In this document: positions 1-64,000 of the stretch, piece after piece
Layout of the letters: each line of letters starts with the position of its first letter
Position numbering within the stretch: position 1 is the first letter of the stretch
Assembly (NCBI GenBank): GCA_040006715.1
Contig: JBDTWL010000011.1
Location: 3,728-67,727, forward strand
Reading direction: 5' to 3'
DNA: 64,000 nucleotides
Source: Ferruginibacter sp.
GTDB lineage: Bacteria; Bacteroidota; Bacteroidia; Chitinophagales; Chitinophagaceae
Notes under the pieces: model-generated
Databases searched by the model: none
Seen by the model: the letters and a program-made list of their open reading frames with translations, nothing else
Told to the model about the DNA's origin: nothing
Translations under genes and position numbers: made by a program

Positions 1-24
1 TATATTTCACCAAACCTAAAAAAA

Positions 25-627
25 ATGAACATGAAAAAATTAATTGAAGGAAGCATATTATTCGTATCCGGCCTGTTGATAATAGCAGGATGTAACGACA
101 ACAGCAGCAGTTCAACAACCGTTACCGACACTTCTACACTCGTCAAATTAGAAGACAGTGCCAAAATGGGTACACAAAAAATAAATACAGGTGAGGTCGC
201 TGCTATGCAAAATGATTTTGTGAATAAAGCAGCTATGGGTGGAATGATGGAAGTTGAGTTGGGCAGGTATGCACAGGCGAATGCAGGGAGCCAGGGCGTA
301 AAGGATTATGGCAAAATGCTTGAAACCGATCACTCAGAAGCCAACCAGCAATTAAAGTCTATTGCAGCTTCAAAGAATATTTCCGTACCAACCGATATGG
401 GCGAAGAACATAATATGCATGTTAAACAAATGGAAAGCATGAAGGGAGCTGATTTCGATAAAGCTTATATCACTATGATGGTGGAAGATCATGTTAAGGA
501 TATCGAGGAATTTAAAAAAGCCGCCGCTGAAAACAGCGATCCGGATGTCAGGAAATTTGCCGCTGATAAATTACCTACACTTCAGGGTCATCTTGCAAAA
601 GCAAAATTGTTGAAATCTAAATTCTGA
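25..627 (+). CDS. DUF4142 domain lipoprotein (ferritin-like fold)
   Basis: Lipobox-like LIIAGC; AAMGGMMEVELG, DHSEAN and FDKAYITMMVEDH motifs typical of DUF4142. Confidence 0.85.
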   Translation: MNMKKLIEGSILFVSGLLIIAGCNDNSSSSTTVTDTSTLVKLEDSAKMGTQKINTGEVAAMQNDFVNKAAMGGMMEVELGRYAQANAGSQGVKDYGKMLETDHSEANQQLKSIAASKNISVPTDMGEEHNMHVKQMESMKGADFDKAYITMMVEDHVKDIEEFKKAAAENSDPDVRKFAADKLPTLQGHLAKAKLLKSKF

Positions 628-651
628 TCTTCATTTTTTGAACATATATCC

Positions 652-678
652 AGGCTGCAGAAATGCAGCCTTTTTTTT
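652..678 (+). terminator. Rho-independent terminator
   Basis: AGGCTGCA-GAAA-TGCAGCCT hairpin followed by a T run, 25 nt after the stop. Confidence 0.85.
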
Positions 679-807
679 ATCGGATTGTATTCCAGGTACC
701 CGTTTCTGCTAAAAACTTCTTATAAAGTTTAAGGCCGTTTACAAATAAATCTTATTTTTATAAAAAATATTTAACGCAAAAGCTAGCCTAATTTATTTTA
801 CCCGGAC

Positions 808-3504
808 ATGAGAATGTTATTCCTACACTTAAAGACTGCTTTTATTTTTTTGCTGATCTTTATCACAGCAAGCAGCCTTTATTGTCAGCCACAAAATAAA
901 AGTATAAAAGAATACCTCAATCCCGATGGAACGCTTCAGCTTAACCGTGGCTTTAATGGCACTTTGAATGCCGCAGGTTATACGATGGGCTATCAAACCA
1001 ATGGCGCACCTTTTTTCCAGCCTGCAAGTGCTGGTGATGAAAAATGGGATTCAACTTTTAATACTCCTGGTGTGAATGGAGTTGTGTATGCAGTATTGAT
1101 CAATGGCAATGATGTGTATTTTGGAGGTGTCTTCACAAAGGCGGGCGGGATTGCAGCAAATCATATCGCAAAATGGAATGCCAGTGGCTGGTCTGCTTTA
1201 GGCACTGGTGTTAACTTACGCGTAAATGGATTACTATTTATAGGAACAGACCTGTATGCTGCCGGTAATGAAGGCGTTTCAAAATGGAACGGCAGCACCT
1301 GGACAATTATAGGCACAGTTGCGGATCCTCAGCAGGGTAATCTTTATGCAGGCAGTCTTGCAAAAGATGCGTCCAATAATTTATATGTCACAGGTGCATT
1401 TGGTTCTATTAATGGGGTTATTGCTAACAGTGTTGCCAAATGGAATGGTATTTCATGGACTGCTTTAGGCACAGGCCTTCAAAACCCTAATGGTGAATAT
1501 CTTACTGATGTGGAAGTATTGGGCACAGATGTTTATGTATCCGGTGGATTTGAACATATGGGAAGTGTAGCGGCAAAAAATGTGGCTAAATGGAATGGGA
1601 CGGCCTGGAGTGCTTTAAGTTCAGGTTTGGAAGGAACGGGCAGTGCTTATATTGCCGTAGCCGGGGGTTATTTATATGCTACCGGCGAATTTGATCTCGC
1701 AGGTGCTGTGCCGGTAAATAATGCAGCCCGGTGGAATGGAACTTCCTGGTCGGCATTAGGCAATGGCCTAAACAATGATCCTGTAGAGTCACTTTTTTCA
1801 GATGGAACAAATATCTATGTTTCCGGCGGCTTTGATATGGCCGGAACTGTACCTGCAGATGGGATAGCAAAATGGGATGGTACAACCTGGAGCGCTGTTC
1901 CCAGGACAGGGTTAACATTTGATGGTAAATTTATTACTGCCATGGCAGTTGCTCCCGGTAAGTTTTTCCTGGGAGGCTCAACAGATCTCAATGCCCCATT
2001 GGATATGCACAACATTGCAAGCTGGAATGGAAGTTCCTGGCAGGTAATAGGAAATGGTATGGGCGATGCCAATACTGATTTTATCAATTGTGTTACGGTT
2101 GATGGAACGGATGTATATGTTGGTGGAAATTTTGTACGTGCCGGGGGTGTATTGGCAAACGGGATCGCCAAATGGGATGGGAATAAATGGAGTGCATTGG
2201 GTGCCGGATTTTTTGGGCAGGTATATGATATCGCAGTGATCGGCACAAAGGTTTTTGCCAGCGGTGCTTTTGGCTCATCCGCTGGCGTTAGTATTCCTTA
2301 TATTGCTGTCTGGGATGGAACAATATGGGATACTGTTGGTACAGGAATGAATGGCAAGGTCTGGGCATTGGAAGTTTATAACAATGAATTATATGCAGGT
2401 GGCGAATTTACAACTGCCGGTGGAATAAGCGCCAGGGGAATTGCAAAATGGAATGGAACAGCCTGGAACGCTTTTGGCAATGGATTTAATAATACAGTAA
2501 GGGATATTAAAATTGCTACTAACGGTACCGTATACGCGTGCGGTGATTTTACTTTTGCAGGCACCGTGCCGGCTGCCCGTGTGGCCAAATGGAACGGTAC
2601 TGCATGGTCAGCCGTTGGAGATGGATTCCAGGCAACCACTGTTCATTGTCTGGCCCTCAGCCCTACGGGTGAGTTATATGCAGGAGGTGGATTTATTGTT
2701 ACCGGTAACGGGGTGTTGGTAAATTCCATCTCCCGGTTCAATGGCACATCCTGGCAGCCTATGGGAACCGGTATGTCAACTAATGCCCGCATTTATAATA
2801 TTACATTCAATGGCACGGATATGTACGTTGCCGGAACTTTTACAACTGCCGGGGGCATTATTGCAAACAACCTGGCCAGGTGGGATGGCAGCAGTTGGAG
2901 CGCTGTAGGTTCCGGTTTGGATAAAGACCCTACCGGTTATGCAACTGTAATGGGCCTTGTAATTGTTGAAGAAAAACTGATGCTGGGCGGATATTTTTCT
3001 TATGCCGGCGGAAGAAGAGCTGACAAATTTGTTTCGTATGCTATCAGCTCGCAGGCAGGTATAAACCATACTTTATGTGCTAACGGAAATACGGTCATTA
3101 CATCAAATATCACAGGCAGCAGTTATCAATGGCAGGCAAACAGCGGCAGCGGCTTTGCAAATATTGCTGATAATGTAAATTATGCCGGCACCAATACCTC
3201 GTCATTACAATTGACAAATATCCCAACCTCCTCGTATGGCTATCAATACCGTTGTTCGGTGAATACAGATGTGAGCAGTATCTACCTGTTGAATTTTTCA
3301 AATACCTGGACAGGGACTGTAAATAGTTTTTGGTCAACCCCGGGCAATTGGAGTTGCGGCACGGTACCTGATGCCAATACGAATGTGACCATCAATAGCG
3401 GGCCGGTAATTGTTACTGTAAATGGTACATGCAGAACGTTGCGCCTTGCGCCCGGTATAAGTTTTACTGTGAACAGCGGTATCAGTTTTATTATAACACA
3501 CTAA
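808..3504 (+). CDS. Secreted repeat beta-propeller protein (W[ND]GxxWxxLG repeats) with C-terminal Ig-like and TWTG..NWSCG domains
   Basis: Signal peptide; about 13 repeats of roughly 50-55 aa (e.g. KWNGTAWSALS). Confidence 0.75.
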   Translation: MRMLFLHLKTAFIFLLIFITASSLYCQPQNKSIKEYLNPDGTLQLNRGFNGTLNAAGYTMGYQTNGAPFFQPASAGDEKWDSTFNTPGVNGVVYAVLINGNDVYFGGVFTKAGGIAANHIAKWNASGWSALGTGVNLRVNGLLFIGTDLYAAGNEGVSKWNGSTWTIIGTVADPQQGNLYAGSLAKDASNNLYVTGAFGSINGVIANSVAKWNGISWTALGTGLQNPNGEYLTDVEVLGTDVYVSGGFEHMGSVAAKNVAKWNGTAWSALSSGLEGTGSAYIAVAGGYLYATGEFDLAGAVPVNNAARWNGTSWSALGNGLNNDPVESLFSDGTNIYVSGGFDMAGTVPADGIAKWDGTTWSAVPRTGLTFDGKFITAMAVAPGKFFLGGSTDLNAPLDMHNIASWNGSSWQVIGNGMGDANTDFINCVTVDGTDVYVGGNFVRAGGVLANGIAKWDGNKWSALGAGFFGQVYDIAVIGTKVFASGAFGSSAGVSIPYIAVWDGTIWDTVGTGMNGKVWALEVYNNELYAGGEFTTAGGISARGIAKWNGTAWNAFGNGFNNTVRDIKIATNGTVYACGDFTFAGTVPAARVAKWNGTAWSAVGDGFQATTVHCLALSPTGELYAGGGFIVTGNGVLVNSISRFNGTSWQPMGTGMSTNARIYNITFNGTDMYVAGTFTTAGGIIANNLARWDGSSWSAVGSGLDKDPTGYATVMGLVIVEEKLMLGGYFSYAGGRRADKFVSYAISSQAGINHTLCANGNTVITSNITGSSYQWQANSGSGFANIADNVNYAGTNTSSLQLTNIPTSSYGYQYRCSVNTDVSSIYLLNFSNTWTGTVNSFWSTPGNWSCGTVPDANTNVTINSGPVIVTVNGTCRTLRLAPGISFTVNSGISFIITH

Positions 3505-3512
3505 TAACAGCT

Positions 3513-3872
3513 TTACATAAAGAACTCCTCAGAAATGATCTTGCCATCTTTTAACCGGTAAACGCACAGCTCAGACATATTCATTCTCTCCTGCCCTTTC
3601 ATCGTAACATCCATTGACATTGTCATTGCAAAAGAATTATTTGCAATGATCGGCTCAGATACGGACAGGCTGTGCATGGTTTCAGTAATTGATTTAAATT
3701 TCTCTCCTTTTTCGAGGATCTTATCGAGGCCCTTTGTCTCTTTTTCAAAAGCCGGGCTGGCCTGGGGCTCAATGCTGACAGCATCGGTTGAAAACAATTC
3801 TTTTTGCGCAGTTTCAAAATCTCCCTTTGCACACAGCTCAGCGAGGCGGGAAGCTATTTCTTTTGTTGTCAT
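3513..3872 (-). CDS. SnoaL-like / NTF2-family protein
   Basis: 119 aa; DAVSIEP...GLDKILEKG...MSELCVYRLKDGKIISEEFF pattern. Confidence 0.8.
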   Translation of the reverse strand: MTTKEIASRLAELCAKGDFETAQKELFSTDAVSIEPQASPAFEKETKGLDKILEKGEKFKSITETMHSLSVSEPIIANNSFAMTMSMDVTMKGQERMNMSELCVYRLKDGKIISEEFFM

Positions 3873-4089
3873 GATCCTGGTTTTGATGATAAAAAATAAA
3901 GTTATTCATTTTGTTTATGCCGGAGTTGGCTAGAAAGCATGAAAAATAAAAAAAACTATTGTTCAGTTCAATTGATGGAAATTCGGTACACTGCATCTGA
4001 TTAAAATATTTACATGTTTTCCATTTATTAACCACAAAAATGCCGCCAATAAATTCCTTCCTGGAAAATTTGTTATTGTATATTTAAAG

Positions 4090-5418
4090 ATGCAAAAAAC
4101 AACAGGGCCTGCGCTCAAACGGGAGATCGGAGCTTCGGCACTCGCTTTAAATGCCATTAACCTTACCATTGGAGCAGGCATTTTTGTTTTACCGGCGATC
4201 GTTGCGGAGAATCTTGGCCCGGCAAGTTTTGTTGCATATATCTCCTGCGGCGTTCTTGTTATTTTGATCATGCTATGTTTTGCTGAGGTAGGGAGCAAAA
4301 TCACCACTTCAGGAGGAGCCTATGCATATGTTGAAAAAGCATTTGGCCCATTGGCGGGCTTTCTGATCAATACTCTTTTCTGGTTTGGCTTTTGTTGTTT
4401 GGCAGACGCAGCTGTTATCAATGCACTCACAGACATGCTTGCAATTTGGTTTCCTGTTTTTTCCTTAACATATATCCGGGTCATTTTTTTTATTGCATCC
4501 TATGCCCTGTTATCATGGGTCAATATCCGTGGTGCAAAAGAGGGAGCTGTGTTTGCCGGTATAGCAACAATATTAAAATTAACACCGCTGCTGTTAATGA
4601 TCATCATTGGATTCTTTCATATATCCCCGGGGAACCTGGCAATAAAAACCTGGCCCGGGATATCAAGTATCGGTGATACTTCTCTTATTCTTTTTTTTGC
4701 TTTCATGGGAACTGAATCAGCTTTAAGTAACAGCGGGGAAATAAAAGATCCACAAAAAAACATACCTAAAGGGATCTTCTGGGGAGTTATGGGAGTATTG
4801 ATCATGTACCTCCTGTTACAATTTGTTTCCCAGGGAGTGATGGGCGACCAGTTGCCAAAATTTAAAGACGCTCCCTTGGCTGCAATGGCATTGAAGTTGA
4901 TCGGCCCGGTTGGAGGTACTATCATTTTAATTACCAGTGTGGTCTCTATGTTCGGAATGCTGAGCGGGGACGTTTTAGCAACTCCAAGGATCTTGTTTGC
5001 TGCCTCCAGGGATCAGTTGCTTCCCGGTTTTCTTGGGAAAGTACATTCAAAATATTCAACTCCTTACTGGTCAATTATTGTTTATAGTTTAATTGTAGTG
5101 CTACTTGCATCCAGTGGAGGATTCAAACAGCTGGCGGTCTTAGCCAGTTCATCCGTATTATTTATTTACCTGGCTGTTGTATTAGCAACGATCAGGTTAA
5201 GGTATAAAAAAGAAGTTGCAGAAAAGGAAGGTTTTAAAATACCGGGAGGATTAACAGTGCCGATACTTGCCATTTGCACGATCGGCTGGTTCTTATCTCA
5301 TATTACAAAAGACGAGATCAAAGGGTTTGCAATATTTTTTGTTCTGCTAACCCTTGTTTATTTTATCCGCAGGGAACTCAGGAAAAAATACATTCAAAAT
5401 ATGAACAATTTAAAATAA
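4090..5418 (+). CDS. APC-family amino acid permease
   Basis: TIGAGIF, GGAY and FAFMGTE motifs; about 12 hydrophobic segments. Confidence 0.9.
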   Translation: MQKTTGPALKREIGASALALNAINLTIGAGIFVLPAIVAENLGPASFVAYISCGVLVILIMLCFAEVGSKITTSGGAYAYVEKAFGPLAGFLINTLFWFGFCCLADAAVINALTDMLAIWFPVFSLTYIRVIFFIASYALLSWVNIRGAKEGAVFAGIATILKLTPLLLMIIIGFFHISPGNLAIKTWPGISSIGDTSLILFFAFMGTESALSNSGEIKDPQKNIPKGIFWGVMGVLIMYLLLQFVSQGVMGDQLPKFKDAPLAAMALKLIGPVGGTIILITSVVSMFGMLSGDVLATPRILFAASRDQLLPGFLGKVHSKYSTPYWSIIVYSLIVVLLASSGGFKQLAVLASSSVLFIYLAVVLATIRLRYKKEVAEKEGFKIPGGLTVPILAICTIGWFLSHITKDEIKGFAIFFVLLTLVYFIRRELRKKYIQNMNNLK

Positions 5419-5424
5419 TAAATC

Positions 5425-5739
5425 ATGAAATTGATCAAAACAATATTACTTGTAATTTTTGTTTCATTCCAAACAACTTCTTTTTCACAAAATACGGGGA
5501 AGGAAAGCTGTAAGATATTACGGGATTGCAGGCTTAAATACCTCGACATTGAGGATACAACTTCCTATGTTATTATTAAAGATACGGCCCATATAGAATA
5601 TCATGATGCCGGTAAATATTATATACGATCAACATTAAAATGGCTAAATGATTGCGATTATGATATGACCATGACAGAAATTACCATCCCCGGTTTTCCT
5701 TTTCACCCGGGAGACATCAGAGATGAAGAAACTTTATAG
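5425..5739 (+). CDS. Exported hypothetical protein, possibly C-terminally truncated
   Basis: Signal peptide, KWLNDCDY motif; stop lies 18 nt before the tRNA. Confidence 0.6.
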   Translation: MKLIKTILLVIFVSFQTTSFSQNTGKESCKILRDCRLKYLDIEDTTSYVIIKDTAHIEYHDAGKYYIRSTLKWLNDCDYDMTMTEITIPGFPFHPGDIRDEETL

Positions 5740-5757
5740 CGTTGCATTTTTGTGAAT

Positions 5758-5830
<73 letters not shown>

Positions 5831-6044
5831 CTTATATTTCTTTTTATTGAATGGTTATAATAATTGAACCTAACGTAAGCCCAGGTTTACAGTCAGGCAG
5901 GAAAAGAATCGAGTCAAAATTTCAATTACCAATATTATTTTTAGCGAAAATAGGGTACTTACGCTTTGCCAGAGTTAAAAATTATTATGCACTACAACAA
6001 AGAACCTGGTTGCAATTTATGATGATGACCAGCTGTACGAATTG

Positions 6045-6180
6045 AATACACTTACTATCCAGTGTTGCGAAAGCCATAGCATGGTCCTGGTAAAGCGTTA
6101 CAACGGCCCCGGGCTGTATGTGCCAGGAGCATTTACGCCTAATAGTGATGGCACAAATGACTTTTTGAAAGTTTTCCCGG
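6045..6180 (+). pseudogene. Remnant of a gliding-motility-associated (CHU_C, T9SS type B) C-terminal domain
   Basis: Reads GPGLYVPGAFTPNSDGTNDFLKVFP, then degenerates into the 3' end of the opposite-strand M16 gene; no upstream body. Confidence 0.65.
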
Positions 6181-6248
6181 CAGAGGTGATAATGAGTAAT
6201 ATCCAGTCTAAAAACTTGTTTTCACTTTCATCAGACATGTCCCTGTCC

Positions 6249-9200
6249 CTATTTCCCTGTTATCCAATAATCCCTGGGATAGATACGGTATAGTTTTGTA
6301 TCGCTGCCCTCAACAGATTGCAGGTATGCTTCGTAGGCAGTCATTTGTTTTTCATTACCAATAACGTAAAAGATGCCTCCTTCCACATCTTTGGATTTAA
6401 TCCCATAGCCCGGGAGTATCTTCTCATAAACAATATCTTTTCTCTTATATAATTCTTCAACAAGGTTTGGCATCTTCCTTAACTCCAGTATTCCGGAACG
6501 AAAATGCCTGATCACGTCCGGTGTGTATCCATCTGTAATATCTGCAGCCATGGCTTCTACCCTTCCTTCATAATCATTTGCCGCACGGGTACGGAATGCA
6601 CCGGCGATCACATACTCACCAAGGCTTGGATCGACCGGGGATCTTTTTATTTCATCAATTACAAAACGAAGTGTTTGAGGCAGTTCCGGTGTGCGTTCTG
6701 CATAATAATTGAACAGCCCGGCTCCTAAACTCGTACCAACACCTGTGCTATAAGATAATCCGGCTCCCGTGGTCTTGGTATAAACACTTTGCTTGCCGCC
6801 GCCTCCATAAAGGCCAGCCGCTAAAAACCGAAGCAGGCTTTCCCTGTTCGTTTCATTATAGGAAACAAGTTTTGCAGAATTCATAAAAACCCCTGTTTGG
6901 GAATTTGGGTTCATCAAACCCACAAAGACGGGCTTTTGAGTTGTTGCCAGCCTTGCCTTCACCCGTTCATCAACAAGATCTTTATTTCCATAAGAAACTT
7001 TTACAAGCACTGAATTATCAAGACCACTTACAAGTGACAGGATATCATTATTGAGTTTTTGCTGTGTTGAACCGGAGGAGACCATGAACATCCTGGCCGC
7101 CCCTTTTTTCATTATACTTTTACGCAGGGCCTCCAGTTCAGCCAATGTTCTTTCGGGACCTTTGGAAAGATCTTTGCTCATTTGATCACATAAATAAGCC
7201 CAGTCCTGCTGCAAAGAATTATCAGGGATATCATTTAATACCTGCTCCAGGTCTTTGGAAGCATCCCCCGCTATTTGTTTAGCGGTGACAGGCAATTCAT
7301 TAAAAGCTGTTATAACATCCTTTAAATTATCGGGCACCAATGAAGTTTTCGATGTATCGCTTTGCAAAGCGCCAAGCAGGTTTTTGCGTTCATCACGGCT
7401 ACCTGTAACTGTTGACAATTCTTTTAAAAATGCTGTTATACTTTTTGTAGTGGCCTCATCACCTGCATCTTTCAGCATCCATTTTAACCGGAAGATATTG
7501 TGCGACCTGGTCAAAAATGAAGTTGTGGATAGTAATAGCGGGTTCTGCTGGCTCATATAAGCGGTTTTTGGATCGCTTACCCAATCTTCTTCGGCACCCT
7601 GCATTTTTTTTCTGATAGCCGCCAGGTTTTGGTCCACAAGGTCCCGGATACGTGAAAGGTTCTCTTTACTCCAATTTGGATGCTGCAGAATAAGTGTCAT
7701 CCATTTTATGGCCCTTTGAGCTTCATCAACATTATTGCCCGAGCCCTTCACAAGCAATTCTGCACGGCCGGTACTAAAATTTGTGCTGTAGCTGCATTGC
7801 AGGGCTAATATCTCCTGCCGTAACAATTCAGTCATAGTTTCATAATCGATGGCCTTACCATCTTTGATCACACCGGTTTCCCGTATAAGTTCAGGAAGGA
7901 TGGCAAGGTAAACCAATTGATCTTCCCTCGTACCATCCAGTTTCAACGCGATCCCGGTCGTAGCGCTTGTCATATTATTGAAGGTCGCTTCCAGCATGTT
8001 TATGTTGCCAGGCAATACCGTTTTTTTGAAATCAAGTTCATCATCCAGTGTCAAAGGAGGATTGTCGATGAATTTTATGATATGGGATTGCTCTGCTTTC
8101 TCAAGTATCGCAGTATTGTTATCATACTCAGCCTTGTATTTAAGGATAGCAGCCTGGTCATCAGCAACATTGTATTTTATCTTTAACCTTGCTATTTCTT
8201 CTTTTACCCGGTCCTTGCGGTCTGCTTCATTTTTATCGATCAGGGCTGCGCTGGCCTTGGTTATAACAGCATAAGGCGTAACGGTTGTAAGTTTCCAGGT
8301 TGCCAGGTAATCTTTCCAGAAATTTTTGCCGGTAGCAAGGAGTACTTCGATCTCATCAAACTGGGGTTTGAGGATGATCGATCTACGGAAGCTTTTTATC
8401 TTACTCATTTCATCCAACTGGGAATACCAGGAATCATATGTATTCCTAAAGCCGAATTTTGGAGGTGTATTTACAAATTTTGCAAGGTTGCGTTTTGTAT
8501 CGGTCAGGCTGTTCCTGAACCTGTTGTTGAATTCCTTTAATTCAGGTGAATTGTCTTTAAATGAGGCTATGCGTAACAGCTCGTTCATTATTTTTTGTCG
8601 TACCAGTTCAGCTTTTTCTGTTGTAAGGTTAGCCGACGCAATATCATCCACTCCTATAAATACCGGCTGTCCCATGTTATCATCAACATAGCCGTATATA
8701 CTTTGTGCCCCCAGGTCAATTTCACGCGTCTTACTGTCAATGAATTTTTTGTACAAATTCGTATTTGCATCGCCGGCAAAGACCGACATAAAATTTGCAA
8801 GCAACAATTCTTCTGTAGCATTCAATTGGCGTTCGGCAGGAAATGTAAACAACATATTTCCGGGGCCCTGCTCGTTCTTGCCGGGGTAATCTGCCACAAC
8901 GATCTTACCCGCTTCAGCCGGTTGCGGAGGAGGCAACTTTAATTTTTGGGCCCTGGCATGTTTTGCAGGATCGGGATCAAGCCTGTTTAAGATAATGTTT
9001 GTTTCTGCAAGTATGTCTGCGAGCGCCATTGTCCTGGGTAAGGAAGTAATGGCTCCCATGTTCCACAGGTAATAATTTGCATCATGAAAATGCTGGATCT
9101 CTGCAGGGCCCAACTCACGTATCCCTGCCGGGTCACCACCCGCATTAAAAGAAAGCGGGTGCGCATTCCCGTATACTAACCGGCCCATTTTGTCGTATAG

Positions 9201-9827
9201 TTGTGAATAGGGATTGGTCATACTGGTAGTCATCTCATTGTATACAGAACCCTTTTCTTCTATTTTCAATGTTTTATCGGGGTTTTCAGATACACCCCAG
9301 TTACGCACTTCACGGTTCACTTCTTCTGCCGTATAATCAGGGTAGAGCAGCGCATCCAGGTACTTTTCAAATAAGTTGTAAAACACTTTCACACCTGCGC
9401 CTGTATAAAAATTATACGCAGTGTGTAATTGTGAAGTAAATGCATTTGAAACCGCAAGCGACATACCTTCCCTGGTATTTAATTCATGTCCCTTGTTCCC
9501 TTTGGTTATCAGCAGGTGTTCCTGGGTATGAGGCTCCCCCTTACCAGAGACCGGGAAAGTATTCACCCAAATAAATGTCTGCGGAACTGATTCTATTTGC
9601 AAAAGATCAAGTGTAAACCCTGTACGCTCATGAATGAAACGCCCTCCCATTGGCTGGCCGGCATCATTTAAATAAACAGCAATAGCACTGAAGCCATTTA
9701 ATTTTTGCCCTTCAGTAAGATCTGAAAGGGAAATCGTTTTAAGCTGGGCATGGAGGGTATTGAATGCCATAAAAAAGAAGGAAATGTAGAGGCCAACCCA
9801 AATGAGCATTTTCTTTTTAAAATTCAT
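6249..9827 (-). CDS. Exported M16 (insulinase/presequence-protease-like) zinc metallopeptidase
   Basis: Inverted zinc motif HTQEH, EKGSVYNEM (cf. KGVVYNEM of PreP/Cym1), signal peptide, 1192 aa. Confidence 0.8.
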   Translation of the reverse strand: MNFKKKMLIWVGLYISFFFMAFNTLHAQLKTISLSDLTEGQKLNGFSAIAVYLNDAGQPMGGRFIHERTGFTLDLLQIESVPQTFIWVNTFPVSGKGEPHTQEHLLITKGNKGHELNTREGMSLAVSNAFTSQLHTAYNFYTGAGVKVFYNLFEKYLDALLYPDYTAEEVNREVRNWGVSENPDKTLKIEEKGSVYNEMTTSMTNPYSQLYDKMGRLVYGNAHPLSFNAGGDPAGIRELGPAEIQHFHDANYYLWNMGAITSLPRTMALADILAETNIILNRLDPDPAKHARAQKLKLPPPQPAEAGKIVVADYPGKNEQGPGNMLFTFPAERQLNATEELLLANFMSVFAGDANTNLYKKFIDSKTREIDLGAQSIYGYVDDNMGQPVFIGVDDIASANLTTEKAELVRQKIMNELLRIASFKDNSPELKEFNNRFRNSLTDTKRNLAKFVNTPPKFGFRNTYDSWYSQLDEMSKIKSFRRSIILKPQFDEIEVLLATGKNFWKDYLATWKLTTVTPYAVITKASAALIDKNEADRKDRVKEEIARLKIKYNVADDQAAILKYKAEYDNNTAILEKAEQSHIIKFIDNPPLTLDDELDFKKTVLPGNINMLEATFNNMTSATTGIALKLDGTREDQLVYLAILPELIRETGVIKDGKAIDYETMTELLRQEILALQCSYSTNFSTGRAELLVKGSGNNVDEAQRAIKWMTLILQHPNWSKENLSRIRDLVDQNLAAIRKKMQGAEEDWVSDPKTAYMSQQNPLLLSTTSFLTRSHNIFRLKWMLKDAGDEATTKSITAFLKELSTVTGSRDERKNLLGALQSDTSKTSLVPDNLKDVITAFNELPVTAKQIAGDASKDLEQVLNDIPDNSLQQDWAYLCDQMSKDLSKGPERTLAELEALRKSIMKKGAARMFMVSSGSTQQKLNNDILSLVSGLDNSVLVKVSYGNKDLVDERVKARLATTQKPVFVGLMNPNSQTGVFMNSAKLVSYNETNRESLLRFLAAGLYGGGGKQSVYTKTTGAGLSYSTGVGTSLGAGLFNYYAERTPELPQTLRFVIDEIKRSPVDPSLGEYVIAGAFRTRAANDYEGRVEAMAADITDGYTPDVIRHFRSGILELRKMPNLVEELYKRKDIVYEKILPGYGIKSKDVEGGIFYVIGNEKQMTAYEAYLQSVEGSDTKLYRIYPRDYWITGK

Positions 9828-10054
9828 GGTGCAGGGATTTAGTCTGTTAGAAAAGTTTTTAAATGTATGTTATGGGAGGAAGCGGAGGATATTCAGCGGA
9901 TGTGAATTTTTGGAACAGGAAGTTAAACAAAGGAAATGTATTTGAGAATAATTTTAATTGTTTAAAAAATGATCGTTCTATTAAAGCGGCTGGTTTTGTG
10001 GGCCAGGCCGGATAAAACGAGCGCTTATCTTTTCCTATCAATTGGTTAAAAAGT

Positions 10055-10062
10055 TATATTTG
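10055..10062 (+). promoter_or_regulatory. Bacteroidota -7 promoter box
   Basis: TATATTTG matches TAnnTTTG, upstream of the 10117 ORF. Confidence 0.6.
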
Positions 10063-10116
10063 CAACATTATTTCGAATATATTAATTTACTTTACTAAAA
10101 TGAATTATACAATTCT

Positions 10117-10452
10117 TTGTTAAGGTCTGTGTACATAATAAGGTTTCTAGCATGTTTAATGCTGGTCGTTTTTGCAATAAGCATTACGCCAAAAAGGGTT
10201 TTGCATGATGTGTTTGCAAAACATATAGACAACAAGTCTCTAAAAAACAGTGATAGCCCCTACCAGTTCTCAAATTCAGGATATAATTGCGATAATGATA
10301 ACCTCGTAGCAGAATCCAATTTTGTAAGTGACCAACAGGTATTCTCTGTTCCCGTATTCATTTCATTTCCTGCCAATATCCAAAAAGATATTTCTTTCTC
10401 CACCAAACCTGGGATCTATTCAGCACTGCGTGGCCCTCCGGTAAATATTTAG
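10117..10452 (+). CDS. Candidate leader/arrest peptide with signal anchor, His/Cys and C-terminal RGPP
   Basis: TTG start, hydrophobic N-terminus, HDVFAKH and NCD, ends LRGPPVNI; directly upstream of the metal-uptake genes. Confidence 0.7.
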   Translation: MLRSVYIIRFLACLMLVVFAISITPKRVLHDVFAKHIDNKSLKNSDSPYQFSNSGYNCDNDNLVAESNFVSDQQVFSVPVFISFPANIQKDISFSTKPGIYSALRGPPVNI

Positions 10453-10509
10453 TTTGATAAGATGTTGTGACATCTGTGCAACTTATTTTTTCAAAAAATA
10501 AATATTCCC

Positions 10510-11664
10510 GTGAACATTATATCCAAAAAGATAATTGTTGTGGCCCTGTTACTGGCGGCCCTTTCTTTCAGCAATAAGACCTTTGCGCAAATTGACAGCA
10601 CAGGCACTGCAGATTCTCTCCTGCTTAAACAGGTAGAAATGCAAATGCAAACAAGCACCCAGCCTGCACCACAGCAAAGCCGCTCAGGCATTTCAGCTAA
10701 CCCGGATATTGGTGCTGTTGCTGATTTCCGTGGATCCTATACCAGCCAGGGCAAGAAGAATTTTGATGCTTACCTGAACGAGACAGAGGTCTCATTTCAA
10801 TCTGTAGTTGATCCTTACATAAGGGCAGACATTTTTGTTTCATTCAGCAGGGATGCTGAGACGCATAAATATGGAGTAGAAATTGAAGAAGGTTATCTTA
10901 CCACACTTTCCCTTCCCGCAAAATTGCAATTGAAAGTAGGGAAATTCAGGGAAGCAGCAGGAAAAATAAACCCCGTGCATCCTCATGCGCTCCCCTTCAT
11001 TGACCTGCCCAATGCCTACGTTAATTATTTTGGTGAAGAAGGCCTCAATGATGAAGGTGCTTCGCTGAGCTGGCTTTTACCAAATAAAAAATTTTACCAG
11101 GAATTCATTTTACAGGCTACCGCAGGGGCCGGTGAATCCCCAAGTTTTAAAAGAGCAACTGATAACCGTTTTGTTTACCTGGGTCATCTTAAAAACTTCT
11201 TTACGCTGAGTGATAATGCAACATTGGAATTGGGCCTGACAGGGATCACGGGCCCCAATGATTCTTCACACAATACAAATATTGCTGCGGCTGATATCAC
11301 TTATAAGTGGAAGCCCCTTCAAATGAATACTTACCGGTCATTGACCTGGCAGTCTGAATTTTTTTACAGCAATGCAAAGTACACGATACCTGGGGCAACA
11401 AACAGCTTCGGGTTTTATTCATTTTTAGAATACCAGCTTGCCAAGCGCTGGTTTTTAACCGGCAGGTATGATTATGCTCAAAAGCCATATGATAAAAATA
11501 TCGTCGAACAGGCTTATTCACTGAGTGCAGGCTGGCTGGCATCTGAGTTTCAGAAAATAGAATTTGAAGGTAAATTAACCAATCAAAGTATTCAATCTGC
11601 ATACAACCAATTCTGGCTGCGCTGGATCTTCGTGATCGGCGCACATGGCGCTCACCAGTATTAG
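10510..11664 (+). CDS. Outer-membrane beta-barrel associated with metal uptake
   Basis: Signal peptide, NPDIG, amphipathic strands, C-terminal WIFVIGAHGAHQY; upstream of the metal-binding protein gene. Confidence 0.75.
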   Translation: MNIISKKIIVVALLLAALSFSNKTFAQIDSTGTADSLLLKQVEMQMQTSTQPAPQQSRSGISANPDIGAVADFRGSYTSQGKKNFDAYLNETEVSFQSVVDPYIRADIFVSFSRDAETHKYGVEIEEGYLTTLSLPAKLQLKVGKFREAAGKINPVHPHALPFIDLPNAYVNYFGEEGLNDEGASLSWLLPNKKFYQEFILQATAGAGESPSFKRATDNRFVYLGHLKNFFTLSDNATLELGLTGITGPNDSSHNTNIAAADITYKWKPLQMNTYRSLTWQSEFFYSNAKYTIPGATNSFGFYSFLEYQLAKRWFLTGRYDYAQKPYDKNIVEQAYSLSAGWLASEFQKIEFEGKLTNQSIQSAYNQFWLRWIFVIGAHGAHQY

Positions 11665-11668
11665 TGAT

Positions 11669-11741
11669 CCGCCTTCGACCTCCTGCAAAATGCGGGAGAC
11701 AGCTTTTGTCATGTTGAGCCTGTTGAAACAATGACAAAAGC
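11669..11741. repeat. Intergenic REP-like double hairpin
   Basis: CCGCCTTCGAC, TCCTGCA-AAA-TGCGGGA, and the 11-bp inverted repeat GCTTTTGTCAT...ATGACAAAAGC enclosing GTTGAGCCTGTTGAAAC. Confidence 0.65.
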
Positions 11742-11790
11742 GGTTTTGAAAGAAAACTTAGTTTAAAAATATTTAATTAAAAAATAAATC

Positions 11791-12693
11791 ATGAAAAAAA
11801 CAATTTCAATTTTTGCAACGCTGCTGGTAATTGTTACAGTAGCTGGTGCAGGTCCCATAAAAGTCGTTACCACCACCACCGATATGCGGAGCATTGCGGA
11901 AATGATCGGGGGAAATAAAGTTTCAGTAACATCGATCGCTACGGGCTATCAAAATCCGCACTTTGTAGATCCCAAGCCAAGCTATATCATCAGCCTTTCC
12001 AATGCGGATCTTTTTGTAACGGTGGGGCTTGACCTGGAAACAGGCTGGTCGCCACAATTACTAACCAGTTCCCGAAATCCCAAAATACAAAAAGGGTCAG
12101 TTGGTTATGTTGATGCATCCGAAGGAGTGGGTTTATTACAGGTTCCTTCTTCTGTTAACCGCGGTGAAGGCGATATTCATATTTATGGAAACCCGCATTA
12201 CTGGCTTGACCCCTTGAATGGAAAGGTCATTGCAAGGAATATTGCCAATGGTTTGGAAAAAATTGACCCGGCCAATAGATCTTTTTATGAAGCCAATTTG
12301 TACGAATTTTTTACAAAGATCGACCTGAAATTAAAAGAATGGGATGCTAAAATGGCACCATTCAAGGGAAGTAAGATCATTGCTTACCACAACGAATGGG
12401 TTTATTTTGAAAGAAGGTTTGGTTTACAGATCGTTGACTTTATGGAGCCAAAGCCCGGCATTCCGCCATCACCTTCACAACTGGTTAAAGTGATCAAAGA
12501 AGTAACGGCCAATAAAATAAAAGTGATCATTTCCTCCCCTTATTTCACCACTTCATCATCGGATGTTGTTGCAAAGCAAACAGGCGTAAAAGAATTAACG
12601 CTTGCTACTTCAACAGCTGCATTCAGCAGTATCAAAAATTATTTCGAGCTGTTTGATTATGATGTGGACCAGTTGGTAGCAGTACTTAAATAA
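11791..12693 (+). CDS. Metal ABC transporter substrate-binding protein (ZnuA/TroA/MntA family)
   Basis: NPHFVDPKPS, GNPHYWLDP and YHNEW motifs. Confidence 0.92.
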   Translation: MKKTISIFATLLVIVTVAGAGPIKVVTTTTDMRSIAEMIGGNKVSVTSIATGYQNPHFVDPKPSYIISLSNADLFVTVGLDLETGWSPQLLTSSRNPKIQKGSVGYVDASEGVGLLQVPSSVNRGEGDIHIYGNPHYWLDPLNGKVIARNIANGLEKIDPANRSFYEANLYEFFTKIDLKLKEWDAKMAPFKGSKIIAYHNEWVYFERRFGLQIVDFMEPKPGIPPSPSQLVKVIKEVTANKIKVIISSPYFTTSSSDVVAKQTGVKELTLATSTAAFSSIKNYFELFDYDVDQLVAVLK

Positions 12694-12740
12694 TAATACG
12701 GATTATTAAAATTGAATTACACGAATTTAAAACTCATACT

Positions 12741-13583
12741 ATGTTTGAAATGTTTAACCTTCCGTTCATGCTCCAGGCCTTTGCTGCTGCTGTCATCACC
12801 GGGGTCTTGTTATCCTATTTAGGCGTTCATGTTGTGGGCAGGGGGATTGTTTTCGTGGACCTTGCACTGGGCCAGATATCTTCATTGGGAGTGGCTTTTG
12901 CAGCATTCATTGGCACAGGACTCACATCCATTCCGCTGATATTTACCTTATCAGGCGCTTTACTGATGTCATTCATCAATATTAGGGATAAGCGCTTAAA
13001 GCAGGAAGCGATCATTGGAATATTATATGCTTTCGCATCAGCAATAACGGTATTGTTGATCTCCAAAACAGCGCATGGGGATTCTGATATACAGGAAGTG
13101 CTTTTCGGAAATATTTTGTCAGTAAGCTGGCAGCAGATCACAACAATAGGAATGGTTTTCAGTGCCATCCTGCTTGTCCAGTTAATTTTCTTCCGGAAAT
13201 TCTTTGCGTTGACCGAATCATTTGAAAACGGCGTAAATCATCTTATAGGGATCTTCAATATCTGGAATTTCCTTTTTTATATTTCCATTGGTCTGGCCAT
13301 AGTTTTTGCGGTCAAAATAAACGGGGTCATCCCGGTCTTTGCTTATTTGATCATCCCTGCAGTATCGGCGATCATGCTTACAAAAAATAAAGGGGCTGTT
13401 TTAATAATTGCGATCATCATCAGTATTCTGGGAGGCTTCTTTGGATTGAATTTTTCATTTCATTATGATTTTCCTGCAGGTTCATCTATTGTAGTGGTCC
13501 TGGGTGGCATTTTTATATTGGCATCTGTTTACAGGATCATCAGGGGTATCACCGGTAAAAAACCAATGGAAGAGGCAGTGTAA
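12741..13583 (+). CDS. Metal ABC transporter permease (ZnuB/MntB, ABC-3 family)
   Basis: LGVHVVGRGIVFVDLALGQ, LFGNIL and IIPAVSA motifs; multi-pass membrane protein. Confidence 0.92.
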   Translation: MFEMFNLPFMLQAFAAAVITGVLLSYLGVHVVGRGIVFVDLALGQISSLGVAFAAFIGTGLTSIPLIFTLSGALLMSFINIRDKRLKQEAIIGILYAFASAITVLLISKTAHGDSDIQEVLFGNILSVSWQQITTIGMVFSAILLVQLIFFRKFFALTESFENGVNHLIGIFNIWNFLFYISIGLAIVFAVKINGVIPVFAYLIIPAVSAIMLTKNKGAVLIIAIIISILGGFFGLNFSFHYDFPAGSSIVVVLGGIFILASVYRIIRGITGKKPMEEAV

Positions 13584-13619
13584 TTATTATTAACGGGATA
13601 TTCGTTCGCAATGATGGAC

Positions 13620-14606
13620 TCATGCGGGATTGCCTTCGCCCGGTTTTTCCTGTGCTTCGATCACTGTTTTGTGCTCGGGCTGCTGTTGAATCGATCTTTC
13701 TGATTCTACCTCGATCTCCTGCACCCATACGGCATAGTTATTAGGATATATTTTTGACCCGGCATGTGCAGCATATACATGGGTAAATACAGCTCCGAAA
13801 TACAAGATCATGGCAGAATAATAGACCCATAACAGCAGGACAATGGCAGATCCCGCAGTTCCATAAGTTGAGGAAAGCTGGCTATGTCCCAAATAATAAC
13901 CGATCAGGAATTTACCTGCCATAAATAACGTTGCCGTGGTAAAAGCCCCTGCCCTTACATGCCTCCATCGTATCCGGGCATCCGGCAATACTTTAAAGAT
14001 CATTCCGAATAACAACGAAGTGATGACAAAGGTCAGTAGCAGGTTAAACGCATATACCATTATGACCGTTAATTCCGGGAACATGCGGGTAAGCCGGTGG
14101 ATGATCAGGTCCATTGCACCATTGATCATCAGGGATACCAACAATATAAATCCCAGGCTTACTACCAATGAAAAAGAAAGGAGCCTGTTAATGAGCATTT
14201 TCAATATCCCCTTTCCTTTACGCGGTTTGGCTTTTAATTTCCAGATATGATTGATGGAATCCTGTATCTCACTAAAAACACTGGTAGCACCGATCAATAA
14301 GGTAATAACGCCTACCATTGTGGCAAAGTTGCTGTTTTGAGATACCGCCGCATTGCGGATCGTTTGTTGTATCTGCAGGGCTGCATCCGCTCCCACAAAA
14401 CCGGATATCTGGTGATATAATGTTCCCTCGATCGCTTCCCTGCCATAAAATATATCACTAACAGAAATAATAATGATGAGCATGGCCGGTAAGGAGAAAA
14501 TAGTATAGAAGGCAAGTGCAGCACTTAGCTTCAGCACTTTATTATCTATAAAATCAGAAAATGATTGTTTAATGATCGTCCAGCTATTTTTAAATCCTGA
14601 TTTCAT
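13620..14606 (-). CDS. YihY/virulence factor BrkB family membrane protein
   Basis: AALAFYTIFSLP, FKVLPD, YGTAGS and LLWVYYSAMILYFGA motifs. Confidence 0.93.
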   Translation of the reverse strand: MKSGFKNSWTIIKQSFSDFIDNKVLKLSAALAFYTIFSLPAMLIIIISVSDIFYGREAIEGTLYHQISGFVGADAALQIQQTIRNAAVSQNSNFATMVGVITLLIGATSVFSEIQDSINHIWKLKAKPRKGKGILKMLINRLLSFSLVVSLGFILLVSLMINGAMDLIIHRLTRMFPELTVIMVYAFNLLLTFVITSLLFGMIFKVLPDARIRWRHVRAGAFTTATLFMAGKFLIGYYLGHSQLSSTYGTAGSAIVLLLWVYYSAMILYFGAVFTHVYAAHAGSKIYPNNYAVWVQEIEVESERSIQQQPEHKTVIEAQEKPGEGNPA

Positions 14607-14721
14607 ATCATGAAGTTATTTTAATTTCAACTAATCTTTTGATAATATCCCTACATGTTGGAAAATAATATTTGTTTATACTCAGCAGTTATTTAACTTC
14701 CTATCATTAAATCAACAAAAA

Positions 14722-15690
14722 TTGAAAAGGTTCCTCTTAGCTTCCGGTTATTTCATTTCTCTTTCTTTCTTATTTAATTCAAGATCCTTTGCCCAGGACC
14801 AAAAGCGTGATACGGTTAGTGTAGGTATTTACGTTACGAGTATCCACGACATTGATTTTAAGCAAAAAGAATATACCATTACTTTCTGGCTATGGTTAAA
14901 GTATAAGAATAAGTCCTTTGATTTTGAAAGAAACCTGGAAATACCCCAGGCGAAAACAATTTTAAAATCATTTCCTACAACAGACACGACAGGCGGTAAC
15001 ATCAGCATGCTGATGAAATTGCAGTGTGTAATGAAAGATTCCTGGAAGATAACCAGCTTTCCTTTTGACCGCCAGAAATTAAGGCTCTCCTTTGAGAATT
15101 CACAGTTTGATACCCGGTCATTGATCTTTGTTGCAGATACACCTGGTAAACACTATGGACGCTTTACGATCAATGGCTGGCTCATCGACAGTTTCAATAT
15201 TTCGATTGATAAAAAACTCTATGAAACAGCTTTTGGAGATGATAGCCTGGAAGAACCAAGATCGGAATACAGCGCATTCAGGGTAAACATAGGAATTGAG
15301 CGAACAGGCCCCTGGAGCCTTTTTCTAAAAATATTCCTCGGTATGTATGTGGCTTTCCTGATTTCATATGTATGCTTTTATATTCATGCTGACAGCATAG
15401 ACGCACGCTTTGGGTTAAGCGTAGGCTCTTTATTTGCAGTGATCGGCAACAAATACATTGTTGATTCTGCATTGCCCGACACAGCTGCAATTGGGTTAGT
15501 TGATACCCTGCATGGCCTTACTTTGCTCTGTATATTTATCGTGATCGCCTGCACCACTTATGCTTTAAGGCTTGCCAAAATAAATAAAATAAAACAAGCC
15601 AACAGGTTTGATATGATCAGCGCCCAGGTATTGTTGCTTGTTTATGTTATACTGAATATTTATTTTATTTCACAGGCAAATATGGGTTGA
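14722..15690 (+). CDS. Pentameric ligand-gated ion channel homolog (GLIC/ELIC-like)
   Basis: TTG start, signal peptide, V.VGIY...I.DID, FWLW, FPFDRQ Pro-loop, four C-terminal TM helices. Confidence 0.85.
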   Translation: MKRFLLASGYFISLSFLFNSRSFAQDQKRDTVSVGIYVTSIHDIDFKQKEYTITFWLWLKYKNKSFDFERNLEIPQAKTILKSFPTTDTTGGNISMLMKLQCVMKDSWKITSFPFDRQKLRLSFENSQFDTRSLIFVADTPGKHYGRFTINGWLIDSFNISIDKKLYETAFGDDSLEEPRSEYSAFRVNIGIERTGPWSLFLKIFLGMYVAFLISYVCFYIHADSIDARFGLSVGSLFAVIGNKYIVDSALPDTAAIGLVDTLHGLTLLCIFIVIACTTYALRLAKINKIKQANRFDMISAQVLLLVYVILNIYFISQANMG

Positions 15691-15702
15691 GAAATTTAAG
15701 TA

Positions 15703-16908
15703 ATGAAAATGAACAAAAAGACTTTATGCATCACTTTAATACTACTCGGATCCGTTATTTTTTTATCACAGTGTATCAATAAGACCGAAGCATTCAATGA
15801 TAACAGGGGAAAGGCTTATGCCGGTTCAGCCAGCTGCAGGCAATGCCACCAGGCCATTTATGATTCCGCCTTGCTAAGTGCACACTTCAATGCCACAGCG
15901 CCCGCTTCCAAAGAAAATGTACATGGTAATTTCAATGACGGAAAAAATGAATTTGTTTATAATAATGGAACAAAGGTTGTAATGGAAGAACGAGACAGCG
16001 GCCTTTACCAGGTTGTTTATGTAAATGGTAAAGAAAAGCAGGCTTACCGCTTTGATATTACATTCGGGTTAAGGAATGCACAGACCTGGCTATACTGGAA
16101 TGATGATAATACATATGAGTTGCCGGTATCCTGGTATACTTCGGTGCATGATTGGGCAACTAGCCCGGGCTTTTCTTCCAAAGATCCGGATTTTAAAAGA
16201 TTGATCGGCAGGGACTGTTTTGAATGCCATAGTTCGCATATCAGCAATAAACTGAATGCATCAACGGCAGGAATAACAGAAGTGCTGGTAAAAAACTCTA
16301 TCATTTATGGAATAGATTGTGAACGTTGCCATGGCCCGGCTGCAAACCACGTTAATTACCAGCTGGAATATCCCGGGATAAAAACAGCAAAATATATTAC
16401 TTTAAACCGCTCCCTAAACCAACTACAAAAATTGGATGCCTGTGCTTTATGCCATTCAGGAAATGATAAGTTGAAAATAGAGTCCAGGTTTAAATTCAGG
16501 CCCGGTGATACGCTTGCTAATTTCTTTATGACCCAATCAAACCATACCAACAGCAATGATTTTGATGTGCATGGAAACCAATACAGGCTGATGGCAGAAA
16601 GTAACTGTTTCCTTGGGAGTAAAAATATGAATTGTTCATCCTGCCATGATCCGCACAGGAATGCAAGCAATGACCTTGCATATTATTCGCAAAAATGTAT
16701 GGGCTGTCACAATGATGCCAGTCATGATTTTTGTCCTATGGCCGCTTCATTGGGAAATTCGATAAAAGAGAATTGTATTGATTGTCATATGCCCAAAAAG
16801 CCGTCGGAAGCTATAATCTTTCAAATGCAGGGGAGGTTTGAAAGATCTTCCTACCTGTTAAGAACACATCGGATCGCGATTTATGCCGCTGGAGAAATGA
16901 AAAAATAA
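15703..16908 (+). CDS. Exported multiheme cytochrome c (7 CxxCH)
   Basis: CRQCH, CFECH, CERCH, CALCH, CSSCH, CMGCH, CIDCH; N-terminal signal/lipoprotein-like peptide. Confidence 0.9.
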   Translation: MKMNKKTLCITLILLGSVIFLSQCINKTEAFNDNRGKAYAGSASCRQCHQAIYDSALLSAHFNATAPASKENVHGNFNDGKNEFVYNNGTKVVMEERDSGLYQVVYVNGKEKQAYRFDITFGLRNAQTWLYWNDDNTYELPVSWYTSVHDWATSPGFSSKDPDFKRLIGRDCFECHSSHISNKLNASTAGITEVLVKNSIIYGIDCERCHGPAANHVNYQLEYPGIKTAKYITLNRSLNQLQKLDACALCHSGNDKLKIESRFKFRPGDTLANFFMTQSNHTNSNDFDVHGNQYRLMAESNCFLGSKNMNCSSCHDPHRNASNDLAYYSQKCMGCHNDASHDFCPMAASLGNSIKENCIDCHMPKKPSEAIIFQMQGRFERSSYLLRTHRIAIYAAGEMKK

Positions 16909-16990
16909 CCCGTAATGCCAGTAAATACACATTGCCAAATCTTAATTCTTATCAATTATTCCAATATCCAGTATCCAGTATCCAACAATA

Positions 16991-17374
16991 CTAAACCACC
17001 AACTGCCCGAATAATTTTTCAAGCATCTCAGCCGCATCATCACATAATCCGGGGTGTACCTTGGATGTTTGCACAACAGTACTGCGTGTTGCTGTAAGCC
17101 AACGGAAACGTTCAGCCACAGGAAGCTTGCCAATTGGGCCTGCTTCATTTCCTCCTTTACATATCCGGTCAAAAGCATCAAGGTATTCTTTGAGTTCACC
17201 GGTATCTGACTTTTTACAAAAAGCCCGCAGCCGCTCTTCCTCCAGTTTGAACTTCATTTGTAAAAATTGTTGCTTTGCACAATACAGCACAACCCCTACG
17301 TTGAAAAATTCTTCTCTTTCAACCTTTGGTACAATGCGGATAACGGCATACTCAAATAAGTGTTGCTCTTGCAT
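16991..17374 (-). CDS. DUF3037 domain protein
   Basis: FEYAVIRIVPKVEREEFFNVGV and ERFRWLTATRSTVVQTSKVHPG motifs. Confidence 0.92.
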   Translation of the reverse strand: MQEQHLFEYAVIRIVPKVEREEFFNVGVVLYCAKQQFLQMKFKLEEERLRAFCKKSDTGELKEYLDAFDRICKGGNEAGPIGKLPVAERFRWLTATRSTVVQTSKVHPGLCDDAAEMLEKLFGQLVV

Positions 17375-18149
17375 GTTGTGCTTCTTTTACAAAAATTTCC
17401 GAATGTGCGATCCTTGTTTTTAAAAATTTTGCATATGCCTCCCGATGTTCTTCAACGGAATTAAACGGCGACGAACCCTGCAGCCATTCTGCCGGCAGCA
17501 GTTCTGTGATAGAATCGATCAAACTTTCGATAAGTATTGGCCTCAGTTCATCATTGACCGTTTCGAGGTCCCCTGCCTGTGGCAACAATACATGATCCTT
17601 GACATGCGTGAAGGGTTGCAAAGCTTTCTTTTCCCAGTCGTCCCACGAATGATGGAAATAAAGTGCGGCGCCATGGTCTATCAGCCACAATTCTTTATGC
17701 CACATCAGCATATTCGTATTTCGGGAAGTGCGGTCAACATTTGTGAGCAGGCAATCCAGCCACACGATCCTGGAAGCAAGACCTGTATCAACGTTTGTGA
17801 CAACGGGATCAAATGTAGTGGAACCTGAAAGATAATGAAGGCCCAGGTTCAACCCTACGCTTGCTTTCAGCAGGTCCTGTATCTCCTCGTCGGGTTCTGT
17901 TCTTCCAAAGGCTTCATCAAGGTCAGCAAAAACAACTTCGGGCACTTTTAAACCGATCACACGTGCAATTTCAGACCCCACAAGTTCAGCAATGAGTGAC
18001 CTTACTCCCTGCCCTGCACCCCTGAATTTGAGGACATACAAAAACCCATCGTCTGCTTCAGCAACTGCGGGGAGAGATCCTCCTTCACGCAGTGCGGTCA
18101 CATACCGGGTTACGTTAACCTTCCGTATGGGTTGTAAGACATTATTCAT
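17352..18149 (-). CDS. HipA-like kinase (HipA_2 type)
   Basis: LREGGSLP, YVLKFRGAGQG, NVDRTSRNTN and LIDHG motifs; ATG at 18149 preferred over TTG at 18179; overlaps DUF3037 by 23 nt. Confidence 0.88.
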   Translation of the reverse strand: MNNVLQPIRKVNVTRYVTALREGGSLPAVAEADDGFLYVLKFRGAGQGVRSLIAELVGSEIARVIGLKVPEVVFADLDEAFGRTEPDEEIQDLLKASVGLNLGLHYLSGSTTFDPVVTNVDTGLASRIVWLDCLLTNVDRTSRNTNMLMWHKELWLIDHGAALYFHHSWDDWEKKALQPFTHVKDHVLLPQAGDLETVNDELRPILIESLIDSITELLPAEWLQGSSPFNSVEEHREAYAKFLKTRIAHSEIFVKEAQHARATLI

Positions 18150-18228
18150 GAGCTGCGAAAATACGATATCCCACAGCAAGTTTTTTATCCTGTTATAATA
18201 AGGGAACTCAGGAGATACATACTAAAAA

Positions 18229-18272
18229 GGTTTAGATAGTTTAGGAGCATAAGATCCTAAACCACCTAAACC
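18229..18272. repeat. Intergenic inverted repeat with 9-nt internal period
   Basis: GGTTTAGATAGTTTAGGA / TCCTAAACCACCTAAACC (16/18 complementary). Confidence 0.7.
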
Positions 18273-18310
18273 ACACTTATAGAGAAGACAAACGCTAATT
18301 TAAAGCCGGG

Positions 18311-19795
18311 TTAATCTTTCACAATTTTATATGTACCGGAAATACTTCCCTGCTCATTTATTAATTTAATTATATAAACGCCTTTAGCAAGATCTGCGAA
18401 CAGCAAGCTTGTTTCATTGATACCTGCATTTAGTTTAACCTGGTCTATCCTTAACTGGTGACCCGTTATGTCGTATACAAACACTTGTATGGACTGGCGT
18501 TTTTCTGATTGCAATTGAATATGCAACTGGTCGCTTACAGGGTTTGGATATAATTGCGTAACTGCCAGTGCTTTTTTAGCTGTTTCCAGTTTTATTATAT
18601 CAGAATAGCTGATGCTTCCATCAAGGTCAACTGTTTTCAACCTGTAAAAATTCATACCTGCAAATGGGTAAGGATCTACAGCATTGTAATTGGCTCCACC
18701 GCCATTGTTACCTTTGGGCAGCACTTTTGTCAACTGAACAAAAGTTACTCCGTCATTGCTTCTTTCCACTTCAATATGGTGAACATTGTCCTCGGTTGCC
18801 GTATTCCAATATAAGTATACCTTATCATTTTTAATGTTCCCTGTAAAGCTGGTAAGCTTAACCGGTACTGGCCCACAGGCCTGCAAAGGAAAGCAAGAAC
18901 GGCGTTTAACAACACCCGTCATACCATTATAGTTAGCCAGGAAAACCTGTCCACGCTGGCAGTTCCCTTTAAGGTAATAATCCAGCCATGGTGTAAGCAG
19001 GGCCATCGTCTTGGTCATCAACGTTGATGTGCTTAATGCTGTAATACCACAACCGGAAGCGAACTGGCCTATTACGCACAACAGGTTATTATTTGCAAAC
19101 TGGCAATGCAAACCGTCTGTAATATTAACGTACGTTTTACAGGTCACAAAAGGCAGCATATTATTATACATCACTTCCTGGATCGAATCCGGTGCTATAC
19201 AATCGGCACTTCCACTAAAGATCAGCGTGGGTTTAAGATTCAGGTAGGCGGCAAGTGTAGCGGGCGGAGTTGTTTCTGCCGCTGCAAAATTGAATACTGC
19301 ATTGATAGAAGATGATAAGGTAGCAGACGCCAAAATGCTTGCTCCCCCTCCCATCGAGTGACCACCTACCGCAGCTTTTTTAATTACACGCTGGTATAGA
19401 AAGGAAGTGGCTGAATCATTCAATGAAGTAACCCGGCCGCATAAGAATGCGAGGTCTAATCCAAAATCGAGGTGATTGGGGATGATGCCATCCTCAGTTG
19501 CAGGAAGCGCAACGATATAACCGGTCTTTACAAGTGAATCTGCCAGCCATTTATATGAAGATGTTCCCATCAGGAATCCATGGCCGAAAACTACTACAGG
19601 GAATTTTGTTACCCCTGTTGCTACAGGCACATTATTTCCCGCGGTATTGGCAGGGTAATAAATATCGGTCGATATTTCCCTGGCAGTCCTGCTATTATCT
19701 ATGAATACCACGGTTCGCTTTCCTGTGGAGTATGGCTGGGCATAGCTGGAATACATTGCTGCAACCATTACAATAAGTGTAAAGATTCTTTTCAT
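18311..19795 (-). CDS. Secreted alpha/beta hydrolase (chlorophyllase/dienelactone-hydrolase-like) with T9SS type A CTD
   Basis: Signal peptide, FGHG, GHSMG nucleophile elbow; C-terminal LYPNP...KGVYIIKL. Confidence 0.88.
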   Translation of the reverse strand: MKRIFTLIVMVAAMYSSYAQPYSTGKRTVVFIDNSRTAREISTDIYYPANTAGNNVPVATGVTKFPVVVFGHGFLMGTSSYKWLADSLVKTGYIVALPATEDGIIPNHLDFGLDLAFLCGRVTSLNDSATSFLYQRVIKKAAVGGHSMGGGASILASATLSSSINAVFNFAAAETTPPATLAAYLNLKPTLIFSGSADCIAPDSIQEVMYNNMLPFVTCKTYVNITDGLHCQFANNNLLCVIGQFASGCGITALSTSTLMTKTMALLTPWLDYYLKGNCQRGQVFLANYNGMTGVVKRRSCFPLQACGPVPVKLTSFTGNIKNDKVYLYWNTATEDNVHHIEVERSNDGVTFVQLTKVLPKGNNGGGANYNAVDPYPFAGMNFYRLKTVDLDGSISYSDIIKLETAKKALAVTQLYPNPVSDQLHIQLQSEKRQSIQVFVYDITGHQLRIDQVKLNAGINETSLLFADLAKGVYIIKLINEQGSISGTYKIVKD

Positions 19796-19960
19796 AAAAA
19801 AAGATTAGGTTATAAATTGTGACTAAAACGTTGTTGGGGGGCTTGTGAAATCAGTGATACAGAGGAATTTTGGAAAGGCGATTGCTAATAATCTGCCTGT
19901 AAAATACGAAGAATTATTAAGAAATGAAACCTTTTCGGATTTTTAATTGATATATCACAT

Positions 19961-19991
19961 AAAAAACTGTCCCGGTATTTGACCGGGACAG
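19961..19991 (-). terminator. Rho-independent terminator of the TonB-dependent receptor gene
   Basis: CTGTCCCGGT/ACCGGGACAG hairpin followed by T6 on the minus strand. Confidence 0.85.
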
Positions 19992-20012
19992 CTCATATTT
20001 ATGGCTATGCCA

Positions 20013-22451
20013 TTAATTTCCGCCTTTAATCCTTTTTGATTCACTTTCCAGCCCAGTTTGTCTTTCGCGCTGGCTCTTCACCTGGCTGTTTCCAAAACGC
20101 CAGCTAAAGCTTACACGAAATGTCTGGCTTTCCCAGGAACCGCCACCCTTGATATATAATCCACCGAAATCATTGGTAGCTTTCCATGGCGCGGTATGGA
20201 AAATATCTGTAGCAGATAATTTGATGGATGCTTTCTTCTGGAACAATTGTTTTTGCAAACCTACGTCTACCCCACCCTGTGGTTTTGTTTTCCAGGTACC
20301 ACCCCATACACTGGGGCCATTATACCAACCGCTCACTTCAGCAGTATAGCTGTGTCCCAACGTAAAGCTTTGCTGCAGGTATGCCCCATAAGAAGACACA
20401 TTATTGTTTACCTTGTTATCCCCGATCGTCCCGCTGAACATCTGGTAGTTGTACCAGATATTTGCATAGCCATTCCACCATTTGTTGATAGACGTTGGTG
20501 AGCCAATGTTGAAATTGATTATCTCCTGTTTTGCCAGGTTCTTCTGCTGAACAAAAGTTGCATTGCCGATTGTATCTGTAGCCTGTGTTGCATAATCTTT
20601 TACATGACTATAGCCAACCGTTGTATTGATCATACCCATGAAAGTATGGGTCAGCTCAACATTATCAGTGTACTGCGGGCGAAGAAAGGCATTTCCTTTT
20701 TCGTAGGTCAGCTCATCCAATTTGTTCTCAAATGGATTAAGGTCCTGGTATGTAGGCCTGTCAATTCTCCTGCTATAGGTAAGGTTGAGGTTGTGCTTCT
20801 GGTTGATATTCCAGGTAACAGCCGCACTTGGGAAAAAGTCGAGGTAATTTGTTTTAACCTTGTTATCAGCCTGGATGATGCCATCAGCCCTTGTCAAAGT
20901 GCCATCACTGTTTGTTTGCTCTGCACGCAAGCCGGCCTGTATACTCCATTTGCTATTCAATTGACGCTGGTAATTCACGTAAGCTGCATTTACATTCTCT
21001 TTATACTCAAAGGCATTGCTCTGGCTTAACTGTTTTACAGGAATCCCATTCACATCATCATTAAAGAATTCAAAGGTATTTTTTGTAGTAACGAATGATG
21101 TTTTAAGTCCGTATCCCAGTTTTGCTTTACCCAATCTTTGTTCTGCATCCAGCTTTGCTGTATAAATATCAATATCTGTCGGAGTATGATTTCTGTTCAC
21201 AATGCTATTGAACAGGTTACCATTCTTTTCATAATAATAATTAGGCTGGTAACTGCGGCCGGTTCCACGGAAAAGACCATAGTCGGCATCAAAATTTATT
21301 TCCCGGCCACTTGTATCTGCATAGCGGTAATTGAGGTTAAAATTGGCATTGGTCCTGCTGCCCGGTAAAGTATTAAAGGCTTTCAGCTTTTTAATATACG
21401 TTTCTGTTGGATTGTAATAGATATCAGTATTACCGTTACTTGACCATTCGTTGTTGCCAAAATTTGTAGTGGCCATAACCCCTATGGTATTTTTGTTGTT
21501 TACAAAATAATCAGCGCCCGCTTTCAGGTTGATACTTTTATCATAGCTGTGCATGATACTTTTCTGATCATACAATGTATCTTTCTGGATACGGTAGAGG
21601 TCAAGTGTATTCTCATAACGTCCCAGGTTACCGCCAACATTCCCGAAAATATTTATCTTCCTATCCCTGTAATTTAAATTCACGGATCCATTTCCTTTTG
21701 GTGTTACGCCCTGTACAAATCCAAGGTTCACACTTCCGTTCGTGCCGAATTTCTTATTCTTTTTCAAACGGATATTCACGATGCCTGCATTCCCGCTGGC
21801 GTCATATTTTGCACTGGGGTTGCTGATCATTTCAATCGCTTCAATGTCGTTGCTGTTAATGCTCTTTAAATATGCTGCCAGGTCCTTTGTATCAAGCTGC
21901 ATCATCTTTCCATCAACATATACTTTCACACCGGTCTTTCCCTTCATGCTGATATTGTCATTGTTATCAACCTGGATACCCGGGCTCTTTTGCAATAATT
22001 CCAGTGCATTGCTGCCGGTAGCATTGATGCTCGCTTCCACGTTGAATACGGTCTTGTCAGCCTTTACTTCGATCATCGGCTTTTTAGAATTAATGGTCAC
22101 ACCCTGCAATTTCACTGCTGATACTGAAAGTGCTTCAGCAGTTACTGATTTAGATTCTCCTGCAGCAAGGGAGAAATTTGCTGAGTATCTCTTTTCAAAG
22201 CCTACCAGCGCATAACTCAAAAGGTAGTCCCCCGCTTTTGAAACAGGGATCTCAAAATTGCCGCCGGCATCCGTTACTGATGCTTTGACGAGGCTGCTGT
22301 CCTTTGCATCAAGCAATGATACCGTAACAGATCCAAGGCCTGCATTCTTCTGGTCTGTAACGATCCCGGCAACCTTTCCGGGGGCTTGTGCCATCGATCC
22401 CATCGAAATAAACAACAGTACAGTTAATAAGGGTAAAAAAAACTTTTTCAT
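20013..22451 (-). CDS. TonB-dependent receptor-like outer-membrane barrel with N-terminal carboxypeptidase-regulatory-like domain
   Basis: Signal peptide, ELLQKSPGIQVD plug, IEMISNPSAKYDASGNAGIVNI, YSRRIDRP and GNAFLRP motifs. Confidence 0.9.
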   Translation of the reverse strand: MKKFFLPLLTVLLFISMGSMAQAPGKVAGIVTDQKNAGLGSVTVSLLDAKDSSLVKASVTDAGGNFEIPVSKAGDYLLSYALVGFEKRYSANFSLAAGESKSVTAEALSVSAVKLQGVTINSKKPMIEVKADKTVFNVEASINATGSNALELLQKSPGIQVDNNDNISMKGKTGVKVYVDGKMMQLDTKDLAAYLKSINSNDIEAIEMISNPSAKYDASGNAGIVNIRLKKNKKFGTNGSVNLGFVQGVTPKGNGSVNLNYRDRKINIFGNVGGNLGRYENTLDLYRIQKDTLYDQKSIMHSYDKSINLKAGADYFVNNKNTIGVMATTNFGNNEWSSNGNTDIYYNPTETYIKKLKAFNTLPGSRTNANFNLNYRYADTSGREINFDADYGLFRGTGRSYQPNYYYEKNGNLFNSIVNRNHTPTDIDIYTAKLDAEQRLGKAKLGYGLKTSFVTTKNTFEFFNDDVNGIPVKQLSQSNAFEYKENVNAAYVNYQRQLNSKWSIQAGLRAEQTNSDGTLTRADGIIQADNKVKTNYLDFFPSAAVTWNINQKHNLNLTYSRRIDRPTYQDLNPFENKLDELTYEKGNAFLRPQYTDNVELTHTFMGMINTTVGYSHVKDYATQATDTIGNATFVQQKNLAKQEIINFNIGSPTSINKWWNGYANIWYNYQMFSGTIGDNKVNNNVSSYGAYLQQSFTLGHSYTAEVSGWYNGPSVWGGTWKTKPQGGVDVGLQKQLFQKKASIKLSATDIFHTAPWKATNDFGGLYIKGGGSWESQTFRVSFSWRFGNSQVKSQRERQTGLESESKRIKGGN

Positions 22452-22636
22452 GCTATACTTTTTAATTTTTTATGTAAGACGCAAAGCAATACCAAAAAGT
22501 TACCGGGCAAGCATTAAATATGGATGAACTGCCATTTATGTGGCATGAATGGGGGCTGTTTAAAATGTTTTTGTGATGAAAGGATTTTAAACGGTATGAG
22601 TGAATTCAGGGTAGTGGTAAAGTTTGAAATCGTACT

Positions 22637-22679
22637 GTCAGCCTCAGCCTGCCTGTCGGCAGACAGGCTTGTCGAAGGC
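22637..22679. repeat. REP-like element with a nested palindromic insert
   Basis: GTCAGCCTCAGC + CTGCCTGTCGGCAGACAGG + CTTGTCGAAGGC; flanks match the uninterrupted copy at 41192-41216. Confidence 0.7.
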
Positions 22680-22859
22680 ATTGAGTTTACTGAATCCGGG
22701 TTCGGCAAATTCACCCTGACAGATAAAACTAATAATAATATTCAAACTGTACCCCTACCGAATTCAGTGGCCAGGAGGCATTAGTCGCCAGACCACTTAT
22801 CTTTACCTTGTCAATCTCAGTATTTTTAGGGCTCATTATACATTCGTCAATCAAATAAA

Positions 22860-25367
22860 ATGCATCGGTGCCTGCCTGTTCTTTTTTATGTTTTACTGCT
22901 TTCCTTTTCATCTGCTGCCCAAACAGGAAAATTATCAGGTACTGTTTATGATACCATAACAAAAGCGCCGCTTGCTTTTGTAAGTGTTTCCATCAAAGGG
23001 ACCAACAAAGGTGTGGTGACAGATATTGACGGGCATTTTTCACTTGATCAATTACCCGGAAATACAACACTATTGATCAGTTATATCGGCTATAAAATAA
23101 AGGAATATGATGCCGGTAAAAATAACCCCTCTGACCTCCGAATCTTTATTGAACGCAAGGGAAGCCAGTTAGAAAATGTTGTCATATCTGCAAACGAGAA
23201 TCCTGCACACAGGATCATACGGCTGCTTCAAAAAAATAAAAAAAAGAACGATCCCGAATCCAAACTTACTTTCAAATACAATGCATACACGATCGCAGCC
23301 TTATCTGCAGGAAGCCGCTTCTGGAATATGAACAGCACTGATACTACCAAACAAAAAAAACAACCTGTTGAAAAACTTGTTCAAAAAACAAAGGATACTG
23401 CGGGTGATAAACTGGGAGCCATGCTTGCACAACGCTTCAAAGAAAATCATTTGATGCTGACCGAGTCTTATACCGAACGCATTTTCCGTTATCCCAATCA
23501 AACAAAAGAGACCGTACTGGCCACAAAAGTATCGGGTATAAAAGAAGCCGCATTTGGCATAACCGGCAGCGACTTTCAACCTTTTGGTTTTTACAGGGAT
23601 TATTTGCAAATGAATACAGAATCCTATGTGAGCCCGGTGGCCAACGGCAGCATCAGCATGTATAAGTTCAGGCTAACGGAAACATTGCTACATGAAAAGG
23701 ACACTACTTTTATCATCAGTTTTGAACCAAGGGCAGGAAAGAATTTCAATGGCTTGAAAGGCGTCATTTATATTAATTCGGATGGCTATGCCATTGAGAA
23801 TGTAATAGCATCCCCCGCAGATGAAACAGGGTTGATCTTTACATTCAGGCTGCAGCAAAAATATGAGAAAGTGGAAGGCAACTGGTTCCCGGTACAATTG
23901 AACACTACCCTTTCACAAAAAGACCTCTTAACAGATTCGGTGATGCTGTATTGGGATTCCCGTTGTTATATTACCAATGCCATATTCAGTAAAACATTTT
24001 TGCGTTCAGCTTTTTCAGACGTACAAATCGAATATCATCCATTGGCAGGCAGGCGCCCTGATACTGCATGGAAATTAATGCGTGCAGATACTTTAAATCA
24101 AAAAAGCAAAATGACCTATGAGACCTTTGAACTGTTGCCCCCAAAATATAAGAACATGATCGGGAAAGCAAACAGTGCCATAAAGATCCTTACGATAGAA
24201 GGCATTCCATGGGGAAAGGTTGATATCCCGTTCAAATACATTCTCTCCGGTATCAATAAATATGAGCGTTTCCGTTTGGGAGCCGGTTTGCAAACAAACC
24301 CTTCCTTCAGCAAATGGTTCTCTGTTGGTGGGTTTGGCGGTTATGGCATTAAAGATAAGGCGTGGAAATACGGGGCCAATATCCTTTTCAGTATCGATCA
24401 AAGAACAAGTACAACGATCCGCTTTAACTATAGCAGGGATATCCTGGAGCCGGGTAATGTGGATTATTTTGTACGCAATGGCTCTGTATTTTCTAACCAG
24501 TCTTTACGTAATTTTTTAAGAAGCCGCATGGATAGTATCGAACAGTACAAAGTTGATCTCAGTACCAAACTACGACCTTCCTTACAGTCAGATATATGGC
24601 TGCTGAATGAACTTCGCAATCCTGCCGGTTATGAATATGATTATAAAGATGCTACTACAAACAAAGACCTCCGGAGGTTTCGCAACACGGAACTGGGCGT
24701 AGGATTCAGGCTTACACACGGCGAAAGCTTTACCCGCATGGGCAGGGCAAAGATCCGTACCAAACCCGCTACGACACAATTGTTGCTGCAAGTTTCAAAA
24801 GGAATAAAAGGTCTTTTAGACGGCGATCTTAATTATACAAAGGCTGCCATTCAATTCAACCATCGTTTTCAATTTAAAAAACTGGGACAAACCTCCTTGC
24901 AAGTTGAAGCCGGCCAGGTATGGGGTGATGTGCCTTATTCCTATTTATTCAATACAAAGGCAACACATTCAGGCAGGCTAAGTGTATATGTTCCCAATAA
25001 TTTTCAAACGGTGGGTTTATATGAATTTGTCAGCAGCAGGACAGCAAGCGTATTTATGGAGCATAATTTTGGGAGCTTATTGTTCAAGCCAAAGAACATT
25101 TCCATAAGACCCGAGATCTTTTTGATACAGAATATCAGTTACGGAAGACTTGACAATGCTGCTTTGCAAAAAAATATTGAGTTTAAGGTCCCCGAAAAAG
25201 GATTATTTGAATCAGGCCTGCTGGTAAAGAACCTTTATCGCAGGAGGTTTCTTTCGGTCGTTTATGTAGGGTTGGGCGGCGGCGTCTTTTACAGGTATGG
25301 ACATTATGCTTTATCAAAAGCCATTGATAACTGGGCTTTCAAATGGGGCTTCAGCATTTCATATTAA
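22860..25367 (+). CDS. DUF5686 outer-membrane protein with N-terminal carboxypeptidase-regulatory-like domain
   Basis: GVVTDIDGHF, ISYIGY, NPAHRII, NKYERFRLG motifs; C-terminal barrel strand ending in aromatic residue. Confidence 0.85.
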   Translation: MHRCLPVLFYVLLLSFSSAAQTGKLSGTVYDTITKAPLAFVSVSIKGTNKGVVTDIDGHFSLDQLPGNTTLLISYIGYKIKEYDAGKNNPSDLRIFIERKGSQLENVVISANENPAHRIIRLLQKNKKKNDPESKLTFKYNAYTIAALSAGSRFWNMNSTDTTKQKKQPVEKLVQKTKDTAGDKLGAMLAQRFKENHLMLTESYTERIFRYPNQTKETVLATKVSGIKEAAFGITGSDFQPFGFYRDYLQMNTESYVSPVANGSISMYKFRLTETLLHEKDTTFIISFEPRAGKNFNGLKGVIYINSDGYAIENVIASPADETGLIFTFRLQQKYEKVEGNWFPVQLNTTLSQKDLLTDSVMLYWDSRCYITNAIFSKTFLRSAFSDVQIEYHPLAGRRPDTAWKLMRADTLNQKSKMTYETFELLPPKYKNMIGKANSAIKILTIEGIPWGKVDIPFKYILSGINKYERFRLGAGLQTNPSFSKWFSVGGFGGYGIKDKAWKYGANILFSIDQRTSTTIRFNYSRDILEPGNVDYFVRNGSVFSNQSLRNFLRSRMDSIEQYKVDLSTKLRPSLQSDIWLLNELRNPAGYEYDYKDATTNKDLRRFRNTELGVGFRLTHGESFTRMGRAKIRTKPATTQLLLQVSKGIKGLLDGDLNYTKAAIQFNHRFQFKKLGQTSLQVEAGQVWGDVPYSYLFNTKATHSGRLSVYVPNNFQTVGLYEFVSSRTASVFMEHNFGSLLFKPKNISIRPEIFLIQNISYGRLDNAALQKNIEFKVPEKGLFESGLLVKNLYRRRFLSVVYVGLGGGVFYRYGHYALSKAIDNWAFKWGFSISY

Positions 25368-25384
25368 ATCCATCATTCTTTCTT

Positions 25385-25750
25385 ATGAGTAATTTAAAGA
25401 CCGGCGATGAATTCAAGGGAGGAATTATTTTTTATTTAGATGAAGAAGGCAAATGCGGCCTTATTGTTTCAAAGCTAGACCTGTCGGGAACAGCGGATTG
25501 GGATGAAGCCGTTCAGTTTTGCAACGATTACCGTGCAGGTGATTTTGATGATTGGCGGCTGCCTACAAAAGAAGAACTGAACCTGTTATATGAAAACAAA
25601 AGCATTGTAGGAAACTATGAACGATTCAGTTATTGGAGTTGTACTGAATATGCTGAACATTTTGCCTGGTTCCAGAATTTCTATAATGGTATACAGGATA
25701 ATGATTTCAAAGATAATACCTGTTATGTCCGGGCTATCCGTGCCTTCTGA
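25385..25750 (+). CDS. DUF1566 (Lcl C-terminal domain) protein
   Basis: GGIIFYLD, DDWRLPTKEEL, YWSCTE and YVRAIRAF motifs; ATG at 25385 preferred. Confidence 0.88.
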   Translation: MSNLKTGDEFKGGIIFYLDEEGKCGLIVSKLDLSGTADWDEAVQFCNDYRAGDFDDWRLPTKEELNLLYENKSIVGNYERFSYWSCTEYAEHFAWFQNFYNGIQDNDFKDNTCYVRAIRAF

Positions 25751-25776
25751 TATCCTGCAACAATTACATTGAAAGG

Positions 25777-26172
25777 TCAGGTGCTCTTCTTTTTCTTTTT
25801 CTTCCCTTTTCTCCCCAGGCTCCACATATTCAATAATAATACCCCGATCAGTATCAGCAGGCCGAAAAATTCCCTTGTTTCCTCTATCCATGGATTTGTT
25901 GCCTGCATGTTTTCAACGATACTTTCTGCATTGTGCCGTTTGATCCAATGGATGACCCCTGTTCTGTCGAAAAATAAATATGCAGCATATACGGCATAAA
26001 TGGCTAAACCAATATAATAAAGGCCGGGCTTATATTTTTTATGAAAGGCCTGGTAACATAAGAAAGCAGCATACAGGTAAATGGGCATCCAGATATAGGG
26101 GTCGGGATCATTATACTGCAGGGCAGCGAATATAATGAATAGGGTAATGAAGGTTATGTTGAATACTTTCAT
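25777..26172 (-). CDS. Transmembrane 220 family protein
   Basis: AALQYNDPDPYIW and EETREFFGL motifs; four hydrophobic segments. Confidence 0.88.
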   Translation of the reverse strand: MKVFNITFITLFIIFAALQYNDPDPYIWMPIYLYAAFLCYQAFHKKYKPGLYYIGLAIYAVYAAYLFFDRTGVIHWIKRHNAESIVENMQATNPWIEETREFFGLLILIGVLLLNMWSLGRKGKKKKKKST

Positions 26173-26470
26173 ATAACAATTTAATGAAAAACTTTCTTAG
26201 ATAAACAAAAAAATGTAGCTTTTATTCTTTGATTATCCGGAGTTCCGGTATCACGAAAATTAAGCAGTCCTGTGCTACCAGGATATTTTTCCCCTTAAAA
26301 CTTGCAACCGTGTATAGATTATTGGTCTATTAGCTAACACAAATACGAGGCCAGTAACAAACGGGTTTTATCGATTTTCAATTTAGACCTCTGACTACCC
26401 TATTTAGTAATAAAAAAATAGCTATTGACAATGTTCGATCCATATTTTAATTTTATGGAAAACATTTTTT

Positions 26471-27178
26471 ATGGAAAAGAACAATCTCAACGACGCATCC
26501 CCCCGTCGTAAGTTTTTGCAAACAATTGCTACAGGCACCGCTGCACTGGGAATTGCAAGTGTCATTTCTCCATTCCAGCAGATCCAGGCCAACCCTGTGT
26601 CTGTATTCAATGACAATGATCCAAGTCCCGATGAATGGTTCAACAAGATCAAGGGAAAACACCGCATGGTCTTTGATGCAACCGAACCACATGATATGTT
26701 CCCATTTGCATGGCCCAAGGTATTCGGGCTTACAAATGCTGCTACCGGCACCCCGTTTAAAGATTGCGGTGTTGTGGTTGTATTGCGCCACGCTGCCATC
26801 GGGTATGCAATGCCTGACGCTATGTGGGCAAAGTATAATTTTGGCGAGGTATTCAAAGCAGATGATCCTAAAACAAAAAAACCATCCACCCGGAATCCTT
26901 TCTGGCAACCTAAACCTGGCGACTTTAAGATCCCGGGCGTAGGAGAAGTTGCCATTGGCATCAACGAACTTCAACAGGATGGCGTAATGTTCTGCGTATG
27001 CAATATGGCGATCACTGTATATAGCGCTGTAATAGCAGATATGATGAAAATGAATGCCGAGGATGTTAAGAAAGATTGGTTGAATAATATACTACCGGGG
27101 ATCCAGGTTGTTCCTTCAGGAGTATGGGCTGTTGGCAGGGCACAAGAGCATGGGTGTGCTTATTGTTTTGCAGGCTAG
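26471..27178 (+). CDS. Tat-exported protein with DsrE-like fold
   Basis: PRRKFL twin-arginine signal; RMVFD, VLRH, FCVCNMA and VVPSGV...AQE..C.Y pattern. Confidence 0.7.
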   Translation: MEKNNLNDASPRRKFLQTIATGTAALGIASVISPFQQIQANPVSVFNDNDPSPDEWFNKIKGKHRMVFDATEPHDMFPFAWPKVFGLTNAATGTPFKDCGVVVVLRHAAIGYAMPDAMWAKYNFGEVFKADDPKTKKPSTRNPFWQPKPGDFKIPGVGEVAIGINELQQDGVMFCVCNMAITVYSAVIADMMKMNAEDVKKDWLNNILPGIQVVPSGVWAVGRAQEHGCAYCFAG

Positions 27179-27200
27179 TGTTGTTTATTAAAAAGTTATT

Positions 27201-27250
27201 ACACGAATTACGCGAATCAAGACGTATGGACTTATTCGTGTGATTCGTGT
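27201..27250. repeat. Intergenic inverted repeat with 9-nt internal period
   Basis: ACACGAATTACGCGAAT / ATTCGTGTGATTCGTGT (15/17 complementary). Confidence 0.75.
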
Positions 27251-27278
27251 ATTAATAATATGGATGGATTTTAGAAAA

Positions 27279-27351
27279 GCGGCAGTAGCTCAGTTGGTAG
27301 AGCATTAGCTTCCCAAGCTAAGGGCCGAGGGTTCGAGTCCCTTTTGCCGCT
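27279..27351 (+). tRNA. tRNA-Gly (CCC)
   Basis: Acceptor GCGGCAG/TTGCCGC, anticodon arm TTAGC-TTCCCAA-GCTAA, T loop GTTCGAG; CCA not encoded. Confidence 0.97.
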
Positions 27352-27365
27352 CTTGAATTTAATGA

Positions 27366-27635
27366 TCAGTGTTTGATAGTAAATGAATCAAACTTGATTT
27401 CTTCCTTTTCTGTTTCTATCAGTTCATTCACTTGTGCTCCCGCAGGGCCCTGCCTGCACCAGTTAACAAATTTTTTCAATTGAATTGATGTGCCTGTGGC
27501 CAGTGCTTCCACATCTCCATTTTCTTTATTTCTTACCCATCCTGTTATTGAAAATGTGATAGCAGCTTTTTTAGTGCTGGCCCTGTAAAAAACACCCTGT
27601 ACTTTTCCTTTTATGAGCAAATGAAATGTAGGCAT
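27366..27635 (-). CDS. acyP: Acylphosphatase
   Basis: GKVQGVFYR, GWVRN and GPAGA signature motifs. Confidence 0.95.
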   Translation of the reverse strand: MPTFHLLIKGKVQGVFYRASTKKAAITFSITGWVRNKENGDVEALATGTSIQLKKFVNWCRQGPAGAQVNELIETEKEEIKFDSFTIKH

Positions 27636-27655
27636 GTGAAGCAGTTATCCGGATA

Positions 27656-28000
27656 CTATAATTTATTCCCTTCTTTGGGAAAGATAATAAAGGGCTTAAA
27701 AGTTTTAGCACTTTCAAAATCCATTAACGCATAAGAAATGATAATGATGATATCCCCTTCTGCACCCTTGCGTGCGGCAGGGCCATTCAGGCAAACGATC
27801 CCGCTTCCCCTGGCGCCCCTGATGAGGTATGTTTCTATTCTTTCCCCGTTATTTACATTTACGATCTGTACCTTTTCATTCTCTATCATATTCGCTGCAT
27901 CCATCAGGTCCTCATCAAGCGTGAGGCTACCCACATAATTCAAATTGGCTTCCGTAATGACCACCCTGTGCACTTTTGATTTTAGAATTTGTATTTGCAT
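27656..28000 (-). CDS. panD: Aspartate 1-decarboxylase
   Basis: [15 protein letters not shown] (Gly-Ser cleavage site), NGERIETY and NGPAAR motifs. Confidence 0.97.
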
Positions 28001-28004
28001 GTTG

Positions 28005-28012
28005 CAAAGTTA
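28005..28012 (-). promoter_or_regulatory. -7 promoter box of panD (candidate leaderless transcript)
   Basis: TAACTTTG-CAAC-ATG on the minus strand. Confidence 0.65.
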
Positions 28013-28024
28013 GGAGTCGTTCTT

Positions 28025-30067
28025 TTATTTTGGCAATATTTGAAAATTCAAAGAATAGACCGTCCCGTTCTCATCGGTATTTACCCTTGTGCCATCAATT
28101 CCCCTTGTACCATTTTCTTTGATATTGGAATGGACGAATATCTTTTCCAAACTATTTAATATACCTCTTTTCGTTTTAGCGTCTGTCTCATCCTTGCTCG
28201 TCAGGATATCTTCCAGGTCGATCGGCGAGGAAGATAAAAATACCTTGAATGTTTCTTCTCCATATGGCCTGGAAATTCCTATCGCCAGGTCACGAAGAAA
28301 AAGGGTATCATATTTTTTTACCAGGCAGTCTTCCCATTTGATGGGTGAAAGATTATCATTCCTGTCTTTTAAATTCTTATTGGGTATTACTGCATTGATG
28401 ATACCATCCGGTTGTATATCCACTATATTAATATAAAAGGGTTTGGTTCCTTTATTGATGATCCTTAAATAGACCTTGTCTCCTTCCCTCAACTCCAGCC
28501 GGCCAAAACGGGTCCTTGATTCCAGCCTGGCACTGTCAATATTTCCCTGCTCATCAAGGAAAACCAATTGAACAACTGCTGAAAGACCTGTCTCGTTTAA
28601 TGCCAGTGCTTTTAAATAACGGAAACGGCTGAACTTTTTTAATGCTGCTTTTAAATTCTCCATACCATCGCCGGGAAAGACAAATCCATCCTGGAATATA
28701 TGATCGCTGTTGGGATATTTCAGGGCCCGGTTATTTATTGACCGGGATGTATCCAGTACAAGATCACAGTTTGGATCAAATTCTATCAACTGGAAATCCT
28801 TTAAGCCATCCTCTATCATTTTGGCAACTGGTTTACTGTCTCTTACAAAAAGTTTCAGCTTTGCTTCTCCATAAGATAGTTCACTGATAAATGCCCATGG
28901 ATTGATCTTAAGAAAATTATCATCAGCACTATCCAGCTTTATTGTTGAGGCAAATGAGGATACACTGGCCACTTTTCCGCTATTGACGGGCGTTTTGCCG
29001 GTAGTGCCCGTTGTACCCGGTTCATAGAAATTGATCTCTGATCCTTTCGTAATGCCTGATACAGATCCTGCATTCAATACAACGAGGTTATTTTTACTCT
29101 GGCTTTTATTGATAGTGAAATAAGATTGTTGCTTTTCATATTTACCGCCGAAAAGTTCCCTGTCAATCCCATCCCCTTCCAGTACAGGCTTTTGATTGGG
29201 CGCTTTTTCTCGCATCACATTTTCGATCAATGCAAAAAGCCCCCGGTAAGTTATATTTCCTTTTAAAGATGAGATCGATCTGCTAAAAGAATAAGACAAT
29301 GAACCTACCGGGTTCTTATTATCATCGAAACATTCATAGTTTAGTTCTTTGGCCTGCGCACCGGAAATAACAACATAGGTTGCAGCATCGGCGCTTAGCT
29401 TTGACCCTGTGCTTTCTTTAAAAACACTCGCATCAGTGGTATTGGAAATTCTTCTCGAGCCAAACTTATTACTCACCATGGGAATATTCCCTCCCCTCAT
29501 TTTAGCAGTTTCAACTCCTCTTGTCCCCGAGCCTGAATGGCATGCATCAATGATCACCAACAGGTCACCGGTCTTACCCAGTTTATTCCTTATCTGTGTT
29601 ACCTTATCTCCAAAAAGGTCATCCCGCAAATATCCGGGGGCCATTTCATCAAATTTTTCCGGGTCAGCAGAAAAAGCAGCACCATAAGGAACGATCGCTT
29701 CATCCAACCCGTCGATCTCATCGTTGTTATCATCTTCTATCTGTTGCCCATGGCTGGAAAAATGAATGACAACAATATCTCCCTTTTTTACTGACGCCAG
29801 TAATTGATCCAATGCATCAACGATCCCTTTTTTTGTTGCCTGCGAATCTACCAATACCTGTATATTCTTTTCATTGAACTGCTGGTTGATCATCAATGCA
29901 TTTTTTATCAGGGGGACGTCATTGGCCGAGTTGATCACCGGCCACCGGTTCTTCCTGGGCTCGGGATAATTGCCAATGGCCACGATCAATGCATGCTTGG
30001 TCTGGGAAATCGCGGCCTGGGTCACCGAACAGCATAAAACAAGAAACAATATGATCCTGGTATTCAT
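28025..30067 (-). CDS. Exported caspase-family (peptidase C14) protein with C-terminal DUF4384-like domain
   Basis: Signal peptide, ALIVAIGNY, HFSSHG and IIDACHSG His-Cys dyad. Confidence 0.9.
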   Translation of the reverse strand: MNTRIILFLVLCCSVTQAAISQTKHALIVAIGNYPEPRKNRWPVINSANDVPLIKNALMINQQFNEKNIQVLVDSQATKKGIVDALDQLLASVKKGDIVVIHFSSHGQQIEDDNNDEIDGLDEAIVPYGAAFSADPEKFDEMAPGYLRDDLFGDKVTQIRNKLGKTGDLLVIIDACHSGSGTRGVETAKMRGGNIPMVSNKFGSRRISNTTDASVFKESTGSKLSADAATYVVISGAQAKELNYECFDDNKNPVGSLSYSFSRSISSLKGNITYRGLFALIENVMREKAPNQKPVLEGDGIDRELFGGKYEKQQSYFTINKSQSKNNLVVLNAGSVSGITKGSEINFYEPGTTGTTGKTPVNSGKVASVSSFASTIKLDSADDNFLKINPWAFISELSYGEAKLKLFVRDSKPVAKMIEDGLKDFQLIEFDPNCDLVLDTSRSINNRALKYPNSDHIFQDGFVFPGDGMENLKAALKKFSRFRYLKALALNETGLSAVVQLVFLDEQGNIDSARLESRTRFGRLELREGDKVYLRIINKGTKPFYINIVDIQPDGIINAVIPNKNLKDRNDNLSPIKWEDCLVKKYDTLFLRDLAIGISRPYGEETFKVFLSSSPIDLEDILTSKDETDAKTKRGILNSLEKIFVHSNIKENGTRGIDGTRVNTDENGTVYSLNFQILPK

Positions 30068-30097
30068 AAATGAGATTTAGGTTGAGGCAGCACAGGT

Positions 30098-31084
30098 TTA
30101 TTTTTCAGTACTTTGAATACTTTTATTAATATACTTTATAGCTTTTTCCTTGTAGGTATCGATCATTAAACTGGTATTCTCCGATATCACTTTTGATATG
30201 AACATGTCTTTGCTGCTTTCCTTCACCGCTACCGTGATCGAATAAGCACCCTGGCTATAACCTGGTTTTGCTTCGTTGTCTTCCATGTGATACCCGAATG
30301 ACCTTGGCACCAGGAATGACCTGCCGGTCACTAATTTTCCTTTTAGATCACTGTAATAAGCACTGTAGTTTTTAGCAGCGGGATCAAGCGGGGCATCTCT
30401 TATAAATAAATAGAATTTACCCAGGTTAACATTATCGAATAAAACGGCATCCTGGTTCACATAAGATGACTGAATGGATATCTCAATATCCATATTTAGT
30501 TTTTTTTCATTGCCTGCTGCTACTTTGGCTTTTGCGTATTTAAGCTGGAGATCGTCAAGCCTTAACCGGAATATTGAATTGTTGAGGATCTCATAAGCAT
30601 TGGTAGTATCGAGGCTGAATTTTGCAATAAATGCTGTATCAGTATTGCCTTCGCTGTTAATAAAAGTCCTTGCGATCTTAAACCCGGCAAACTGCATTCC
30701 TACAGGATCGAAAGGCCCTTCATTTGACAGCTGGTCATAAAAATAAAGATCGGTCAGTGCAAACTGGTATGAGGCTGTATATTTTTTCCGTTCATTGTCT
30801 ATTACATTCTTTATGGCATCAGTGGCAATAGAAACTACATTGCCAACAACAGAAGATACATCCAGGCCCCGTGCTTTATTATTACCCCGTGATGCAAGCG
30901 AAAGGGTCGGCTGTTCTTTTAATGTGCTGAAATTAACAATGTCCCTTTTTTCCTTGATATTCATATTCAATGCTTCTCCCTTATTTACAGAGCCCACCTT
31001 AGAACCTGCACAACCGGGTAAAAATAATAAAATGAGCAGTATTGAAACGATTCCCAAAAAGTTTTCGCTTAAGCTTTTGAACAT
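30098..31084 (-). CDS. Hypothetical lipoprotein
   Basis: Lipobox-like LPGC; 30 nt upstream of and co-oriented with the caspase gene. Confidence 0.75.
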   Translation of the reverse strand: MFKSLSENFLGIVSILLILLFLPGCAGSKVGSVNKGEALNMNIKEKRDIVNFSTLKEQPTLSLASRGNNKARGLDVSSVVGNVVSIATDAIKNVIDNERKKYTASYQFALTDLYFYDQLSNEGPFDPVGMQFAGFKIARTFINSEGNTDTAFIAKFSLDTTNAYEILNNSIFRLRLDDLQLKYAKAKVAAGNEKKLNMDIEISIQSSYVNQDAVLFDNVNLGKFYLFIRDAPLDPAAKNYSAYYSDLKGKLVTGRSFLVPRSFGYHMEDNEAKPGYSQGAYSITVAVKESSKDMFISKVISENTSLMIDTYKEKAIKYINKSIQSTEK

Positions 31085-31311
31085 ACAAATATCATTTAAT
31101 GAATGGTTTTTAAATATTCATTGTGAAATACACAAGAAATTTAGTAATTTAACTGGCTGTTTCCTAATTATTCATTGCCAATGTTTACCTGGAAACGATC
31201 AAAAAGTTTTTTACCGGCAAATTTGTAAAAAACATCCTCCGAAACACATCGCCAGTTAGCATTAAAAGATCATTTTGATAATGGTATGTAATTAATAAAT
31301 AAGCCCAGGTC

Positions 31312-34107
31312 ATGCAACTAATTCATTGCTATATTAAAAAAGGGTCACTGCTTTTCATTTTTTGGTTTAGCTGCTTATCCCTGGCAGCCCAGGTCCCAAA
31401 CAATACCAGGGGGATCATAACTACTTCCGAGGCAACAGCAAATGCAGTGACCGGGGATGTATATGCGATCATAATGGGGGTTTCAACATATCCCGGTGTT
31501 TATCCTCCCTTAAAGTTTGCAGACAAGGATGCGATCCTTTTCCGCGACTTTTTGAAAACACCCAGTGGTGGAAGCACTAAGCCTGAAAATATATTGTTAC
31601 TCCTCAATGACAGTGCAAAAGCTGCAGATTTTAACGTGAGGGCCCTTGGTTGGTTAAAAAACAAGAACTTAAAAAAAGGAGACCGGCTCTATCTTTATTT
31701 CAGCGGGCATGGCGTTGCCATGAATGAGGCCCTTTACTTTTTTCTTCCTTATGATTGTGAGCCAAACAAGGATCCGGGAAATTATTTAGGCACCGGCAAT
31801 ATCAATTTGTATAATGTAAAGGTGGGTTTTATCGCCCCGCAAGTGTCGCGTGGAGTAGATGTGATACTCATCATGGATGCTTGCAGGAGCAATGAGATCC
31901 CAGGCGGGAAAGAAGAGAGCGGGCAGCATTTCAGCAATAAATTCATCGTACAACAGGAGATGGGAGAAACCATGTTGCTTTCTACCGGCCCGGGACAGGT
32001 CTCAATTGAAAGCCCTACTATCGGTAACGGGCATGGCCTTTTCACATACTACCTGGTGGATGGCCTGGCAGGTGAAGCAGATAAGGATTCATTGACCGGT
32101 GATAATGACGGGAAAGTATCCCTGGCAGAGATCAGCGCATATGTAAAAAGCCGGGTGAAGCGAAGAGCAAGAACAGATTTCAATACGGTTCAGATCCCTT
32201 TTGCATGTTGTGCTGAAAAAGACATGGCTACGATCGTAAAGGTAGATCCGCTAACATTTACGGCATGGGAATATTCCAAAAAAATACAGCAGCTTAGTTC
32301 AGATCAGAATTTATTTGCAGTAAACAATACCAGGCCGGGAGAAAAAGGCGTTGGCGCTATGTCAGGGATCGATACATCTCAAATAAGCCTTTACAACCAG
32401 TTCGTAGATGCCTTGAAAAAGGAAAAACTTGTTGGCGATGCGTCTGCGGAAACATTTTATAAACTAATGGAGAAAAACTGGCCGGGCAACAGTATTACCG
32501 AGGACGCAAAATATTCACTGGCCGCAAAATATCTTAATTTCTGCCAGCAAAAAATAAACCTGTTCCTGGCTGGTAAAGGCCTGGTCCATATCATGTATAT
32601 GGAAAAGGAGATCAGCAAAGAGCAGAAAGACAAGGACAACCCGGGGATCACGGAGTTGGGAGAACAAATAAAAAAACTCAAAACACTTGTTACCACGGGA
32701 TTTGATGTAGCTGCAGCGATGATGGAAAAAGCCATTGATCTGATGAAGAATGAACCACATTTGCTGGAGCCTGTTCGCCCTAAGTATGATTTTTTGAAAA
32801 CAATGGCTGCTTATTCCAGCAAAAGATCAAAATTGAAAGATGTACTGCAATATTGCCGTAGAGCCATTGAAGCTGACCCGCAATCTCCTTCCGGTTACTT
32901 GCTTATGGGATGGATCTACCAGGACATGCAGGATGACTCCTGCGAATATTATTTCAGGAAAGCAGCGGCGATGGCGCCCAAATGGGCATATCCAATGAAT
33001 GGCCTCGGCAATTTTTATATCTCTAAGAACAATAAGAAAGAAGCGATCCGGTATTTTTCCAAAGCTATATCCATGGATAATCTTTTCAGCAATGCCTACA
33101 GGAATCTTGGAATGACCTACTATAATAAAAAAGCATTTGATTCGGCTAAATATTATTTCAAAAAGGCGATCGATATAGACCCCTGTGATAGTTACGCGAA
33201 TGAAAATTATGGAAGTGCCAATGCAGAATATATCAGCCAGGAATTCGGTTCTAAATATACAGATAGTGTGTATTTTAAAATTGGCAGGAAATTCTTTTTA
33301 AGATCAATAGAATGTGACAGCAGTTTTGCATTGGGATATCAAAAAATGTCAGCACTGTACTCGCGTGCAAGGTTTGAGGATAGTGCACTCGCCATTCTTC
33401 AAAAATGCATCTCTGTCAATCCTGAAAATGCAGATGCATACAGGAACATAGGCACTTATTATTTAAGCAATCGCAAGGACAGCCTGCAGGCAGAAGAAAA
33501 TTTCAAAAAGGCGATCACGCTGGATCCTTCTAACGGTGAGAATTATTATTCATTGGCAAGGCTTTACAGGAAGCAAAAGAATAAGAACAAAGCCATTGAT
33601 ATCTATACAAGGGCCCTGGACAATATCGGTAATAATAAAGACCTGTTCAATGAACTGGGGAATGTTTATTTTGAAGCGCCTTCACAATTTGAAAAAGCGA
33701 TCAGTTATTATAACAAGGCACTTGAAATGGATCCTACACTCGCCTATGTTTATTTAAACCTGGGGAAACTGCATGAGGCAAAAGATGTATCCAAAGACAG
33801 CTCAATATATTATTACAGCAAAGCTGTCCTATATGATCCCGATCGTTTCCAGAAATTGAATCATACGATCGCCGACTTTTATTTTGACAATAAAAAATTC
33901 AGCGAGGCAAAAACATTTTACAGGCAATCGCTGGAAAAGCCAACACCTGGCAGGTATTGGGATGTGGAGCACCTGGTGAAGATACTTATTGAAGAAAAAA
34001 ACTTTATAGAAGCAGAAAGCACCTTAAAACAATACCTAACTCCGGGAGAAGATAAAAATCTTTATGAAATATTATCGGCTGCTATCAAAGAGGCATCAGG
34101 ACAATAG
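31312..34107 (+). CDS. Exported caspase-family protein with C-terminal TPR array
   Basis: Signal peptide, YFSGHG and IMDACRS dyad, GHGLFTYYLVDGLAG; many TPRs (e.g. AYRNLGMTYY, FNELGNVYF). Confidence 0.9.
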   Translation: MQLIHCYIKKGSLLFIFWFSCLSLAAQVPNNTRGIITTSEATANAVTGDVYAIIMGVSTYPGVYPPLKFADKDAILFRDFLKTPSGGSTKPENILLLLNDSAKAADFNVRALGWLKNKNLKKGDRLYLYFSGHGVAMNEALYFFLPYDCEPNKDPGNYLGTGNINLYNVKVGFIAPQVSRGVDVILIMDACRSNEIPGGKEESGQHFSNKFIVQQEMGETMLLSTGPGQVSIESPTIGNGHGLFTYYLVDGLAGEADKDSLTGDNDGKVSLAEISAYVKSRVKRRARTDFNTVQIPFACCAEKDMATIVKVDPLTFTAWEYSKKIQQLSSDQNLFAVNNTRPGEKGVGAMSGIDTSQISLYNQFVDALKKEKLVGDASAETFYKLMEKNWPGNSITEDAKYSLAAKYLNFCQQKINLFLAGKGLVHIMYMEKEISKEQKDKDNPGITELGEQIKKLKTLVTTGFDVAAAMMEKAIDLMKNEPHLLEPVRPKYDFLKTMAAYSSKRSKLKDVLQYCRRAIEADPQSPSGYLLMGWIYQDMQDDSCEYYFRKAAAMAPKWAYPMNGLGNFYISKNNKKEAIRYFSKAISMDNLFSNAYRNLGMTYYNKKAFDSAKYYFKKAIDIDPCDSYANENYGSANAEYISQEFGSKYTDSVYFKIGRKFFLRSIECDSSFALGYQKMSALYSRARFEDSALAILQKCISVNPENADAYRNIGTYYLSNRKDSLQAEENFKKAITLDPSNGENYYSLARLYRKQKNKNKAIDIYTRALDNIGNNKDLFNELGNVYFEAPSQFEKAISYYNKALEMDPTLAYVYLNLGKLHEAKDVSKDSSIYYYSKAVLYDPDRFQKLNHTIADFYFDNKKFSEAKTFYRQSLEKPTPGRYWDVEHLVKILIEEKNFIEAESTLKQYLTPGEDKNLYEILSAAIKEASGQ

Positions 34108-34347
34108 AAGACCTCCATCGCTCAGGTCCCGGAACAGATAAACAATTATGTATTTTGCAGTACAATTTGATAAACTGCTTAACGAATATTCCTGCAGCGA
34201 ACATTCCGGATGTGATTAAATTAAACTTTACGACTGATCGCTTGTTAATATACAAAGCCATTAGGTATGAATCCGCTGGCTGAATATTAAATTGCTGCAA
34301 AAGCTAGGTTTATATGCCTGTAGACTCGTGAAAAATGTTTATATAAA

Positions 34348-34363
34348 TGTCAATTTGCTGACA
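34348..34363 (+). promoter_or_regulatory. Crp/Fnr-type box upstream of the sigma-54 activator gene
   Basis: Perfect TGTCA-ATTTGC-TGACA; TTATTTTG ends at 34392, 29 nt downstream. Confidence 0.8.
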
Positions 34364-34450
34364 ATCCTTCCATAAATTAAGTGTTTATTTTGGCCAGGCA
34401 AATGCTTAACTTTAAATATCAAAACTAGTTGATATTAAACTTCTAATCAT

Positions 34451-37400
34451 ATGGGGAAAGTGATATCGAAAAATAAGGAATCCGACAAAGATCTGCACCT
34501 CTCCCATTTCTCATTGGAAAATCTCCATGAAGCAGTATTCTGGATCGATTCCAGGTCACATATCTTCCAGGTAAATGATATGGCCTGCCAGATGACGGGC
34601 TATTCCAAAGAAGATCTTTTAAAAAAAATGGTTGCAGACCTTAACCCAACCAATACAATAGCAGATTTTGAAACATTCTGGAAAAAACTAAAAAAGGAAA
34701 AGAAACTTACCTTCGATTCACAGCATCGCCATAAAGAAGGACACTTGTATGATGTTGAGGTAACCGGCAATTTTATAGAATACAATGGCGAAGAATTTTC
34801 ATGCAGTATTGTAAGGGATATCCGTAAAAAAAAGATGGAAGAAGAATTGTTACGCATCGTTTCTGAAGCAACCTCGGGCGTAACAGGAAAAGATTTTCTT
34901 GTCGAATTAACAAAGAACATCTGCAAAGTGATCGGTATGAAATATTGTTTCGTTGCCGAATGTGCAGATAGTGCGAAAACACGCTTTCGCACTATTGTAT
35001 TTACTGATGGAGAAAAAGTAATGGACAATTTCGAATATGATGCAAAAGATTCGGCCTGTCAAATGATGCTGAAAGCTGTTCCCTATTTTTTGGCAGAAGG
35101 CGCACAGAAATTGTTTAAAGGAGCTACCGGGATCGAATCATATATCGGTGCTCCTATCTTAAGCCATATAAATGGTGAAGTATTGGGACATATAGCCGCA
35201 AGCGATCCCAAACCAATCAGCAATGAAAAAAACCTCACCGCCATACTTCAGATATTCGCAGCAAGGATCGGTGCAGAATTAGCAAGGATGCAGGCAGAAG
35301 ATGCCCTTGAATCAAAGAATAAAGAATTAAACGACCGGTTAAGTGAAATAGAATTATATAACAGTACTGTAAAAAACTTGCAGGACCAGGTTTTCTGGCT
35401 CGATGATAAAGGAAAGTTTATCAGGGTAAATGATGCTGTAAGCAAAATTTCCGGTTACTGTGTAGATGAATTGATGCAGATGACCGTATTTGAACTTAAC
35501 CCTTCCCTTACAAAAAAAGAATGGGAAAAAGGATGGAGGGAAACGAAGAAGCACGGCCAGCAAATAATAGAGACAGAACATCGTACAAAGCAAGGACAAT
35601 CATATCCTGTAGAAGTTACCAACAATTTCATGACCCATAATGCTGTTGAATATTTCTGTTCGTCTGTAAGAGATATCCGCAAGCGTAAAATGGAAGAAGA
35701 ATTGTTACGTACCATTTCCGAAGCAACATCAGCACTGGTTGGCCAGGATTTCTTTGAAGCGCTCACAGAGTATGTTACCGTTTCTCTTGGTGTAAAAACA
35801 TGTATAATCACAGAATGCACAGATGCAGATAAGACAAGGGTACGAACACTTGCCTTCACCAAAGACAGCAAGTTGCAGGAGAACATTGAATATGATATAG
35901 AAGGAACGCCCTGTAAACTTGTGATGGAAGGAAAGGGATCCGACATTTTCATTTCATCAGGTGTTGACAAAACCTATCCCAAAGAAGCCGGTTATGATTC
36001 TTATGTTGCCGTACCCATCTATAGTTCGTCAAACAATGATGTGATCGGCCATATCGCTGCACTTGATGATCATCCGATGACCAACGAGATGAATCAAACA
36101 TCTATCCTCAAAATTTTTGCTGCCCGTGCAGGAGCAGAGATCGACAGGATAAAAGCAGAAGAAAAATTAAAGATCGCCAATGCCGATCTAAAGGTTTTAC
36201 TTAAAGAAAGTGAAGAACGTTTCCGCGACCTGTTTGAAGAAGCTCCGATCGCTTATGTTCATGAAGGGCTCGATTCTAAATTTATCAAAGCCAACCGTGC
36301 AGCTTTGAGTATCCTTGGTGTGAGGCCCGATGAAGTTCCAACAACTTATGGAAAGACAATGGCACCTGATACACCCGATGCACAGCGCCGCATGAAAGAA
36401 GCTTTTGAATCAGTGGGACGAGGTACTGACACAAGTGGCGTGGTGCTTGAGCTAAGACGTAAAGATAATGGCCAACCGATCTGGATACAGTGGTGGTCGA
36501 ACCCTGATGTTGGGGGGCAATTCACCAGGACCATGTTCATTGATATAACGGATAAAGTGTTGATGGAACAGGAACAGGCAAGGTTGCAGGCGCAGAACCA
36601 ATACCTGCAGGAAGAAATTAAATACAATAACAATTTTGAAGAGATCGTAAGCAAGAGCAAGAATTTTCATAAGGTCCTGCAACAGATCGAACAGGTTGCT
36701 TCAACAAATGCAACAGTGTTGATCATGGGTGAAAGCGGTACCGGTAAAGAATTGATCGCACGGGCTGTTCACAATATCAGCAACCGGAGTAAAAGGCCAT
36801 TGGTAAAAGTGAACTGTGCTACCCTTCCCGCCAATTTAATTGAAAGCGAATTGTTCGGGCATGAGAAAGGGGCATTCACCGGTGCGATGGAAAGAAAGAT
36901 CGGACGTTTTGAATTAGCAGATGGCGGTACCATCTTTTTAGATGAGATCGGTGAACTTCCTGTAGAATTACAGGCAAAATTATTACGTGTATTGCAGGAA
37001 GGCGAATTTGAAAGATTGGGCAATCCAAGAACTATGAAAGTAAATGTAAGGGTGATCGCCGCCACTAACCGCAACCTTGAACAGGCCATTGAGAAAAAAG
37101 AATTCAGGGAAGACCTTTATTACCGTTTGAATGTATTCCCGATAACCTGCCCGCCTTTGCGTGAAAGAAAAGAAGACATTCCATTGCTTGTAAAACATTT
37201 TTTACAAAAACATGAACCGAGGGTTGGTAAAAAGATCAGCAATGTATCGCCCAAAGTAATGGATATACTGAATACTTATGATTGGCCGGGTAATATCCGT
37301 GAACTGGAGAACCTGATAGAAAGGGCAATGATCTTATGTCCTGCGAATACGCTGCAGGAAGGTACATGGCTGCCTGTTACTAAATTTACTACTTTAAACG

Positions 37401-37573
37401 GCAAAGCAAACCTGCAAAAATTAGATGATGTGGAAAAGGATCACATTATGGAAATACTGAAACAAACCAACTGGAAAGTAAGTGGTGAAAAAGGCGCTGC
37501 AAAAATACTCGGCCTGAATGCAACAACACTTGAAGCAAGGATGAAGAAATTGGGAATTAAAAGAGAAGGCTAA
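34451..37573 (+). CDS. Sigma-54 enhancer-binding protein, PAS-GAF-PAS-GAF-PAS-AAA+-HTH (FhlA-like)
   Basis: [40 protein letters not shown] and WPGNIREL motifs plus C-terminal HTH; no receiver domain. Confidence 0.95.
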
Positions 37574-37645
37574 TTTGAGAATTTGGAGATGTGGAAATTT
37601 GAAAATTAAGAATGAATTTGCGAAAATATTTGATTTTCGAAAGTT
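37574..37645. repeat. Degenerate short-period intergenic repeat (AATTTG[A/G]AA-like)
   Basis: aatttgagaatttggagatgtggaaatttgaaaatt...aatttgcgaaaatatttg between convergent genes. Confidence 0.45.
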
Positions 37646-37647
37646 GA

Positions 37648-38712
37648 CTATCCCACCGAAAATTCATCCAATACTTTAATGTATTTACTGTTTTCCCTGA
37701 ACATTTGCAATCCCGAAGTAGTATCCATGTATGATAGCTTATAGTTTTTTTGATTCATCCTGCTTATCCTTGAAAGGATATCCAGGTGACGAATGATCTC
37801 TTTCCATGCAAAGAAGATAGAATGCCTGGGGTCATACATATGGGTGGGTTCACTACCGGCTCCGTTCAATTCAATGATGGAAAAATTCCTTCCCTGTCTT
37901 AACTCTTCCCAGCAATTATACCTTATATCAAGCCTTCCAAAATAAAAACCATTGATCTTTTTACAGGCATCGTCGATTGAATTAATAAGTGATTCATCGA
38001 TCAAATGGCTTGCATCCAGGAATTTGGCGCCCCGCACATGATTTCCGTAAGGTACCATTACACGACGCTGCCCTGCCTCAAGAACAGTATCAAAATCACT
38101 TCCGTCCGTACGTCGCAATGTTTCCAGCTGAAGGATAAAACGTTTATCCCTGCAAAGCAATTGTTCGATCGTTGATATCCCGTCACCGGTTAAGGATAAA
38201 AATTCCTTTTGCACGATCCCTGATATCTTGCCTTTTGCTTCGTTTGGATAACGATAATAAAAAATACCCACTTCATTTTCATAAGGGATAAATTCCTGTA
38301 TAAGAAAATCCACTTTTGATGATGCAATGTACCCTGCCAGCTCCTTATCATTCTCAATTTTCTTTACTGCTTTGCCCTGCATTCCTATATCCGGCTTGCC
38401 AATAAGGGGATATTGAAGGCCCCGGTCATTTATTTCTTTCAGCACATCTTTTAAAAATGTATTTGCTTTAAAGAATAAAGTAGCAGGATAATATTGTTGG
38501 GGCATCAGGTCATAGATCTCTTTTTTTGATTCAAGCAGGAAACCGCCGTTCTTTATTGTTGGGTTAGATGTACTGAAAAAGAAAAAAGAGCGTGCACGGA
38601 TGCCAAGCCATAGCCAATAAAAATAGATCGGCATATAAACAATATGAAAGGGCCAGTACTCCCAATTAAATAACTTTATAAAGAAAGGTTTATGCAATAT
38701 TGTCTTTAACAT
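37648..38712 (-). CDS. ATP-grasp (D-Ala-D-Ala-ligase-like) protein of unknown specificity
   Basis: NWEYWP N-terminus, LIGKPDIG, LIQEFI and FYFGRLDI...IIELNGAGSEP ATP-grasp motifs. Confidence 0.82.
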   Translation of the reverse strand: MLKTILHKPFFIKLFNWEYWPFHIVYMPIYFYWLWLGIRARSFFFFSTSNPTIKNGGFLLESKKEIYDLMPQQYYPATLFFKANTFLKDVLKEINDRGLQYPLIGKPDIGMQGKAVKKIENDKELAGYIASSKVDFLIQEFIPYENEVGIFYYRYPNEAKGKISGIVQKEFLSLTGDGISTIEQLLCRDKRFILQLETLRRTDGSDFDTVLEAGQRRVMVPYGNHVRGAKFLDASHLIDESLINSIDDACKKINGFYFGRLDIRYNCWEELRQGRNFSIIELNGAGSEPTHMYDPRHSIFFAWKEIIRHLDILSRISRMNQKNYKLSYMDTTSGLQMFRENSKYIKVLDEFSVG

Positions 38713-38722
38713 ACATTGATGA

Positions 38723-39460
38723 TTAAAATATATCAGCGGTCTCCCGTATAGATGAGACCAGTTTCATTTCTTTATTGTGGATACTTCTGTCCTTCAGGTC
38801 GAGGTACCTCATATTACAACGAAGAAATTCCATTGCAATACCCGTTACACTTACTGTTGATAAAAGCCCGTTGCGGTTCATGTTCAGGTCATTTTGCGTA
38901 TCCCCATCACCGGTAAATTTATGAAATGCGAAGATATCATCCTGTGCAGGAAGCGGGTTCTTATTCAGGAATGCTGCGAACCATTGTTCTCTTTTTTTCA
39001 CCACCTTTTCATCATACAAAGTTGAAGAGGACCAGATATAAGGCCGGTATTTTTTTAACTGCCTGCAATGCTTTGTTGAACCTGTCCACCTGCATTCATA
39101 CAGGCAGTTATCGAAAATGATCATGGTAAATGGTTCGATACCAGAAAGGGCCATATGCGTGAAATACCTTACGGGCATGATCGCATTGATGATCTCCAGG
39201 AAAATGATGCCCCTGCTTTTCCTGTAAGGTGCCATACTGGTATGCTTTTGAAAAGCCCCGTTCAAAAGGACAGCGGCGCATCCATTTTCATTCATAGCGA
39301 TCCAGGTCCCTCCTGCATCTGCATCCCTGGGATAAATGATCCTGTTGCCATTTACAAAATACAATTCGGGTGGAATGGCCTGTTTGCGGATAAATTTCTC
39401 ATCGCGGTTTGAAGTGATGTATATCCTGTCTTTGACGGGAATAAATGTTACTGTGCACAT
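38723..39460 (-). CDS. NRDE/TANGO2 family protein (Ntn-hydrolase fold)
   Basis: MCTV N-terminus, SNRDE, D..AGGTWI, LLNG, SRG and WSSSTLY motifs. Confidence 0.95.
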   Translation of the reverse strand: MCTVTFIPVKDRIYITSNRDEKFIRKQAIPPELYFVNGNRIIYPRDADAGGTWIAMNENGCAAVLLNGAFQKHTSMAPYRKSRGIIFLEIINAIMPVRYFTHMALSGIEPFTMIIFDNCLYECRWTGSTKHCRQLKKYRPYIWSSSTLYDEKVVKKREQWFAAFLNKNPLPAQDDIFAFHKFTGDGDTQNDLNMNRNGLLSTVSVTGIAMEFLRCNMRYLDLKDRSIHNKEMKLVSSIRETADIF

Positions 39461-39948
39461 GATCTGCGGTATTTAATGGTAGAAGTTGCAACGCCAAAAC
39501 CCTCAGGAATATTAATAGAAGAAACCTCGTTGATACCAACCCTGATCAGGGCCATATGATGTACGGTATGTTCCAGGTTATAGATGAGTTCACGGTAATA
39601 ATTGGTTTCAACCCCGATCGATTCTGTTGATTGTTCATCATAGCTGGAATCAAGTAATAAGCTTTTATTGCCCTTATCAATATTGTTGCAGATCATGTCC
39701 ATCAATTCGGTTGCAAGATCTTTGTCTGTTTCAATACGGATATCTCTTTTCCTTTTTTCATAATTCACAACACCTGTTTCATAACCATTGTATAGACAAA
39801 TGTATAATTCAATGATATGCCTTACATGCTGGCCAATAGAAGCATTGAACAATATCTTACTAGGCTGGGAGTATTCCCTTTCAGTCAATTGCTCAAGTGT
39901 TTCTTTCAGTTGCGAAAAGGAATTGTTGATGGCTGAATTTAATTGCAT
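39448..39948 (-). CDS. DinB family protein
   Basis: SIGQHVRH, VNYEKRKRD and LEHTVHH metal-binding His pattern. Confidence 0.9.
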   Translation of the reverse strand: MQLNSAINNSFSQLKETLEQLTEREYSQPSKILFNASIGQHVRHIIELYICLYNGYETGVVNYEKRKRDIRIETDKDLATELMDMICNNIDKGNKSLLLDSSYDEQSTESIGVETNYYRELIYNLEHTVHHMALIRVGINEVSSINIPEGFGVATSTIKYRRSCAQ

Positions 39949-39986
39949 AAAATTGATTTTAGTTTATTACCTGATGTTGAAGGCTG

Positions 39987-40718
39987 TTATTTAAAATTAT
40001 ATGAAACTCCTAACCCGAAAGTATTTGCCTTATTACGGAAACGATCATTCCTGGTACCATCGGGTGCGACCTGTTCCACGTTCTCGGTCTTATATTCTAC
40101 AAATACAAATTGGTAAACTGCTTTGATCCCCCAGCGTTGTGTAATCCTGTACTTTAAAAAGAATTCAGAGTTGAGGCTTCCTCGATCGTGATCTCCTGTC
40201 AACAATAAGTTGAAAGAAGCAGGCTTTGCCATAGGTTCTATCTTGGTTGCACCGTTTGCTTTGAATATGGCGCTACTCTCTCTCCCGAATGTGAACCCTG
40301 CCAGGTCAATATTAAAACCCGCATTCCACTTGCGGCTGAAATTATATCCAAGGTTGATACTTATATTAACAGAATTCGTCAATGGCCTTTGCACGGTAAG
40401 GGTATCCTGGTAATCGGTTCTTTGTCCCGCAAAGAATATTAAGAATGGAATTGTATTCGTACGTGCCAGTCTTGCAGGGGCAGTAGTAAAATCTGTTTTG
40501 GTTCCAAAGTAGCTTGTCCACCTGAGTCCAAGGCCTGCTTCCCATTTCTTCCTCTTGCCTATTTTCCAGTTGTGAACGTAAGAAGCAGCTGCTGTACCCT
40601 GGTATTTACCAATAGTGCCAGTAAGATCAACAAACTGGTCAATGCGTGAAGATCTATTTTGCGCATTGGTTGTAGAAACAGCAAACAGCACACTAATAAT
40701 CAATAAATATTTTTTCAT
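39987..40718 (-). CDS. Hypothetical outer-membrane beta-barrel protein
   Basis: Signal peptide, alternating amphipathic strands, C-terminal FGLGVSYNF. Confidence 0.7.
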   Translation of the reverse strand: MKKYLLIISVLFAVSTTNAQNRSSRIDQFVDLTGTIGKYQGTAAASYVHNWKIGKRKKWEAGLGLRWTSYFGTKTDFTTAPARLARTNTIPFLIFFAGQRTDYQDTLTVQRPLTNSVNISINLGYNFSRKWNAGFNIDLAGFTFGRESSAIFKANGATKIEPMAKPASFNLLLTGDHDRGSLNSEFFLKYRITQRWGIKAVYQFVFVEYKTENVEQVAPDGTRNDRFRNKANTFGLGVSYNFK

Positions 40719-40761
40719 TTTAAGCGTAATTAAGAACTACGAAGGGTTTTTATCAAGAGAT

Positions 40762-41166
40762 TTATTTACAAATAATATTTTTTATAAACACTAAGGCTTC
40801 ATTCCTGTATATGAGCAATAAGCCAAAACAACTCAGGAATACAAGCAAAGCATATATGAATAACTGCCCGCCATCATTCTTTACTACCAGGCCAAGTTTT
40901 GTCAGGTGAAAAAATAGGGCACCAGACATCACTCCCATTCCAAGTACTGCTCCCAACCAGGTGGTCCTGGGATAGATTATTAATATGGATGCGATCAGTT
41001 CTACAATGCCCGAAGCGATCCTGCCCCATGGTTCCATCCCAACTGTAGTAAAAATATAAACCGATTCCTCCGAAGCACTGAACTTGAAGTACAATGTCTG
41101 GAGCATAATAATGGCGGCGACCAGCCTCAGTGCCCACGTTCCTATTACTGAATAATTAATTGTCAT
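40762..41166 (-). CDS. DoxX family membrane protein
   Basis: LQTLYFKF, EPWGRI..G..E and GALFFHLT.LG motifs. Confidence 0.9.
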   Translation of the reverse strand: MTINYSVIGTWALRLVAAIIMLQTLYFKFSASEESVYIFTTVGMEPWGRIASGIVELIASILIIYPRTTWLGAVLGMGVMSGALFFHLTKLGLVVKNDGGQLFIYALLVFLSCFGLLLIYRNEALVFIKNIICK

Positions 41167-41191
41167 TGTTTAAATTTATTTTATATACAAT

Positions 41192-41252
41192 CCGCCTTCG
41201 CCAAGATCAGGCTGACCATATATTGTCATGTTGAGCTTGGCGAAACATAGAC
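41192..41252. repeat. Inverted pair of REP-like elements
   Basis: CCGCCTTCGCCAAGATCAGGCTGAC followed by GTCATGTTGAGCTTGGCGAAACATAGAC. Confidence 0.7.
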
Positions 41253-41261
41253 AGTATAAGG

Positions 41262-41729
41262 TCAATGAAATATTTTTTGCCAGTTAGCATCAGCATGTTG
41301 CTTTAATGTGCTCTCATTCTTATTCCAGGATTTCAAAGTATTATTGAATAAGCGGTTGTAAAAAAGATAAAGCTTACCGGAAACTATCTTGAAGGTTTCG
41401 GGGTCAACATTTACTTTAGAACCATCATTTCCCATCGCATAAGCACACCATCCGCCATATTGTGGTTCATAAGCAGCAGGATTCTTTTTAAAGGCTTCTT
41501 TATTTTCAGCAGAAGAAAAACGATAACTGATCCCTTCATAAAAAACATTACCCAATTCTTTTTTCCCTTTTATCGCTTTTCCTTCCTTAAAATATGCAAC
41601 AGGATCATACCCCTGGATAGCGATGCCATCATCAAGGTTGAATTGGCTTTTACGAACCAGTGCATCCTGCGAAAATGCATTCAGTATAAATGTGCTTAGA
41701 ATCACAGTGAGGAAAGGCTTTATTCTCAT
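41262..41729 (-). CDS. Exported YHS-domain protein (paralog 1)
   Basis: GYDPVAYF, YRFSS.EN...F...P..YEPQYGGWCAYAM and KLYLFYN motifs; ATG 41729 gives a clean signal peptide and lies downstream of a -7 box. Confidence 0.92.
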   Translation of the reverse strand: MRIKPFLTVILSTFILNAFSQDALVRKSQFNLDDGIAIQGYDPVAYFKEGKAIKGKKELGNVFYEGISYRFSSAENKEAFKKNPAAYEPQYGGWCAYAMGNDGSKVNVDPETFKIVSGKLYLFYNRLFNNTLKSWNKNESTLKQHADANWQKIFH

Positions 41730-41777
41730 TTTATGAAATTTTATAGAACAAATATAGGCTGCCCCCGAACCATGGGT

Positions 41778-41793
41778 TGTCGGGCAAATGACA
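41778..41793 (-). promoter_or_regulatory. Crp/Fnr-type box of the YHS-DoxX-...-ATP-grasp operon
   Basis: Minus strand TGTCA-TTTGCC-CGACA; canonical TATATTTG ends at 41749, 29 nt away. Confidence 0.8.
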
Positions 41794-41858
41794 TAAACGA
41801 AGAAAAGTTTAAAACGGATGCAAGCGTTCATAATCAAGGTCAAACTCCCAATTTTTAC

Positions 41859-41893
41859 TCCCAACATTTTGTGAGATTCCCAATAGGTTGGGA
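41859..41893. promoter_or_regulatory. Tandem dyads, candidate enhancer (UAS) for the sigma-54 activator
   Basis: TCCCAA-CATT-TTGTGA (41859-41874) and perfect TCCCAA-TAGG-TTGGGA (41878-41893). Confidence 0.55.
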
Positions 41894-41994
41894 GAAAATT
41901 CGAAGTCGATTTTTCAAATGCCAATTTCTAAATATTTTTTTTACCGTTTACTGGTAAGGCTTTCAGGGCAGTATAAGGTAGTGAAAAAAAATTC

Positions 41995-42009
41995 TGGCAC
42001 AGCGGTTGG
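41995..42009 (+). promoter_or_regulatory. Candidate sigma-54 -24/-12 promoter
   Basis: TGGCAC-AGCGG-TTGG versus consensus TGGCAC-N5-TTGC; only the -12 C differs. Confidence 0.6.
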
Positions 42010-42040
42010 CTATATACGGGCAAATATTTAATCCCGGAAA

Positions 42041-42364
42041 ATGAATAAGATGATCACAAAAGCAAATTTTAAGAAAGAAGTAGCAGAAAGCAATACCCTG
42101 TCATTGGTTCAATTTAAAACAGACTGGAATGGAGCTTCACAGATCGTATCTATGATATACGATGACCTGGCAAGATCATATAAAGGCATCGCAAATTTTC
42201 ATACAGTAGATTATGAAAATGAGCTGGCCCTGGTGAACGAGTATGGTGTAATGGAAGTCCCTACGATCCTTTTTTTCAAAGGGGGGATGATGATCGATCA
42301 TGTTGTGGGGCTGGTTCCAAAAAATGCGCTGATATCGAAGATCGAAAATCATTTATCTAAATAA
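42041..42364 (+). CDS. Thioredoxin-fold protein lacking all cysteines
   Basis: LVQFKTDWNGAS replaces WCGPC; cis-Pro motif EVPTILFFKGG retained; no Cys in 107 aa. Confidence 0.88.
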   Translation: MNKMITKANFKKEVAESNTLSLVQFKTDWNGASQIVSMIYDDLARSYKGIANFHTVDYENELALVNEYGVMEVPTILFFKGGMMIDHVVGLVPKNALISKIENHLSK

Positions 42365-42397
42365 ACAAATTTTTAAAAACTGTTAAATATCAAAACT

Positions 42398-43078
42398 ATG
42401 TACAACGAACTAAAATATGTTTACCTGAAAAGCCATCCACTTTTCGCAAACATGTCTGAAAAACAAGTTAATGATGCTTGTGAGCTGATGAAAGTAAAAA
42501 CCGTGTACCGTGGGGAGACATTTGATTATGGTGACGGGGATTATAGCAAAATATATCTTTTAATAAAAGGTAAGATCAAGATCACGCTTTGTGATGATAT
42601 GGACAATGAGTTGATCAAAGATATCCTTACAGCCCCGGATATTTTCGGTGACCTGAGCCTTGATGGCCGTCCATCAAGCGATGAATTTGCACAGGCATTG
42701 ATGGCAAATACAGTTGTATGTTTTTTCAATGCAACCGATTTCAAGAATATCCTCCAGGATAATGTTATGCTTGCCATGAATTATGCAAATACAGTGAATA
42801 ACAAACTCAAGAAACTGGAAAGCAGGCATTCAGACCTGGTATTCCATGATGCAAAGGCAAGGCTGATCCGTTTTATCAAGAACTGGGCAAAAACAGATGG
42901 CAACCGTATCGGCGATAAAATAATCCTGAACAATTATTTAACCCATAGTGATATAGCAGGTGTTATAGCTACTTCACGGCAGAGTGTGAATGTATTGTTC
43001 AATGAACTCCGTGATGCCGGTATGCTGATGTATGACAGGAAGAGGATACAGCTGAATGATATGATCGCTTGGAATTGA
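42398..43078 (+). CDS. Crp/Fnr family transcriptional regulator
   Basis: cNMP-binding-like barrel (IYLLIKGKIKI, DIFGDLSL) and HTH LTHSDIAGVIATSRQSV. Confidence 0.95.
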   Translation: MYNELKYVYLKSHPLFANMSEKQVNDACELMKVKTVYRGETFDYGDGDYSKIYLLIKGKIKITLCDDMDNELIKDILTAPDIFGDLSLDGRPSSDEFAQALMANTVVCFFNATDFKNILQDNVMLAMNYANTVNNKLKKLESRHSDLVFHDAKARLIRFIKNWAKTDGNRIGDKIILNNYLTHSDIAGVIATSRQSVNVLFNELRDAGMLMYDRKRIQLNDMIAWN

Positions 43079-43082
43079 TACC

Positions 43083-43157
43083 CTTTGTGTTACTTAGTGA
43101 TTTAGTGTCTTTGTGGCGAATTTATTCTTTGCCACTAAAACACAAAGGCACAAAAAG
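43083..43157. repeat. Intergenic inverted repeat with roughly 9-nt internal period
   Basis: ctttgtgtt...tttagtgtctttgtggc / gccactaaaacacaaaggcacaaaaag. Confidence 0.7.
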
Positions 43158-43168
43158 CTGCTCAAAGT

Positions 43169-43184
43169 TGTCCACCGCACGACA
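43169..43184 (+). promoter_or_regulatory. Crp/Fnr-type box upstream of the SDR-GH63-debranching genes
   Basis: TGTCC-ACCGCA-CGACA; TACTTTTA ends at 43213, 29 nt downstream. Confidence 0.7.
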
Positions 43185-43236
43185 ATACAATTTTTCATCA
43201 CACAATACTTTTACAAAATAAAACAATAACATAAAC

Positions 43237-44043
43237 ATGCAACAAAAATTACAGGACCAGGTGGCTATTGTAACAGGTGCCAGCAGTGGCATTGGAGCCG
43301 GATGCGCCATGGAACTTGCCAGGGCAGGGGCAAAAGTGATCGTGAACTACCCCATTCCCCAGGGAAAAGAAATGGCAGAGAAAGTGGTGGAACAAATTGT
43401 GGCTGATGGCGGCAGGGCCATATCATACAAATGCGATGTGAGTAAAGAAGATGAGGTAAAACAAATGTTTGCAGACACGATCAAAGAATTTGGTACTGTT
43501 GATATCCTTGTTAACAATGCAGGGCTTCAAAAAGATGCTCCATTCACCGAAATGACATTGGATCAATGGAATTTTGTTTTAGCTGTAAATTTAACAGGGC
43601 AATTTCTTTGTGCAAGGGAAGCCATTAAAGAATTTTTACGCCGTGGAGTAAATGGCAAATCAAAAAGTGCCGGCAAGATCATTTGTATGAGCAGTGTGCA
43701 TGAAGTTATTCCATGGGCTGGACATGCAAACTATGCTGCAAGCAAAGGCGGCGTTATGCTGATGATGAAAACGATCGCACAGGAATTTGCGCCAAAGATG
43801 ATCCGCATTAACAGCATTGCCCCCGGTGCTATTGCAACTCCCATCAATCATGATGCATGGGATACACAGGCCCACCTGCAGGAATTATTAAAACTGATAC
43901 CGCAAAAAAGAGTCGGGCAGGTTGATGATATTGGTAAAGCAGCGGTTTGGTTGGCAAGTGATGACAGTGATTACGTAAATGGAACTACCTTGTTTGTTGA
44001 TGGGGGAATGACCTTGTACCCGGGATTTGAAGACAATGGATAA
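43237..44043 (+). CDS. SDR oxidoreductase, glucose 1-dehydrogenase-like
   Basis: TGASSGIG, NNAG, SSVHEVIPW, YAASKGG and GTTLFVDGGMTLYP motifs. Confidence 0.88.
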   Translation: MQQKLQDQVAIVTGASSGIGAGCAMELARAGAKVIVNYPIPQGKEMAEKVVEQIVADGGRAISYKCDVSKEDEVKQMFADTIKEFGTVDILVNNAGLQKDAPFTEMTLDQWNFVLAVNLTGQFLCAREAIKEFLRRGVNGKSKSAGKIICMSSVHEVIPWAGHANYAASKGGVMLMMKTIAQEFAPKMIRINSIAPGAIATPINHDAWDTQAHLQELLKLIPQKRVGQVDDIGKAAVWLASDDSDYVNGTTLFVDGGMTLYPGFEDNG

Positions 44044-44045
44044 AG

Positions 44046-44193
44046 GCCCATCTACCTCCCCGAAGCCCGCCCGGCTGAATGCCGTTCGGACGGGGGGAGA
44101 AAAAGGAGAAGATTGATGCGATCCTTTACAAGATATTAAATTTAATAATCCCATTTCACGTACCCTTCCCTTTGGGAAGGGGTTGGGGATGGG
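44046..44193. repeat. REP/MITE-like inverted pair with a nested palindromic insert
   Basis: GCCCATC..CCTCCCCGAAG[CCCGCCCGG...CCGTTCGGACGGG]GGGAG on the left; CCCTTCCCTTTGGGAAGGGTTGGGGATGGGC on the right. Confidence 0.7.
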
Positions 44194-44206
44194 CTAAAAT
44201 AAAAAC

Positions 44207-46870
44207 ATGAACGCCGAACAACAAAGATTGCAACAACCCGGTTGGAAAAAGTGGGGGCCTTATTTAAGTGAGCGTCAATGGGGCACTGTAAGGGAAGATT
44301 ATAGTGAGAATGGAAGCGCCTGGGATTCTTTCTCACATGATGATGCACGCAGCCGTGTATATCGCTGGGGCGAAGATGGCATTGCAGGCATCAGTGATGA
44401 CCAGCAACACATTTGTTTTGCACTCGCTTTGTGGAATGGAAAGGATCCTATTTTAAAAGAAAGGTTGTTCGGCTTAACGGGCAATGAAGGCAATCATGGT
44501 GAAGATGTAAAGGAATTGTATTACTATTTGGATAATACACCTACGCATTCATACATGAAGCATTTGTACAAATACCCGCATGCGGAATTCCCTTATGCAG
44601 ACCTGGTAAATACAAATAAGCATCGTTCAAAAACCGAAGGCGAATATGAATTGCTTGATACGGGTTTATTCAATGATGGAAAATATTTTGATATAACCAC
44701 TGAGTATTCAAAGAATGCTACAGAAGACATTTGTATCAGGATCACGATCAGTAACCGTGCGAATGAAGCCGCTTATATTGCCCTGCTGCCAACACTTTGG
44801 CTGCGCAACCTGTGGAGCTTTGGCCTGATGCATGAGAAACCAAAAATGTATATCAAAGAAATTGGAGAAACCCTCGGGGAAGTAATAGTAGATCATTACT
44901 GGGAAGGTAAATATCATTTTTATTTTGAAAAACCTACGCATACCCTGTTCACAGAAAATGAAACGAATACAGAACGCTTGTATGGGAAGCCGAATCCGTC
45001 ACCCTATGTAAAGGATGCTTTTCACACGGCAGTTCAGCAAAACCGTTTTGATTGGCTGGAAGAAAAAAAGGAAGGAACAAAGTTTGCACCGATGTATGAA
45101 TTCAATGTAGCAGCCAATTCAGCTGTTGTTGTAAAACTCAGGTTGAGCAAACATCATGTTGAAACCGGTCCTTTTGATGCTTCATTTGATAAAATATTTA
45201 CAGATCGCATCACTGAAACAGATGTGTTCTATAAAGAGATAACAACCGCAACAGGCCAGGACCAGGTAAATATCCAACGCCAGGCATTTGCCGGAATGTT
45301 GTGGAGCAAACAATATTACAATATCGATATTCCACGTTGGCTGAATGGTGATCCCGGTCAGCCTGCACCACCGGAAAGCCGGAAGAAAGGCCGAAACCAT
45401 CAATGGCATTCATTGAACAATGAAGACATTATTTCAATGCCCGACAAATGGGAATATCCGTGGTATGCCGCATGGGACCTGGCTTTTCATTGTGTGCCAC
45501 TTTCAATGGTAGATCCGCAGTTTGCAAAGGACCAGCTCATTTTATTCTTACGTGAATGGTATATGCATCCAAATGGGCAGTTGCCTGCATACGAATGGGC
45601 ATTCGGTGACGTGAACCCACCCGTACATGCCTGGAGTTGTATGCAGGTATATAAGATCGATAAGCATAAAACTGGTAAAAGCGATATTAACTTCCTGAAA
45701 AGAGTATTTCAAAAACTGCTGATCAATTTCACCTGGTGGGTGAATAGAAAAGATTCAAAAGGCAATAATGTTTTTGAAGGAGGTTTTCTTGGATTGGATA
45801 ATATTGGTGTATTTGACAGGAGCAGTGCAATACCTGGCGGCGGAATTTTAGAACAGGCTGATGGCACAAGCTGGATGGCCATGTATTCTTTGAATATGCT
45901 GGAAATGGCTTTGGAAATTTCCCAATATGATGACAGTTATGAAGACGTGACCACTAAATTCTTTGAGCACTTTGTTTATATAGCCGAATCATTAAACAAA
46001 ATGGGCTCTGATTGGACAGGCAGCTGGAATGATGAAGAAGGATTCTTTTATGATGTGCTCGAATTACCGGGTGCAAACTACATCCCGCTAAAAGTAAGGA
46101 GCCTCGTGGGTTTGACAACATTGTTCGCTGTATTCGTTTTGAAAAAAGACCTGTTGGATAAAGTTCCGGATTTTCACAACCGTTTAAAATGGTTCCAGAA
46201 ATACAGGGAAAAGAACAATCAATACCTGGTGATCGAAGAATTGAATGATCATGATGATATATTGTTATCACTTGTACCAAAAGCAAAGCTTGAAAAATTA
46301 CTGAAAGCATTGCTGGATGAAAATGAATTTTTATCAACAGGTGGCATACGTTCAATTTCAAAAATTCATGAACGTGGTTATTCGGTGAATATTGAAGGTC
46401 AGGAATTCGGATTGGAATATACTCCTGCTGAAGGAACAACTTCTTTATTTGGCGGTAACAGTAATTGGCGTGGGCCGATATGGATGCCGATGAACTATTT
46501 GATCGTACTGGCATTGCAGCAATATGGAGAATATTACAAGGATGAAGCGTTGATAGAATACCCAACCGGTTCAGGGAACAAGATGATGATAAACGAGATA
46601 GCAAATAAAATTGCAGAACGTTTGATATCAATCTTTGAAAAAGATAAAAACGATCAGCGTCCTGTAAATGGAACAGAAAGCATTTACCAGGAAAATGAAC
46701 ACTTTAAAGATCTAATTTTATTTTATGAATATTTTCATGGCGATAACTCAAGAGGAGTTGGAGCATCTCATCAAACAGGCTGGACTGGTGTTGTAGCAGA
46801 ACTGATAAACAGGGTCAATACTCCACAAACAGCAAAGAAGAAAAAAATCAGGGAAGAAATTATTATGTAA
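44207..46870 (+). CDS. GH63/MGH1-like glycoside hydrolase
   Basis: WGPYLSERQWGTVREDYS, MPDKWEYPWYAAWDLAFH, FLGLDN and GASHQTGWT motifs. Confidence 0.92.
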   Translation: MNAEQQRLQQPGWKKWGPYLSERQWGTVREDYSENGSAWDSFSHDDARSRVYRWGEDGIAGISDDQQHICFALALWNGKDPILKERLFGLTGNEGNHGEDVKELYYYLDNTPTHSYMKHLYKYPHAEFPYADLVNTNKHRSKTEGEYELLDTGLFNDGKYFDITTEYSKNATEDICIRITISNRANEAAYIALLPTLWLRNLWSFGLMHEKPKMYIKEIGETLGEVIVDHYWEGKYHFYFEKPTHTLFTENETNTERLYGKPNPSPYVKDAFHTAVQQNRFDWLEEKKEGTKFAPMYEFNVAANSAVVVKLRLSKHHVETGPFDASFDKIFTDRITETDVFYKEITTATGQDQVNIQRQAFAGMLWSKQYYNIDIPRWLNGDPGQPAPPESRKKGRNHQWHSLNNEDIISMPDKWEYPWYAAWDLAFHCVPLSMVDPQFAKDQLILFLREWYMHPNGQLPAYEWAFGDVNPPVHAWSCMQVYKIDKHKTGKSDINFLKRVFQKLLINFTWWVNRKDSKGNNVFEGGFLGLDNIGVFDRSSAIPGGGILEQADGTSWMAMYSLNMLEMALEISQYDDSYEDVTTKFFEHFVYIAESLNKMGSDWTGSWNDEEGFFYDVLELPGANYIPLKVRSLVGLTTLFAVFVLKKDLLDKVPDFHNRLKWFQKYREKNNQYLVIEELNDHDDILLSLVPKAKLEKLLKALLDENEFLSTGGIRSISKIHERGYSVNIEGQEFGLEYTPAEGTTSLFGGNSNWRGPIWMPMNYLIVLALQQYGEYYKDEALIEYPTGSGNKMMINEIANKIAERLISIFEKDKNDQRPVNGTESIYQENEHFKDLILFYEYFHGDNSRGVGASHQTGWTGVVAELINRVNTPQTAKKKKIREEIIM

Positions 46871-46874
46871 GGAA

Positions 46875-46954
46875 TTTCACGCAAAGTATCAAAGAAATAC
46901 AAAGCTGCAAATACTCTTTGCGTCTTTGCGAGGACTTTGCACCCTTGCGTGAAA
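46875..46954. repeat. Intergenic inverted repeat with short internal period
   Basis: tttcacgcaaag...caaag...caaag / ctttgcgtctttgcg...ctttgcacccttgcgtgaaa. Confidence 0.7.
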
Positions 46955-46967
46955 TAAAAATAATATC

Positions 46968-48965
46968 ATGCTAAAGAAAGACAAATCAGTTTTACAAAAC
47001 TTCAGCGAAGCCACTCAATTAGAATGGCTGGAGACAAATGGCCTCGGCGGCTGGAGCAGTTCATCCATTATTGGATGCAATACCAGGCGATATCATGGGT
47101 TGCTTGTAGCTGCAACCGTTCCTCCCGCAGAACGGATGAACCTTGTATCCAAACTTGATGAAACAATTGTTGTAAATGATCAAAGGTTTGAACTGGGAAC
47201 AAACAATTATGGAAATGCTATAAACCCGAACGGATACAATTACATCAGGTTATTTACGAAAGACCTTTTTCCGGAATGGATCTATGAAGTAGATGGCATC
47301 CAGTTAAAAAAGACCATTGCCATGGTTCATGGAGAAAATACAACACTGATCGTCTATGATGTTGTAAGGGCTTCGAAAACATTTTCGTTAGAACTATTAC
47401 CATTACTATCTGTAAAAGGTTATCATAGTTTGATGCATGCAAACAATGACATCGATCGTGAAGCCACATTTAACAATAATATTTTTAAAACAAAAACATA
47501 TGAAGGAACCCCGGATATATTCATCCAGGTTCCTGGTGCTGATTATAAAGCAAACCCCAACTGGTTTTATAATTTTAACTACAGCGTAGAACAATACCGT
47601 GGCCAGGATTTTATTGAAGACCTTTTCAACCACGGAACATTATCTGTACAGTTAAAGAAGGGAGATTCGATCGGTATCATTATATCAACTGAAGACCCTG
47701 CAGGTAAAGATGCACATGAGTTGCTGGCAAAAGAAAGTTTAAGAAGACAATTATTATTGAATGATCAACCCAATGATAAAACAGTTCAACAACTTGTGTT
47801 GGCTGCCGACCAGTTCATTGTAAAACGCGGTGAAGATCTTAAGACGGTCATCGCCGGTTATCACTGGTTCACTGATTGGGGAAGGGATACGATGATATCC
47901 TTGCCAGGATTGTGTTTGAGCACAGGTCGTTTTGAAGATGCGAAGAAGATACTTGCAGCATTTGCTGCATCCGTAAGCCAGGGTATGCTGCCAAACCGTT
48001 TCCAGGACAATGGTGAAGCCCCGGAATACAATAATGTGGATGGAACACTCTGGTATTTTATTTCCATACATAAATATTTACAGGCAACAAATGATAAAAA
48101 ATTTGTGCTGAATGAAATATTGCCTGTACTTAAAGATATCATTGACTGGCATCACAAGGGAACAAGATATCATATCCATGATGAAGCCGATGGTCTATTA
48201 TACTCAGGAGAAGAAGGCGTACAACTTACCTGGATGGATGCTAAGGTTGGTGATTGGGTTGTAACTCCAAGGTCAGGTAAGGCTGTAGAGATCCAGGCAC
48301 TTTGGTATAATGCTTTGTGTATCTATGGCGAATTACTTGAATTAAATAAAGAAAAAGCTGAAGCAACACATATCAATGAAAAGGCTGGATTGGTAAAAAG
48401 AAGTTTTTTGCAACAATTCTGGAATGCTGAGAACAATTGCCTGTATGATGTAATAGATGGGAACATGAAAGACGATAGTATTCGCCCAAACCAGTTGTTT
48501 GCTATTAGCCTCCCCTATCCTGTTATTGATGGCAAACAAGCAAAAGCCGTTTTAAAGATCGTAGAAGAAAAATTATACACGCCTGTAGGTTTAAAAAGTT
48601 TACCGGCTGATGATGGTCGGTATGTAGGTATTTATGGCGGCGACCAAATGCACCGGGATTCATCTTACCACCAGGGAACAGTGTGGAGCTGGTTACTGGG
48701 CGCTTATATTGATGCTGTGATGAAAGTTGAAGGCAAAAGATCGAAAGCAAAAAAGATAATCGATGCGTTTAAATACCACCTGGAAGAAGGTTGTATCGGG
48801 AGTGTTTCAGAAATATTTGATGCAGATGCGCCACATCATCCACGTGGTTGTATTGCACAGGCATGGGGCGTTGCGGAAGTATTGAGGGTAATAAAAGAAT
48901 ATGATTTGTCTTCTGAAAGAAATAAAATAAAAAAGATCAAAGCAGCGATGGCCGAGCCTGCATAA
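46968..48965 (+). CDS. Amylo-alpha-1,6-glucosidase (glycogen debranching enzyme family)
   Basis: EWLETNGLGG, RRYHGLL, IAGYHWFTDWGRDTMI, LTWMDAK, YHQGTVW and QAWGVAE motifs. Confidence 0.93.
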   Translation: MLKKDKSVLQNFSEATQLEWLETNGLGGWSSSSIIGCNTRRYHGLLVAATVPPAERMNLVSKLDETIVVNDQRFELGTNNYGNAINPNGYNYIRLFTKDLFPEWIYEVDGIQLKKTIAMVHGENTTLIVYDVVRASKTFSLELLPLLSVKGYHSLMHANNDIDREATFNNNIFKTKTYEGTPDIFIQVPGADYKANPNWFYNFNYSVEQYRGQDFIEDLFNHGTLSVQLKKGDSIGIIISTEDPAGKDAHELLAKESLRRQLLLNDQPNDKTVQQLVLAADQFIVKRGEDLKTVIAGYHWFTDWGRDTMISLPGLCLSTGRFEDAKKILAAFAASVSQGMLPNRFQDNGEAPEYNNVDGTLWYFISIHKYLQATNDKKFVLNEILPVLKDIIDWHHKGTRYHIHDEADGLLYSGEEGVQLTWMDAKVGDWVVTPRSGKAVEIQALWYNALCIYGELLELNKEKAEATHINEKAGLVKRSFLQQFWNAENNCLYDVIDGNMKDDSIRPNQLFAISLPYPVIDGKQAKAVLKIVEEKLYTPVGLKSLPADDGRYVGIYGGDQMHRDSSYHQGTVWSWLLGAYIDAVMKVEGKRSKAKKIIDAFKYHLEEGCIGSVSEIFDADAPHHPRGCIAQAWGVAEVLRVIKEYDLSSERNKIKKIKAAMAEPA

Positions 48966-49075
48966 AATAATTTAAATGAAAATACATATAGCTGGCTATC
49001 GTTATTGAAACTATTTTTGCCCGGAATAAAAAAACTGTTTCAGCTACGGCATTTTCACCGGTGATCTAATGATCA

Positions 49076-49696
49076 TTATTGAAACCCTATCCAGTATATC
49101 CACATCCCAAAACTCAATATCAGTGCAGCCCATGGGCTTACAAATGCAACGGCCATGATAATACAGTTGCAGATCAATCCAATATTCTCAGCTTTCGTGA
49201 CCGTCCTGATCTTCTCATTGGTAATACCTTTTACCAGTAATTCCTTTTTTCTTGAAGCCGCATACCAAAGTAACCGATAAGCAATGCTTATCAAAACAAA
49301 ATAACCTGTATAAAATACTACGGCAGTTTTAAAAGCACCTGTCTGGAAATATGCTCCAAGTGTTTTTGTTGGAAAGGGTGCCAATGCTATCAGCATTAAT
49401 AAAAATCCATTGCTCATCATCACAAAATTATCTGTGGCCCTGAGATTCTTAAACAGGCCATGGTGGCCGATCCAGGCTAGCAATACATTTACAAAACTGA
49501 TGAAATAAGCCAGGCATATTGGCCATAGTTTGAACAATGAATGTATCAGGTCCTTATTTGTTGCTTTCGCATTCAGCTCCACTCCTATCTCTATTGCAAG
49601 TAAGGTAATACCCACACAGAATATTCCATCGCTGAATGCTTCAATACGGGAAGTCTCTCTTTCTGCCTGTAACTCGGTGATGATCTCTTTTTGCAT
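49076..49696 (-). CDS. TMEM175 family (DUF1211) K+ channel-like protein
   Basis: RIEAFSDGIF signature; six TM segments; ATG 49696 preferred. Confidence 0.9.
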   Translation of the reverse strand: MQKEIITELQAERETSRIEAFSDGIFCVGITLLAIEIGVELNAKATNKDLIHSLFKLWPICLAYFISFVNVLLAWIGHHGLFKNLRATDNFVMMSNGFLLMLIALAPFPTKTLGAYFQTGAFKTAVVFYTGYFVLISIAYRLLWYAASRKKELLVKGITNEKIRTVTKAENIGLICNCIIMAVAFVSPWAALILSFGMWIYWIGFQ

Positions 49697-49820
49697 ACCA
49701 CAAGATGAAAATAAATATGCTGTTTTACAGTCGGCTGTTTTACACAAAACAAAAAAGTGATGCCTAAACATCACTTATAATAACCAGCGCAAGGCTATAT
49801 AAGGTTCAAACCTGCCAATC

Positions 49821-50264
49821 TTATTCGTTATTTTTTAACCCGGGCCAATTCTTATTGGCATCTTCTATACGCTTTGCCTGGTTCTTATTCCAATACTCTT
49901 TCACTTTTAAATTGTAGTTAAGGTAAAGTTTACCATCAACAATTGTCCATGCTTCAGGATCTGTAGGTGCCTTGTGTGCTTCCGACATACCATAAGCACA
50001 ATAACCACCAAATTGTGGGGCATATTTTGAAGGATCGAGTTTAAAACTGTCAAGGTTTTGTTTATTGGAAAATATCCAGTCCGCTTCATTCCAGGTAAAA
50101 CTGAATTGCTCATTTCCTTTTACCGGTTTTCCTTCTTTAAAATAAGCCACAGGGTCATAACCGTGAATGGCATTTCCATCATTGATAAATACTTCAGATC
50201 TCTGCGCCGATAAATTAAGCGTGGCAAGCATTACAAGGGTAAGGGTTAACATGTTTTTTTTCAT
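49821..50264 (-). CDS. Exported YHS-domain protein (paralog 2)
   Basis: Signal peptide; GYDPVAYF, YAPQFGGYCAYGM and DGKLYLNYN motifs. Confidence 0.93.
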   Translation of the reverse strand: MKKNMLTLTLVMLATLNLSAQRSEVFINDGNAIHGYDPVAYFKEGKPVKGNEQFSFTWNEADWIFSNKQNLDSFKLDPSKYAPQFGGYCAYGMSEAHKAPTDPEAWTIVDGKLYLNYNLKVKEYWNKNQAKRIEDANKNWPGLKNNE

Positions 50265-50311
50265 AAATTATTTTTTGAAGCACAAAATTATTCTCATGAA
50301 AAAAAGGGAAA

Positions 50312-50327
50312 AGTCAGCCAGGTGACA
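50312..50327 (-). promoter_or_regulatory. Crp/Fnr-type box upstream of YHS paralog 2
   Basis: Minus strand TGTCA-CCTGGC-TGACT; canonical TAATTTTG ends at 50283, 29 nt away. Confidence 0.8.
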
Positions 50328-50357
50328 TTCACTAAATATAAAAGAATATTTGTGATG

Positions 50358-51107
50358 TTAACCGGTTGCAGGTAATGGCATGGAGCGTTGGTCTTTTGCA
50401 AAAGATGCCCGGTACAATGTTTTAAAATATTTGTATTTCATTTTAAACATATACTTTCGAAAACCGGTGCTACCTGCTTTAAAAAGTTTTTTGTGTGCAA
50501 ACCACACAACCAGTGACGTTGCAAAGAAGAAAACGGCATACATATAACGTGCAGCCATTTTTCCAATAAAAGATTTGGATTCAAATATGATCGTCATCCG
50601 TTCGGTTTGAAAATCTATATGGTAAGCCTCATCTATTAATATGTCTGTACATATCTGTTTTAAAAGCCCGCAGCCTGTTGCGTTCTTTAATGACTGGTAA
50701 AATACCTGGGCTGCGCTTTCAACCGTTATTACTGCGAGTGTCCATATCTCCATGTTTGTATTAAAATACCTGATCTTTCTGAATAAGGTATCGCCCCAGT
50801 CTCTGCAGATCCTTGGCCTGTTTATAGCATCAAGGTATTTACCAAGGTTGTTTCCATGTTTTTGTTCTTCCCTGATAAATAATTTTACAGCATCTACATA
50901 ATCGGGGTCATTTATCTTTTTGGCATATAAAGTTGAAGCGTGTATTAAATGTGCCCCGTCTGAAGTTTCCCCCAATTGCCAGGCCTGTAAGGAATGCAGA
51001 ATGGTTGCGATCTCCTCCTCTGAAATATCCGGCATCAAATCCCAGTTAACCCTTTGTTGGGTAAGGTTTACCCGGAAATGGCCGATCCATTTTTTACTTG
51101 TTTTCAT
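50358..51107 (-). CDS. Ferritin-like (di-iron carboxylate) domain protein
   Basis: Two ExxH motifs (EEQKHG, DEAYH) plus LGETS and TVESAA. Confidence 0.82.
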   Translation of the reverse strand: MKTSKKWIGHFRVNLTQQRVNWDLMPDISEEEIATILHSLQAWQLGETSDGAHLIHASTLYAKKINDPDYVDAVKLFIREEQKHGNNLGKYLDAINRPRICRDWGDTLFRKIRYFNTNMEIWTLAVITVESAAQVFYQSLKNATGCGLLKQICTDILIDEAYHIDFQTERMTIIFESKSFIGKMAARYMYAVFFFATSLVVWFAHKKLFKAGSTGFRKYMFKMKYKYFKTLYRASFAKDQRSMPLPATG

Positions 51108-51224
51108 AATAGTATTTTTTATTTGTTTTTAAAAGTACTTTGAATTACAAAGTAAATAGAAGTTTTCAATATTATCAACTATATTTTTTGTTAAATCCGC
51201 TGCTAAGTAAAAAACGCTCTCTAT

Positions 51225-51240
51225 CGTCACTTACCTGACA
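51225..51240 (+). promoter_or_regulatory. Crp/Fnr-type box upstream of the GMC oxidoreductase
   Basis: CGTCA-CTTACC-TGACA; TCTCTTTG ends at 51269, 29 nt downstream. Confidence 0.78.
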
Positions 51241-51287
51241 AAAAAGATCTAGGATTTTACTTCTCTTTGTTTTTTAAAACCAGAAAC

Positions 51288-52880
51288 ATGGACAATCATT
51301 ACGATATCATTATCATCGGCACCGGAAGCGGTGGTGGTACCATCTCAAAAAAACTGGCTGATAGTGGCAAAAAGATCTTGATACTTGAAAGAGGCGGATT
51401 TATACCGAAAGAAAAGGAGAACTGGGACCCACATGAAGTGGTGACAATCGGACGTTACCGCCCAAAAGAAAACTGGTATGATAAAGATAATAAACCCTTT
51501 CTTCCTTATATACATTATAATGTTGGTGGTAACAGCAAAGTATATGGCGCTGCCTTATTCCGCTTCCGCGAAAAAGATTTTGAAGAAGTGAAACATTATG
51601 GAGGAACCTCCCCTGCATGGCCTTTTGGCTATGAAACATTGAAACCATACTATGATACCGCTGAAAAAATGTATCATGTGCATGGCAGGCGGGGCGTGGA
51701 TCCTACCGAGCCCCCAACAAATATTGAATATCCCCTTCCTCCCCTTCCTTATGAACCTTTGATAAAAGACCTGGACAACAAACTGAAGCAGATCGGCCTG
51801 GAACCATTCCCATTACCAATGGGTGTAAATCTTCCACAGGATACAAATAAAAATGCATCGCCGGTAATATTGGAAAATTTTGACGGATTCCCCGATCTCA
51901 CAGATTCAAAAGCAGATTCACAAACAGTTGGATTGAACAAAGCATTGTTGAATGACAATGTGAAAATGATCACGCATGCATATGTTGAAAAATTATTGAC
52001 AGATGACACAGGCAAAAAAGTTGTAGCTGTTGTTGTCATAGTTGAAGGAGAAGAAATTGTTTTTTCTGCGGAAACATTTATAGTAGCATGCGGCGCTGTT
52101 AACAGTGCAGCCCTGATGCTTCGAAGCGCAAATAAGATGCACCCAAATGGCTTGGCGAATTCATCGGACCAGGTCGGACGGAATTTAATGCTACACCACA
52201 ATGGATGCCTGGTGGCTTTCACAAAAAAGAAAAATGATTGTGTGTTCCAGAAAAGCCTGGGATTAGCAGATTTTTATTTTGGTGCAGATGACAGTGAACT
52301 ACCCCTGGGTGAGATACAATTAATGGGGCGCAATGATCCTGATACGATCCTGTGGCTTGCAGAAAAATTATATCCCGGCAAAACATATACAGAACTAAAA
52401 GAAATGACCATTGATTTCTGGCTGACCGCAGAAGACCTTCCCTCTCCCGGAAACCGTATTACCCTTCGTGAAGATGGTGCCATAAAAGTTGATTATATAA
52501 GAACAAATTATACTGCTTTTGAAAAGCTGAAAGAAAAATTAAAGCAGGTATTTGTAAAACTTGGGGAGATCGATGAAGATTACAAGGATGTTCAATGGAA
52601 TGGGTATGATCTTGATGTGAGCGGGATGAGCCATCAAAACGGAACACTGCGTTTTGGGGCTGATCCTGCAACATCCGTACTGGACCTGAATTGCAAGGCA
52701 CATGACCTCGACAACCTTTACGTAGTGGATGCAAGTTTCTTTCCAAGCTGTGGTGCTTTCAATCCAGCACTCACCATTGCGGCAAATGCATTGAGGGTTG
52801 GAGAACATATCCTGCAACTTGAAAGTGTGGTCACTAAAATAAACAATAAGGAGTTGAAAGTTGAAACGATAAGTAATTAA
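51288..52880 (+). CDS. GMC family FAD oxidoreductase (cytoplasmic)
   Basis: IIIGTGSGGG, NVGGNSKVYGAAL, HQNGTLRFG, NLYVVDASFFP and NPALTI motifs; ATG 51288. Confidence 0.92.
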   Translation: MDNHYDIIIIGTGSGGGTISKKLADSGKKILILERGGFIPKEKENWDPHEVVTIGRYRPKENWYDKDNKPFLPYIHYNVGGNSKVYGAALFRFREKDFEEVKHYGGTSPAWPFGYETLKPYYDTAEKMYHVHGRRGVDPTEPPTNIEYPLPPLPYEPLIKDLDNKLKQIGLEPFPLPMGVNLPQDTNKNASPVILENFDGFPDLTDSKADSQTVGLNKALLNDNVKMITHAYVEKLLTDDTGKKVVAVVVIVEGEEIVFSAETFIVACGAVNSAALMLRSANKMHPNGLANSSDQVGRNLMLHHNGCLVAFTKKKNDCVFQKSLGLADFYFGADDSELPLGEIQLMGRNDPDTILWLAEKLYPGKTYTELKEMTIDFWLTAEDLPSPGNRITLREDGAIKVDYIRTNYTAFEKLKEKLKQVFVKLGEIDEDYKDVQWNGYDLDVSGMSHQNGTLRFGADPATSVLDLNCKAHDLDNLYVVDASFFPSCGAFNPALTIAANALRVGEHILQLESVVTKINNKELKVETISN

Positions 52881-52973
52881 TAAAAAGGTAGTTTTCTCAT
52901 GTTCGGTTGATTTTGGCTTTTAGGTTAAAAGAAACGGCGATGGGATTTCCTGTCGCCTTTTTAAGATTTATTT

Positions 52974-53327
52974 ATGGAAGAAATAGCAAAAACAGTCACA
53001 ATAAATATCAGTCATGCACTGGAAGTGATCTCAGCATTGATAATCGGTGCTGCGCTGGTAAAACTTGTCTTCAATTATTTCAGTTCGCTGGGATCAAGGA
53101 TCAGTATTTCAGCAGAAGAATCAAGGGTAAGATTCGGCAGCGCCATTGCAGTAGCATTGGAAATATTGCTGGGAGCCGATGTATTGGCAACTGCGGTTGC
53201 ACCCAGTTGGGATGATATTGGCAAACTCGCTGCCATTGCTGTTTTACGAACTGCACTCAATTATTTTCTTGGAAAAGAACTGAAAGAGATCCATCATAAA
53301 GAAGCATTACCCCAGATCAGTAAATAA
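52974..53327 (+). CDS. DUF1622 membrane protein
   Basis: ALEILLGADVLATAVAPSWDDIGKLAAIAVLRTALNYFL motif. Confidence 0.92.
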   Translation: MEEIAKTVTINISHALEVISALIIGAALVKLVFNYFSSLGSRISISAEESRVRFGSAIAVALEILLGADVLATAVAPSWDDIGKLAAIAVLRTALNYFLGKELKEIHHKEALPQISK

Positions 53328-53335
53328 CATTCTAC

Positions 53336-53351
53336 TGTCAGGCCATTGACA
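53336..53351 (+). promoter_or_regulatory. Crp/Fnr-type box upstream of the aquaporin gene
   Basis: Perfect TGTCA-GGCCAT-TGACA; TCTCTTTG ends at 53380, 29 nt downstream; ATG at 53385. Confidence 0.82.
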
Positions 53352-53384
53352 ATCGGGATCTGTAAAAAGTTTTCTCTTTGTCTT

Positions 53385-54176
53385 ATGAAGCATTCTTTTC
53401 AACAGAACTGGAAATTATATTTAATGGAAGCCTTTGGACTTGCCATTTTTATGATATCAGCCTGTTTCTTTGGTGGAATACTCGAATCACGGTCTTCAAT
53501 TGTTCATCATGCAATTGAAAGTGGTTTTATAAGAAATATTATCATGGGAATAATGATGGGGTTAACAGCCTTATTCATTTTTTATTCACCCTGGACATCT
53601 CCATCAGGGTCACATATCAATCCAGCAGTAACATTATCATTACTTCGCATTGGAAAGATGAACAGGTTTGATGCTTTCTTCTATATCGTCTTTCAGTTCA
53701 TCGGTGGAACTATTGCCGTTTATATCATGCAATGGCTGATGGGTGATACGTTAACGAACCAGCCAGTGAATTCTGTTGTCACGATACCGGGCAAAACAGG
53801 CGTTGCCGCTGCGTTCATGATGGAATTCGCTATAGCATTCATTATGATGACAATGGTGCTGTTCACTTCTGCCAATGAACAACTTAAAAGATATACAAGG
53901 ATCATCGCAGGATGCCTGGTATGCCTTTACGTGATCGTTGCCGGCCCTGTGAGTGGCTTTGGTATGAACCCTGCAAGATCCTTTGCCAGTGCTCTTCCCA
54001 CTCATACGTGGACCGCATGCTGGATATATATGATCGTGCCTGTTATCGGAATGATGGCAGCCGTTGAATTCTTCCTTTTAATACAGAAGAAGAAAAAAAT
54101 AAATAAAAACAACATGGATGAATCCATGTATTCACCAAAAAAGAAAATACTGGAGTCATTTGAATTCGTACTCTGA
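53385..54176 (+). CDS. MIP/aquaporin family channel
   Basis: SGSHINPAVT and GFGMNPARS NPA boxes; six TM segments. Confidence 0.93.
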   Translation: MKHSFQQNWKLYLMEAFGLAIFMISACFFGGILESRSSIVHHAIESGFIRNIIMGIMMGLTALFIFYSPWTSPSGSHINPAVTLSLLRIGKMNRFDAFFYIVFQFIGGTIAVYIMQWLMGDTLTNQPVNSVVTIPGKTGVAAAFMMEFAIAFIMMTMVLFTSANEQLKRYTRIIAGCLVCLYVIVAGPVSGFGMNPARSFASALPTHTWTACWIYMIVPVIGMMAAVEFFLLIQKKKKINKNNMDESMYSPKKKILESFEFVL

Positions 54177-54193
54177 ATAATAACTTATCAATT

Positions 54194-55198
54194 ATGAAAA
54201 AAATATTCACTTTAGTATTGGTTACAATAGCCGCACTTCAGTCTTATGTTGTATTTGCGCAAAAGATAATTGCTATTGGCCCGGTTGCAATAACTGTTTC
54301 AGATATGGAACGCTCTCTGGACTTTTATACCAAGACACTACCATTCCAAAAAATATCGGATGAGGAAGTATATGGAGATGCTTATGAAAAACTGGAAGGG
54401 CTTTTTGGTATCAGGATGCGTATTGTTCATTTAAAACTGGGAGATGAAGAAATTGAATTGATCGATTATCTCACAACCGGTGGCCGAAGCATGCCGGAAG
54501 ATGCAAGATCGAACGATCTTATTTTCCAGCACATTGCCATAGTGGTAAGTGATATGAAGGCAGCTTATAAGCAATTACGTAAACATAATATCATTCACGT
54601 ATCAACAGCACCTCAAACACTGCCTGCAAGTATCCCGGAGGCATTTGGCGTAAAAGCATTTTATTTCCAGGACCCCGATAAACACAATCTTGAACTTATT
54701 TATTTTCCAAAAGGGAAGGGACAGGAAAAATGGCAGCATTCAAGTGGAAAAATATTCCTTGGAATAGATCACACAGCATTTGGCGTGAGTAATACAGAGA
54801 ACAGTTTGAAATTTTATCGTGATATACTTGGTATCGAAAGAAAAGGCGATAGCCACAATAAAGGAATAGAACAGGAACACCTGAACAACGTGGAAGGCGC
54901 CAGTCTTCATATCACTGGTTTAAGAACAATGATGGGGCCCGGACTTGAGTTTCTTCAATACATATTTCCCGGTGCAGGCAAAACTTATCCTGCAGATACA
55001 AGAGCGGATGATATCTGGCAATGGCAAACTACATTGATAACTGATAATGCTGAAGCCTTATACAACAAACTACAACACTCCATTTATAAGATCATCTCAA
55101 AAGGGCTTGTTGAATTGACAGGCAAGGATGGCAAAAAACTAAAAGCATTTATCATAAGAGATGAAGATGGTCATGCCATGCTGATCAGTGAAAGATGA
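54194..55198 (+). CDS. Exported VOC (glyoxalase/bleomycin-resistance) family protein
   Basis: Signal peptide; repeated beta-alpha-beta modules (IELIDY, QHIAIVV, FQDPDKHNLELI, IDHTAF, LEFLQY, RDEDGH). Confidence 0.88.
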   Translation: MKKIFTLVLVTIAALQSYVVFAQKIIAIGPVAITVSDMERSLDFYTKTLPFQKISDEEVYGDAYEKLEGLFGIRMRIVHLKLGDEEIELIDYLTTGGRSMPEDARSNDLIFQHIAIVVSDMKAAYKQLRKHNIIHVSTAPQTLPASIPEAFGVKAFYFQDPDKHNLELIYFPKGKGQEKWQHSSGKIFLGIDHTAFGVSNTENSLKFYRDILGIERKGDSHNKGIEQEHLNNVEGASLHITGLRTMMGPGLEFLQYIFPGAGKTYPADTRADDIWQWQTTLITDNAEALYNKLQHSIYKIISKGLVELTGKDGKKLKAFIIRDEDGHAMLISER

Positions 55199-55223
55199 TA
55201 ATACGAATAAAAGCCGCAAAAGA

Positions 55224-55442
55224 TCATTTTCCTGGATAGAAATAAAAAAGAAGATCTCCTTCAGCTATATTATTTTCATTTCCTTTAGCAAACACTGGTC
55301 CCGCCTCCCCTGTTTTATTCAGCAGTTCAATAGATCTGACCATGTTTTTCTGAGAGTCGTTATTTTGTGAACTAAGAAAGAATGTAAGGCATAAAGTTGC
55401 CCAGAATACAGGCCTTCTCCAGTCATACCTTAGGTGTATCAT
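55224..55442 (-). CDS. Candidate small protein (72 aa)
   Basis: N-terminal hydrophobic stretch; preceded by a box and TATGTTTA at regulon spacing; no recognisable family. Confidence 0.35.
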   Translation of the reverse strand: MIHLRYDWRRPVFWATLCLTFFLSSQNNDSQKNMVRSIELLNKTGEAGPVFAKGNENNIAEGDLLFYFYPGK

Positions 55443-55490
55443 GTCTTTATACTTTAGAATATAAACATACGATCATCGGTAAAAAATAAT

Positions 55491-55506
55491 TGTCAGCTGA
55501 CAGACC
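55491..55506 (-). promoter_or_regulatory. Degenerate Crp/Fnr-type box facing the 72-aa ORF
   Basis: Minus strand GGTCT-GTCAGC-TGACA; TATGTTTA ends at 55462, 29 nt away. Confidence 0.5.
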
Positions 55507-55561
55507 ATGATCAGCCTAAAAGAAGATTCCCTTTAAAACAGCCACAAAATTTATCGTTTTA

Positions 55562-55577
55562 AGTCATCTACATGACA
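55562..55577 (+). promoter_or_regulatory. Crp/Fnr-type box upstream of the S8 peptidase operon
   Basis: AGTCA-TCTACA-TGACA; TTGTTTTG ends at 55606, 29 nt downstream; ATG at 55611. Confidence 0.78.
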
Positions 55578-55610
55578 GCTTACAAACAGGCGATCATGTT
55601 GTTTTGCCTT

Positions 55611-57266
55611 ATGGAAAAGACCAAGACCATAATTTGTCCTTTATGCAATGATACAGTCGACAGGCTTTATTACCGCTTTCACATTGATAGCGAGAAAAAA
55701 GTACTGGATCGCATCCGGGCAAACAATCCTTCCTGGTCAAAAAATGATGGCGCTTGCAGCCGTTGTGTGGATTACTATCATACGGCTATCGTTATGGAGC
55801 AACGCATCTTACCTGAAATAGGTCCTCATTTTTCTATAAAAAGTGCTGATGATTTTGTGATCCTTCCAACCGGCCTGCGCCTGGATGCTGATCCGAGATA
55901 TACGGGCAAAGGTGTTAGCATTTGTTTCATTGATAGCGGATTTCATTTACACCCTGATCTTGAACTTTTAAATAAGAGGATCAAAAAGATCGTTGATATC
56001 AATAATCCAAAGAATACAAAAAAATATTTTGAAAAATCAAATCCCGAAAGCTGGCATGGAACTATGACGAGTGTTGTCTGTGCCGGTGATGGTTATTTCA
56101 GCAATGGATTGTATAAAGGGATCGCCAGCGATGCGGAACTGGTATTATTAAAAGTACAGGATGAGACTGGACATATTTCTTCAGAAAACATCTGCAAGGC
56201 ACTTGAATGGGTTTTGAAAAATCATAAAAAATATGATATCAGGATCGTGAACATGAGCGTGAGTGATGATGAGGCGATCTCTTACAAACAAAGTAAGGTT
56301 GACCAGCTAGCTGAACAATTGATCGAAAAAGGGATCGTAGTAGTTGCTGCGGTAGGCAATGATGAAAATGGTTCCATTAAACCTCCTGCCAATGCATTGC
56401 ATGTAATAGCGGTCGGTGGTGTGGATGATGAAAATAATTTTGATGATGGGCCAAAAAAATTATATCATTCTTCATTTGGAAGAACAGTGGATGGATTGAT
56501 GAAGCCTGAACTATTGGCGCATGCGATCTGGATCGCTGCCCCTATTTTACCTGGAACAAAAGAACAGTCAGAATCAGAAGCGTTGCACTGTCTTTTGAAT
56601 ACTGCTGATGATGAACTGGTGCCAGAATTGAATAAAAAATATTCACTGACCCAGCTTGAGCAATGGGTATTGGAACAACATGATACAAAGATCATTCGTG
56701 ATGCCATCATCAAAAGGATACAAACCTGCAAATACATTTCGCCTCATTACATGCATGTGGACGGTACTTCATTCGCTGCACCGATTGTTTGTTCTGTTAT
56801 TGCACAACTCCTGCAGGCTAATCCAGATCTATCGCCAGCTATGATAAGGGAAGTGCTTTTTTCTATGGCAAACCGCCTCGAGGGCCTTCCTGTTGAACGC
56901 CAGGGCTATGGGCTGGTACAACCCCGCAAGTCATTACTTAAAATTTTAAAAAGAGAGGTCATTATGAAACCGGTTATATCACCACATATCAATGCGAAGA
57001 AAAAAACAATTGAATTTTATATTCGGAATGATTGCGCACAACAAATATCTTTAGCAGGAAGTTTTAACCATTGGGCACAGGATGTGTTGTTAATGGAACC
57101 AGGTAAAAATGGTATGTGGAAGATCGAGATCCCGCTTTTGCCCATCGGTAAATACCAATATAAATTTTTCCTGGACGATAAAATGTGGATGGAAGACGTT
57201 GACAACCCTTACCGTGAACCAGACGGCCACAGTGGATTCAACAGTGTATTGTATATTGAACAATAA
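55611..57266 (+). CDS. S8 serine peptidase with N-terminal Cys/His module and C-terminal CBM48/AMPK-type glycogen-binding domain
   Basis: Triad FIDSG, SWHGT, DGTSFAAP; CPLC...CSRC; ISLAGSFNHW...GKYQYKFFLDDKMW.ED..NP; no signal peptide. Confidence 0.88.
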   Translation: MEKTKTIICPLCNDTVDRLYYRFHIDSEKKVLDRIRANNPSWSKNDGACSRCVDYYHTAIVMEQRILPEIGPHFSIKSADDFVILPTGLRLDADPRYTGKGVSICFIDSGFHLHPDLELLNKRIKKIVDINNPKNTKKYFEKSNPESWHGTMTSVVCAGDGYFSNGLYKGIASDAELVLLKVQDETGHISSENICKALEWVLKNHKKYDIRIVNMSVSDDEAISYKQSKVDQLAEQLIEKGIVVVAAVGNDENGSIKPPANALHVIAVGGVDDENNFDDGPKKLYHSSFGRTVDGLMKPELLAHAIWIAAPILPGTKEQSESEALHCLLNTADDELVPELNKKYSLTQLEQWVLEQHDTKIIRDAIIKRIQTCKYISPHYMHVDGTSFAAPIVCSVIAQLLQANPDLSPAMIREVLFSMANRLEGLPVERQGYGLVQPRKSLLKILKREVIMKPVISPHINAKKKTIEFYIRNDCAQQISLAGSFNHWAQDVLLMEPGKNGMWKIEIPLLPIGKYQYKFFLDDKMWMEDVDNPYREPDGHSGFNSVLYIEQ

Positions 57267-57271
57267 ATGAG

Positions 57272-57499
57272 ATGACTGAAACGATCATAAATATCATACT
57301 ACTAATAATGGCCATTTACCTGGCTGCAGGATTTATATTCAGCATAATATTTATAGCAAAAGGTTTACAGGTTTTGGATGAAGGTGCCCATGGAACCGGC
57401 ATCGGTTTTAAACTGATCATTGTTCCGGGTTGCATTGTTTTCTGGCCGGTACTTTTAAAGAAATGGATGAAGGCAGGAAGAAATAAACTTAGACAATAG
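57272..57499 (+). CDS. Small two-TM hypothetical membrane protein
   Basis: Two hydrophobic segments, FKLIIVPG...WP motif; 5 nt after the S8 stop. Confidence 0.75.
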   Translation: MTETIINIILLIMAIYLAAGFIFSIIFIAKGLQVLDEGAHGTGIGFKLIIVPGCIVFWPVLLKKWMKAGRNKLRQ

Positions 57500-57518
57500 G
57501 ATTTTTTTGTAAAATATC

Positions 57519-57959
57519 ATGGTAAAGCAATTAAGAAAAAGACATTTACAGGTATGGGCAGTATTGCTGTTGCTGATCCCCTGTGCCATCATTGCCGGGT
57601 GGCTTGTTATTCCAAATCAACAGCCCGGTAATCTTTTGCAGCCACAGGAATCAACTGCCTTACAAGTGATCTTAAAGTCTGTTCAAAAAGAAAATTACAT
57701 AGTAAACCTTCGCACAAACAATGACAGGTCTGCCAGCCAGTTAGAATGGATAAACAAGTCTGCTTTGACCAGCCCGTCGGCGCTTATCTATAAGTTGACA
57801 AATACTTCAACCAAAGATATCAGCAGCAATGACCTTATCGGTAGGATCGATGTAAAAGGAACATACCATTTCCCGTTGAAGAATGATTCAGCAGTCAACA
57901 ACAAATTTGTTTTGTACGATATCATTCACCAACAGGTAATTGATACAATAAATTTTTAA
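57519..57959 (+). CDS. Membrane-anchored hypothetical protein
   Basis: LRKRHLQVW followed by one TM segment and a beta-rich domain; operonic spacing. Confidence 0.75.
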   Translation: MVKQLRKRHLQVWAVLLLLIPCAIIAGWLVIPNQQPGNLLQPQESTALQVILKSVQKENYIVNLRTNNDRSASQLEWINKSALTSPSALIYKLTNTSTKDISSNDLIGRIDVKGTYHFPLKNDSAVNNKFVLYDIIHQQVIDTINF

Positions 57960-57961
57960 GC

Positions 57962-59002
57962 ATGAGTGCATCATACCAGGCTATTGGATGGAACAGGCAA
58001 AAAAAACGCTATGACTGGTTCATAGCTGGCTTCTGTGCATTATACCTCAGCATATTCATTGTCTTAACTGCCATCTTCAATTCCCAATATACTTTTGAAA
58101 CAGTACTGATACGATCAACATCAACCCTGGCTATATTGATATTGCATGTTATTCTCTGCATTGGGCCTTTGAGCAGGCTTAATAGCAAATTCCTGCCCTT
58201 ATTATACAATCGCCGCCATCTCGGTGTAACCATGTTCTTCCTTGCAGCGATACACGGAACTTTCAGCATCATTCATTTTCATGCATTGGGAGATGTGAAC
58301 CCGTTTGTATCATTGTTCACTTCCAATACCAATTATAATTCACTGCATGGATTTCCATTCCAGGCATTGGGCTTTTTTGCATTGATCATATTTTTTTTAA
58401 TGGCCATCACAAGTCATGATTTCTGGTTGCACAACCTGTCGCCAAAGGTTTGGAAAACACTGCACATGTTTGTGTACCTTGCTTATTTTCTCGTTATTAT
58501 GCATGTGATGCTTGGGGCCATTCAATATGAAAGCCACCCCGTCTTTGTAATAATGATAGCGATGGGAGCAATAACAGTCATAAGCCTTCATTTGATCACT
58601 GGGCTGAAAGAAGTAAAGAAAGACAATGCCAGGTTTGATCCTGCAAAAAATGGTTTTGTAAGTGTATGTGATATCAATGAGATCGAAGAAAGCCGTGCAA
58701 AGATATTTTGTATAGATAAAGAACGTATAGCAGTGTATCGTTTTGAGAACAGTCTGTATGCCATACACAATGTTTGTAAACACCAGGGCGGCCCTTTGGG
58801 TGAAGGAAAGATCATTGATGGCTGTATCACCTGTCCCTGGCATGGATACCAGTATTTACCAAATAATGGCCAATCCCCTCCTCCATTTAAAGAAAAGGTA
58901 AGCACGTATGATGTAATGGTTGAAGGAACAAAGGTTTGGCTAAACCCAAGCCCATTCCCGGAAGGAACAGAAAGGCCGGGCGCATTGATCAATAATAAAT
59001 AA
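57962..59002 (+). CDS. Ferric-reductase-like (MsrQ-type heme b) membrane protein fused to a Rieske [2Fe-2S] domain
   Basis: NRRHLG, IHG, WKTLH..VY..Y..VIMH; C-terminal CKH...CPWH. Confidence 0.9.
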   Translation: MSASYQAIGWNRQKKRYDWFIAGFCALYLSIFIVLTAIFNSQYTFETVLIRSTSTLAILILHVILCIGPLSRLNSKFLPLLYNRRHLGVTMFFLAAIHGTFSIIHFHALGDVNPFVSLFTSNTNYNSLHGFPFQALGFFALIIFFLMAITSHDFWLHNLSPKVWKTLHMFVYLAYFLVIMHVMLGAIQYESHPVFVIMIAMGAITVISLHLITGLKEVKKDNARFDPAKNGFVSVCDINEIEESRAKIFCIDKERIAVYRFENSLYAIHNVCKHQGGPLGEGKIIDGCITCPWHGYQYLPNNGQSPPPFKEKVSTYDVMVEGTKVWLNPSPFPEGTERPGALINNK

Positions 59003-59008
59003 ACAGGA

Positions 59009-59869
59009 ATGAATAATGAATTTTATATAGGATGGTTGCCAAAAGCACCTGGTGGTTTTGCAAAACACATTAAAAAAGTATTGCTGGCACTTTTACCTGT
59101 CATGATAATTGTTGGAATAACACTGGCATTACTGCAAAAGAAATTCGACACAGGGAATTTTGAATTCGGCAAACTAACAGAAGTAAAAGGAATATATTTT
59201 AATAAGCCCGTTCCAATGATCAAAGTGGTCAATGGTAAAGATATCTGGGGAAATATTTCTTACCTGGGTATTCCCCTCGTTGGATATGGCAAGCATGGAG
59301 CTGAAGGCATCATGATGGAGCTTGAAAAAGAAAAGAATATTTCTCTTACACAAAAAGAGATCACATTGAAAGGCACCCTTATCTACAATGATGGCAAGAC
59401 GATCATGCAGGTAAATGAAGATGATAACCCTCTAGTTCATGTGGCAGATTCAAAAGCAGCAAATGAATTATTACAACAACAAAAAGACCTGGGTGTTTCA
59501 AAGGTCAAAGGTGAGATCATCGACCCTAAATGTTATTTTGGAGTGATGAAACCCGGTGAGGGCAAGGTTCACAGGGATTGTGCCATCCGTTGTATACTGG
59601 GTGGTATTCCACCGATGATGAAGGTTAGAAATGAAAAAGGAGAAAACAATTATTACCTGGTCGTTGGGCCAAATGGAGAGAATATGAATAATGCTGTACA
59701 GGATTATGTAGGGGAACCGGTGGAAATAGAAGCAAACCTCGTACAATATGACGACTGGATCGTAATGTATGTGAAAAGTGATAAGTTGATCAGCCGTATC
59801 TCTACTCTTGCGCTGTTAAGGAATGAAACAGCTATCATATCCTGTACAATGGGGAACTGCAATAAATAA
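59009..59869 (+). CDS. Membrane-anchored hypothetical protein with a Cys/His motif
   Basis: One TM segment; GEIIDPKCYFGVMKPGEGKVHRDCAIRCILGGIPP. Confidence 0.78.
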   Translation: MNNEFYIGWLPKAPGGFAKHIKKVLLALLPVMIIVGITLALLQKKFDTGNFEFGKLTEVKGIYFNKPVPMIKVVNGKDIWGNISYLGIPLVGYGKHGAEGIMMELEKEKNISLTQKEITLKGTLIYNDGKTIMQVNEDDNPLVHVADSKAANELLQQQKDLGVSKVKGEIIDPKCYFGVMKPGEGKVHRDCAIRCILGGIPPMMKVRNEKGENNYYLVVGPNGENMNNAVQDYVGEPVEIEANLVQYDDWIVMYVKSDKLISRISTLALLRNETAIISCTMGNCNK

Positions 59870-59870
59870 T

Positions 59871-60581
59871 TTATTGACCGTTGTTGTACATTTCTATACT
59901 TTTCATCCTTCTTATGATCGTCTCGGGATTCATATACCTTTCTTTTTCCATCATCTTATTAATATTATCAGCTCCAACCCAGTTTTTATGCTTCAATGCC
60001 TTGCGCACATTGATACTCCAGGCCAATAATTGATATCCAAGTCCATGAGCAATGCAGATACTATCTGTACCGTATTCAAATTTGTCTAAAAATTTTGAAG
60101 AAAGATTTCCGAAACCTACCCTCAAAATGCCTGGCATATTTTTATTGTTAAAATCAACAACATGGCTTATCTCATGCCCTATCACTCCAACCTGTGCATC
60201 AAAGTCAAGCGACCTGAAAAGAATGGGAGATAATTGCTTGATGGTCTTATCACTGATAGTGATCACATATTTCCTGCTGCGCTTATCCAGGAATATACTT
60301 GTCCATGCCGGTCTCGAAGACAAGGGAGTGAGCACATGTTTTATACGGAATTCAATTTTTATGTTGGCCAGTTCGGGGAAGAAACAAAGCGCCAGGAGAA
60401 TGGGCTTTTCGTATTCCGTTGGAATTATCTTATTACTAGCAACCTTGGCCCTGATCAATGAATATACTTCCTCATTCAGGTCAGTTTGGGCAAAAGATCT
60501 CACCGGCACTTGTCCTGAGCAAAAGGAAGAAACAAGTACGAAAAGAAACAGTATGGTACTTTTTATTTTTTTTCTGATCAT
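59871..60581 (-). CDS. Exported hypothetical protein, putative zincin-like metalloprotease
   Basis: Signal peptide, GVIGHEISH (HExxH) and downstream E (FEYGTD); overlaps the CoaB stop by 4 nt. Confidence 0.6.
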   Translation of the reverse strand: MIRKKIKSTILFLFVLVSSFCSGQVPVRSFAQTDLNEEVYSLIRAKVASNKIIPTEYEKPILLALCFFPELANIKIEFRIKHVLTPLSSRPAWTSIFLDKRSRKYVITISDKTIKQLSPILFRSLDFDAQVGVIGHEISHVVDFNNKNMPGILRVGFGNLSSKFLDKFEYGTDSICIAHGLGYQLLAWSINVRKALKHKNWVGADNINKMMEKERYMNPETIIRRMKSIEMYNNGQ

Positions 60582-61288
60582 GCTGTCATTAGACTGGGCA
60601 AGATAATATCAAATTGGTACTGCTGCATCAAAAGGGTTGCCACTTCTTCCACAATATCACGGGCCACCGAAATTTTATCTTTCAATGGGAAATCTGTTTG
60701 TGAAAGATCCTTCTTAATGATGCTGATCTTGTTTGTATCAAACCCAAAGCCTGCCTGGTTGTCATTCATAGAATTCAATACAACCATATCGAAATTCTTT
60801 TTATTCAATTTACCAACAGCATGCTTTACTTCATCATTGGTCTCTAATGCAAAACCAACCGATAATTGCTTTGCAGACTTCACTTTGCCAAATTCATAGG
60901 CAATATCCACGTTCTTTACCATTTTAATGGTAAAAGAAGATTCATCCTTTTTTATTTTATGCTCAGCAATGCTTTCAGGGCGATAATCAGCAACAGCTGC
61001 AGCAAATACAGCTATATCCAGCTGCTCATAAAACATACAGCATGCCAGGTCCATTTCAGAAGCAGTGTCAACTTTAATGATCCTCAGCCTGGGATGTACC
61101 ATATCTATATTAACAGGGCCAGAGACCAATACAACTTCAGCTCCCTGCATTAAAAATTGTTCAGCAATAGCATAACCCATTTTACCGGAAGAATGATTGC
61201 TGATATAGCGAACGGGATCAATAGCCTCCCTGGTAGGGCCGGCCGTGATCAAAACCTTCTTATTTTTTATAATGCATTCCATGATCAT
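60578..61288 (-). CDS. coaB: Stand-alone phosphopantothenate--cysteine ligase (CoaB domain only)
   Basis: ITAGPTREAIDPVRYISNHSSGKMG, AAAVADY, KIKK, VGFALET and KNFDMVVLN motifs; no N-terminal CoaC flavoprotein domain. Confidence 0.88.
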   Translation of the reverse strand: MIMECIIKNKKVLITAGPTREAIDPVRYISNHSSGKMGYAIAEQFLMQGAEVVLVSGPVNIDMVHPRLRIIKVDTASEMDLACCMFYEQLDIAVFAAAVADYRPESIAEHKIKKDESSFTIKMVKNVDIAYEFGKVKSAKQLSVGFALETNDEVKHAVGKLNKKNFDMVVLNSMNDNQAGFGFDTNKISIIKKDLSQTDFPLKDKISVARDIVEEVATLLMQQYQFDIILPSLMTA

Positions 61289-61332
61289 TGGTTATTATAG
61301 GATCAAATCTATTTAATATTGGTATCAGTGAT

Positions 61333-61348
61333 TGTCGGCAACCTTACA
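61333..61348 (-). promoter_or_regulatory. Crp/Fnr-type box upstream of coaB
   Basis: Minus strand TGTAA-GGTTGC-CGACA; canonical TAGATTTG ends at 61304, 29 nt away. Confidence 0.72.
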
Positions 61349-61373
61349 TTCAGAGGTTATTATATCCTACCAT

Positions 61374-61403
61374 AAATAAAAAAATGCTGAGGGTTTCTCA
61401 GCA
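61374..61403 (-). terminator. Rho-independent terminator after the SDR gene
   Basis: TGCTGAG/CTCAGCA hairpin followed by a T-rich run on the minus strand. Confidence 0.7.
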
Positions 61404-61441
61404 GCATTCCTTCAAATCAAAACCAACAATAAAAAACCAAC

Positions 61442-62131
61442 TTATGAATTGTTATATAATTTTATTACAGGTTCTCTTATTACCGAAGCAGTATCAGTAC
61501 AATAAAAACATACGGTGTCTGCAATAGCTCCGGGTTTTATCCATTTGCTGAAATCTGCATCCGGCATGGATCTCCGGTTTGACGGCGTATCGATCGTACC
61601 CGGCACCACTACAGACGTAATTACATTTGTTCCCTTTGCTTCTTCATTCATCAATTCTGCCAGTCGAAAGATCAAGGATTTACCCAGGCTATAAGCAACC
61701 ATTCCTTTCGCATAGCTTGTATCAAGGCCAGGCTTTGAACCTACCAGGAATATTTTTCCATTGCCTTGTTGTATCATTTGTATAAACGCAGGACGCACGA
61801 CATTAAATGCCGTTTCAAAATTCAGTCTATACTGCTTATTTATATCTGATGTCTTTGTTGTTGCAACAGATCCTGTAGCAAATCCTCCTACAGTTGTAAT
61901 AACTACATCAATGGTTTTGTATTTTTCAACAACCATATCAATGAATTTTGCCGAATCTTCCTCGCTCAACAGGTCAACGGTAACTTTTTCAAACCTGTTG
62001 TTATTAATATCCAGTGCAACAGGATCATTTGGAATTACAGTCCCTATAACATTATAACCCGCACTTAAATATTTATTTACGAGTGCAGTTCCCATATTCC
62101 CGGAAGCTCCTGTTATAATTACTGTTTTCAT
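61442..62131 (-). CDS. SDR family oxidoreductase
   Basis: ITGASGNMG, YSLGK (YxxxK) and PGTIDTPSNR motifs. Confidence 0.9.
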   Translation of the reverse strand: MKTVIITGASGNMGTALVNKYLSAGYNVIGTVIPNDPVALDINNNRFEKVTVDLLSEEDSAKFIDMVVEKYKTIDVVITTVGGFATGSVATTKTSDINKQYRLNFETAFNVVRPAFIQMIQQGNGKIFLVGSKPGLDTSYAKGMVAYSLGKSLIFRLAELMNEEAKGTNVITSVVVPGTIDTPSNRRSMPDADFSKWIKPGAIADTVCFYCTDTASVIREPVIKLYNNS

Positions 62132-62166
62132 GTTTAGTTTTTATCTTTTGATCGTAATATGATCTT

Positions 62167-63837
62167 TTATTGCCAGCTAAATTTACCTCCTGTATTTACA
62201 TGAATTTTATATAAACTGCTGTGAGCAGTGAGGTACAATGTTTTTCCATCAGCTCCACCCCATGCCATATTTGCCGGGCGTTCAGGCGTTACGATCTTTC
62301 CCAGGAGTTTTCCTGCTGCATTCAATATCCACAAGCCTCCCGGTGCCGAAACAAATAAATTACCTTCCCTGTCAACCTTAATTCCATCAAGCGCTTCATC
62401 ATCTTCTGTAATATTCCAGTCAAATAATATCTTTCCGTTCTTCAAAGTACCATCCGCCTGTACTTCATACCTCCACAATGTTTTTGTATTGTGTATATCA
62501 CGAATATCCCAGTTGGTTACATAAAAATATTTTTCATCTGGTGAAAATGCCAGGCCATTCGGTCCGCCCAGATCTTTTGATACCACCGTTACTTTTCCAT
62601 CCTTTATCATGAACACCCCTGAATAATCAAGCTCCTTTCTTTTATCATTGAAAAGATCCGGGAGCCCATAAGGAGGATCGGTAAAATAAATGCTGCCATC
62701 AGATCTCAGTACAACATCATTCGGGCTGTTGAATCTTTTTCCGTCGATCTTATCAGCTAAAATTGTTACAGGCCCTTTTTTCTCAATACGGATCACACGC
62801 CTGTTACCATGCTGATCAATGATGAGCCTTCCTTCCTTATCAATTGCAAGGCCATTGCTTCCCGGCTGGCCATATTCGCCAATATCCGCACCGGTATACC
62901 CACTATGGCTCATATATACGGTTACATTATGGTTTGTGGGATTGTACCTGTAGATCGTGTTTGTATTCGGATCACTGAACAATAAGTACCCATCGGGATG
63001 CCATACCGGCCCTTCAGTAAAAGAAAAACCATCTGCTACTTTTTCAACTTTTGTTCCTGCTGGAATAACACTGTTCAATCCTTCATTGATCGTATATATC
63101 CTGCCAATGTCTTTCCATGATGCATTTGAAGGCAATCCATCCTTATAAAAATCAACAACGGCATTTCTTACCCATATATAATTTTCCGGCAGTTTACCAA
63201 TTGTTCCATTGATACCAAGAATGGCTATTGAAAAATGATCTCCTTCTTTTGCATCATTCGTTAAAATGACACGGTTCCTTGAATTGAAGCCTGCAATGAC
63301 ACCATTACCACTCTGCCCGAACCCCTGCATTTGTTTTCCATTCACCCAGATCTCGCTGTAATCGTCCATCACAATTTCAAATACAGCAGTAGTTCCATTG
63401 GTATTTAATTTTCCTATGGTTTGCGGGATGGTAAGTTCCACTTTGTACCACACGAATGACAACAGGCCTGTCCCTTGCCTGCTCTCGAGTTCGGTGGGTT
63501 TAATTTCTTTGAATTCCTTATCAAAATCGGTTGCCCCTGCCTGTGGGTGCAATTGATGTGTTTTTATTGCTGCACCGGTTGGATATAATAGCAAAGGATC
63601 ATTGGTTCCTTTTCCGGGTGCCTTAAAATCCACATCAACAATGTGAGCATTCTGTACATACCATTTGGCTCCTACTAATGCAGCGCCATCCGTCATACGC
63701 AGGTCAGCAATGGCCTGTGGTTTATCAACAGCAAGCTGCCTTGTCTCCTGCGCAAAAACCGCGTACGATAACAATGAAAAGAACAGGATGGCCAAAACCA
63801 TCATGTAAATTTTTAATATGGAATATATTTTGATCAT
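62167..63837 (-). CDS. SMP-30/gluconolactonase/LRE family protein with N-terminal galactose-binding-like domain
   Basis: Signal peptide; WYKVEL..DDYSEIWVNG jelly roll; FTEGPVW, SPND, PNGLAFSPD and DGIKVDREGN motifs. Confidence 0.9.
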   Translation of the reverse strand: MIKIYSILKIYMMVLAILFFSLLSYAVFAQETRQLAVDKPQAIADLRMTDGAALVGAKWYVQNAHIVDVDFKAPGKGTNDPLLLYPTGAAIKTHQLHPQAGATDFDKEFKEIKPTELESRQGTGLLSFVWYKVELTIPQTIGKLNTNGTTAVFEIVMDDYSEIWVNGKQMQGFGQSGNGVIAGFNSRNRVILTNDAKEGDHFSIAILGINGTIGKLPENYIWVRNAVVDFYKDGLPSNASWKDIGRIYTINEGLNSVIPAGTKVEKVADGFSFTEGPVWHPDGYLLFSDPNTNTIYRYNPTNHNVTVYMSHSGYTGADIGEYGQPGSNGLAIDKEGRLIIDQHGNRRVIRIEKKGPVTILADKIDGKRFNSPNDVVLRSDGSIYFTDPPYGLPDLFNDKRKELDYSGVFMIKDGKVTVVSKDLGGPNGLAFSPDEKYFYVTNWDIRDIHNTKTLWRYEVQADGTLKNGKILFDWNITEDDEALDGIKVDREGNLFVSAPGGLWILNAAGKLLGKIVTPERPANMAWGGADGKTLYLTAHSSLYKIHVNTGGKFSWQ

Positions 63838-63939
63838 TATTTTTATTTTTTTACCAACTGTTGTTTTTCAATTATGCATTGTTGTGTCACTCTCTTGTAC
63901 CGCATCGCTATGTTCAACACTCAATATCCAGTTAAGTCA

Positions 63940-64000
63940 TCAATCAATTTTTGCTTTCACCCCCGCATTGGCTATGTCTTCATCCTGTTGTGCACTTGCA
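63940..64000 (-). CDS. 3' end of a probable GlcG/HbpS heme-binding protein (partial, runs off the window)
   Basis: Minus frame reads ASAQQDEDIANAGVKAKID*, resembling the GlcG C-terminal helix; only 19 residues visible. Confidence 0.55.
   Translation of the reverse strand, partial: ASAQQDEDIANAGVKAKID

Follow-up and report, generated by a model that had tools for sequence, protein, structure and literature searches.

The window, by which we mean the whole 64,000-nt stretch of a Ferruginibacter contig that was analysed, contains six co-oriented genes on the minus strand with an upstream box and two divergent genes. These features are:

41262-41729, minus strand: exported YHS-domain protein of the '(seleno)protein' type, with signal peptide (NF041384, 135 bits)
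40762-41166, minus strand: DoxX-family integral membrane protein (PF07681, 32.3 bits)
39987-40718, minus strand: small outer membrane (OM) beta-barrel protein with signal peptide (PF13505, 26.5 bits)
39448-39948, minus strand: candidate DinB-like four-helix metalloprotein (DinB_2, 18.1 bits, below cut-off)
38723-39460, minus strand: NRDE/TANGO2-family protein with N-terminal Cys (PF05742, 54.6 bits)
37648-38712, minus strand: divergent ATP-grasp protein, predicted carboxylate-amine ligase (AlphaFold model, Foldseek and profile match)
41778-41793, unstranded: Crp/Fnr-type palindromic box TGTCGGGCAAATGACA (TGTCA-N6-TGACA, one mismatch)
42041-42364, plus strand: Cys-less Trx-fold gene, divergent from the operon (Pfam Thioredoxin)
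42398-43078, plus strand: Crp/Fnr-family regulator, divergent from the operon (Pfam cNMP_binding and HTH_Crp_2)

The six open reading frames have the spacing that an earlier note on this DNA had claimed. YHS and DoxX, DoxX and OM barrel, and OM barrel and DinB-like genes are separated by 95, 43 and 38 nt respectively, the DinB-like and NRDE genes overlap by 13 nt, an overlap that is conserved in relatives, and NRDE and ATP-grasp genes are 10 nt apart. No terminator-like site was found between the six genes, and they form one operon. A longer YHS frame with a TTG start extends to 41924; the ATG at 41729 fits as the start, since homologues and the signal peptide agree with it. The upstream box claimed by the same note is also present, is of Crp type and lies some 50-65 nt 5' of the YHS start. 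Sites of the TGTCA-N6-TGACA type occur nine times in the window where 2.3 are expected, and none of 100 shuffles reaches nine. In 22 related loci the same box recurs at about -65 of the operon's first gene, and most of these have the Crp gene as well. Of 98 related loci, 38 have the Crp gene close to the operon and 19 the Trx-like gene. The regulator encoded at 42398-43078 is predicted to bind the box, and the operon is probably under control of this adjoining Crp/Fnr protein.

The idea that the genes form one conserved unit holds for five of the six, which travel together across Bacteroidota. Among the 98 related loci the ATP-grasp gene has an NRDE/TANGO2 neighbour in essentially all, a DinB-like neighbour in 91, DoxX in 72 and YHS in 64. 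DinB, NRDE and ATP-grasp genes are contiguous in 15 of 17 genome loci from four families and in nearly all of 80 named loci, which include Ferruginibacter, Pedobacter, Mucilaginibacter, Dyadobacter and Flavobacterium. The DinB-like gene directly adjoins the ATP-grasp gene in 91/98 orthologue loci, 6/6 loci from other classes and 7/13 paralogue loci; of all partners of the ligase it is the DinB-like protein, rather than NRDE, that is most constant. The five-gene set without the OM barrel recurs across orders, including in rearranged forms, and co-occurrence is far beyond chance.

The envelope components had been placed with the ligase/NRDE pair as a group, which is correct for YHS and DoxX, even in rearranged gene orders, and incorrect for the OM barrel. 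Roughly a quarter to a third of loci lack YHS and DoxX, which are still linked where relocated downstream (L126, L141). An OM barrel homologue is found in only 22 of the 80 named loci, often with downstream DM13 and YceI genes, which the window locus does not have, and the barrel is a lineage-specific insert outside the conserved core. It scores just below the cut-off of PF13505 (OMP_b-brl; 26.5 versus 28.7 bits), whereas DoxX is above that of PF07681 (32.3 versus 23.6). The YHS protein reaches 135.3 bits with NCBIfam NF041384 (cut-off 70) and 27 bits with Pfam YHS, below the cut-off of 30.3; its single Cys lies in GGWCAY and is Cys here, not Sec. YHS and DoxX, in relatives also DM13, YceI and the OM barrel, may constitute an envelope-side accessory, possibly with a redox role.

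The ATP-grasp protein has no Pfam match and its NCBIfam matches are weak and only RimK/CPS-like. Its AlphaFold model (pLDDT 97) yielded 404 PDB matches with Foldseek at E<=0.001, of which the best 50 listed are all ATP-grasp ligases, with cyanophycin synthetases 7ta5 and 7txv (E ~1e-11), GshAB 3ln6 and Ddl/VanA as top matches. A profile match with CphA2 8fxh (1.9e-10) aligns the motifs, which also align with CphA1. These are K106 (KPDxGxxG), the G176-D-G178-x-S-T lid, R260-x-D262 and E281-x-N283; across 88 sequences K106, R260, D262 and N283 show no variation, with E281 at least 90% conserved. We assign the protein to the ATP-grasp superfamily by its modelled fold together with the nucleotide-binding Lys, glycine-rich loop and Mg-binding motifs, and with these motifs intact it is predicted to be catalytically competent. 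An aromatic, helical N-terminal region replaces the usual N-domain; its helix is not a classical transmembrane segment (Kyte-Doolittle maximum 1.02). The ligase was checked against an ordinary Ddl, which it is not: neither PF07478, the model of the Ddl C-terminal domain, nor the Ddl N-domain matches, the genome has a separate true Ddl (contig C96, 177 bits), and Ddl structures rank below the nearest structures, those of CphA and GshAB, in Foldseek. It is not a cyanophycin synthetase either, as only the G-domain core aligns (query 93-287) and the 354-residue protein lacks N and M domains.

The NRDE protein matches PF05742 (TANGO2) with 54.6 bits (cut-off 22.6), begins with MCTV, has SNRDE at residues 17-21 and an invariant Asn67. 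The MCTV start is found in 90 and the NRDE motif in 81 of 91 homologues, with C2, R19, D20, E21 and N67 as invariant columns. Cys2, N-R-D-E and Asn67 match the residues for which a catalytic role has been proposed in human TANGO2 (PMC13044924), a protein structurally like lipid-amide Ntn hydrolases that binds acyl-CoA (PMC13044924, PMC11867700). The proposed functional pair of ligase and N-terminal-Cys NRDE protein is adjacent in nearly every related locus and, since both are fused into a single protein in six genomes, the pairing is well supported; further fusions are P0122, P0124 and P0146. Our literature search found no paper on a DinB-TANGO2-ATP-grasp operon, in which a predicted amide-bond ligase driven by ATP stands together with a bacterial member of the family of TANGO2, a human disease protein.

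The DinB-like protein is below the DinB_2 cut-off (18.1 versus 24.8 bits) and profile searches gave no PDB or NCBIfam match; its L141 homologue is above that of PF05163 (26.1 versus 23). Conserved residues are H41-x-R43-H44, Y63, R66, R119 and H127-x-x-H130-H131, with H41, H44, H127, H130 and H131 invariant in 18 sequences from three operon variants. Thiohistidine-dipeptide clusters (PMC13674229) were considered and do not match, as the window protein has no FGE-sulfatase domain.

Fusions and neighbours elsewhere in the phylum bring in a link with lipids. In other classes the ligase is fused to an alpha/beta-hydrolase (abhydrolase) and a DedA/VTT domain. Of 45 genomes of these other classes, 44 have a PF13444 gene (OlsB/GlsB family) 3-5 kb upstream in the same orientation. 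Ligase fusions found overall, besides NRDE::ATP-grasp, are NRDE::abhydrolase::VTT::ATP-grasp (P0260), abhydrolase::VTT/DedA::ATP-grasp and LysE::ATP-grasp. In 40 of 98 loci the gene immediately after the ligase is a LysE gene. All six inspected loci of the other classes (L137-L142) show the order GNAT5-PlsC-DinB-[abhydrolase-VTT-ATP-grasp], with PF13444 N-acyltransferase and PF01553 O-acyltransferase genes beside the homologous module, and L141 adds NRDE, YHS and DoxX. Such partners suggest that the product is an amphiphile of the membrane or else an amino-acid derivative that is exported. The window operon itself contains no acyltransferase, DedA or LysE gene. Since PF13444 has no match in the window's genome, and is present in only three of 21 sampled Chitinophagaceae, the operon of the window cannot depend on a lipid made by OlsB, GlsB or OlsF as its obligatory substrate. 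Three GH3 ORFs, putatively OlsH-like, are present in the genome. Ser-Gly and Orn-Ser-Gly lipids have been found in Bacteroidota, and taurine is known to be joined ATP-dependently to the carboxylate of ornithine lipid by an activity with no assigned gene (PMC12971839).

Operon structure, co-occurrence, fusions, folds and catalytic motifs are what we observe; from here we infer a substrate class, the direction of each reaction and roles for DinB, YHS and DoxX. Our tentative preference, held at somewhat less than even confidence, is a ligase/amidase pair working close to the membrane, where it would edit an amino-acid lipid or N-acyl amino acid at the head group. Three cytoplasmic proteins located near the membrane would make up the core: a metal-binding DinB-like protein, a TANGO2/NRDE protein acting as cysteine N-terminal-nucleophile amidase or acyl-transferase, and an ATP-grasp ligase of the cyanophycin-synthetase/GshF type. 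The ligase would activate a carboxylate to an acyl-phosphate and join it with an amine or amino acid, after which the NRDE protein could cleave or transfer an amide or acyl bond on the same molecule; by analogy with glutathionylspermidine synthetase/amidase they may form a make-and-edit pair. The DinB-like protein would perform a metal-dependent step on the same substrate. This substrate would most likely be an amphiphilic amide at the membrane, for instance an amino-acid lipid or N-acyl amino acid that offers its free carboxylate head group, with a soluble thiol being less likely.

The reading of the earlier note, a small peptide or acylated metabolite made and recycled by ligase and NRDE, can be taken as a soluble peptide or thiol-containing metabolite that is exported and redox-balanced by YHS and DoxX, which we find rather unlikely. 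LysE-family proteins usually export soluble amino acids, and a LysE-type exporter following or fused to the ligase agrees with such a product, as does the fact that characterised DinB-superfamily members mostly act on low-molecular-weight thiols, being either thiol transferases or enzymes that depend on thiols. Genes that recur nearby include thioredoxin-like DUF1223, a zf-HC2 anti-sigma factor and a Trx-fold gene, GshAB is among the nearest solved ligases, and the YHS protein has its single Cys where, going by the name of NF041384, some family members have Sec. A paralogue of CoaB, a cysteine ligase, is present within the operon in L096 and L106, but these are only two of seven ORF-listed loci and among the 98 it does not stand out as a conserved neighbour. 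A cysteine-specific residue pattern was not found, and a soluble thiol is hard to square with the DedA/VTT and alpha/beta-hydrolase fusions and with operons that include OlsB-like and PlsC-like genes. Since the genome already encodes BshA and BshC, both above curated cut-offs, there is no specific support for a new thiol pathway, and no feature singles out a thiol.

The same bshA and bshC genes would suit bacillithiol-linked detoxification, in which the DinB-like protein conjugates an electrophile or quinone, NRDE cleaves the conjugate amide, an exporter clears the product and the ATP-grasp protein re-ligates salvaged parts. The DinB fold fits such a role, relatives have the LysE exporter, stress-type regulators are encoded (Crp/Fnr, or ECF sigma plus anti-sigma), and DoxX relatives are tied to quinone and thiol stress in other bacteria. 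We consider it improbable, given that the DinB-like protein has no significant match with curated transferase families, that the known bacillithiol-conjugate amidase belongs to a different family and that the linkage with aminolipid operons in other classes is left unexplained. Very improbable is a heme-trafficking NRDE like Shewanella HtpA, with the operon serving envelope cytochrome- or quinone-linked proteins and the ligase loosely connected: bacterial TANGO2 homologues reportedly help cytochrome c maturation (PMC10470608) and DoxX and DM13 neighbours suggest electron transfer, but six genomes have NRDE and ligase in one fusion protein, NRDE is coupled in translation with DinB, the conserved set of the 98 loci contains no cytochrome or heme gene, and the crystal structure of human TANGO2 indicated non-specific heme binding only (PMC13044924). 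That the six genes are mere neighbours without common function, for which the unconserved OM barrel and the loci without YHS/DoxX might speak, is hardly credible and already contradicted by the recurrence of the five-gene set across orders in rearranged forms, the kept 13-nt overlap and the fusions.

Among known systems, the ligase has its best structural and profile matches in the CphA1/CphA2 G domain and the GshAB (GshF) ATP-grasp domain, with which it shares KP..G..G, the GDGxST lid insert and the E-x-N metal site, at an identity of ~15-19% and a query-normalised TM-score of ~0.5. Unlike these, its 354 residues include neither the N and M domains of CphA nor the GshA domain, and it has a family-specific aromatic N-terminal region with a WEYWP motif. 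The NRDE protein shares PF05742, Cys2 after the initiator Met and N-R-D-E with human TANGO2 (PDB 8sv7) and Shewanella HtpA, and its conserved Asn is the counterpart of TANGO2 Asn75, although the direct profile match with 8sv7 is weak (E 0.37); its locked association with a ligase and a DinB-like protein is a context undescribed for TANGO2 or HtpA. The DinB-like protein resembles DinB/YfiT thiol S-transferases and the DinB domain of EgtB-type sulfoxide synthase by a weak Pfam superfamily match and a conserved His-rich pattern (H41/H44, H127, H130/H131), but has four invariant Arg untypical of those enzymes. As for the acyloxyacyl aminolipid pathways (OlsB/OlsA, GlsB/GlsA, OlsF, OlsH/OlsI), the DinB-ligase module shares an operon with OlsB/GlsB- and PlsC-family genes in other classes, whereas the window operon is without PF13444 and PF01553 genes; we know of no described aminolipid tailoring enzyme of the ATP-grasp, TANGO2 or DinB type. 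With Gss, the E. coli glutathionylspermidine synthetase/amidase, and with trypanothione synthetase-amidase the likeness is in logic only: the Gss amidase is of the CHAP family, not the Ntn/TANGO2 fold, Gss lacks a DinB partner as well as membrane or exporter fusions, and the window ligase has no Gss-family match. That logic would nonetheless be the same, a Cys-nucleophile amidase paired with an ATP-grasp amide synthetase, both working on one small amide, and the six fused relatives share the Gss order of N-terminal amidase and C-terminal ligase.

Six consecutive ORFs were found on the minus strand, from 41729 to 37648, and the gene set and spacing given in an earlier note on this DNA were confirmed exactly, with intergenic gaps in 5'->3' gene order of 95, 43 and 38 nt, a 13-nt overlap and a last gap of 10 nt. 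No terminator-like sites were found between the six genes.

Features of the operon (window coordinates)
41778-41793, palindrome TGTCA-N6-TGACA of Crp/Fnr type (hereafter the box), upstream of the first gene
41729-41262, minus strand, YHS protein, 155 aa with signal peptide (NF041384, 135 bits)
41166-40762, minus strand, DoxX protein, 134 aa (Pfam, 32 bits)
40718-39987, minus strand, outer-membrane beta-barrel, 243 aa (match below curated cut-off)
39948-39448, minus strand, DinB-like protein, 166 aa (match below curated cut-off)
39460-38723, minus strand, NRDE/TANGO2-family protein (hereafter NRDE), 245 aa (TANGO2 model, 54.6 bits)
38712-37648, minus strand, ATP-grasp protein (hereafter the ligase), 354 aa (no Pfam match)

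The ligase family was detected in 86 of the 401 sampled genomes of the phylum. Co-occurrence of the genes, on which the earlier proposal of a ligation/thiol pathway depended, is conserved: DinB-like, NRDE and ligase genes (hereafter the trio) are adjacent in 15 of the 17 genomes with a close orthologue, with YHS and DoxX upstream in most, and the same arrangement was found in 80 named loci, which include Ferruginibacter, many Chitinophagaceae, Mucilaginibacter polytrichastri, Pedobacter, Dyadobacter jejuensis, Flavobacterium aquatile, Flavihumibacter and Pollutibacter. Of these 80 loci only 22 hold a homologue of the barrel, also proposed as an operon member, which is therefore a lineage-specific insert. 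Neighbours were counted by de novo clustering of the ORFs from 98 orthologue loci.

Neighbours of the ligase gene (number of the 98 loci)
NRDE, essentially all
DinB-like, 91
DoxX, 72
YHS, 64
LysE-type translocator directly 3' of the ligase, 40
Crp/Fnr, 38
DM13, 35
YceI, 27
ECF sigma with zf-HC2 anti-sigma, 25
DUF1223, 12

The genes for a DM13 lipoprotein and a YceI-like lipid-binding protein, absent from the window, are inserted as a pair between barrel and DinB in loci L066, L088, L102 and about 30 more. The ECF sigma and zf-HC2 anti-sigma genes follow the ligase, in loci that are largely without the Crp gene.

The genes of a Crp/Fnr regulator and a thioredoxin-fold protein diverge from the operon. 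The translated thioredoxin-fold protein (42041-42364, upstream of the Crp gene) has zero cysteines, and this gene and Crp occur together in 19 related loci. The box is found again at about -65 of the first operon gene in 22 loci, chiefly those that retain the Crp gene. The window holds nine TGTCA-N6-TGACA sites (13117, 16705, 25028, 34348, 41778, 50312, 51225, 53336 and 55562) against 2.3 expected, and 0 of 100 shuffles reached nine. This four-fold excess suggests a local Crp/Fnr regulon which also covers a sigma-54 activator gene and downstream YHS/ferritin-like, GMC and aquaporin blocks.

The pairing of a ligase with a hydrolase, NRDE, as proposed earlier, is strongly supported by their near-universal adjacency and by their fusion in six loci, including Mucilaginibacter polytrichastri and Pedobacter sp. 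PAMC26386, where both form a single ORF of ~595 aa; further NRDE/ATP-grasp fusions were seen in family representatives P0122, P0124 and P0146. The NRDE proteins start with MCTV in 90 of 91 cases. The 13-nt overlap of the DinB-like and NRDE genes (39448-39460) is conserved in homologous loci, and because of this the C-terminal CAQ of the DinB-like protein and the MCTV start of NRDE are kept together; in Dyadobacter (L102), where the two genes lie apart, the DinB-like protein ends in ITQ instead of CAQ.

The DinB-like protein is the most constant partner of the ligase, being encoded next to it also in 6/6 inspected loci of other classes and in 7 of 13 loci of a distant ligase paralogue group, in which YHS and LysE are often present and NRDE is absent. 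Residues H41, R43, H44, Y63, R66, R119, H127, H130 and H131 are invariant across operon variants. This histidine pattern, together with weak Pfam hits, suggests that the protein belongs to the DinB superfamily; its profile found no relative in PDB or NCBIfam. Searches of PDB by phmmer with the DinB-like protein, NRDE and the ligase returned nothing meaningful.

The ligase was modelled by AlphaFold with an alignment of 88 sequences (pLDDT 97; 33 in a single-sequence run). Foldseek against PDB placed cyanophycin synthetases 7ta5 and 7txv on top (E about 1e-11, TM about 0.5), followed by GshAB (3ln6) and then Ddl/VanA, and a profile search agreed (CphA2 8fxh, 1.9e-10). The alignment with CphA has the KP..G..G loop, a GDGxST lid insert and the E-x-N metal site in common; K106, R260, D262 and N283 are invariant and E281 nearly so. 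The N-terminal ~60 residues are family-specific, aromatic-rich and helical; a classical transmembrane anchor was rejected, given a Kyte-Doolittle maximum of 1.02. The ligase is not an ordinary Ddl, since a proper Ddl is encoded elsewhere in the genome (contig C96, PF07478, 177 bits). The family is large, one search giving over 7000 clusters and another 2778 representatives, and its database names, where any, are 'hypothetical protein' or 'D-alanine--D-alanine ligase'. A second copy in the same genome (C33:22581-23528; L003 8579-9628; 38% identity) has no DinB, NRDE, YHS, DoxX or LysE among its neighbours; it adjoins a CCG-domain protein, with a type III PKS / UbiA / methyltransferase cluster nearby. 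Representatives P0249 and P0151 show the fusions ATP-grasp::YqcI/YcgG (178 bits) and ATP-grasp::MORN repeats.

We tentatively favour, at slightly under even confidence, a reading in which the trio would be a membrane-proximal ligase, amidase and metalloprotein acting on an amphiphilic amino-acid derivative, on which they would build and edit an amide; envelope proteins would be accessory and regulation of stress type.

A bolder version, less likely than not, is that ATP-dependent lengthening and trimming of the head groups of bacterial amino-acid lipids, whose machinery is missing, would be the work of the trio: a free carboxylate might, for instance, receive a second amino acid or an amine, and NRDE/TANGO2 would be a lipid-amide hydrolase or transferase. 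If the lipid reading is right, it would supply genes for a reaction known biochemically, to which none has been assigned so far.

The favoured reading of the substrate draws on the gene neighbours and fusions of relatives. In other classes the ligase forms the C-terminal domain of an alpha/beta-hydrolase::VTT(DedA)::ATP-grasp protein of 813-865 aa, encoded after a DinB homologue and, before that, PF13444 (OlsB/GlsB N-acyl amino acid synthase family) and PF01553 (PlsC-like) genes. Of the 45 ligase-bearing genomes outside the window's class, 44 have a PF13444 gene on the same strand at 3-5 kb upstream, as a comparison of coordinates showed. Locus L141, with the order GNAT5-PlsC-DinB-NRDE-[abhydrolase-VTT-ATP-grasp]-YHS-DoxX, combines all conserved parts of the window's operon with an operon of aminolipid type; as it carries both NRDE and an OlsB-type gene, NRDE as a stand-in for this N-acyltransferase was not adopted. 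Other ligase fusions are LysE::ATP-grasp and NRDE::abhydrolase::VTT::ATP-grasp. Head groups of Bacteroidota aminolipids include Ser-Gly and Orn-Ser-Gly, and taurine transfer to the ornithine-lipid carboxylate is ATP-dependent, its gene not being known (reviewed in PMC12971839). No match to PF13444 was found in the window's genome (95% complete), and this family occurs in only 3 of 21 sampled Chitinophagaceae, the ligase family in 16 of 21; therefore a lipid made by OlsB/GlsB/OlsF cannot be required here. Soluble amino acids are the usual cargo of LysE exporters, and characterised DinB-fold enzymes are mostly thiol-linked, both of which were, like the lack of PF13444, counted against the lipid reading. 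Three GH3-family (OlsH-like) ORFs of ~500-530 aa (C1:41106-41861, C37:3500-4237 and C23:51298-52047) might be another source of N-acyl amino acids. OlsH, the ATP-dependent lyso-ornithine-lipid synthase, is a GH3-family member (PMC12971839).

The thiol label of the earlier proposal is not specifically supported. The genome encodes BshA (557 bits) and BshC (399 bits) and no GshA was found in it, so an additional thiol pathway is not needed; a bacillithiol-dependent step is possible. A stand-alone CoaB paralogue (DFP C-terminal domain, 220 bits; L096 5597-6364, with an equivalent in L106) is flanked by YHS and DoxX in Mucilaginibacter and Pedobacter (Sphingobacteriaceae), in 2 of the 7 loci with listed ORFs, and did not stand out as conserved in the clustering of the 98 loci. 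A thiohistidine-dipeptide cluster (NHISS with ATP-grasp) was rejected, as such clusters need a DinB+FGE sulfoxide synthase of ~430 residues (PMC13674229), while the DinB-like protein is 166 residues long and lacks FGE.

A literature search found no published description of a DinB-NRDE-ATP-grasp module. In humans, TANGO2 deficiency causes disease; the protein has been described variously as a carrier of heme, a binder of acyl-CoA and an Ntn hydrolase, and its reaction is disputed. In the operon a bacterial relative is tied both to a predicted ATP-dependent amide ligase, the two being fused in some genomes, and to a putative metalloprotein; lipidomics or metabolomics in this genetically tractable setting could reveal its substrate. 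If the trio does extend and trim lipid head groups, a defined biochemical reaction would be gained for the TANGO2 family, loss of which leads to a metabolic disorder in humans. The NRDE profile matches the human TANGO2 structure weakly (E 0.37). The authors of this crystal structure take the protein for a cysteine Ntn hydrolase that acts on derivatives of fatty acids, and C2, R19, D20, E21 and N67, invariant in NRDE, match the residues proposed as catalytic in human TANGO2 (PMC13044924).

Follow-up and report, generated by a model that had tools for sequence, protein, structure and literature searches.

Our results indicate that the operon formed by a thioredoxin-like gene (trx) and a gene for a Crp/Fnr-family regulator (crp) is very probably driven by a sigma-54-dependent promoter with upstream activator sites. 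The operon lies in a window of 64,000 nucleotides (the whole stretch of DNA that was analysed) belonging to a Chitinophagaceae assembly of 107 contigs and 3.95 Mb (G000), where a divergent intergenic space of 310 bp has a YHS-domain gene on one side and the trx-like/crp pair on the other. The parts of this arrangement are present, conserved, placed with a fixed geometry, syntenic and co-occurring in the family. A sequence-only reading of the window had called a sigma-54 enhancer layout here, and this call is supported by the conserved -24/-12 element, the fixed dyads, the presence of rpoN, the syntenic gene for a GAFTGA-bearing enhancer-binding protein (EBP) and the lack of an alternative promoter; when window positions 41400-42500 were read again, all the coordinates that it had given were correct to the base. 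The features of the locus are the following, in window positions:

34451-37573, plus strand: sigma-54 EBP of 1040 aa, with PAS-GAF-PAS-GAF-PAS, AAA+ and Fis-type HTH (HTH_8) domains, 4.3 kb upstream
41262-41729, minus strand: YHS-domain gene of the YHS-DoxX operon, divergent from the trx-like gene
41749-41756, minus strand: TAtaTTTG, read from the sequence, which from the TAnnTTTG consensus of Bacteroidetes -7 boxes we take to be the -7 box of the divergent YHS-DoxX operon; outside the sigma-54 promoter
41778-41793, no strand assigned: CRP-type box TGTCGggcaaaTGACA, about 42 bp upstream of the predicted YHS start
41846-41851, plus strand: third TCCCAA half-site, 13 bp upstream of dyad 1, at about -172
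41859-41874, no strand assigned: dyad 1, TCCCAAcattTTGTGA, one mismatch, centre at about -154
41878-41893, no strand assigned: dyad 2, TCCCAAtaggTTGGGA, perfect TCCCAA-N4-TTGGGA, centre at about -135
41894-41915, no strand assigned: imperfect palindrome GAAAATTCG-aagt-CGATTTTTC, arms matching at 8/9 positions
41938-41966, no strand assigned: central element TTTTTACCGTTTACTGGTAAGGCTTTCAG, a degenerate copy of the consensus cTGAAACCCTTTACnGTAAAGGGTTTCAG, centre at about -69
41984-41994, plus strand: run of eight A followed by TTC, abutting the -24 element upstream; A at 54-75% per position in 74 loci
41995-42014, plus strand: sigma-54-type promoter TGGCACagcggTTGGCTATA (core TGGCACagcggTTGG, 41995-42009), with GG at -25/-24 and TTGG at -15 to -12
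42041-42364, plus strand: Cys-less thioredoxin-fold protein of 107 aa, operon gene 1, ATG at 42041
42398-43078, plus strand: Crp/Fnr-family regulator of 226 aa, operon gene 2

Conservation and geometry of the upstream region

The trx-like/crp pair is patchily distributed. A Crp orthologue (54-89% identity in Chitinophagaceae) was found in 21 of 300 sampled genomes of the family, in 16 genera that include the window's own, and in this sample the trx-like gene nearly always stands directly upstream of crp. A scan of species-representative genomes added 80 loci, 79 of them with the trx-like gene. The check that the sequence-only reading had proposed, a search for its dyads in orthologous trx-crp upstream regions, gave a clear answer: the tandem dyads and TGGCAC-N5-TTGG recur in 74 distinct loci, which were aligned without gaps and anchored on TGGCA. 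In this alignment the information content is high only at the dyads, the central element, the A-run and the promoter, and it falls to about zero between them.

Dyad 2, which we propose as the main upstream activator site, is perfect in 53 of the 74 loci; from its centre to the T of TGGCA downstream there are 106-110 bp in 73 of them. Dyad 1 is placed 19 bp further upstream in 69 loci, with a left half that is 91-97% conserved and a weaker right half, and the third TCCCAA half-site is found, with at most one mismatch and an offset of 13-15 bp, in 38. The centre of the central element is 41-43 bp upstream of the same T in 72 of the 74. Dyad-symmetric sites are thus found within the 80-200 bp upstream that are expected of activator sites, at about -135 and -154, and their position holds within 2 bp in 73 of the 74 loci. 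Such a spacing, constant to about 2 bp across intervening DNA that is free to drift, is the pattern predicted by a face-of-helix constraint. A compact variant of the locus (L135, MKTZ01000014.1, about 2330-2500) has the EBP gene, the dyads, the central element, the sigma-54 promoter and crp, and no trx-like gene; each of its two intervals is shorter by about 11-12 bp, close to one turn of the helix.

Two further observations concern single genomes. In one locus (L059, G243:C22) a long CTTTCC/CTCCCG low-complexity tract stands directly in place of the usual region of the dyad 1 left half. Two genomes of the window's genus, G023 (L002/L043) and G001 (L003/L044), carry an operon copy that is more divergent (Crp 56% identical) than the copies of other genera (up to 77-89%; compare L046-L049), and both of them keep the dyads and the promoter. 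This divergence suggests, as far as the sequences go, an old paralogy or a horizontal transfer of the module.

The dyad signal is real because of its arrangement and conservation, and not because of motif count. Taken singly, the dyad shows no enrichment in the window (5 matches versus 4.6 expected when two mismatches are allowed), and at up to one mismatch the genome holds 10 matches versus 7 for the control. The perfect dyad is the sole copy in the 3.95-Mb genome, and carrier genomes have a single tandem dyad each, always at the trx/crp promoter. A genome-wide dyad regulon was rejected, given a unique perfect dyad and near-matches at control level. The imperfect palindrome at 41894-41915, which the sequence-only reading had listed as a further element, falls in columns without conservation across the orthologous upstream regions; it was discarded as a functional element and is probably a product of chance.

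The predicted -24/-12 promoter

Over the 74 loci the promoter consensus is AAAAAAATTC-TGGCAC-gccgg-TTGGCTATA. The GG-N10-G spacing and TGGCAC are found at 94-100%, values that reflect in part the anchoring pattern, by which TGGCAC and TTG were largely set in advance. The pattern left the fourth -12 base and those beyond it free, and at that base G is found in 77%, A in 17% and C in 5% of the loci, followed by C (85%), T (85%) and A (82%). Counted from the GG at -25/-24, the transcription start is predicted near 42021. With a single exception (29 nt) among 73 anchored loci, the start codon is reached 38-51 nt beyond the T of TGGCA, which gives a leader of about 20 nt.

Canonical sigma-54 promoters carry GG at -25/-24 and GC at -13/-12, 10 bp apart. 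The window promoter has TGGCAC and the G of the -12 doublet at the correct spacing, and a G replaces the C. For this reason its assignment had been called uncertain, a doubt that appears unfounded in this lineage, where G is far more frequent than C at this base in the 74 loci and where three further sigma-54-like promoters of the genome also do without the -12 C: those of dnaK (TGGCACaatgaTTGT, 30 nt before the ATG, G000:C3:48582), grpE (TGGCAAaatgtTTGA, G000:C22 about 19700) and kdp (TGGCATatgctTTGG, G000:C4:6086), the last beside another EBP gene. The dnaK and grpE promoters follow the pattern TGGCAC/TGGCAA-N5-TTG(T/A). Judging by these sequences, promoters of this type in the lineage can apparently dispense with the canonical -12 C. 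Sigma-54-like promoters are also seen at G000:C18:32021 and G000:C53:10408, and across the examples of this genome the -12 element is TTGT, TTGA or TTGG; among the intergenic matches to TGGCA[CT]-N5-TTGN, the four final bases are about equally common.

The genome has the sigma factor itself, with one PF04552 match for rpoN (181.6 bits, G000:C23) in the profile search. A recent general survey of sigma-54 regulons describes chaperone genes of Bacteroidota as sigma-54-dependent, from predicted promoters (PMC12316311), and we found no paper linking Chitinophagaceae with sigma-54 promoters. A sigma-70 or Bacteroidetes-type -7 promoter for trx was rejected: the TAnnTTTG box is absent in 74/74 loci searched from -60 to +70, and neither a sigma-70 match nor a -35/-10 pair was found upstream of trx.

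The enhancer-binding protein

The product of the gene at 34451-37573 has the features of a true EBP. Its AAA+ domain matches PF00158 with 253 bits, and a Walker A motif (GESGTGKE) and an intact GAFTGA are present in the translation. It is one of seven true EBPs encoded in the genome; it reaches no NCBIfam equivalog cut-off, and the best NCBIfam similarities of its AAA+/HTH part are to FhlA, NifA and NorR.

When 20 kb were fetched from each of 12 genera, an EBP orthologue (65-79% identity) was found adjoining the trx/crp operon in 10, and the two exceptions have neither the trx-like gene nor the EBP. In the family the EBP orthologue is present in 19, the Crp orthologue in 21 and both in 18 of 300 genomes, counts that are not independent since the carrier genomes are phylogenetically related, though they span many genera. 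In two of the three Crp-only genomes (G131 and G160) the promoter is missing along with the EBP and the trx-like gene, and the third is a fragmented assembly. In G023 and G001, which belong to the same genus, the EBP orthologue is not adjacent to the operon and lies about 18 kb off or on another contig. The tandem pattern TCCCAA-N13-TCCCAA-N4-TTGGGA, with at most one mismatch, occurs in 15 of the 19 EBP-positive genomes, once in each and at the trx/crp locus; in 4 of the 281 EBP-negative genomes there are matches too, which are one-strand, non-palindromic and look like chance.

We propose, from these sequence comparisons, that the EBP is the protein that binds the dyads. The dyads would be the EBP-specific site because the conserved HTH of this protein needs one and because the central element is also found in genomes without the EBP.

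A second system in another genome (L164 in G085, G085:C1:4564000-4574500, 5417-5575) bears on this assignment. Here a gene for a second activator, EBP2, is divergent from trx2, which is followed by an AraC-like gene, DoxX and crp2. The promoter is retained (CTGGCACctggtTTGGATATAA) and the central element stands at unchanged distance. In place of the dyads there are two 19-bp-spaced repeats, TCCTGAaataTAGTGA and TCCTGAtattTCGTGA, centred 108.5 bp upstream of TGGCA, and these differ from the dyads in having the form TCCTGA-N4-TnGTGA. The recognition helix of EBP2, TTLESRMKKLEI, has an A-to-S and a G-to-E change and is alone in this among 17 EBP C-termini; the remaining 16 helices have one form in 15 cases and another in one. 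Repeats that vary together with the activator, next to an unchanged central element, are what one would expect under the model, the covariation of HTH and dyad coming from a single paralogous system.

The central element at about -69

In the layout first proposed, the DNA between dyads and promoter served as a bendable AT-rich spacer. It is indeed AT-rich (GC 0.31 versus 0.40 for the window), and it also holds a specific conserved element, at about -69, that had been overlooked. The window copy has a position weight matrix score of 22.5. A relaxed form of the cTGAAACCCTTTACnGTAAAGGGTTTCAG pattern is found in 287 of 301 genomes of the family, usually in 2-15 copies per strand versus 0-2 for the reversed control, and in the genome of the window about 25 sites exceed a matrix score of 14 (versus 4 in the shuffled genome), among them a near-perfect copy at G000:C1:275135-275163. 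The element is also seen at loci L167-L188, and in some genomes it stands in short intergenic arrays.

With this distribution, the motif could be REP-like, or it could be bound by a global DNA-binding protein. Its two arms show neither covariation nor compensatory pairing, and conservation is far stronger in the right arm, AAAGGGTTTCAG, than in the left one, so that a protein site is likelier than a hairpin. No match was found for it in Rfam and no terminator was found at it; an RNA or DNA hairpin or a terminator was rejected on these grounds, together with the lack of arm covariation and the good conservation of the right arm alone. The element was also rejected as the site of the EBP, since it is present in 287/301 genomes with or without EBP and since a sigma-54-like motif follows none of 23 copies examined in other genomes. 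Looping assisted by IHF at an E. coli-type site was not borne out either: the E. coli IHF consensus WATCAANNNNTTR occurs in 0/74 loci within the 100 bp upstream of TGGCA, and a different conserved element holds that position. We infer that the element is probably bound by a generic, family-wide architectural factor other than the EBP, which would assist looping.

The operon products and the CRP-type boxes

The trx-like protein has WNGAS in the window instead of the WCGPC active site, and this copy has no cysteine. The first active-site Cys is absent in all the trx-like orthologues that could be read, 41 of 79, which have W[SNRK]G[ATPSV][CS][QH] (L084-L163); the second Cys is retained by most of them, and the window copy has neither. 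These sequences suggest that the protein acts beside the Crp-like regulator as its monothiol or non-redox partner. Downstream, at window positions 43237-48965, are genes for an SDR, an MGH1/GH63-like hydrolase and a glycogen debranching enzyme, whose synteny with the module is kept in most genera; an extra gene stands between crp and the SDR gene in several genera and is absent from the window.

A palindrome of the CRP type, TGTCA-N6-TGACA, is frequent in this region, with 9 copies in the window at up to one mismatch versus 2.3 expected, among them 2 of the 3 perfect copies of the genome. Its window positions include 34348, 41778, 50312, 51225, 53336 and 55562. The box is found in 47 of 73 orthologous regions versus 10 after shuffling, and the copy at 41778-41793 is a likely site for the Crp-like product of the operon itself. 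Taken as the target of this product, the TGTCA-N6-TGACA family supports a proposed cascade from the EBP to the Crp-like protein and from there to the neighbouring genes. One box lies 103 bp upstream of the ATG of the EBP gene, where feedback would be possible; a box is present upstream of the EBP gene in just 2 of 10 other genera checked.

A model for the switch and its alternatives

We propose that the tandem dyads at -135 and -154, with the optional half-site at -172, constitute an upstream activator sequence to which the PAS/GAF EBP encoded at 34451-37573 would bind through its Fis-type HTH. A signal sensed by the PAS/GAF modules would lead to oligomerization of the EBP on the dyads, from where it may contact the sigma-54 holoenzyme by looping of the DNA, probably aided by the -69 element and the A-tract through a generic architectural factor, and ATP hydrolysis would then open the promoter. 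The Crp-like product probably acts next on TGTCA-N6-TGACA boxes about 42 bp upstream of the ordinary promoters of the neighbouring genes. The binders, the transcription start and the looping in this scheme are our deductions from the parts and their spacing. A wider reading, which we put forward tentatively and hold to be unlikely as a whole, joins all of these elements: the -69 element would be the site of an undescribed IHF-analogue present throughout Chitinophagaceae, with several to dozens of sites in each genome; the recruitment of this protein here, in a fixed helical phase, would bring the PAS/GAF activator onto the sigma-54 polymerase by looping, and the unit would stand at the top of an activator-to-Crp cascade over a glycogen/redox/stress island, possibly feeding back on the activator gene.

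The dyads could belong to another protein. In this alternative the promoter is still sigma-54-dependent, and a Crp/Fnr-type protein, the product of the operon or another member of this protein family, binds the dyads as an autoregulator or modulator, the EBP binding elsewhere or acting with no specific site. TCCCAA-N4-TTGGGA has the 16-bp inverted-repeat (6-N4-6) format that Crp/Fnr proteins use; variants such as TCCCAAtattTCAGGA, and the TCCTGA-N4-TnGTGA repeats of G085, resemble the FLP-type site, CCTGA-N4-TCAGG, and by co-occurrence the dyads are linked no less closely to crp than to the EBP. We nevertheless consider this quite improbable, as the distinct TGTCA-N6-TGACA box, clustered at about -42 of neighbouring ordinary promoters, fits the Crp-like protein better, and as positions -135 and -154 are typical of EBP sites and useless for a polymerase contact of the Crp type. 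The conserved HTH_8 of the EBP, moreover, needs a site, and the sole other conserved element is generic to 287/301 genomes.

It is still less probable, and in our view very unlikely, that TGGCAC-N5-TTGG is no sigma-54 promoter and that another sigma factor's promoter is used, with the dyads as an ordinary repressor or activator operator. The missing canonical -12 GC would fit with this, as would the conserved CTATA(A/T) after TTGG, superficially like a -10 hexamer; the GG-N10-G spacing and TGGCAC at 94-100%, the lack of both a -7 box and a -35/-10 pair, the tight association with the EBP gene and the other sigma-54-like promoters of the genome, equally devoid of the -12 C, all speak against it. 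Chance or non-functional repeats, for which it could be said that a single dyad is not enriched in window or genome, have next to no probability and are effectively refuted by the conservation at fixed spacing in 74 loci of many genera, with unconstrained flanks. A sigma-54 promoter activated by the EBP from the tandem dyads is thus the reading that we retain.

What is the significance of this locus? Sigma-54 regulation is almost unstudied in Chitinophagaceae, and the locus offers a fully specified and testable module, with a PAS/GAF activator subfamily, a predicted 16-bp site, a TTGG -12 element and a strict three-part geometry. Its output is a transcription factor, which would make it the entry to a two-tier circuit over the glycogen-debranching, GH63, YHS/DoxX and oxidoreductase neighbours. 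Promoter predictors that require the -12 GC will miss promoters in this lineage. The carriers of the operon are Chitinophagaceae from soil and water, and cultured ones include Niastella vici, N. caeni, Terrimonas pollutisoli, Lacibacter sp. MH-610 and Flavitalea sp. BT771.

Comparison with known systems

As read from the sequence, the architecture is the textbook enhancer layout and the switch is of a known kind. As in the NtrC/glnAp2 system, two adjacent dyad-symmetric activator sites stand more than 100 bp upstream of a -24/-12 promoter, and both activators combine a GAFTGA-bearing AAA+ domain with a Fis-type HTH. In contrast, the NtrC site is TGCACC-N5-GGTGCA and not TCCCAA-N4-TTGGGA, its centre-to-centre distance is about 32 bp instead of 19 bp, sensing is by a receiver domain and not by PAS/GAF modules, and the -12 element here is TTGG. 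NifA/nifH, NorR/norV and FhlA, systems with GAF-type EBPs, are those to which the AAA+/HTH part of the EBP is nearest in NCBIfam (below equivalog cut-offs). The nifH and norV promoters have an IHF site between the upstream site and the promoter, where this locus has its conserved -69 element; unlike an IHF site, that element is partly palindromic and multicopy throughout the family, and the 74 loci are devoid of the E. coli IHF consensus. With XylR/Pu and DmpR/Po the locus shares a dedicated EBP encoded near an apparently single target promoter, the tandem dyad being single-copy per genome, although the target here is a Crp/Fnr-family factor with a redox-dead thioredoxin fold, in a two-tier cascade, and not a catabolic operon. 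The predicted chaperone sigma-54 promoters of Bacteroidota (PMC12316311) come from the same phylum, and dnaK and grpE carry promoters of this type here as well. What seems new in this system, judging from these comparisons, is the activator subfamily together with its proposed site, a TTGG at -12 that is typical of the lineage, a central element unlike IHF sites, and an output made of a Crp-like regulator and a redox-dead thioredoxin.

What the first reader, a model, noticed from the sequence alone, without database searches (positions are those of the whole stretch)
42398..43078. Crp recognition helix has Gln in place of the canonical Glu, matching a TGTCA rather than TGTGA half-site
The HTH reads TSRQSV against E. 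coli CRP CSRETV. In CRP, Arg180 reads the G of TG and Glu181 reads the G:C pair in TGTGA. The local box keeps TGT but has C at the position Glu181 would read. This protein-DNA co-variation is what would be expected if this protein is the binder.
Basis: partly seen in the sequence, partly recalled or inferred. Interest (0 to 1): 0.62.

Follow-up and report, generated by a model that had tools for sequence, protein, structure and literature searches.

The report
Crp regulator with CooA-type DNA code
A Crp/Fnr-type gene switch in a Ferruginibacter-like soil or water bacterium has glutamine where E. coli CRP has glutamate, and this fits the TGTCA-type DNA boxes in front of at least eleven neighbouring promoters; the residue-to-base rule is already known from the carbon-monoxide sensor CooA, so this is a well-supported but ordinary new example.

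Summary
ORF 42398-43078 is a Crp/Fnr regulator.

The box is real. TGT(C/A)A-N6-YGACA dyads end exactly 29 nt before the G of a TAnnTTTG -7 element. That puts the box centre at about -41.5, the class II activator position. There are 9 such promoters in the window and 2 just beyond it. Almost all are confined to one 32-kb island around this gene.

Of the genome's five Crp/Fnr proteins, only this one has Gln. Among 121 genomes of the genus, the 8 with an ortholog are exactly the 8 with two or more strict box matches. A 30%-identical SRQTVT paralog family carries the same box on a shared YHS/DoxX operon. In 66 half-sites, position 7 is C 51, A 14, T 1, G 0.

The rule is not new. CooA has Arg-Gln and binds TGTCG/TGTCA, and an engineered CRP E181Q/R185T activates a TGTCG operator. 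This scan noted the same code on other DNA.

Verdict: new member of a known kind. No binding has been shown. One genome keeps a box with no such Crp in its assembly.

The parts
42398..43078 (+). Crp/Fnr-family regulator gene, 226 aa, with a cNMP-binding-like sensor domain and an HTH_Crp_2 domain
   Evidence: ORF; Pfam PF00027 and PF13545. The nearest solved relatives are NtcA, GlxR-like proteins and CooA-1.
42938..43021 (+). Helix-turn-helix LTHSDIAGVIATSRQSVNVLFNELRDAG; the recognition helix starts at Arg194
   Evidence: Gapless alignment to the CRP HTH. The best PDB match for this part is C. hydrogenoformans CooA-1, helix TTRQTVSV. TSRQSVN[VT] is conserved in all 120 listed relatives (one each with S or M at the last position).
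42980..42982 (+). Codon CAG = Gln195, equivalent to CRP Glu181
42992..42994 (+). Codon for Val199, equivalent to CRP Arg185 (Thr in congeneric orthologs)
42041..42364 (+). Thioredoxin-fold gene without cysteines, 33 nt upstream of crp and probably co-transcribed with it
   Evidence: Pfam Thioredoxin. Gene order trx-like then crp is conserved in G001 and G023.
41995..42010 (+). Sigma-54-type promoter TGGCAC-N5-TTGGC in front of trx-like/crp
   Evidence: TGGCAY-N5-TTGGCTATA is conserved before the operon at 8 orthologous loci. TCCCAA repeats lie upstream at 6 of them.
34348..34363 (+). Box TGTCAATTTGCTGACA before the PAS/GAF sigma-54 activator gene (34451)
41778..41793 (-). Box TGTCATTTGCCCGACA before the YHS-DoxX-OMP-DinB-TANGO2-like operon
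   Evidence: The same box lies on the same operon in 15 of 17 genomes that have an SRQ-type Crp.
43169..43184 (+). Box TGTCCACCGCACGACA directly downstream of crp, before the SDR-GH63-glycogen debranching genes
   Evidence: An equivalent box lies next to crp in G001, G023, G088, G095 and G115.
50312..50327 (-). Box TGTCACCTGGCTGACT before the second YHS gene and the TMEM175-like channel
51225..51240 (+). Box CGTCACTTACCTGACA before the GMC oxidoreductase gene
53336..53351 (+). Box TGTCAGGCCATTGACA before the MIP channel and glyoxalase/VOC genes
55491..55506 (-). Box GGTCTGTCAGCTGACA before a small ORF (55442-55224)
   Evidence: This is the weakest distal half-site.
55562..55577 (+). Box AGTCATCTACATGACA before the subtilase-CBM48 gene
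61333..61348 (-). Box TGTAAGGTTGCCGACA before the CoaB-like (DFP) gene

Best explanation
The gene encodes a dimeric Crp/Fnr-family activator whose recognition helix carries the CooA-type code: Arg at CRP position 180, Gln at 181, and no Arg at 185. It most likely binds the 16-bp dyads TGT(C/A)A-N6-YGACA. These are centred about 41.5 bp upstream of the predicted start sites of at least eleven sigma-A-type promoters (-7 box TAnnTTTG, no -33 TTTG) in the surrounding 32-kb island. There it would act as a class II activator standing in for the missing -33 element.

Arg194 would read the invariant G of TGT, as Arg180 does in CRP. Replacing Glu181 with Gln195 and Arg185 with Val199 removes the two contacts that demand G:C at half-site position 7. 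That allows C:G, or less often A:T.

The regulator is itself made from a conserved sigma-54 promoter. This promoter is presumably driven by the co-conserved PAS/GAF enhancer-binding protein, whose own gene carries a box, giving a two-tier cascade with feedback.

Shown here: the protein family, the residue equivalences, the box anatomy and spacing, the clustering, and the co-occurrence. Inferred: actual binding, activation, the atomic contacts, the effector, and the start sites.
For: - Family and alignment.
- All nine boxes end 29 nt before the G of the -7 element. TAnnTTTG occupies -12 to -5 in flavobacterial start-site maps (PMC9723704), so the box spans -49 to -34.
- Genome-wide, sites with this spacing lie almost only on contig C11 between 38 and 70 kb. 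TGTCA is the top dyad of 1023, p = 8e-7. TGTGA, FNR-type and TGTAA dyads show no peak.
- Only 5 Crp/Fnr proteins are in the genome. The other four have Glu and Arg185.
- The only other DNA-binding regulator in the island is the sigma-54 activator.
- Orthologs (52-60% identity, helix SRQSVTT) occur in 8 of 121 congeneric genomes. Those same 8 are the only genomes with 2 or more strict box matches. Boxes cluster around the ortholog in G001, G023, G051, G088, G095 and G115.
- SRQTVT paralogs carry the same box on the YHS/DoxX operon in genomes that lack the activator ortholog. 15 of 17 genomes with an SRQ-type Crp have the box on that operon, against 1-2 of 15 without.
- Half-site position 7 is C 51, A 14, T 1, G 0.
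- Known code: CooA sites are TGTCGGCnnGCCGACA (PMC545781). Positions 180/181 are specificity determinants, and NssR (Ala180/Gln181) binds TTAAC (PMC1274295). CRP Gln181/Thr185 activates a TGTCG operator (PMC2677863).
Against: - There are no binding, expression or start-site data for this protein or any close relative.
- G082 keeps a perfect box before its YHS operon, yet no SRQ-type Crp was found in its 340-contig assembly.
- The closest ortholog (G117, 60% identity) and a second copy in G115 have no boxes within 20 kb.
- Box and regulator share one accessory island, so their co-occurrence is partly co-inheritance. The genomes are also related, so the counts are not independent.
- Desai et al. 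found that Ala181/Arg185 activates the same TGTCG operator as Gln181/Thr185. Gln is therefore not uniquely required.
- SRQTVT homologs outside the genus showed no such boxes within 10 kb under my strict criterion.
- The AlphaFold2 model was poor (pLDDT 52.7), so there is no structural support.
Confidence: 0.72

Rival explanations
1. The protein does bind the boxes, but Gln195 is not the specificity determinant. On this view, C or A at position 7 is tolerated simply because the Glu181 and Arg185 contacts are lost, or because of other helix residues (Ser196, Asn198) or DNA shape. The Gln-to-C match would then be correlation without a direct contact.
For: In Desai et al., CRP Ala181/Arg185 activated the same TGTCG operator as Gln181/Thr185 'despite different chemistries'. 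Position 7 is A in 21% of half-sites. The distal half-site is loose at position 4.
Against: Arg-Gln recurs with TGTC operators in unrelated lineages, including CooA of Desulfovibrio; the Arg-Gln helix is also seen in Carboxydothermus CooA-1. Gln is conserved in all 120 listed relatives and in the 30%-identical paralogs that use the same box. G never occurs at position 7 in 66 half-sites.
Confidence: 0.17
2. A different regulator binds the boxes. Candidates are the island's PAS/GAF sigma-54 enhancer-binding protein (TGT-N10-ACA resembles NifA-type upstream sites, from memory) or a factor encoded elsewhere. In that case the Crp has another, unidentified target.
For: The activator ortholog co-occurs with the Crp ortholog in all five ortholog-bearing genomes checked (G001, G023, G051, G088, G117). 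G082 has a box and no SRQ-type Crp. The regulator G117 ortholog has no nearby boxes.
Against: The boxes sit at a fixed 29 nt from sigma-A -7 elements, with no -24/-12 promoter downstream. Enhancer-binding proteins do not activate sigma-A promoters (established knowledge). The conserved upstream elements of the one sigma-54 promoter in the island are TCCCAA repeats, not TGTCA. Genomes with only the SRQTVT paralog have the box but only 44-52% identical generic activators. The 5-N6-5 dyad at -41.5 is the Crp/Fnr signature.
Confidence: 0.09
3. The boxes are chance matches or a repeated promoter module with no regulator, and the helix difference is neutral drift.
For: The raw count of the dyad with up to 2 mismatches is not enriched in the window.
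Against: The spacing is invariant, the island enrichment has p = 8e-7, both half-sites are conserved across orthologous promoters in six genomes, and co-occurrence with the regulator is perfect.
Confidence: 0.02

Closest known systems
CooA, the CO-sensing Crp/Fnr activator (Rhodospirillum rubrum, Desulfovibrio, Carboxydothermus hydrogenoformans)
   Same: CooA has Arg-Gln at CRP positions 180/181 and no Arg at 185. C. hydrogenoformans CooA-1, helix TTRQTVSV, is the best solved match to this HTH, and Desulfovibrio CooA was the model for the Gln181/Thr185 CRP mutant. Its operator is TGTC(G/A)-N6-(C/T)GACA (TGTCGGCnnGCCGACA). It activates from just upstream of the core promoter (from memory).
   Different: This protein has no histidine between residues 14 and 143, where CooA's haem ligand lies (sequence). 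No CO dehydrogenase or hydrogenase genes are nearby. It works with Bacteroidota sigma-A -7 promoters, and its signal is unknown. Overall similarity to CooA is no greater than to NtcA.
E. coli CRP and the engineered CRP7 (Glu181Gln/Arg185Thr) of Desai et al. 2009 (PMC2677863)
   Same: The fold and HTH register are the same, and Arg180 is kept. The engineered double mutant activates an operator with C at position 7, the same two-residue and one-base change seen here.
   Different: The cAMP-contacting Arg82/Ser83 are not conserved. The natural operator is TGT(C/A)A, never TGTGA. It controls a local island regulon rather than acting as a global regulator.
Specificity code of Crp/Fnr positions 180/181 (Rodionov et al. 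2005, PMC1274295), including P. gingivalis HcpR (Gln181) and C. jejuni NssR (Ala180/Gln181, TTAAC-N4-GTTAA)
   Same: The same two helix positions co-vary with the same operator bases. NssR shows Gln181 paired with A at the equivalent position, which fits the TGTAA half-sites here.
   Different: Those regulators control nitrosative-stress genes (hcp, cgb). This one controls YHS/DoxX, glycogen-related, channel and oxidoreductase genes.
MrpC of Myxococcus xanthus (Crp family; GTGTC-N8-GACAC sites, recalled from memory and not checked here)
   Same: It has the same TGTC-N8-GACA core.
   Different: It belongs to a different lineage and a developmental regulon. Its helix sequence was not examined.

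Membership tests
Crp/Fnr superfamily | N-terminal cNMP-binding-like beta-roll domain | tested here: met
   PF00027 at residues 47-122, 32.3 bits against a cut-off of 27.5
Crp/Fnr superfamily | C-terminal Crp-type helix-turn-helix | tested here: met
   PF13545 at residues 154-222, 38.4 bits against a cut-off of 27. The HTH aligns to CRP without a gap.
Crp/Fnr superfamily | Dimer binding a 5-N6-5 (or 5-N4-5) inverted repeat | tested here: inconclusive
   A 16-bp dyad with both halves conserved is associated with the gene. No binding or oligomer data exist, and the AlphaFold2 model was poor.
Class II Crp/Fnr-dependent promoter | Site centred near -41.5, overlapping or replacing the upstream promoter element | tested here: inconclusive
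   The box ends 29 nt before the G of TAnnTTTG at all sites. With TAnnTTTG at -12 to -5 (PMC9723704), the centre is -41.5. No TTTG follows the box.
CooA (CO sensor) family | Arg-Gln recognition helix with a TGTC-type operator | tested here: met
CooA (CO sensor) family | Haem-ligating histidine in the sensor domain | tested here: not met
   There is no His between residues 14 and 143 of the protein (sequence).
CooA (CO sensor) family | Linked to coo genes (CO dehydrogenase and hydrogenase) | tested here: not met
   Pfam survey of the island genes found no such genes.
CRP (cAMP receptor protein) proper | cAMP-binding Arg82/Ser83 and Arg-Glu...Arg helix with a TGTGA operator | tested here: not met
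   Arg82/Ser83 align to Pro-Ser-Ser, and the helix is R-Q...V. There is no TGTGA at the promoters.

The most novel reading that the evidence does not exclude
The SRQ[ST]V proteins could form a widespread, uncharacterised Chitinophagaceae branch of the Crp/Fnr family. On this reading they work with a co-transcribed redox-type partner: a thioredoxin fold that has lost its cysteines here, or MsrB in the paralog. They would form the lower tier of a sigma-54-to-Crp cascade that switches on a redox/thiol-repair and glycogen-mobilising island. The partner protein, rather than a small molecule, could be the signal input. Gln195 reading either C or A might be used to grade promoter strength.
Probability: 0.2. 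Interest if true: 0.5.

Novelty: new member of a known kind. Interest (0 to 1): 0.3.

Why it matters
The result assigns a likely operator and an 11-promoter local regulon to an unstudied regulator family. That family is common in Chitinophagaceae metagenomes: 801 relatives at E<=1e-10, all named only 'Crp/Fnr family'. It also extends the 180/181 recognition code of the Crp/Fnr family to Bacteroidota promoters of the -7 TAnnTTTG type. It gives a clean natural test case (Gln/Val or Gln/Thr against C/A at position 7) for predicting operators from helix sequence. It does not reveal a new principle. The same residue-to-base pairing was predicted in 2005 and engineered into CRP in 2009.

Tried and rejected
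- Plain dyad counting with up to 2 mismatches shows no enrichment. I replaced it with tests of spacing and clustering.
- I looked for boxes within 1.5 kb of the 30%-identical homologs and found none. Wider context was needed.
- SRQ-type homologs from other families of the order showed no boxes within 10 kb under the strict criterion. This is inconclusive, because promoter architecture or motif detail may differ.
- I searched for a class-II-spaced TGTGA or FNR-type regulon for the Glu-type paralogs, as an in-genome contrast. No peak was found.
- The AlphaFold2 model built from 33 close relatives was poor (pLDDT 52.7). I did not run a fold search or use the second job.
- The sigma-54 activator was considered as the binder and rejected on promoter type, on its distinct TCCCAA upstream repeats, and on its absence from paralog-only genomes.
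- CooA orthology was rejected: no haem ligand and no coo genes.

Full report
**The gene and the helix.** ORF 42398..43078 (+) encodes a 226-aa protein. It has a cNMP-binding-like domain (residues 47-122) and a Crp-type HTH (154-222), both above Pfam's cut-offs. BLASTP against E. coli CRP aligns the HTH without a gap: LTHSDIAGVIATSRQSVNVLFNEL against [24 protein letters not shown].
- Arg194 corresponds to CRP Arg180.
- Gln195 (CAG, 42980-42982) corresponds to Glu181.
- Val199 corresponds to Arg185.

It omits the second change, the loss of Arg185, which in CRP also contacts base pair 7. The cAMP contacts Arg82/Ser83 are not conserved, so cAMP is an unlikely ligand. Names attached to 90%-identical proteins place the organism in Ferruginibacter (Chitinophagaceae). 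There are 801 relatives at E<=1e-10, all annotated only as 'Crp/Fnr family'. All of the best 120 carry the helix TSRQSVN followed by V or T (one each has S or M).

**The box.** The finding does not say where the 'local box' is. I confirmed all nine. In every case the promoter-proximal edge lies exactly 29 nt before the G of a TAnnTTTG-like -7 element, five on the plus strand and four on the minus strand.

In flavobacterial start-site maps the sigma-A motif TAnnTTTG occupies -12 to -5 (PMC9723704). The box therefore spans about -49 to -34 and is centred at -41.5, the classical class II Crp/Fnr position. It takes the place of the Bacteroidota -33 TTTG element (PMC7366714). None of these promoters shows that element after the box.

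**Is it more than chance?**
- A raw count of the dyad with up to 2 mismatches is not enriched: 33 found, 32.9 expected.
- In the whole 3.95-Mb assembly, sites with up to 1 mismatch show a peak of TTTG at offset 29: 8, against a background of about 2.
- Sites with that architecture lie almost only on contig C11 between 38 and 70 kb. Two of them lie just past the window end.
- In an unbiased scan of all 1023 5-N6-5 dyads, TGTCA is the most island-enriched: 8 of 90 sites in 0.8% of the genome, p = 8e-7.
- TGTGA, FNR-type and TGTAA dyads give no spacing peak.

**Who binds it?** The genome encodes five Crp/Fnr proteins. Their helices are TESLIR, ARENVVR, RVETVIR, TREAVSR and SRQSVNV. Only the gene in question lacks Glu and the Arg185 equivalent. 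It also lies in the middle of the box cluster. The only other DNA-binding regulator found in the island is a PAS/GAF sigma-54 enhancer-binding protein at 34451.

*Co-occurrence across the genus.* Orthologs (52-60% identity, helix SRQSVTT, same trx-like/crp gene pair) occur in 8 of 121 genomes: G000, G001, G023, G051, G088, G095, G115 and G117. A strict pattern, TGTMA-N6-YGACA-N25-TTTG, has two or more matches in exactly those 8 genomes and none or one in the other 113. The genomes are related and the island is inherited as a unit, so this is not an independent-sample statistic. Boxes with identical architecture cluster around the ortholog in G001, G023, G051, G088, G095 and one locus of G115.

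*The paralog family.* A second family about 30% identical, with helix SRQTVTT, lies next to msrB. It is linked to the YHS-DoxX-DinB-TANGO2-like operon, which carries the same box. In G000 the equivalent operon has box 41778. Genomes with only this paralog have the box but only generic (44-52% identical) sigma-54 activators, whereas the activator ortholog is 72-81% identical where the Crp ortholog exists. Of 17 inspected genomes with an SRQ-type Crp, 15 have the box on that operon. Of 15 without one, 13 have none.

*The sigma-54 activator is an unlikely binder.* The one sigma-54 promoter in the island, TGGCAY-N5-TTGGCTATA, lies before trx-like/crp and is conserved at eight loci. It has TCCCAA repeats upstream, not TGTCA boxes.

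**The residue-to-base match.** I anchored on only one half-site plus the -7 box and tabulated the other half in six orthologous islands (238 kb). Position 7 of the half-site is C 51, A 14, T 1 and G 0 out of 66. G5 and T6 are nearly invariant. The promoter-proximal half (YGACA) is tighter than the distal half (nGT[C/A]A). The base that CRP's Glu181 and Arg185 read as G is thus never G here.

This is the known CooA-type code:
- The HTH's best solved match is C. hydrogenoformans CooA-1, helix TTRQTVSV.
- Desulfovibrio CooA sites are TGTCGGCnnGCCGACA (PMC545781).
- Rodionov et al. 2005 described positions 180/181 as specificity determinants that co-vary with operator bases. Their examples include Gln181 in P. 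gingivalis HcpR and Ala180/Gln181 in NssR, which binds TTAAC (PMC1274295).
- Desai et al. 2009 showed that E. coli CRP carrying Gln181/Thr185 activates an operator with C and G at positions 7 and 8 (PMC2677863).

The A seen in 21% of half-sites agrees with the NssR precedent. How Gln contacts the base pair is inference.

**Caveats.**
- Nothing has been measured. There are no binding, start-site or expression data.
- G082 keeps a perfect box before its YHS operon, but no SRQ-type Crp is in its 340-contig assembly and it has no further boxes. This is either recent loss or an assembly gap. In G071 the paralog is deleted and the box is degenerate.
- The closest ortholog (G117) and a second G115 copy have no boxes within 20 kb.
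- Ala181/Arg185 CRP also activated the TGTCG operator. Loss of Glu may matter as much as the presence of Gln.

**What it is and is not.** It is a Crp/Fnr family member. It works like CooA at the DNA end but is not a CooA: it has no sensor-domain histidine and no coo genes. It is not a cAMP-CRP either. The most likely circuit is:
1. The PAS/GAF activator drives the sigma-54 promoter.
2. That promoter produces the thioredoxin-fold protein and the Crp.
3. The Crp gives class II activation of at least 11 promoters.

The targets are the YHS/DoxX/DinB operon, the SDR-GH63-glycogen debranching genes, a second YHS gene with a TMEM175-like channel, a GMC oxidoreductase, the MIP channel and VOC genes, the subtilase-CBM48 gene, the CoaB-like gene, and the activator's own gene. 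The gene content suggests a redox or thiol-stress and storage-glucan response. The signal is unknown.

**Verdict.** The principle is already established, and this scan has noted it several times on other DNA. I rate it a new member of a known kind, interest 0.3.

Noticed in passing
window 41846-42010; orthologous loci L013-L029: The trx-like/crp operon is preceded by a sigma-54-type promoter, TGGCAY-N5-TTGGCTATA, conserved at eight orthologous loci. At six of them, TCCCAA/TTGGGA repeats lie 100-150 nt upstream. These repeats are the likely binding sites of the co-conserved PAS/GAF enhancer-binding protein.
   Followed up: partly
window 42041-42364; L002 2198-2650; L003 2184-2558: The thioredoxin-fold protein upstream of crp has no cysteine in this genome (WNGAS). 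The orthologs in G001 and G023 read WSGPC, with one cysteine left. The active site appears to be decaying within the genus while the gene pair is kept.
   Followed up: no
G000 contig C11 69218 and 69889 (window-equivalent 65491 and 66162, beyond the window end): Two further boxes with the same 29-nt spacing lie before the genes at 64450-65442 and 65584-66120. The regulon therefore extends past the window.
   Followed up: partly
L055 (G082:C36) 5251-5266: A perfect box, TGTCATTTGCATGACA, lies before the YHS operon of a congeneric genome. No SRQ-type Crp and no other boxes were found in that genome, so this is an orphan operator or an assembly gap.
   Followed up: partly
L064 (G071:C56) about 6757-10572: The msrB-crp(SRQTVT)-response regulator segment present in relatives is missing here. 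The box before DoxX is degenerate (TGTTGTGTAGCTGACA), as expected for operator decay after loss of the regulator.
   Followed up: no
L034 6724-7895 and equivalents in G012, G023, G045, G051, G077, G119: The SRQTVT paralog is always immediately downstream of an msrB (SelR) gene, and near a LuxR-type response regulator and the YHS/DoxX/DinB/TANGO2-like/ATP-grasp-like cluster. This points to an oxidative-damage repair theme.
   Followed up: partly
G000 contig C46 21488-22579: A 363-aa protein fuses a receiver (response-regulator) domain to a cNMP-binding domain and a Crp HTH (helix TESLIR). The same architecture occurs in G082.
   Followed up: no
window 55491-55506: This box contains a nested shorter palindrome, TGTCAGCTGACA (TGTCA-N2-TGACA). 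It lies back-to-back, 55 nt away, with box 55562 on the other strand, forming a divergent promoter pair.
   Followed up: no

Follow-up and report, generated by a model that had tools for sequence, protein, structure and literature searches.

In the window analysed here (the whole stretch of 64,000 nucleotides from Ferruginibacter sp.), a gene for a subtilisin-like serine protease stands between a group of genes that includes a GH63-like alpha-glucosidase and a glycogen debranching enzyme, called here the glucan island, and four genes for membrane proteins (Table 1). The protease gene is enclosed in an open reading frame of the forward strand at 55572-57266. Judging from the sequence, its start is likely the ATG at 55611, because homologues mostly have 549-555 residues (about 550), because the 13-residue extension that an upstream ATG (55572) would add is not kept in the nearest homologue (82% identity), where the common part is M-T only and the rest is unrelated, and because this upstream ATG falls in the half-site CATGACA of a promoter dyad. 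Residues are numbered from the methionine at 55611.

Table 1. Position of the genes, promoter elements and protein features in the window.
Feature	Position	Strand	Detail or basis
Crp/Fnr-family regulator	42398..43078	+	candidate reader of the promoter box
Glucose-1-dehydrogenase-like SDR	43237-44043	+	238 bits vs cut-off 215
GH63-like alpha-glucosidase	44207-46870	+	
Archaeal-type glycogen debranching enzyme (GDE)	46968-48965	+	521 bits vs cut-off 364
Further island genes: GMC oxidoreductase, DUF1622, MIP channel, exported VOC protein	51267..55198	+	
Crp/Fnr-type dyad AGTCATCTACATGACA	55562..55577	+	one mismatch to TGTCA-N6-TGACA
-7-type element TTGTTTTG	55599..55606	+	ends exactly 29 nt after the dyad, in TTTG; ATG 5 nt on
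Gene for 551-aa Zn-module / S8 / CBM48 protease	55611..57266	+	Pfam, homologues, model
N-terminal Cys4 module, residues 1-65	55611..55805	+	alignment, fold model
Low-confidence linker, residues 66-80	55806..55850	+	pLDDT < 50
S8 catalytic domain, residues 81-447	55851..56951	+	Pfam, alignment, structure comparison
D108	55932-55934	+	catalytic Asp
H149	56055-56057	+	catalytic His
N250	56358-56360	+	oxyanion Asn
Helical insertion in S8 domain, about residues 317-373			
S387	56769-56771	+	catalytic Ser
CBM48 / AMPK-beta-type carbohydrate-binding module, residues 454-551	56970..57263	+	with W488, K518, W526, N544
Four membrane-protein genes (75 aa; 146 aa; MsrQ-like/Rieske, 346 aa; 286 aa)	57272..59869	+	packed behind the protease gene

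Architecture of the predicted protease

An earlier note, made from the letters of this DNA, had described a cytoplasmic subtilase with an intact Asp/His/Ser triad, a cysteine- and histidine-containing motif in front of it and a CBM48/AMPK-beta-like domain behind. The catalytic part of this description is fully borne out. Peptidase_S8 (PF00082) matches residues 99-434 over the whole profile (1-288/288; E 3e-39, 135.4 bits against a cut-off of 21.8), and D108, H149 and S387, in the order Asp, His, Ser, are kept together with the oxyanion residue N250 in 53-54 of 54 aligned relatives. In 17 full-length representatives (34-63% identity), C9, C12, W42, C49, C52, D108, H149, S387, N250, W488, Y517 and K518 are invariant. 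The AlphaFold2 model, built with 54 sequences, had a mean pLDDT of 91.6 and a pTM of 0.84, with values below 50 in residues 66-80 only. Exhaustive comparison with solved structures indicated a subtilisin alpha/beta fold, with subtilases at Z 22-39.5, many of them at Z 28-36, the top match being Tk-SP (9ues; Z 39.5, rmsd 2.4 over 303 residues, 32% identity); CspB (4i0w) matched at Z 35.4. In databases the protein is no more than an 'S8 family serine peptidase' or, by automatic labelling (JGI, KEGG label), 'AprX'. The NCBIfam models of the mycosin subfamily (89 against a cut-off of 279) and of the clostridial Csp germination proteases (CspBA, 53 against 1250; CspC, 43 against 675) were tried and rejected; since the mycosin, Csp, PatA and IteS models all remained below threshold, the protease lies outside these named subfamilies.

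A cytoplasmic location, as deduced earlier from the lack of a signal peptide, agrees with hydropathy: the N-terminus has no hydrophobic stretch, its maximum 12-residue hydropathy being 0.71 against 2.2-3.2 in the exported neighbours. An N-terminal hydrophobic stretch is likewise missing from the SDR, the debranching enzyme, the GH63-like enzyme and the GMC oxidoreductase; signal peptides are clearly present in the VOC, SGL and YHS proteins. Some relatives are joined to a PfkB sugar kinase. An MBL-fold domain was found in at least four of the long cluster representatives that were scanned, a further five of comparable length lying outside the scan. Both fusions are consistent with a cytoplasmic enzyme.

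At the N-terminus, the motif first read as CPLC...H...CSRC..YH holds for its cysteines (C9 and C12 in CPLC, C49 and C52 in CSRC), all four invariant in the full-length representatives, but not for its histidines, H24 and H57, which are not conserved among relatives. When the N-terminal 80 residues were folded separately (pLDDT 79.8), CPLC was placed on a beta-hairpin (strands 7-8 and 15-16) and CSRC at the opening of a long helix (50-66), with another helix at 28-38. In this model, the Cys4 arrangement is that of a structural treble-clef zinc site. The nearest folds, weakly, are ZAD domains of insect transcription factors (among them 7poh, 7pok, 1pzw and 7po9), which have a C4 zinc site with the same placing of the cysteine pairs on hairpin and long helix; six ZAD entries were found within the top 26 structural matches (Z 4.9, 4.0, 4.0, 3.9, 3.4 and 3.0; Foldseek E 0.64), and they span the whole 70-residue module. 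ZAD is a eukaryotic dimerisation domain. It has no sequence similarity to the Cys4 module, and the scores obtained with the predicted fold are too weak for a claim of kinship. Searches with the N-terminal module gave no match among PDB sequences, no usable match in the ESM Atlas and no stand-alone homologue, just fragments at contig ends. Many members of the family are without the module, which is thus accessory and not essential. We infer that it would bind zinc and serve as an accessory interaction or dimerisation domain.

The C-terminus passes the Pfam cut-offs of both AMPK1_CBM (PF16561; 32.3 bits against 26.8) and CBM_48 (PF02922; 26.4 bits against 22.4). Its predicted structure, on which the earlier note had made its reading depend, is indeed CBM48-like, residues 454-551 matching CBM48 modules at Z about 12-14 over 90-101 residues. 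These include the modules of a feruloyl esterase (8bbp, Z 14.1), a Rhodothermus alpha-amylase (8xxa, Z 13.4), a Pyrococcus amylase (4aef, Z 12.9) and the E. coli branching enzyme (1m7x, Z 12.3), as well as 7p43 (Z 11.9), a pullulanase and another branching enzyme. The residues that contact sugar in AMPK-beta1 are W100, K126, W133 and N150 (PMC4032982). Their respective equivalents in the protease, W488 (kept in 49/49 relatives), K518 (46/49), W526 (47/50) and N544 (43/50), are 86-100% conserved across relatives of 32-83% identity, the first three correspondences coming from HMMER alignments to AMPK beta2 chains and that of N544 having been set by eye, with its GFNS motif read against VNN of beta1. 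The module would thereby be expected to bind glycogen.

The family is patchily distributed: among the genomes sampled, 5 of 101 in the window's own family and 20 of 401 in Bacteroidota encode the protease. About 300 clusters (50% identity) match at E up to 1e-30, and carriers are found in Chitinophagales, Saprospiraceae, Calditrichia, Anaerolineae, Acidobacteriota, Gemmatimonadota, Planctomycetota, Vulcanimicrobiota and others. Four architectures occur, namely zinc module with S8 and CBM48, S8 with CBM48, zinc module with S8 (mainly in Acidobacteriota) and the bare S8 core, so that zinc module and CBM48 are accessories which a common catalytic core can carry independently of each other.

Gene context and promoter

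The immediate upstream neighbour of the protease gene is the VOC protein gene. The order of the four membrane-protein genes downstream recurs in five other loci (L002, L003, L018, L019 and L020 of our set), and the protease gene likely forms an operon with these four, in Chitinophagaceae only. These neighbours bear on a reading of the protein as an anti-phage defence subtilase of the IetS/IteS type, suggested by low-scoring matches in PADLOC and NCBIfam, to IetS/IteS as well as a generic defence 'subtilase' model. The scores are due only to the S8 core that these proteins have in common (18.4 bits for IteS, where the cut-off is 900; PADLOC hits to IetS partial), none of the four downstream genes (0/4), among which a partner ATPase was sought, matches a PADLOC model, the gene upstream encodes a VOC protein, and the context is metabolic. 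With sub-threshold profiles and no defence match among the downstream genes scanned, this reading was rejected as extremely improbable.

Beyond this genome, open reading frames were called in 97 fetched loci and clustered by BLASTP, and key genes were then checked by tblastn; the simple caller failed to find the protease gene in some loci of high GC content (e.g. L048), and flank counts are therefore taken from tblastn. The window's neighbours recur beside the protease gene in other loci, on the same strand and with operon-like gaps, the partners being the GH63-like alpha-glucosidase, the archaeal-type GDE, glucose 1-dehydrogenase, GMC oxidoreductase, lactonase-like and VOC proteins, and aquaporin. 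This association is found in Bacteroidota, Acidobacteriota, Gemmatimonadota, Chloroflexota and Calditrichia, that is, in at least five phyla. With S8 standing for the protease, the gene order is GMC-YHS-YHS-SGL-VOC-S8-SDR-GH63-GDE-MIP-SDR in L035 (Chitinophagales), where gaps of -38 to 80 nt separate the genes as far as the GH63-like one, itself called in two pieces 153 nt apart. It is Crp-S8-x-GMC-YHS-SDR-GH63-GDE-MIP in L026 (Haliscomenobacter), S8-GMC-VOC-YHS-YHS-SGL-SDR-GH63 in L022 (Saprospiraceae), GDE..GMC-VOC-YHS-SGL-GluDH-S8 in L046 (Gemmatimonadota), VOC-GH63-NDH2-S8 in L071 (unclassified bacterium), GH63-S8 in L025 (Calditrichia), GH63..GMC-S8 in L044 (Chloroflexota), and S8-MIP-GMC-VOC-GH63 and S8-MIP-x-YHS-SGL..VOC in L048 and L031 (both Acidobacteriota). 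The GH63-like orthologues in these loci are 51-77% identical to that of the window over its full 870 residues. The long N-terminal half of this enzyme has no assigned domain; it would be a possible processing target if the enzyme were matured by the protease, a reading considered below.

Such conserved operon membership across phyla supports a connection in function with the GH63-like and debranching genes, which the earlier note had drawn from a shared regulatory box, and it outweighs the box as an argument for that link. From the family assignments of the partners, a cytoplasmic arm may be drawn that leads from alpha-glucan to glucose and on to gluconolactone (SDR, GDE, GH63-like enzyme and lactonase-like SGL). 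The GH63-like enzyme could, however, act on an alpha-glucoside solute instead of glycogen. On another contig, the genome carries genes of the glycogen synthase-like and branching-enzyme types.

The context of the gene was related to the presence of CBM48. By tblastn of the fetched flanks, at least one island gene lies beside 20 of 43 CBM48-bearing relatives versus 0 of 52 CBM48-less ones, a contrast between mutually related loci whose independence is overstated and which does not amount to a formal test. The fetched flanks of 23 of the 43 CBM48-bearing relatives contain no island genes, and in Anaerolineae, one Saprospiraceae and several Myxococcota loci the gene adjoins those for an esterase, an unknown protein, a circularly permuted ATP-grasp, a GCS2 ligase and a second ATP-grasp. 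The glucan island is therefore not the sole setting of the family, whose core job would thus not be tied to glucan; the CBM48-bearing forms are so tied. The CBM48-less acidobacterial forms adjoin patatin, TonB_C and molybdopterin-oxidoreductase genes.

A general intracellular housekeeping protease, with a C-terminal beta-sandwich that merely stabilises the enzyme and binds no sugar, as do the beta-jelly-roll of Tk-SP and the P-domain of kexin, would fit this context poorly, as island genes are found beside CBM48-bearing forms only. Tk-SP, the best match in both structure and sequence, does have a non-lectin C-terminal beta domain, and relatives bear the JGI label 'AprX', which is automatic. 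However, the C-terminus matches CBM48 modules and Pfam models above their cut-offs, and its four sugar-contact residues are 86-100% conserved in relatives of 32-83% identity, so that we regard such a role as very unlikely. Sugar-contact conservation, CBM48-linked context and failed defence profiles together disfavour both the housekeeping and the defence readings.

Of 101 genomes of the window's family, 56 have the GH63-like gene and 5 the protease. The island can thus work without the protease, which appears as an optional add-on. This distribution argues against a dedicated maturation protease for a co-encoded protein (the GH63-like enzyme or the GDE), brought onto the same particle as its target by CBM48: many genomes have the GH63-like gene without the protease, and hence no need of it, and a cursory look at the partners revealed no propeptide-like segment. 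Maturation would be in line with the adjacency of the protease gene to the GH63-like gene in five phyla and with the processing subtilases found among the structural relatives (CspB, site-1 protease and lanthipeptide proteases). On balance, we consider it quite unlikely.

The promoter region gives a further view of how the gene is expressed in this genome. The -7 consensus of Bacteroidota is TAnnTTTG, and an element of this type follows the dyad ahead of the protease gene (Table 1). With one mismatch allowed, the window contains 9 copies of the dyad TGTCA-N6-TGACA (2.3 expected) and 7 of the composite site, a dyad with exactly 29 nt behind it that end in TTTG or TTCG (0.43 in shuffles). All seven composite sites, of which 55562-55606 is one, are located between 34 and 62 kb, before operon heads. 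A like dyad is found at the same position upstream of the orthologue in L002, L003 (with TTCG), L018, L020 and L026; the 29-nt spacing recurs in six loci, and in L018 and L020 the operon heads GMC, MIP and YHS have the composite geometry in front of them as well. The transcript would start within a few bases of the ATG, and the mRNA is probably leaderless or nearly so. A scan of 55100-60100 for sigma-70 promoters and terminators gave no more sites than shuffled sequence.

As regards the sharing of this box, the earlier claim stands for the protease gene, with its dyad, 29-nt spacing and TTTG, and is tentative for the GH63/debranching operon. The site before SDR-GH63-GDE at 43169 (TGTCCACCGCACGACA) is a degenerate and weaker match, TGTCC...CGACA with a -7 element ending in TTTA. 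Its conservation could not be shown in L019, where the region is rearranged and does not align, and no composite site was found before SDR-GH63-GDE in L022, L026 and L035, where these genes sit inside longer operons.

Proposed function and comparison with known systems

The best reading of these results, with a probability of roughly one half, is that of a glycogen-tethered protease acting on particle-bound proteins during reserve mobilisation. The protein would be an active cytoplasmic subtilisin-type protease, held on glycogen (alpha-glucan) particles by its C-terminal CBM48. It may be made together with the enzymes that would hydrolyse stored alpha-glucan to glucose, the archaeal-type GDE and the GH63-like glucosidase, and this glucose would then be oxidised through glucose 1-dehydrogenase and the lactonase-like protein. 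In this genome, the set may be switched on through the Crp-type box. The protease would most likely cleave particle proteins, synthesis enzymes or others, which may allow mobilisation of the reserve or a resetting of the particle proteome. As substrates, synthesis enzymes bound to the particle may reasonably be supposed, by analogy with laforin-malin. Remodelling or activation of granule proteins, and gating by the Cys module, as put forward in the earlier note, found no support in these results.

CBM48 may alternatively act as a sensor of glycogen status, the protease being sequestered or inhibited on glycogen and freed or activated at depletion, leading to protein breakdown in the starving cell. 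The AMPK-beta type of module indeed outscores the isoamylase type (32.3 versus 26.4 bits), the closest solved sequence matches of the C-terminus include AMPK beta1 and beta2, and co-expression with reserve-mobilising enzymes fits a depletion signal. However, the sequence bears no sign of allostery, the high pTM of the model (0.84) would suggest a fixed arrangement of the domains, and simple co-localisation explains operon membership equally well. We thus hold sensing to be rather unlikely and retain tethering to the particle as the preferred reading.

Among known proteases, the closest solved catalytic domain is that of Tk-SP from Thermococcus kodakarensis (3afg, 9ues; phmmer E about 1e-27), and in both proteins a C-terminal beta domain follows the S8 core. 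Tk-SP is secreted, with an N-terminal propeptide and a Ca-binding beta-jelly-roll. The protease of the window, by contrast, has no signal peptide and no I9-type propeptide, and it has the Cys4 module and CBM48. In having no signal peptide and acting inside the cell, it is comparable to the subtilases ISP of Bacillus and AprX, in which, to our knowledge, neither a CBM nor a zinc module has been described. A RILPEIGP motif is found in the linker of close relatives only and not family-wide; the short inhibitory LIPY/F extension at the N-terminus that defines ISPs was not identified, and no ISP structure was present among the listed PDB sequence and fold matches. The literature searched, on proteases or subtilases with CBM48 and on GH133 with GH63, contained no paper on this protease family or island. 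What is new is the membership in operons across phyla, the link between CBM48 and context, the description of the promoter, the way in which the zinc module is laid out and the structural confirmation of CBM48.

The module itself is of the same family as that of AMPK beta (1z0m/1z0n, 2f15 and 4y0g; E 3e-6 to 2e-5), with the equivalents of W100, K126, W133 and N150 kept. In both cases its partner is a cytoplasmic enzyme other than a glycosidase; the AMPK module is part of the scaffold subunit of a kinase and senses the reserve, whereas in the bacterial protein it is fused to a protease in one chain. This likeness raises a speculative extension, which we judge to be improbable: a one-chain bacterial counterpart of eukaryotic reserve sensing, in which the AMPK-beta-type module would read glycogen occupancy, and the Cys4 module perhaps redox state or zinc, coupling remodelling of the proteome, or of that of the glycogen particle, to the carbon reserve, and which would have spread between phyla in a mobile glycogen-to-gluconate operon.

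The preferred reading of a tethered protease has an analogy in laforin-malin and SEX4, eukaryotic enzymes directed to glycogen or starch by a CBM20/CBM48, where the module takes a protein- or polymer-modifying activity to the storage particle; the module of the protease may do likewise. SEX4 is itself one of the sequence matches obtained with the C-terminus (E 2e-4). These systems are phosphatases or a ubiquitin ligase complex, whereas the protease of the window carries the module itself, and outside the CBM there is no homology. Proteins bound to glycogen are marked for degradation by malin, a ligase that laforin recruits, and it is through this pair that regulated proteolysis at a storage-polysaccharide particle is known in eukaryotes. 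We know of no description of such proteolysis for bacterial glycogen, and found none in the literature searched. A protease family located in operons for hydrolytic glycogen use in five phyla offers a handle on the proteins of the bacterial particle and their turnover, as well as a clean test case of the AMPK-beta-type module as a tether or sensor outside eukaryotes.

Upstream region and a decayed copy of the protease gene

The spacer that separates the VOC and protease genes contains an ORF of 72 codons, part of which shares 77% DNA identity with a stretch located beside a decayed copy of the protease gene on contig C56 (coordinates are given in the table). Because of this resemblance, the spacer is considered to hold either a conserved element or a small gene. 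At the start of the protease gene, an in-frame upstream ATG, which extends the ORF to 564 aa, is part of the TGACA half-site (CATGACA) of the Crp/Fnr-type promoter dyad. This location of the ATG accounts for the 13-aa 'MT...' extension that gene callers gave to the nearest homologue, P0002, too.

The C56 sequence constitutes a second, decayed protease gene, which retains only the last third of the gene along with 77 nt from the spacer upstream. The remnant shows 72% protein identity to protease residues 390-550, with one internal TAA, and approximately 480 bp on C56 stand in place of approximately 1.35 kb of the window's protease gene.

Coordinates of the features and loci discussed
Feature	Location	Strand	Remark
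72-codon ORF	window 55224-55442	-	inside the 412-nt VOC-protease spacer
Part of this ORF resembling DNA beside the C56 copy	window 55366-55442		
Upstream extension of the protease ORF	window 55572-55610	+	
SDR to GH63-like gene spacer	window 44044-44206		163 nt
Decayed protease gene copy	genome G000, C56:10266-10733 (locus L006:1514-1948 and 2425-2501)	-	
AMPK1_CBM repeat protein	genome G000, contig C12, locus L109:988-2460	-	490 aa
Esterase/ATP-grasp/GCS2 neighbourhood	L029, L034, L036, L039, L040, L094, L021, L084, L089, L092, L096		
Acidobacterial relatives with zinc module, without CBM48	L047, L053, L055, L056, L060, L062-L066, L069-L074, L078, L081-L083		

The GH63-like gene and its upstream spacer

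Two features that are unusual given the 40% GC of the genome occur in the spacer separating the SDR gene from the GH63-like gene: a hairpin of high GC content (ccccgaagcccgcccgg...ccgttcggacgggggg) and a run rich in G (gggaaggggttggggatggg). This spacer could constitute an attenuator or another intra-operon RNA element. A search over 101 genomes from the window's family found the GH63-like gene in 56 of them, with 1-4 paralogues in each. Of the gene's four closest orthologues, three (76% identity) occurred in protease-carrying genomes, and the distance between the two genes was 1-17 kb in genomes G045, G069 and G004.

Fused forms and other gene settings

The protein also occurs in fused forms: P0134 (867 aa) combines a PfkB sugar kinase with the Zn module, S8 and CBM48, and P0135, P0148, P0154 and P0227 (~920-1010 aa) combine S8 and CBM48 with an MBL-fold domain, for which Lactamase_B matches were weak. 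Separately, four tandem AMPK1_CBM repeats were found in an exported protein with a clear signal peptide (locus L109), in which no catalytic domain was recognised; P0155 (1812 aa), a representative from elsewhere, carries 18 such repeats.

A second recurrent neighbourhood of the subtilase family was found in Anaerolineae, Myxococcota and one Saprospiraceae locus. It comprises an esterase, an unknown 380-aa protein, a circularly permuted ATP-grasp, a GCS2 ligase and a second ATP-grasp, with a Ser/Thr kinase as an occasional extra member. Acidobacterial relatives possessing the zinc module and lacking CBM48 also displayed two conserved settings. In the first, a patatin-like gene is divergent and the gene for a TonB_C protein convergent; in the second, a molybdopterin oxidoreductase (MsrP-like) pair lies upstream.
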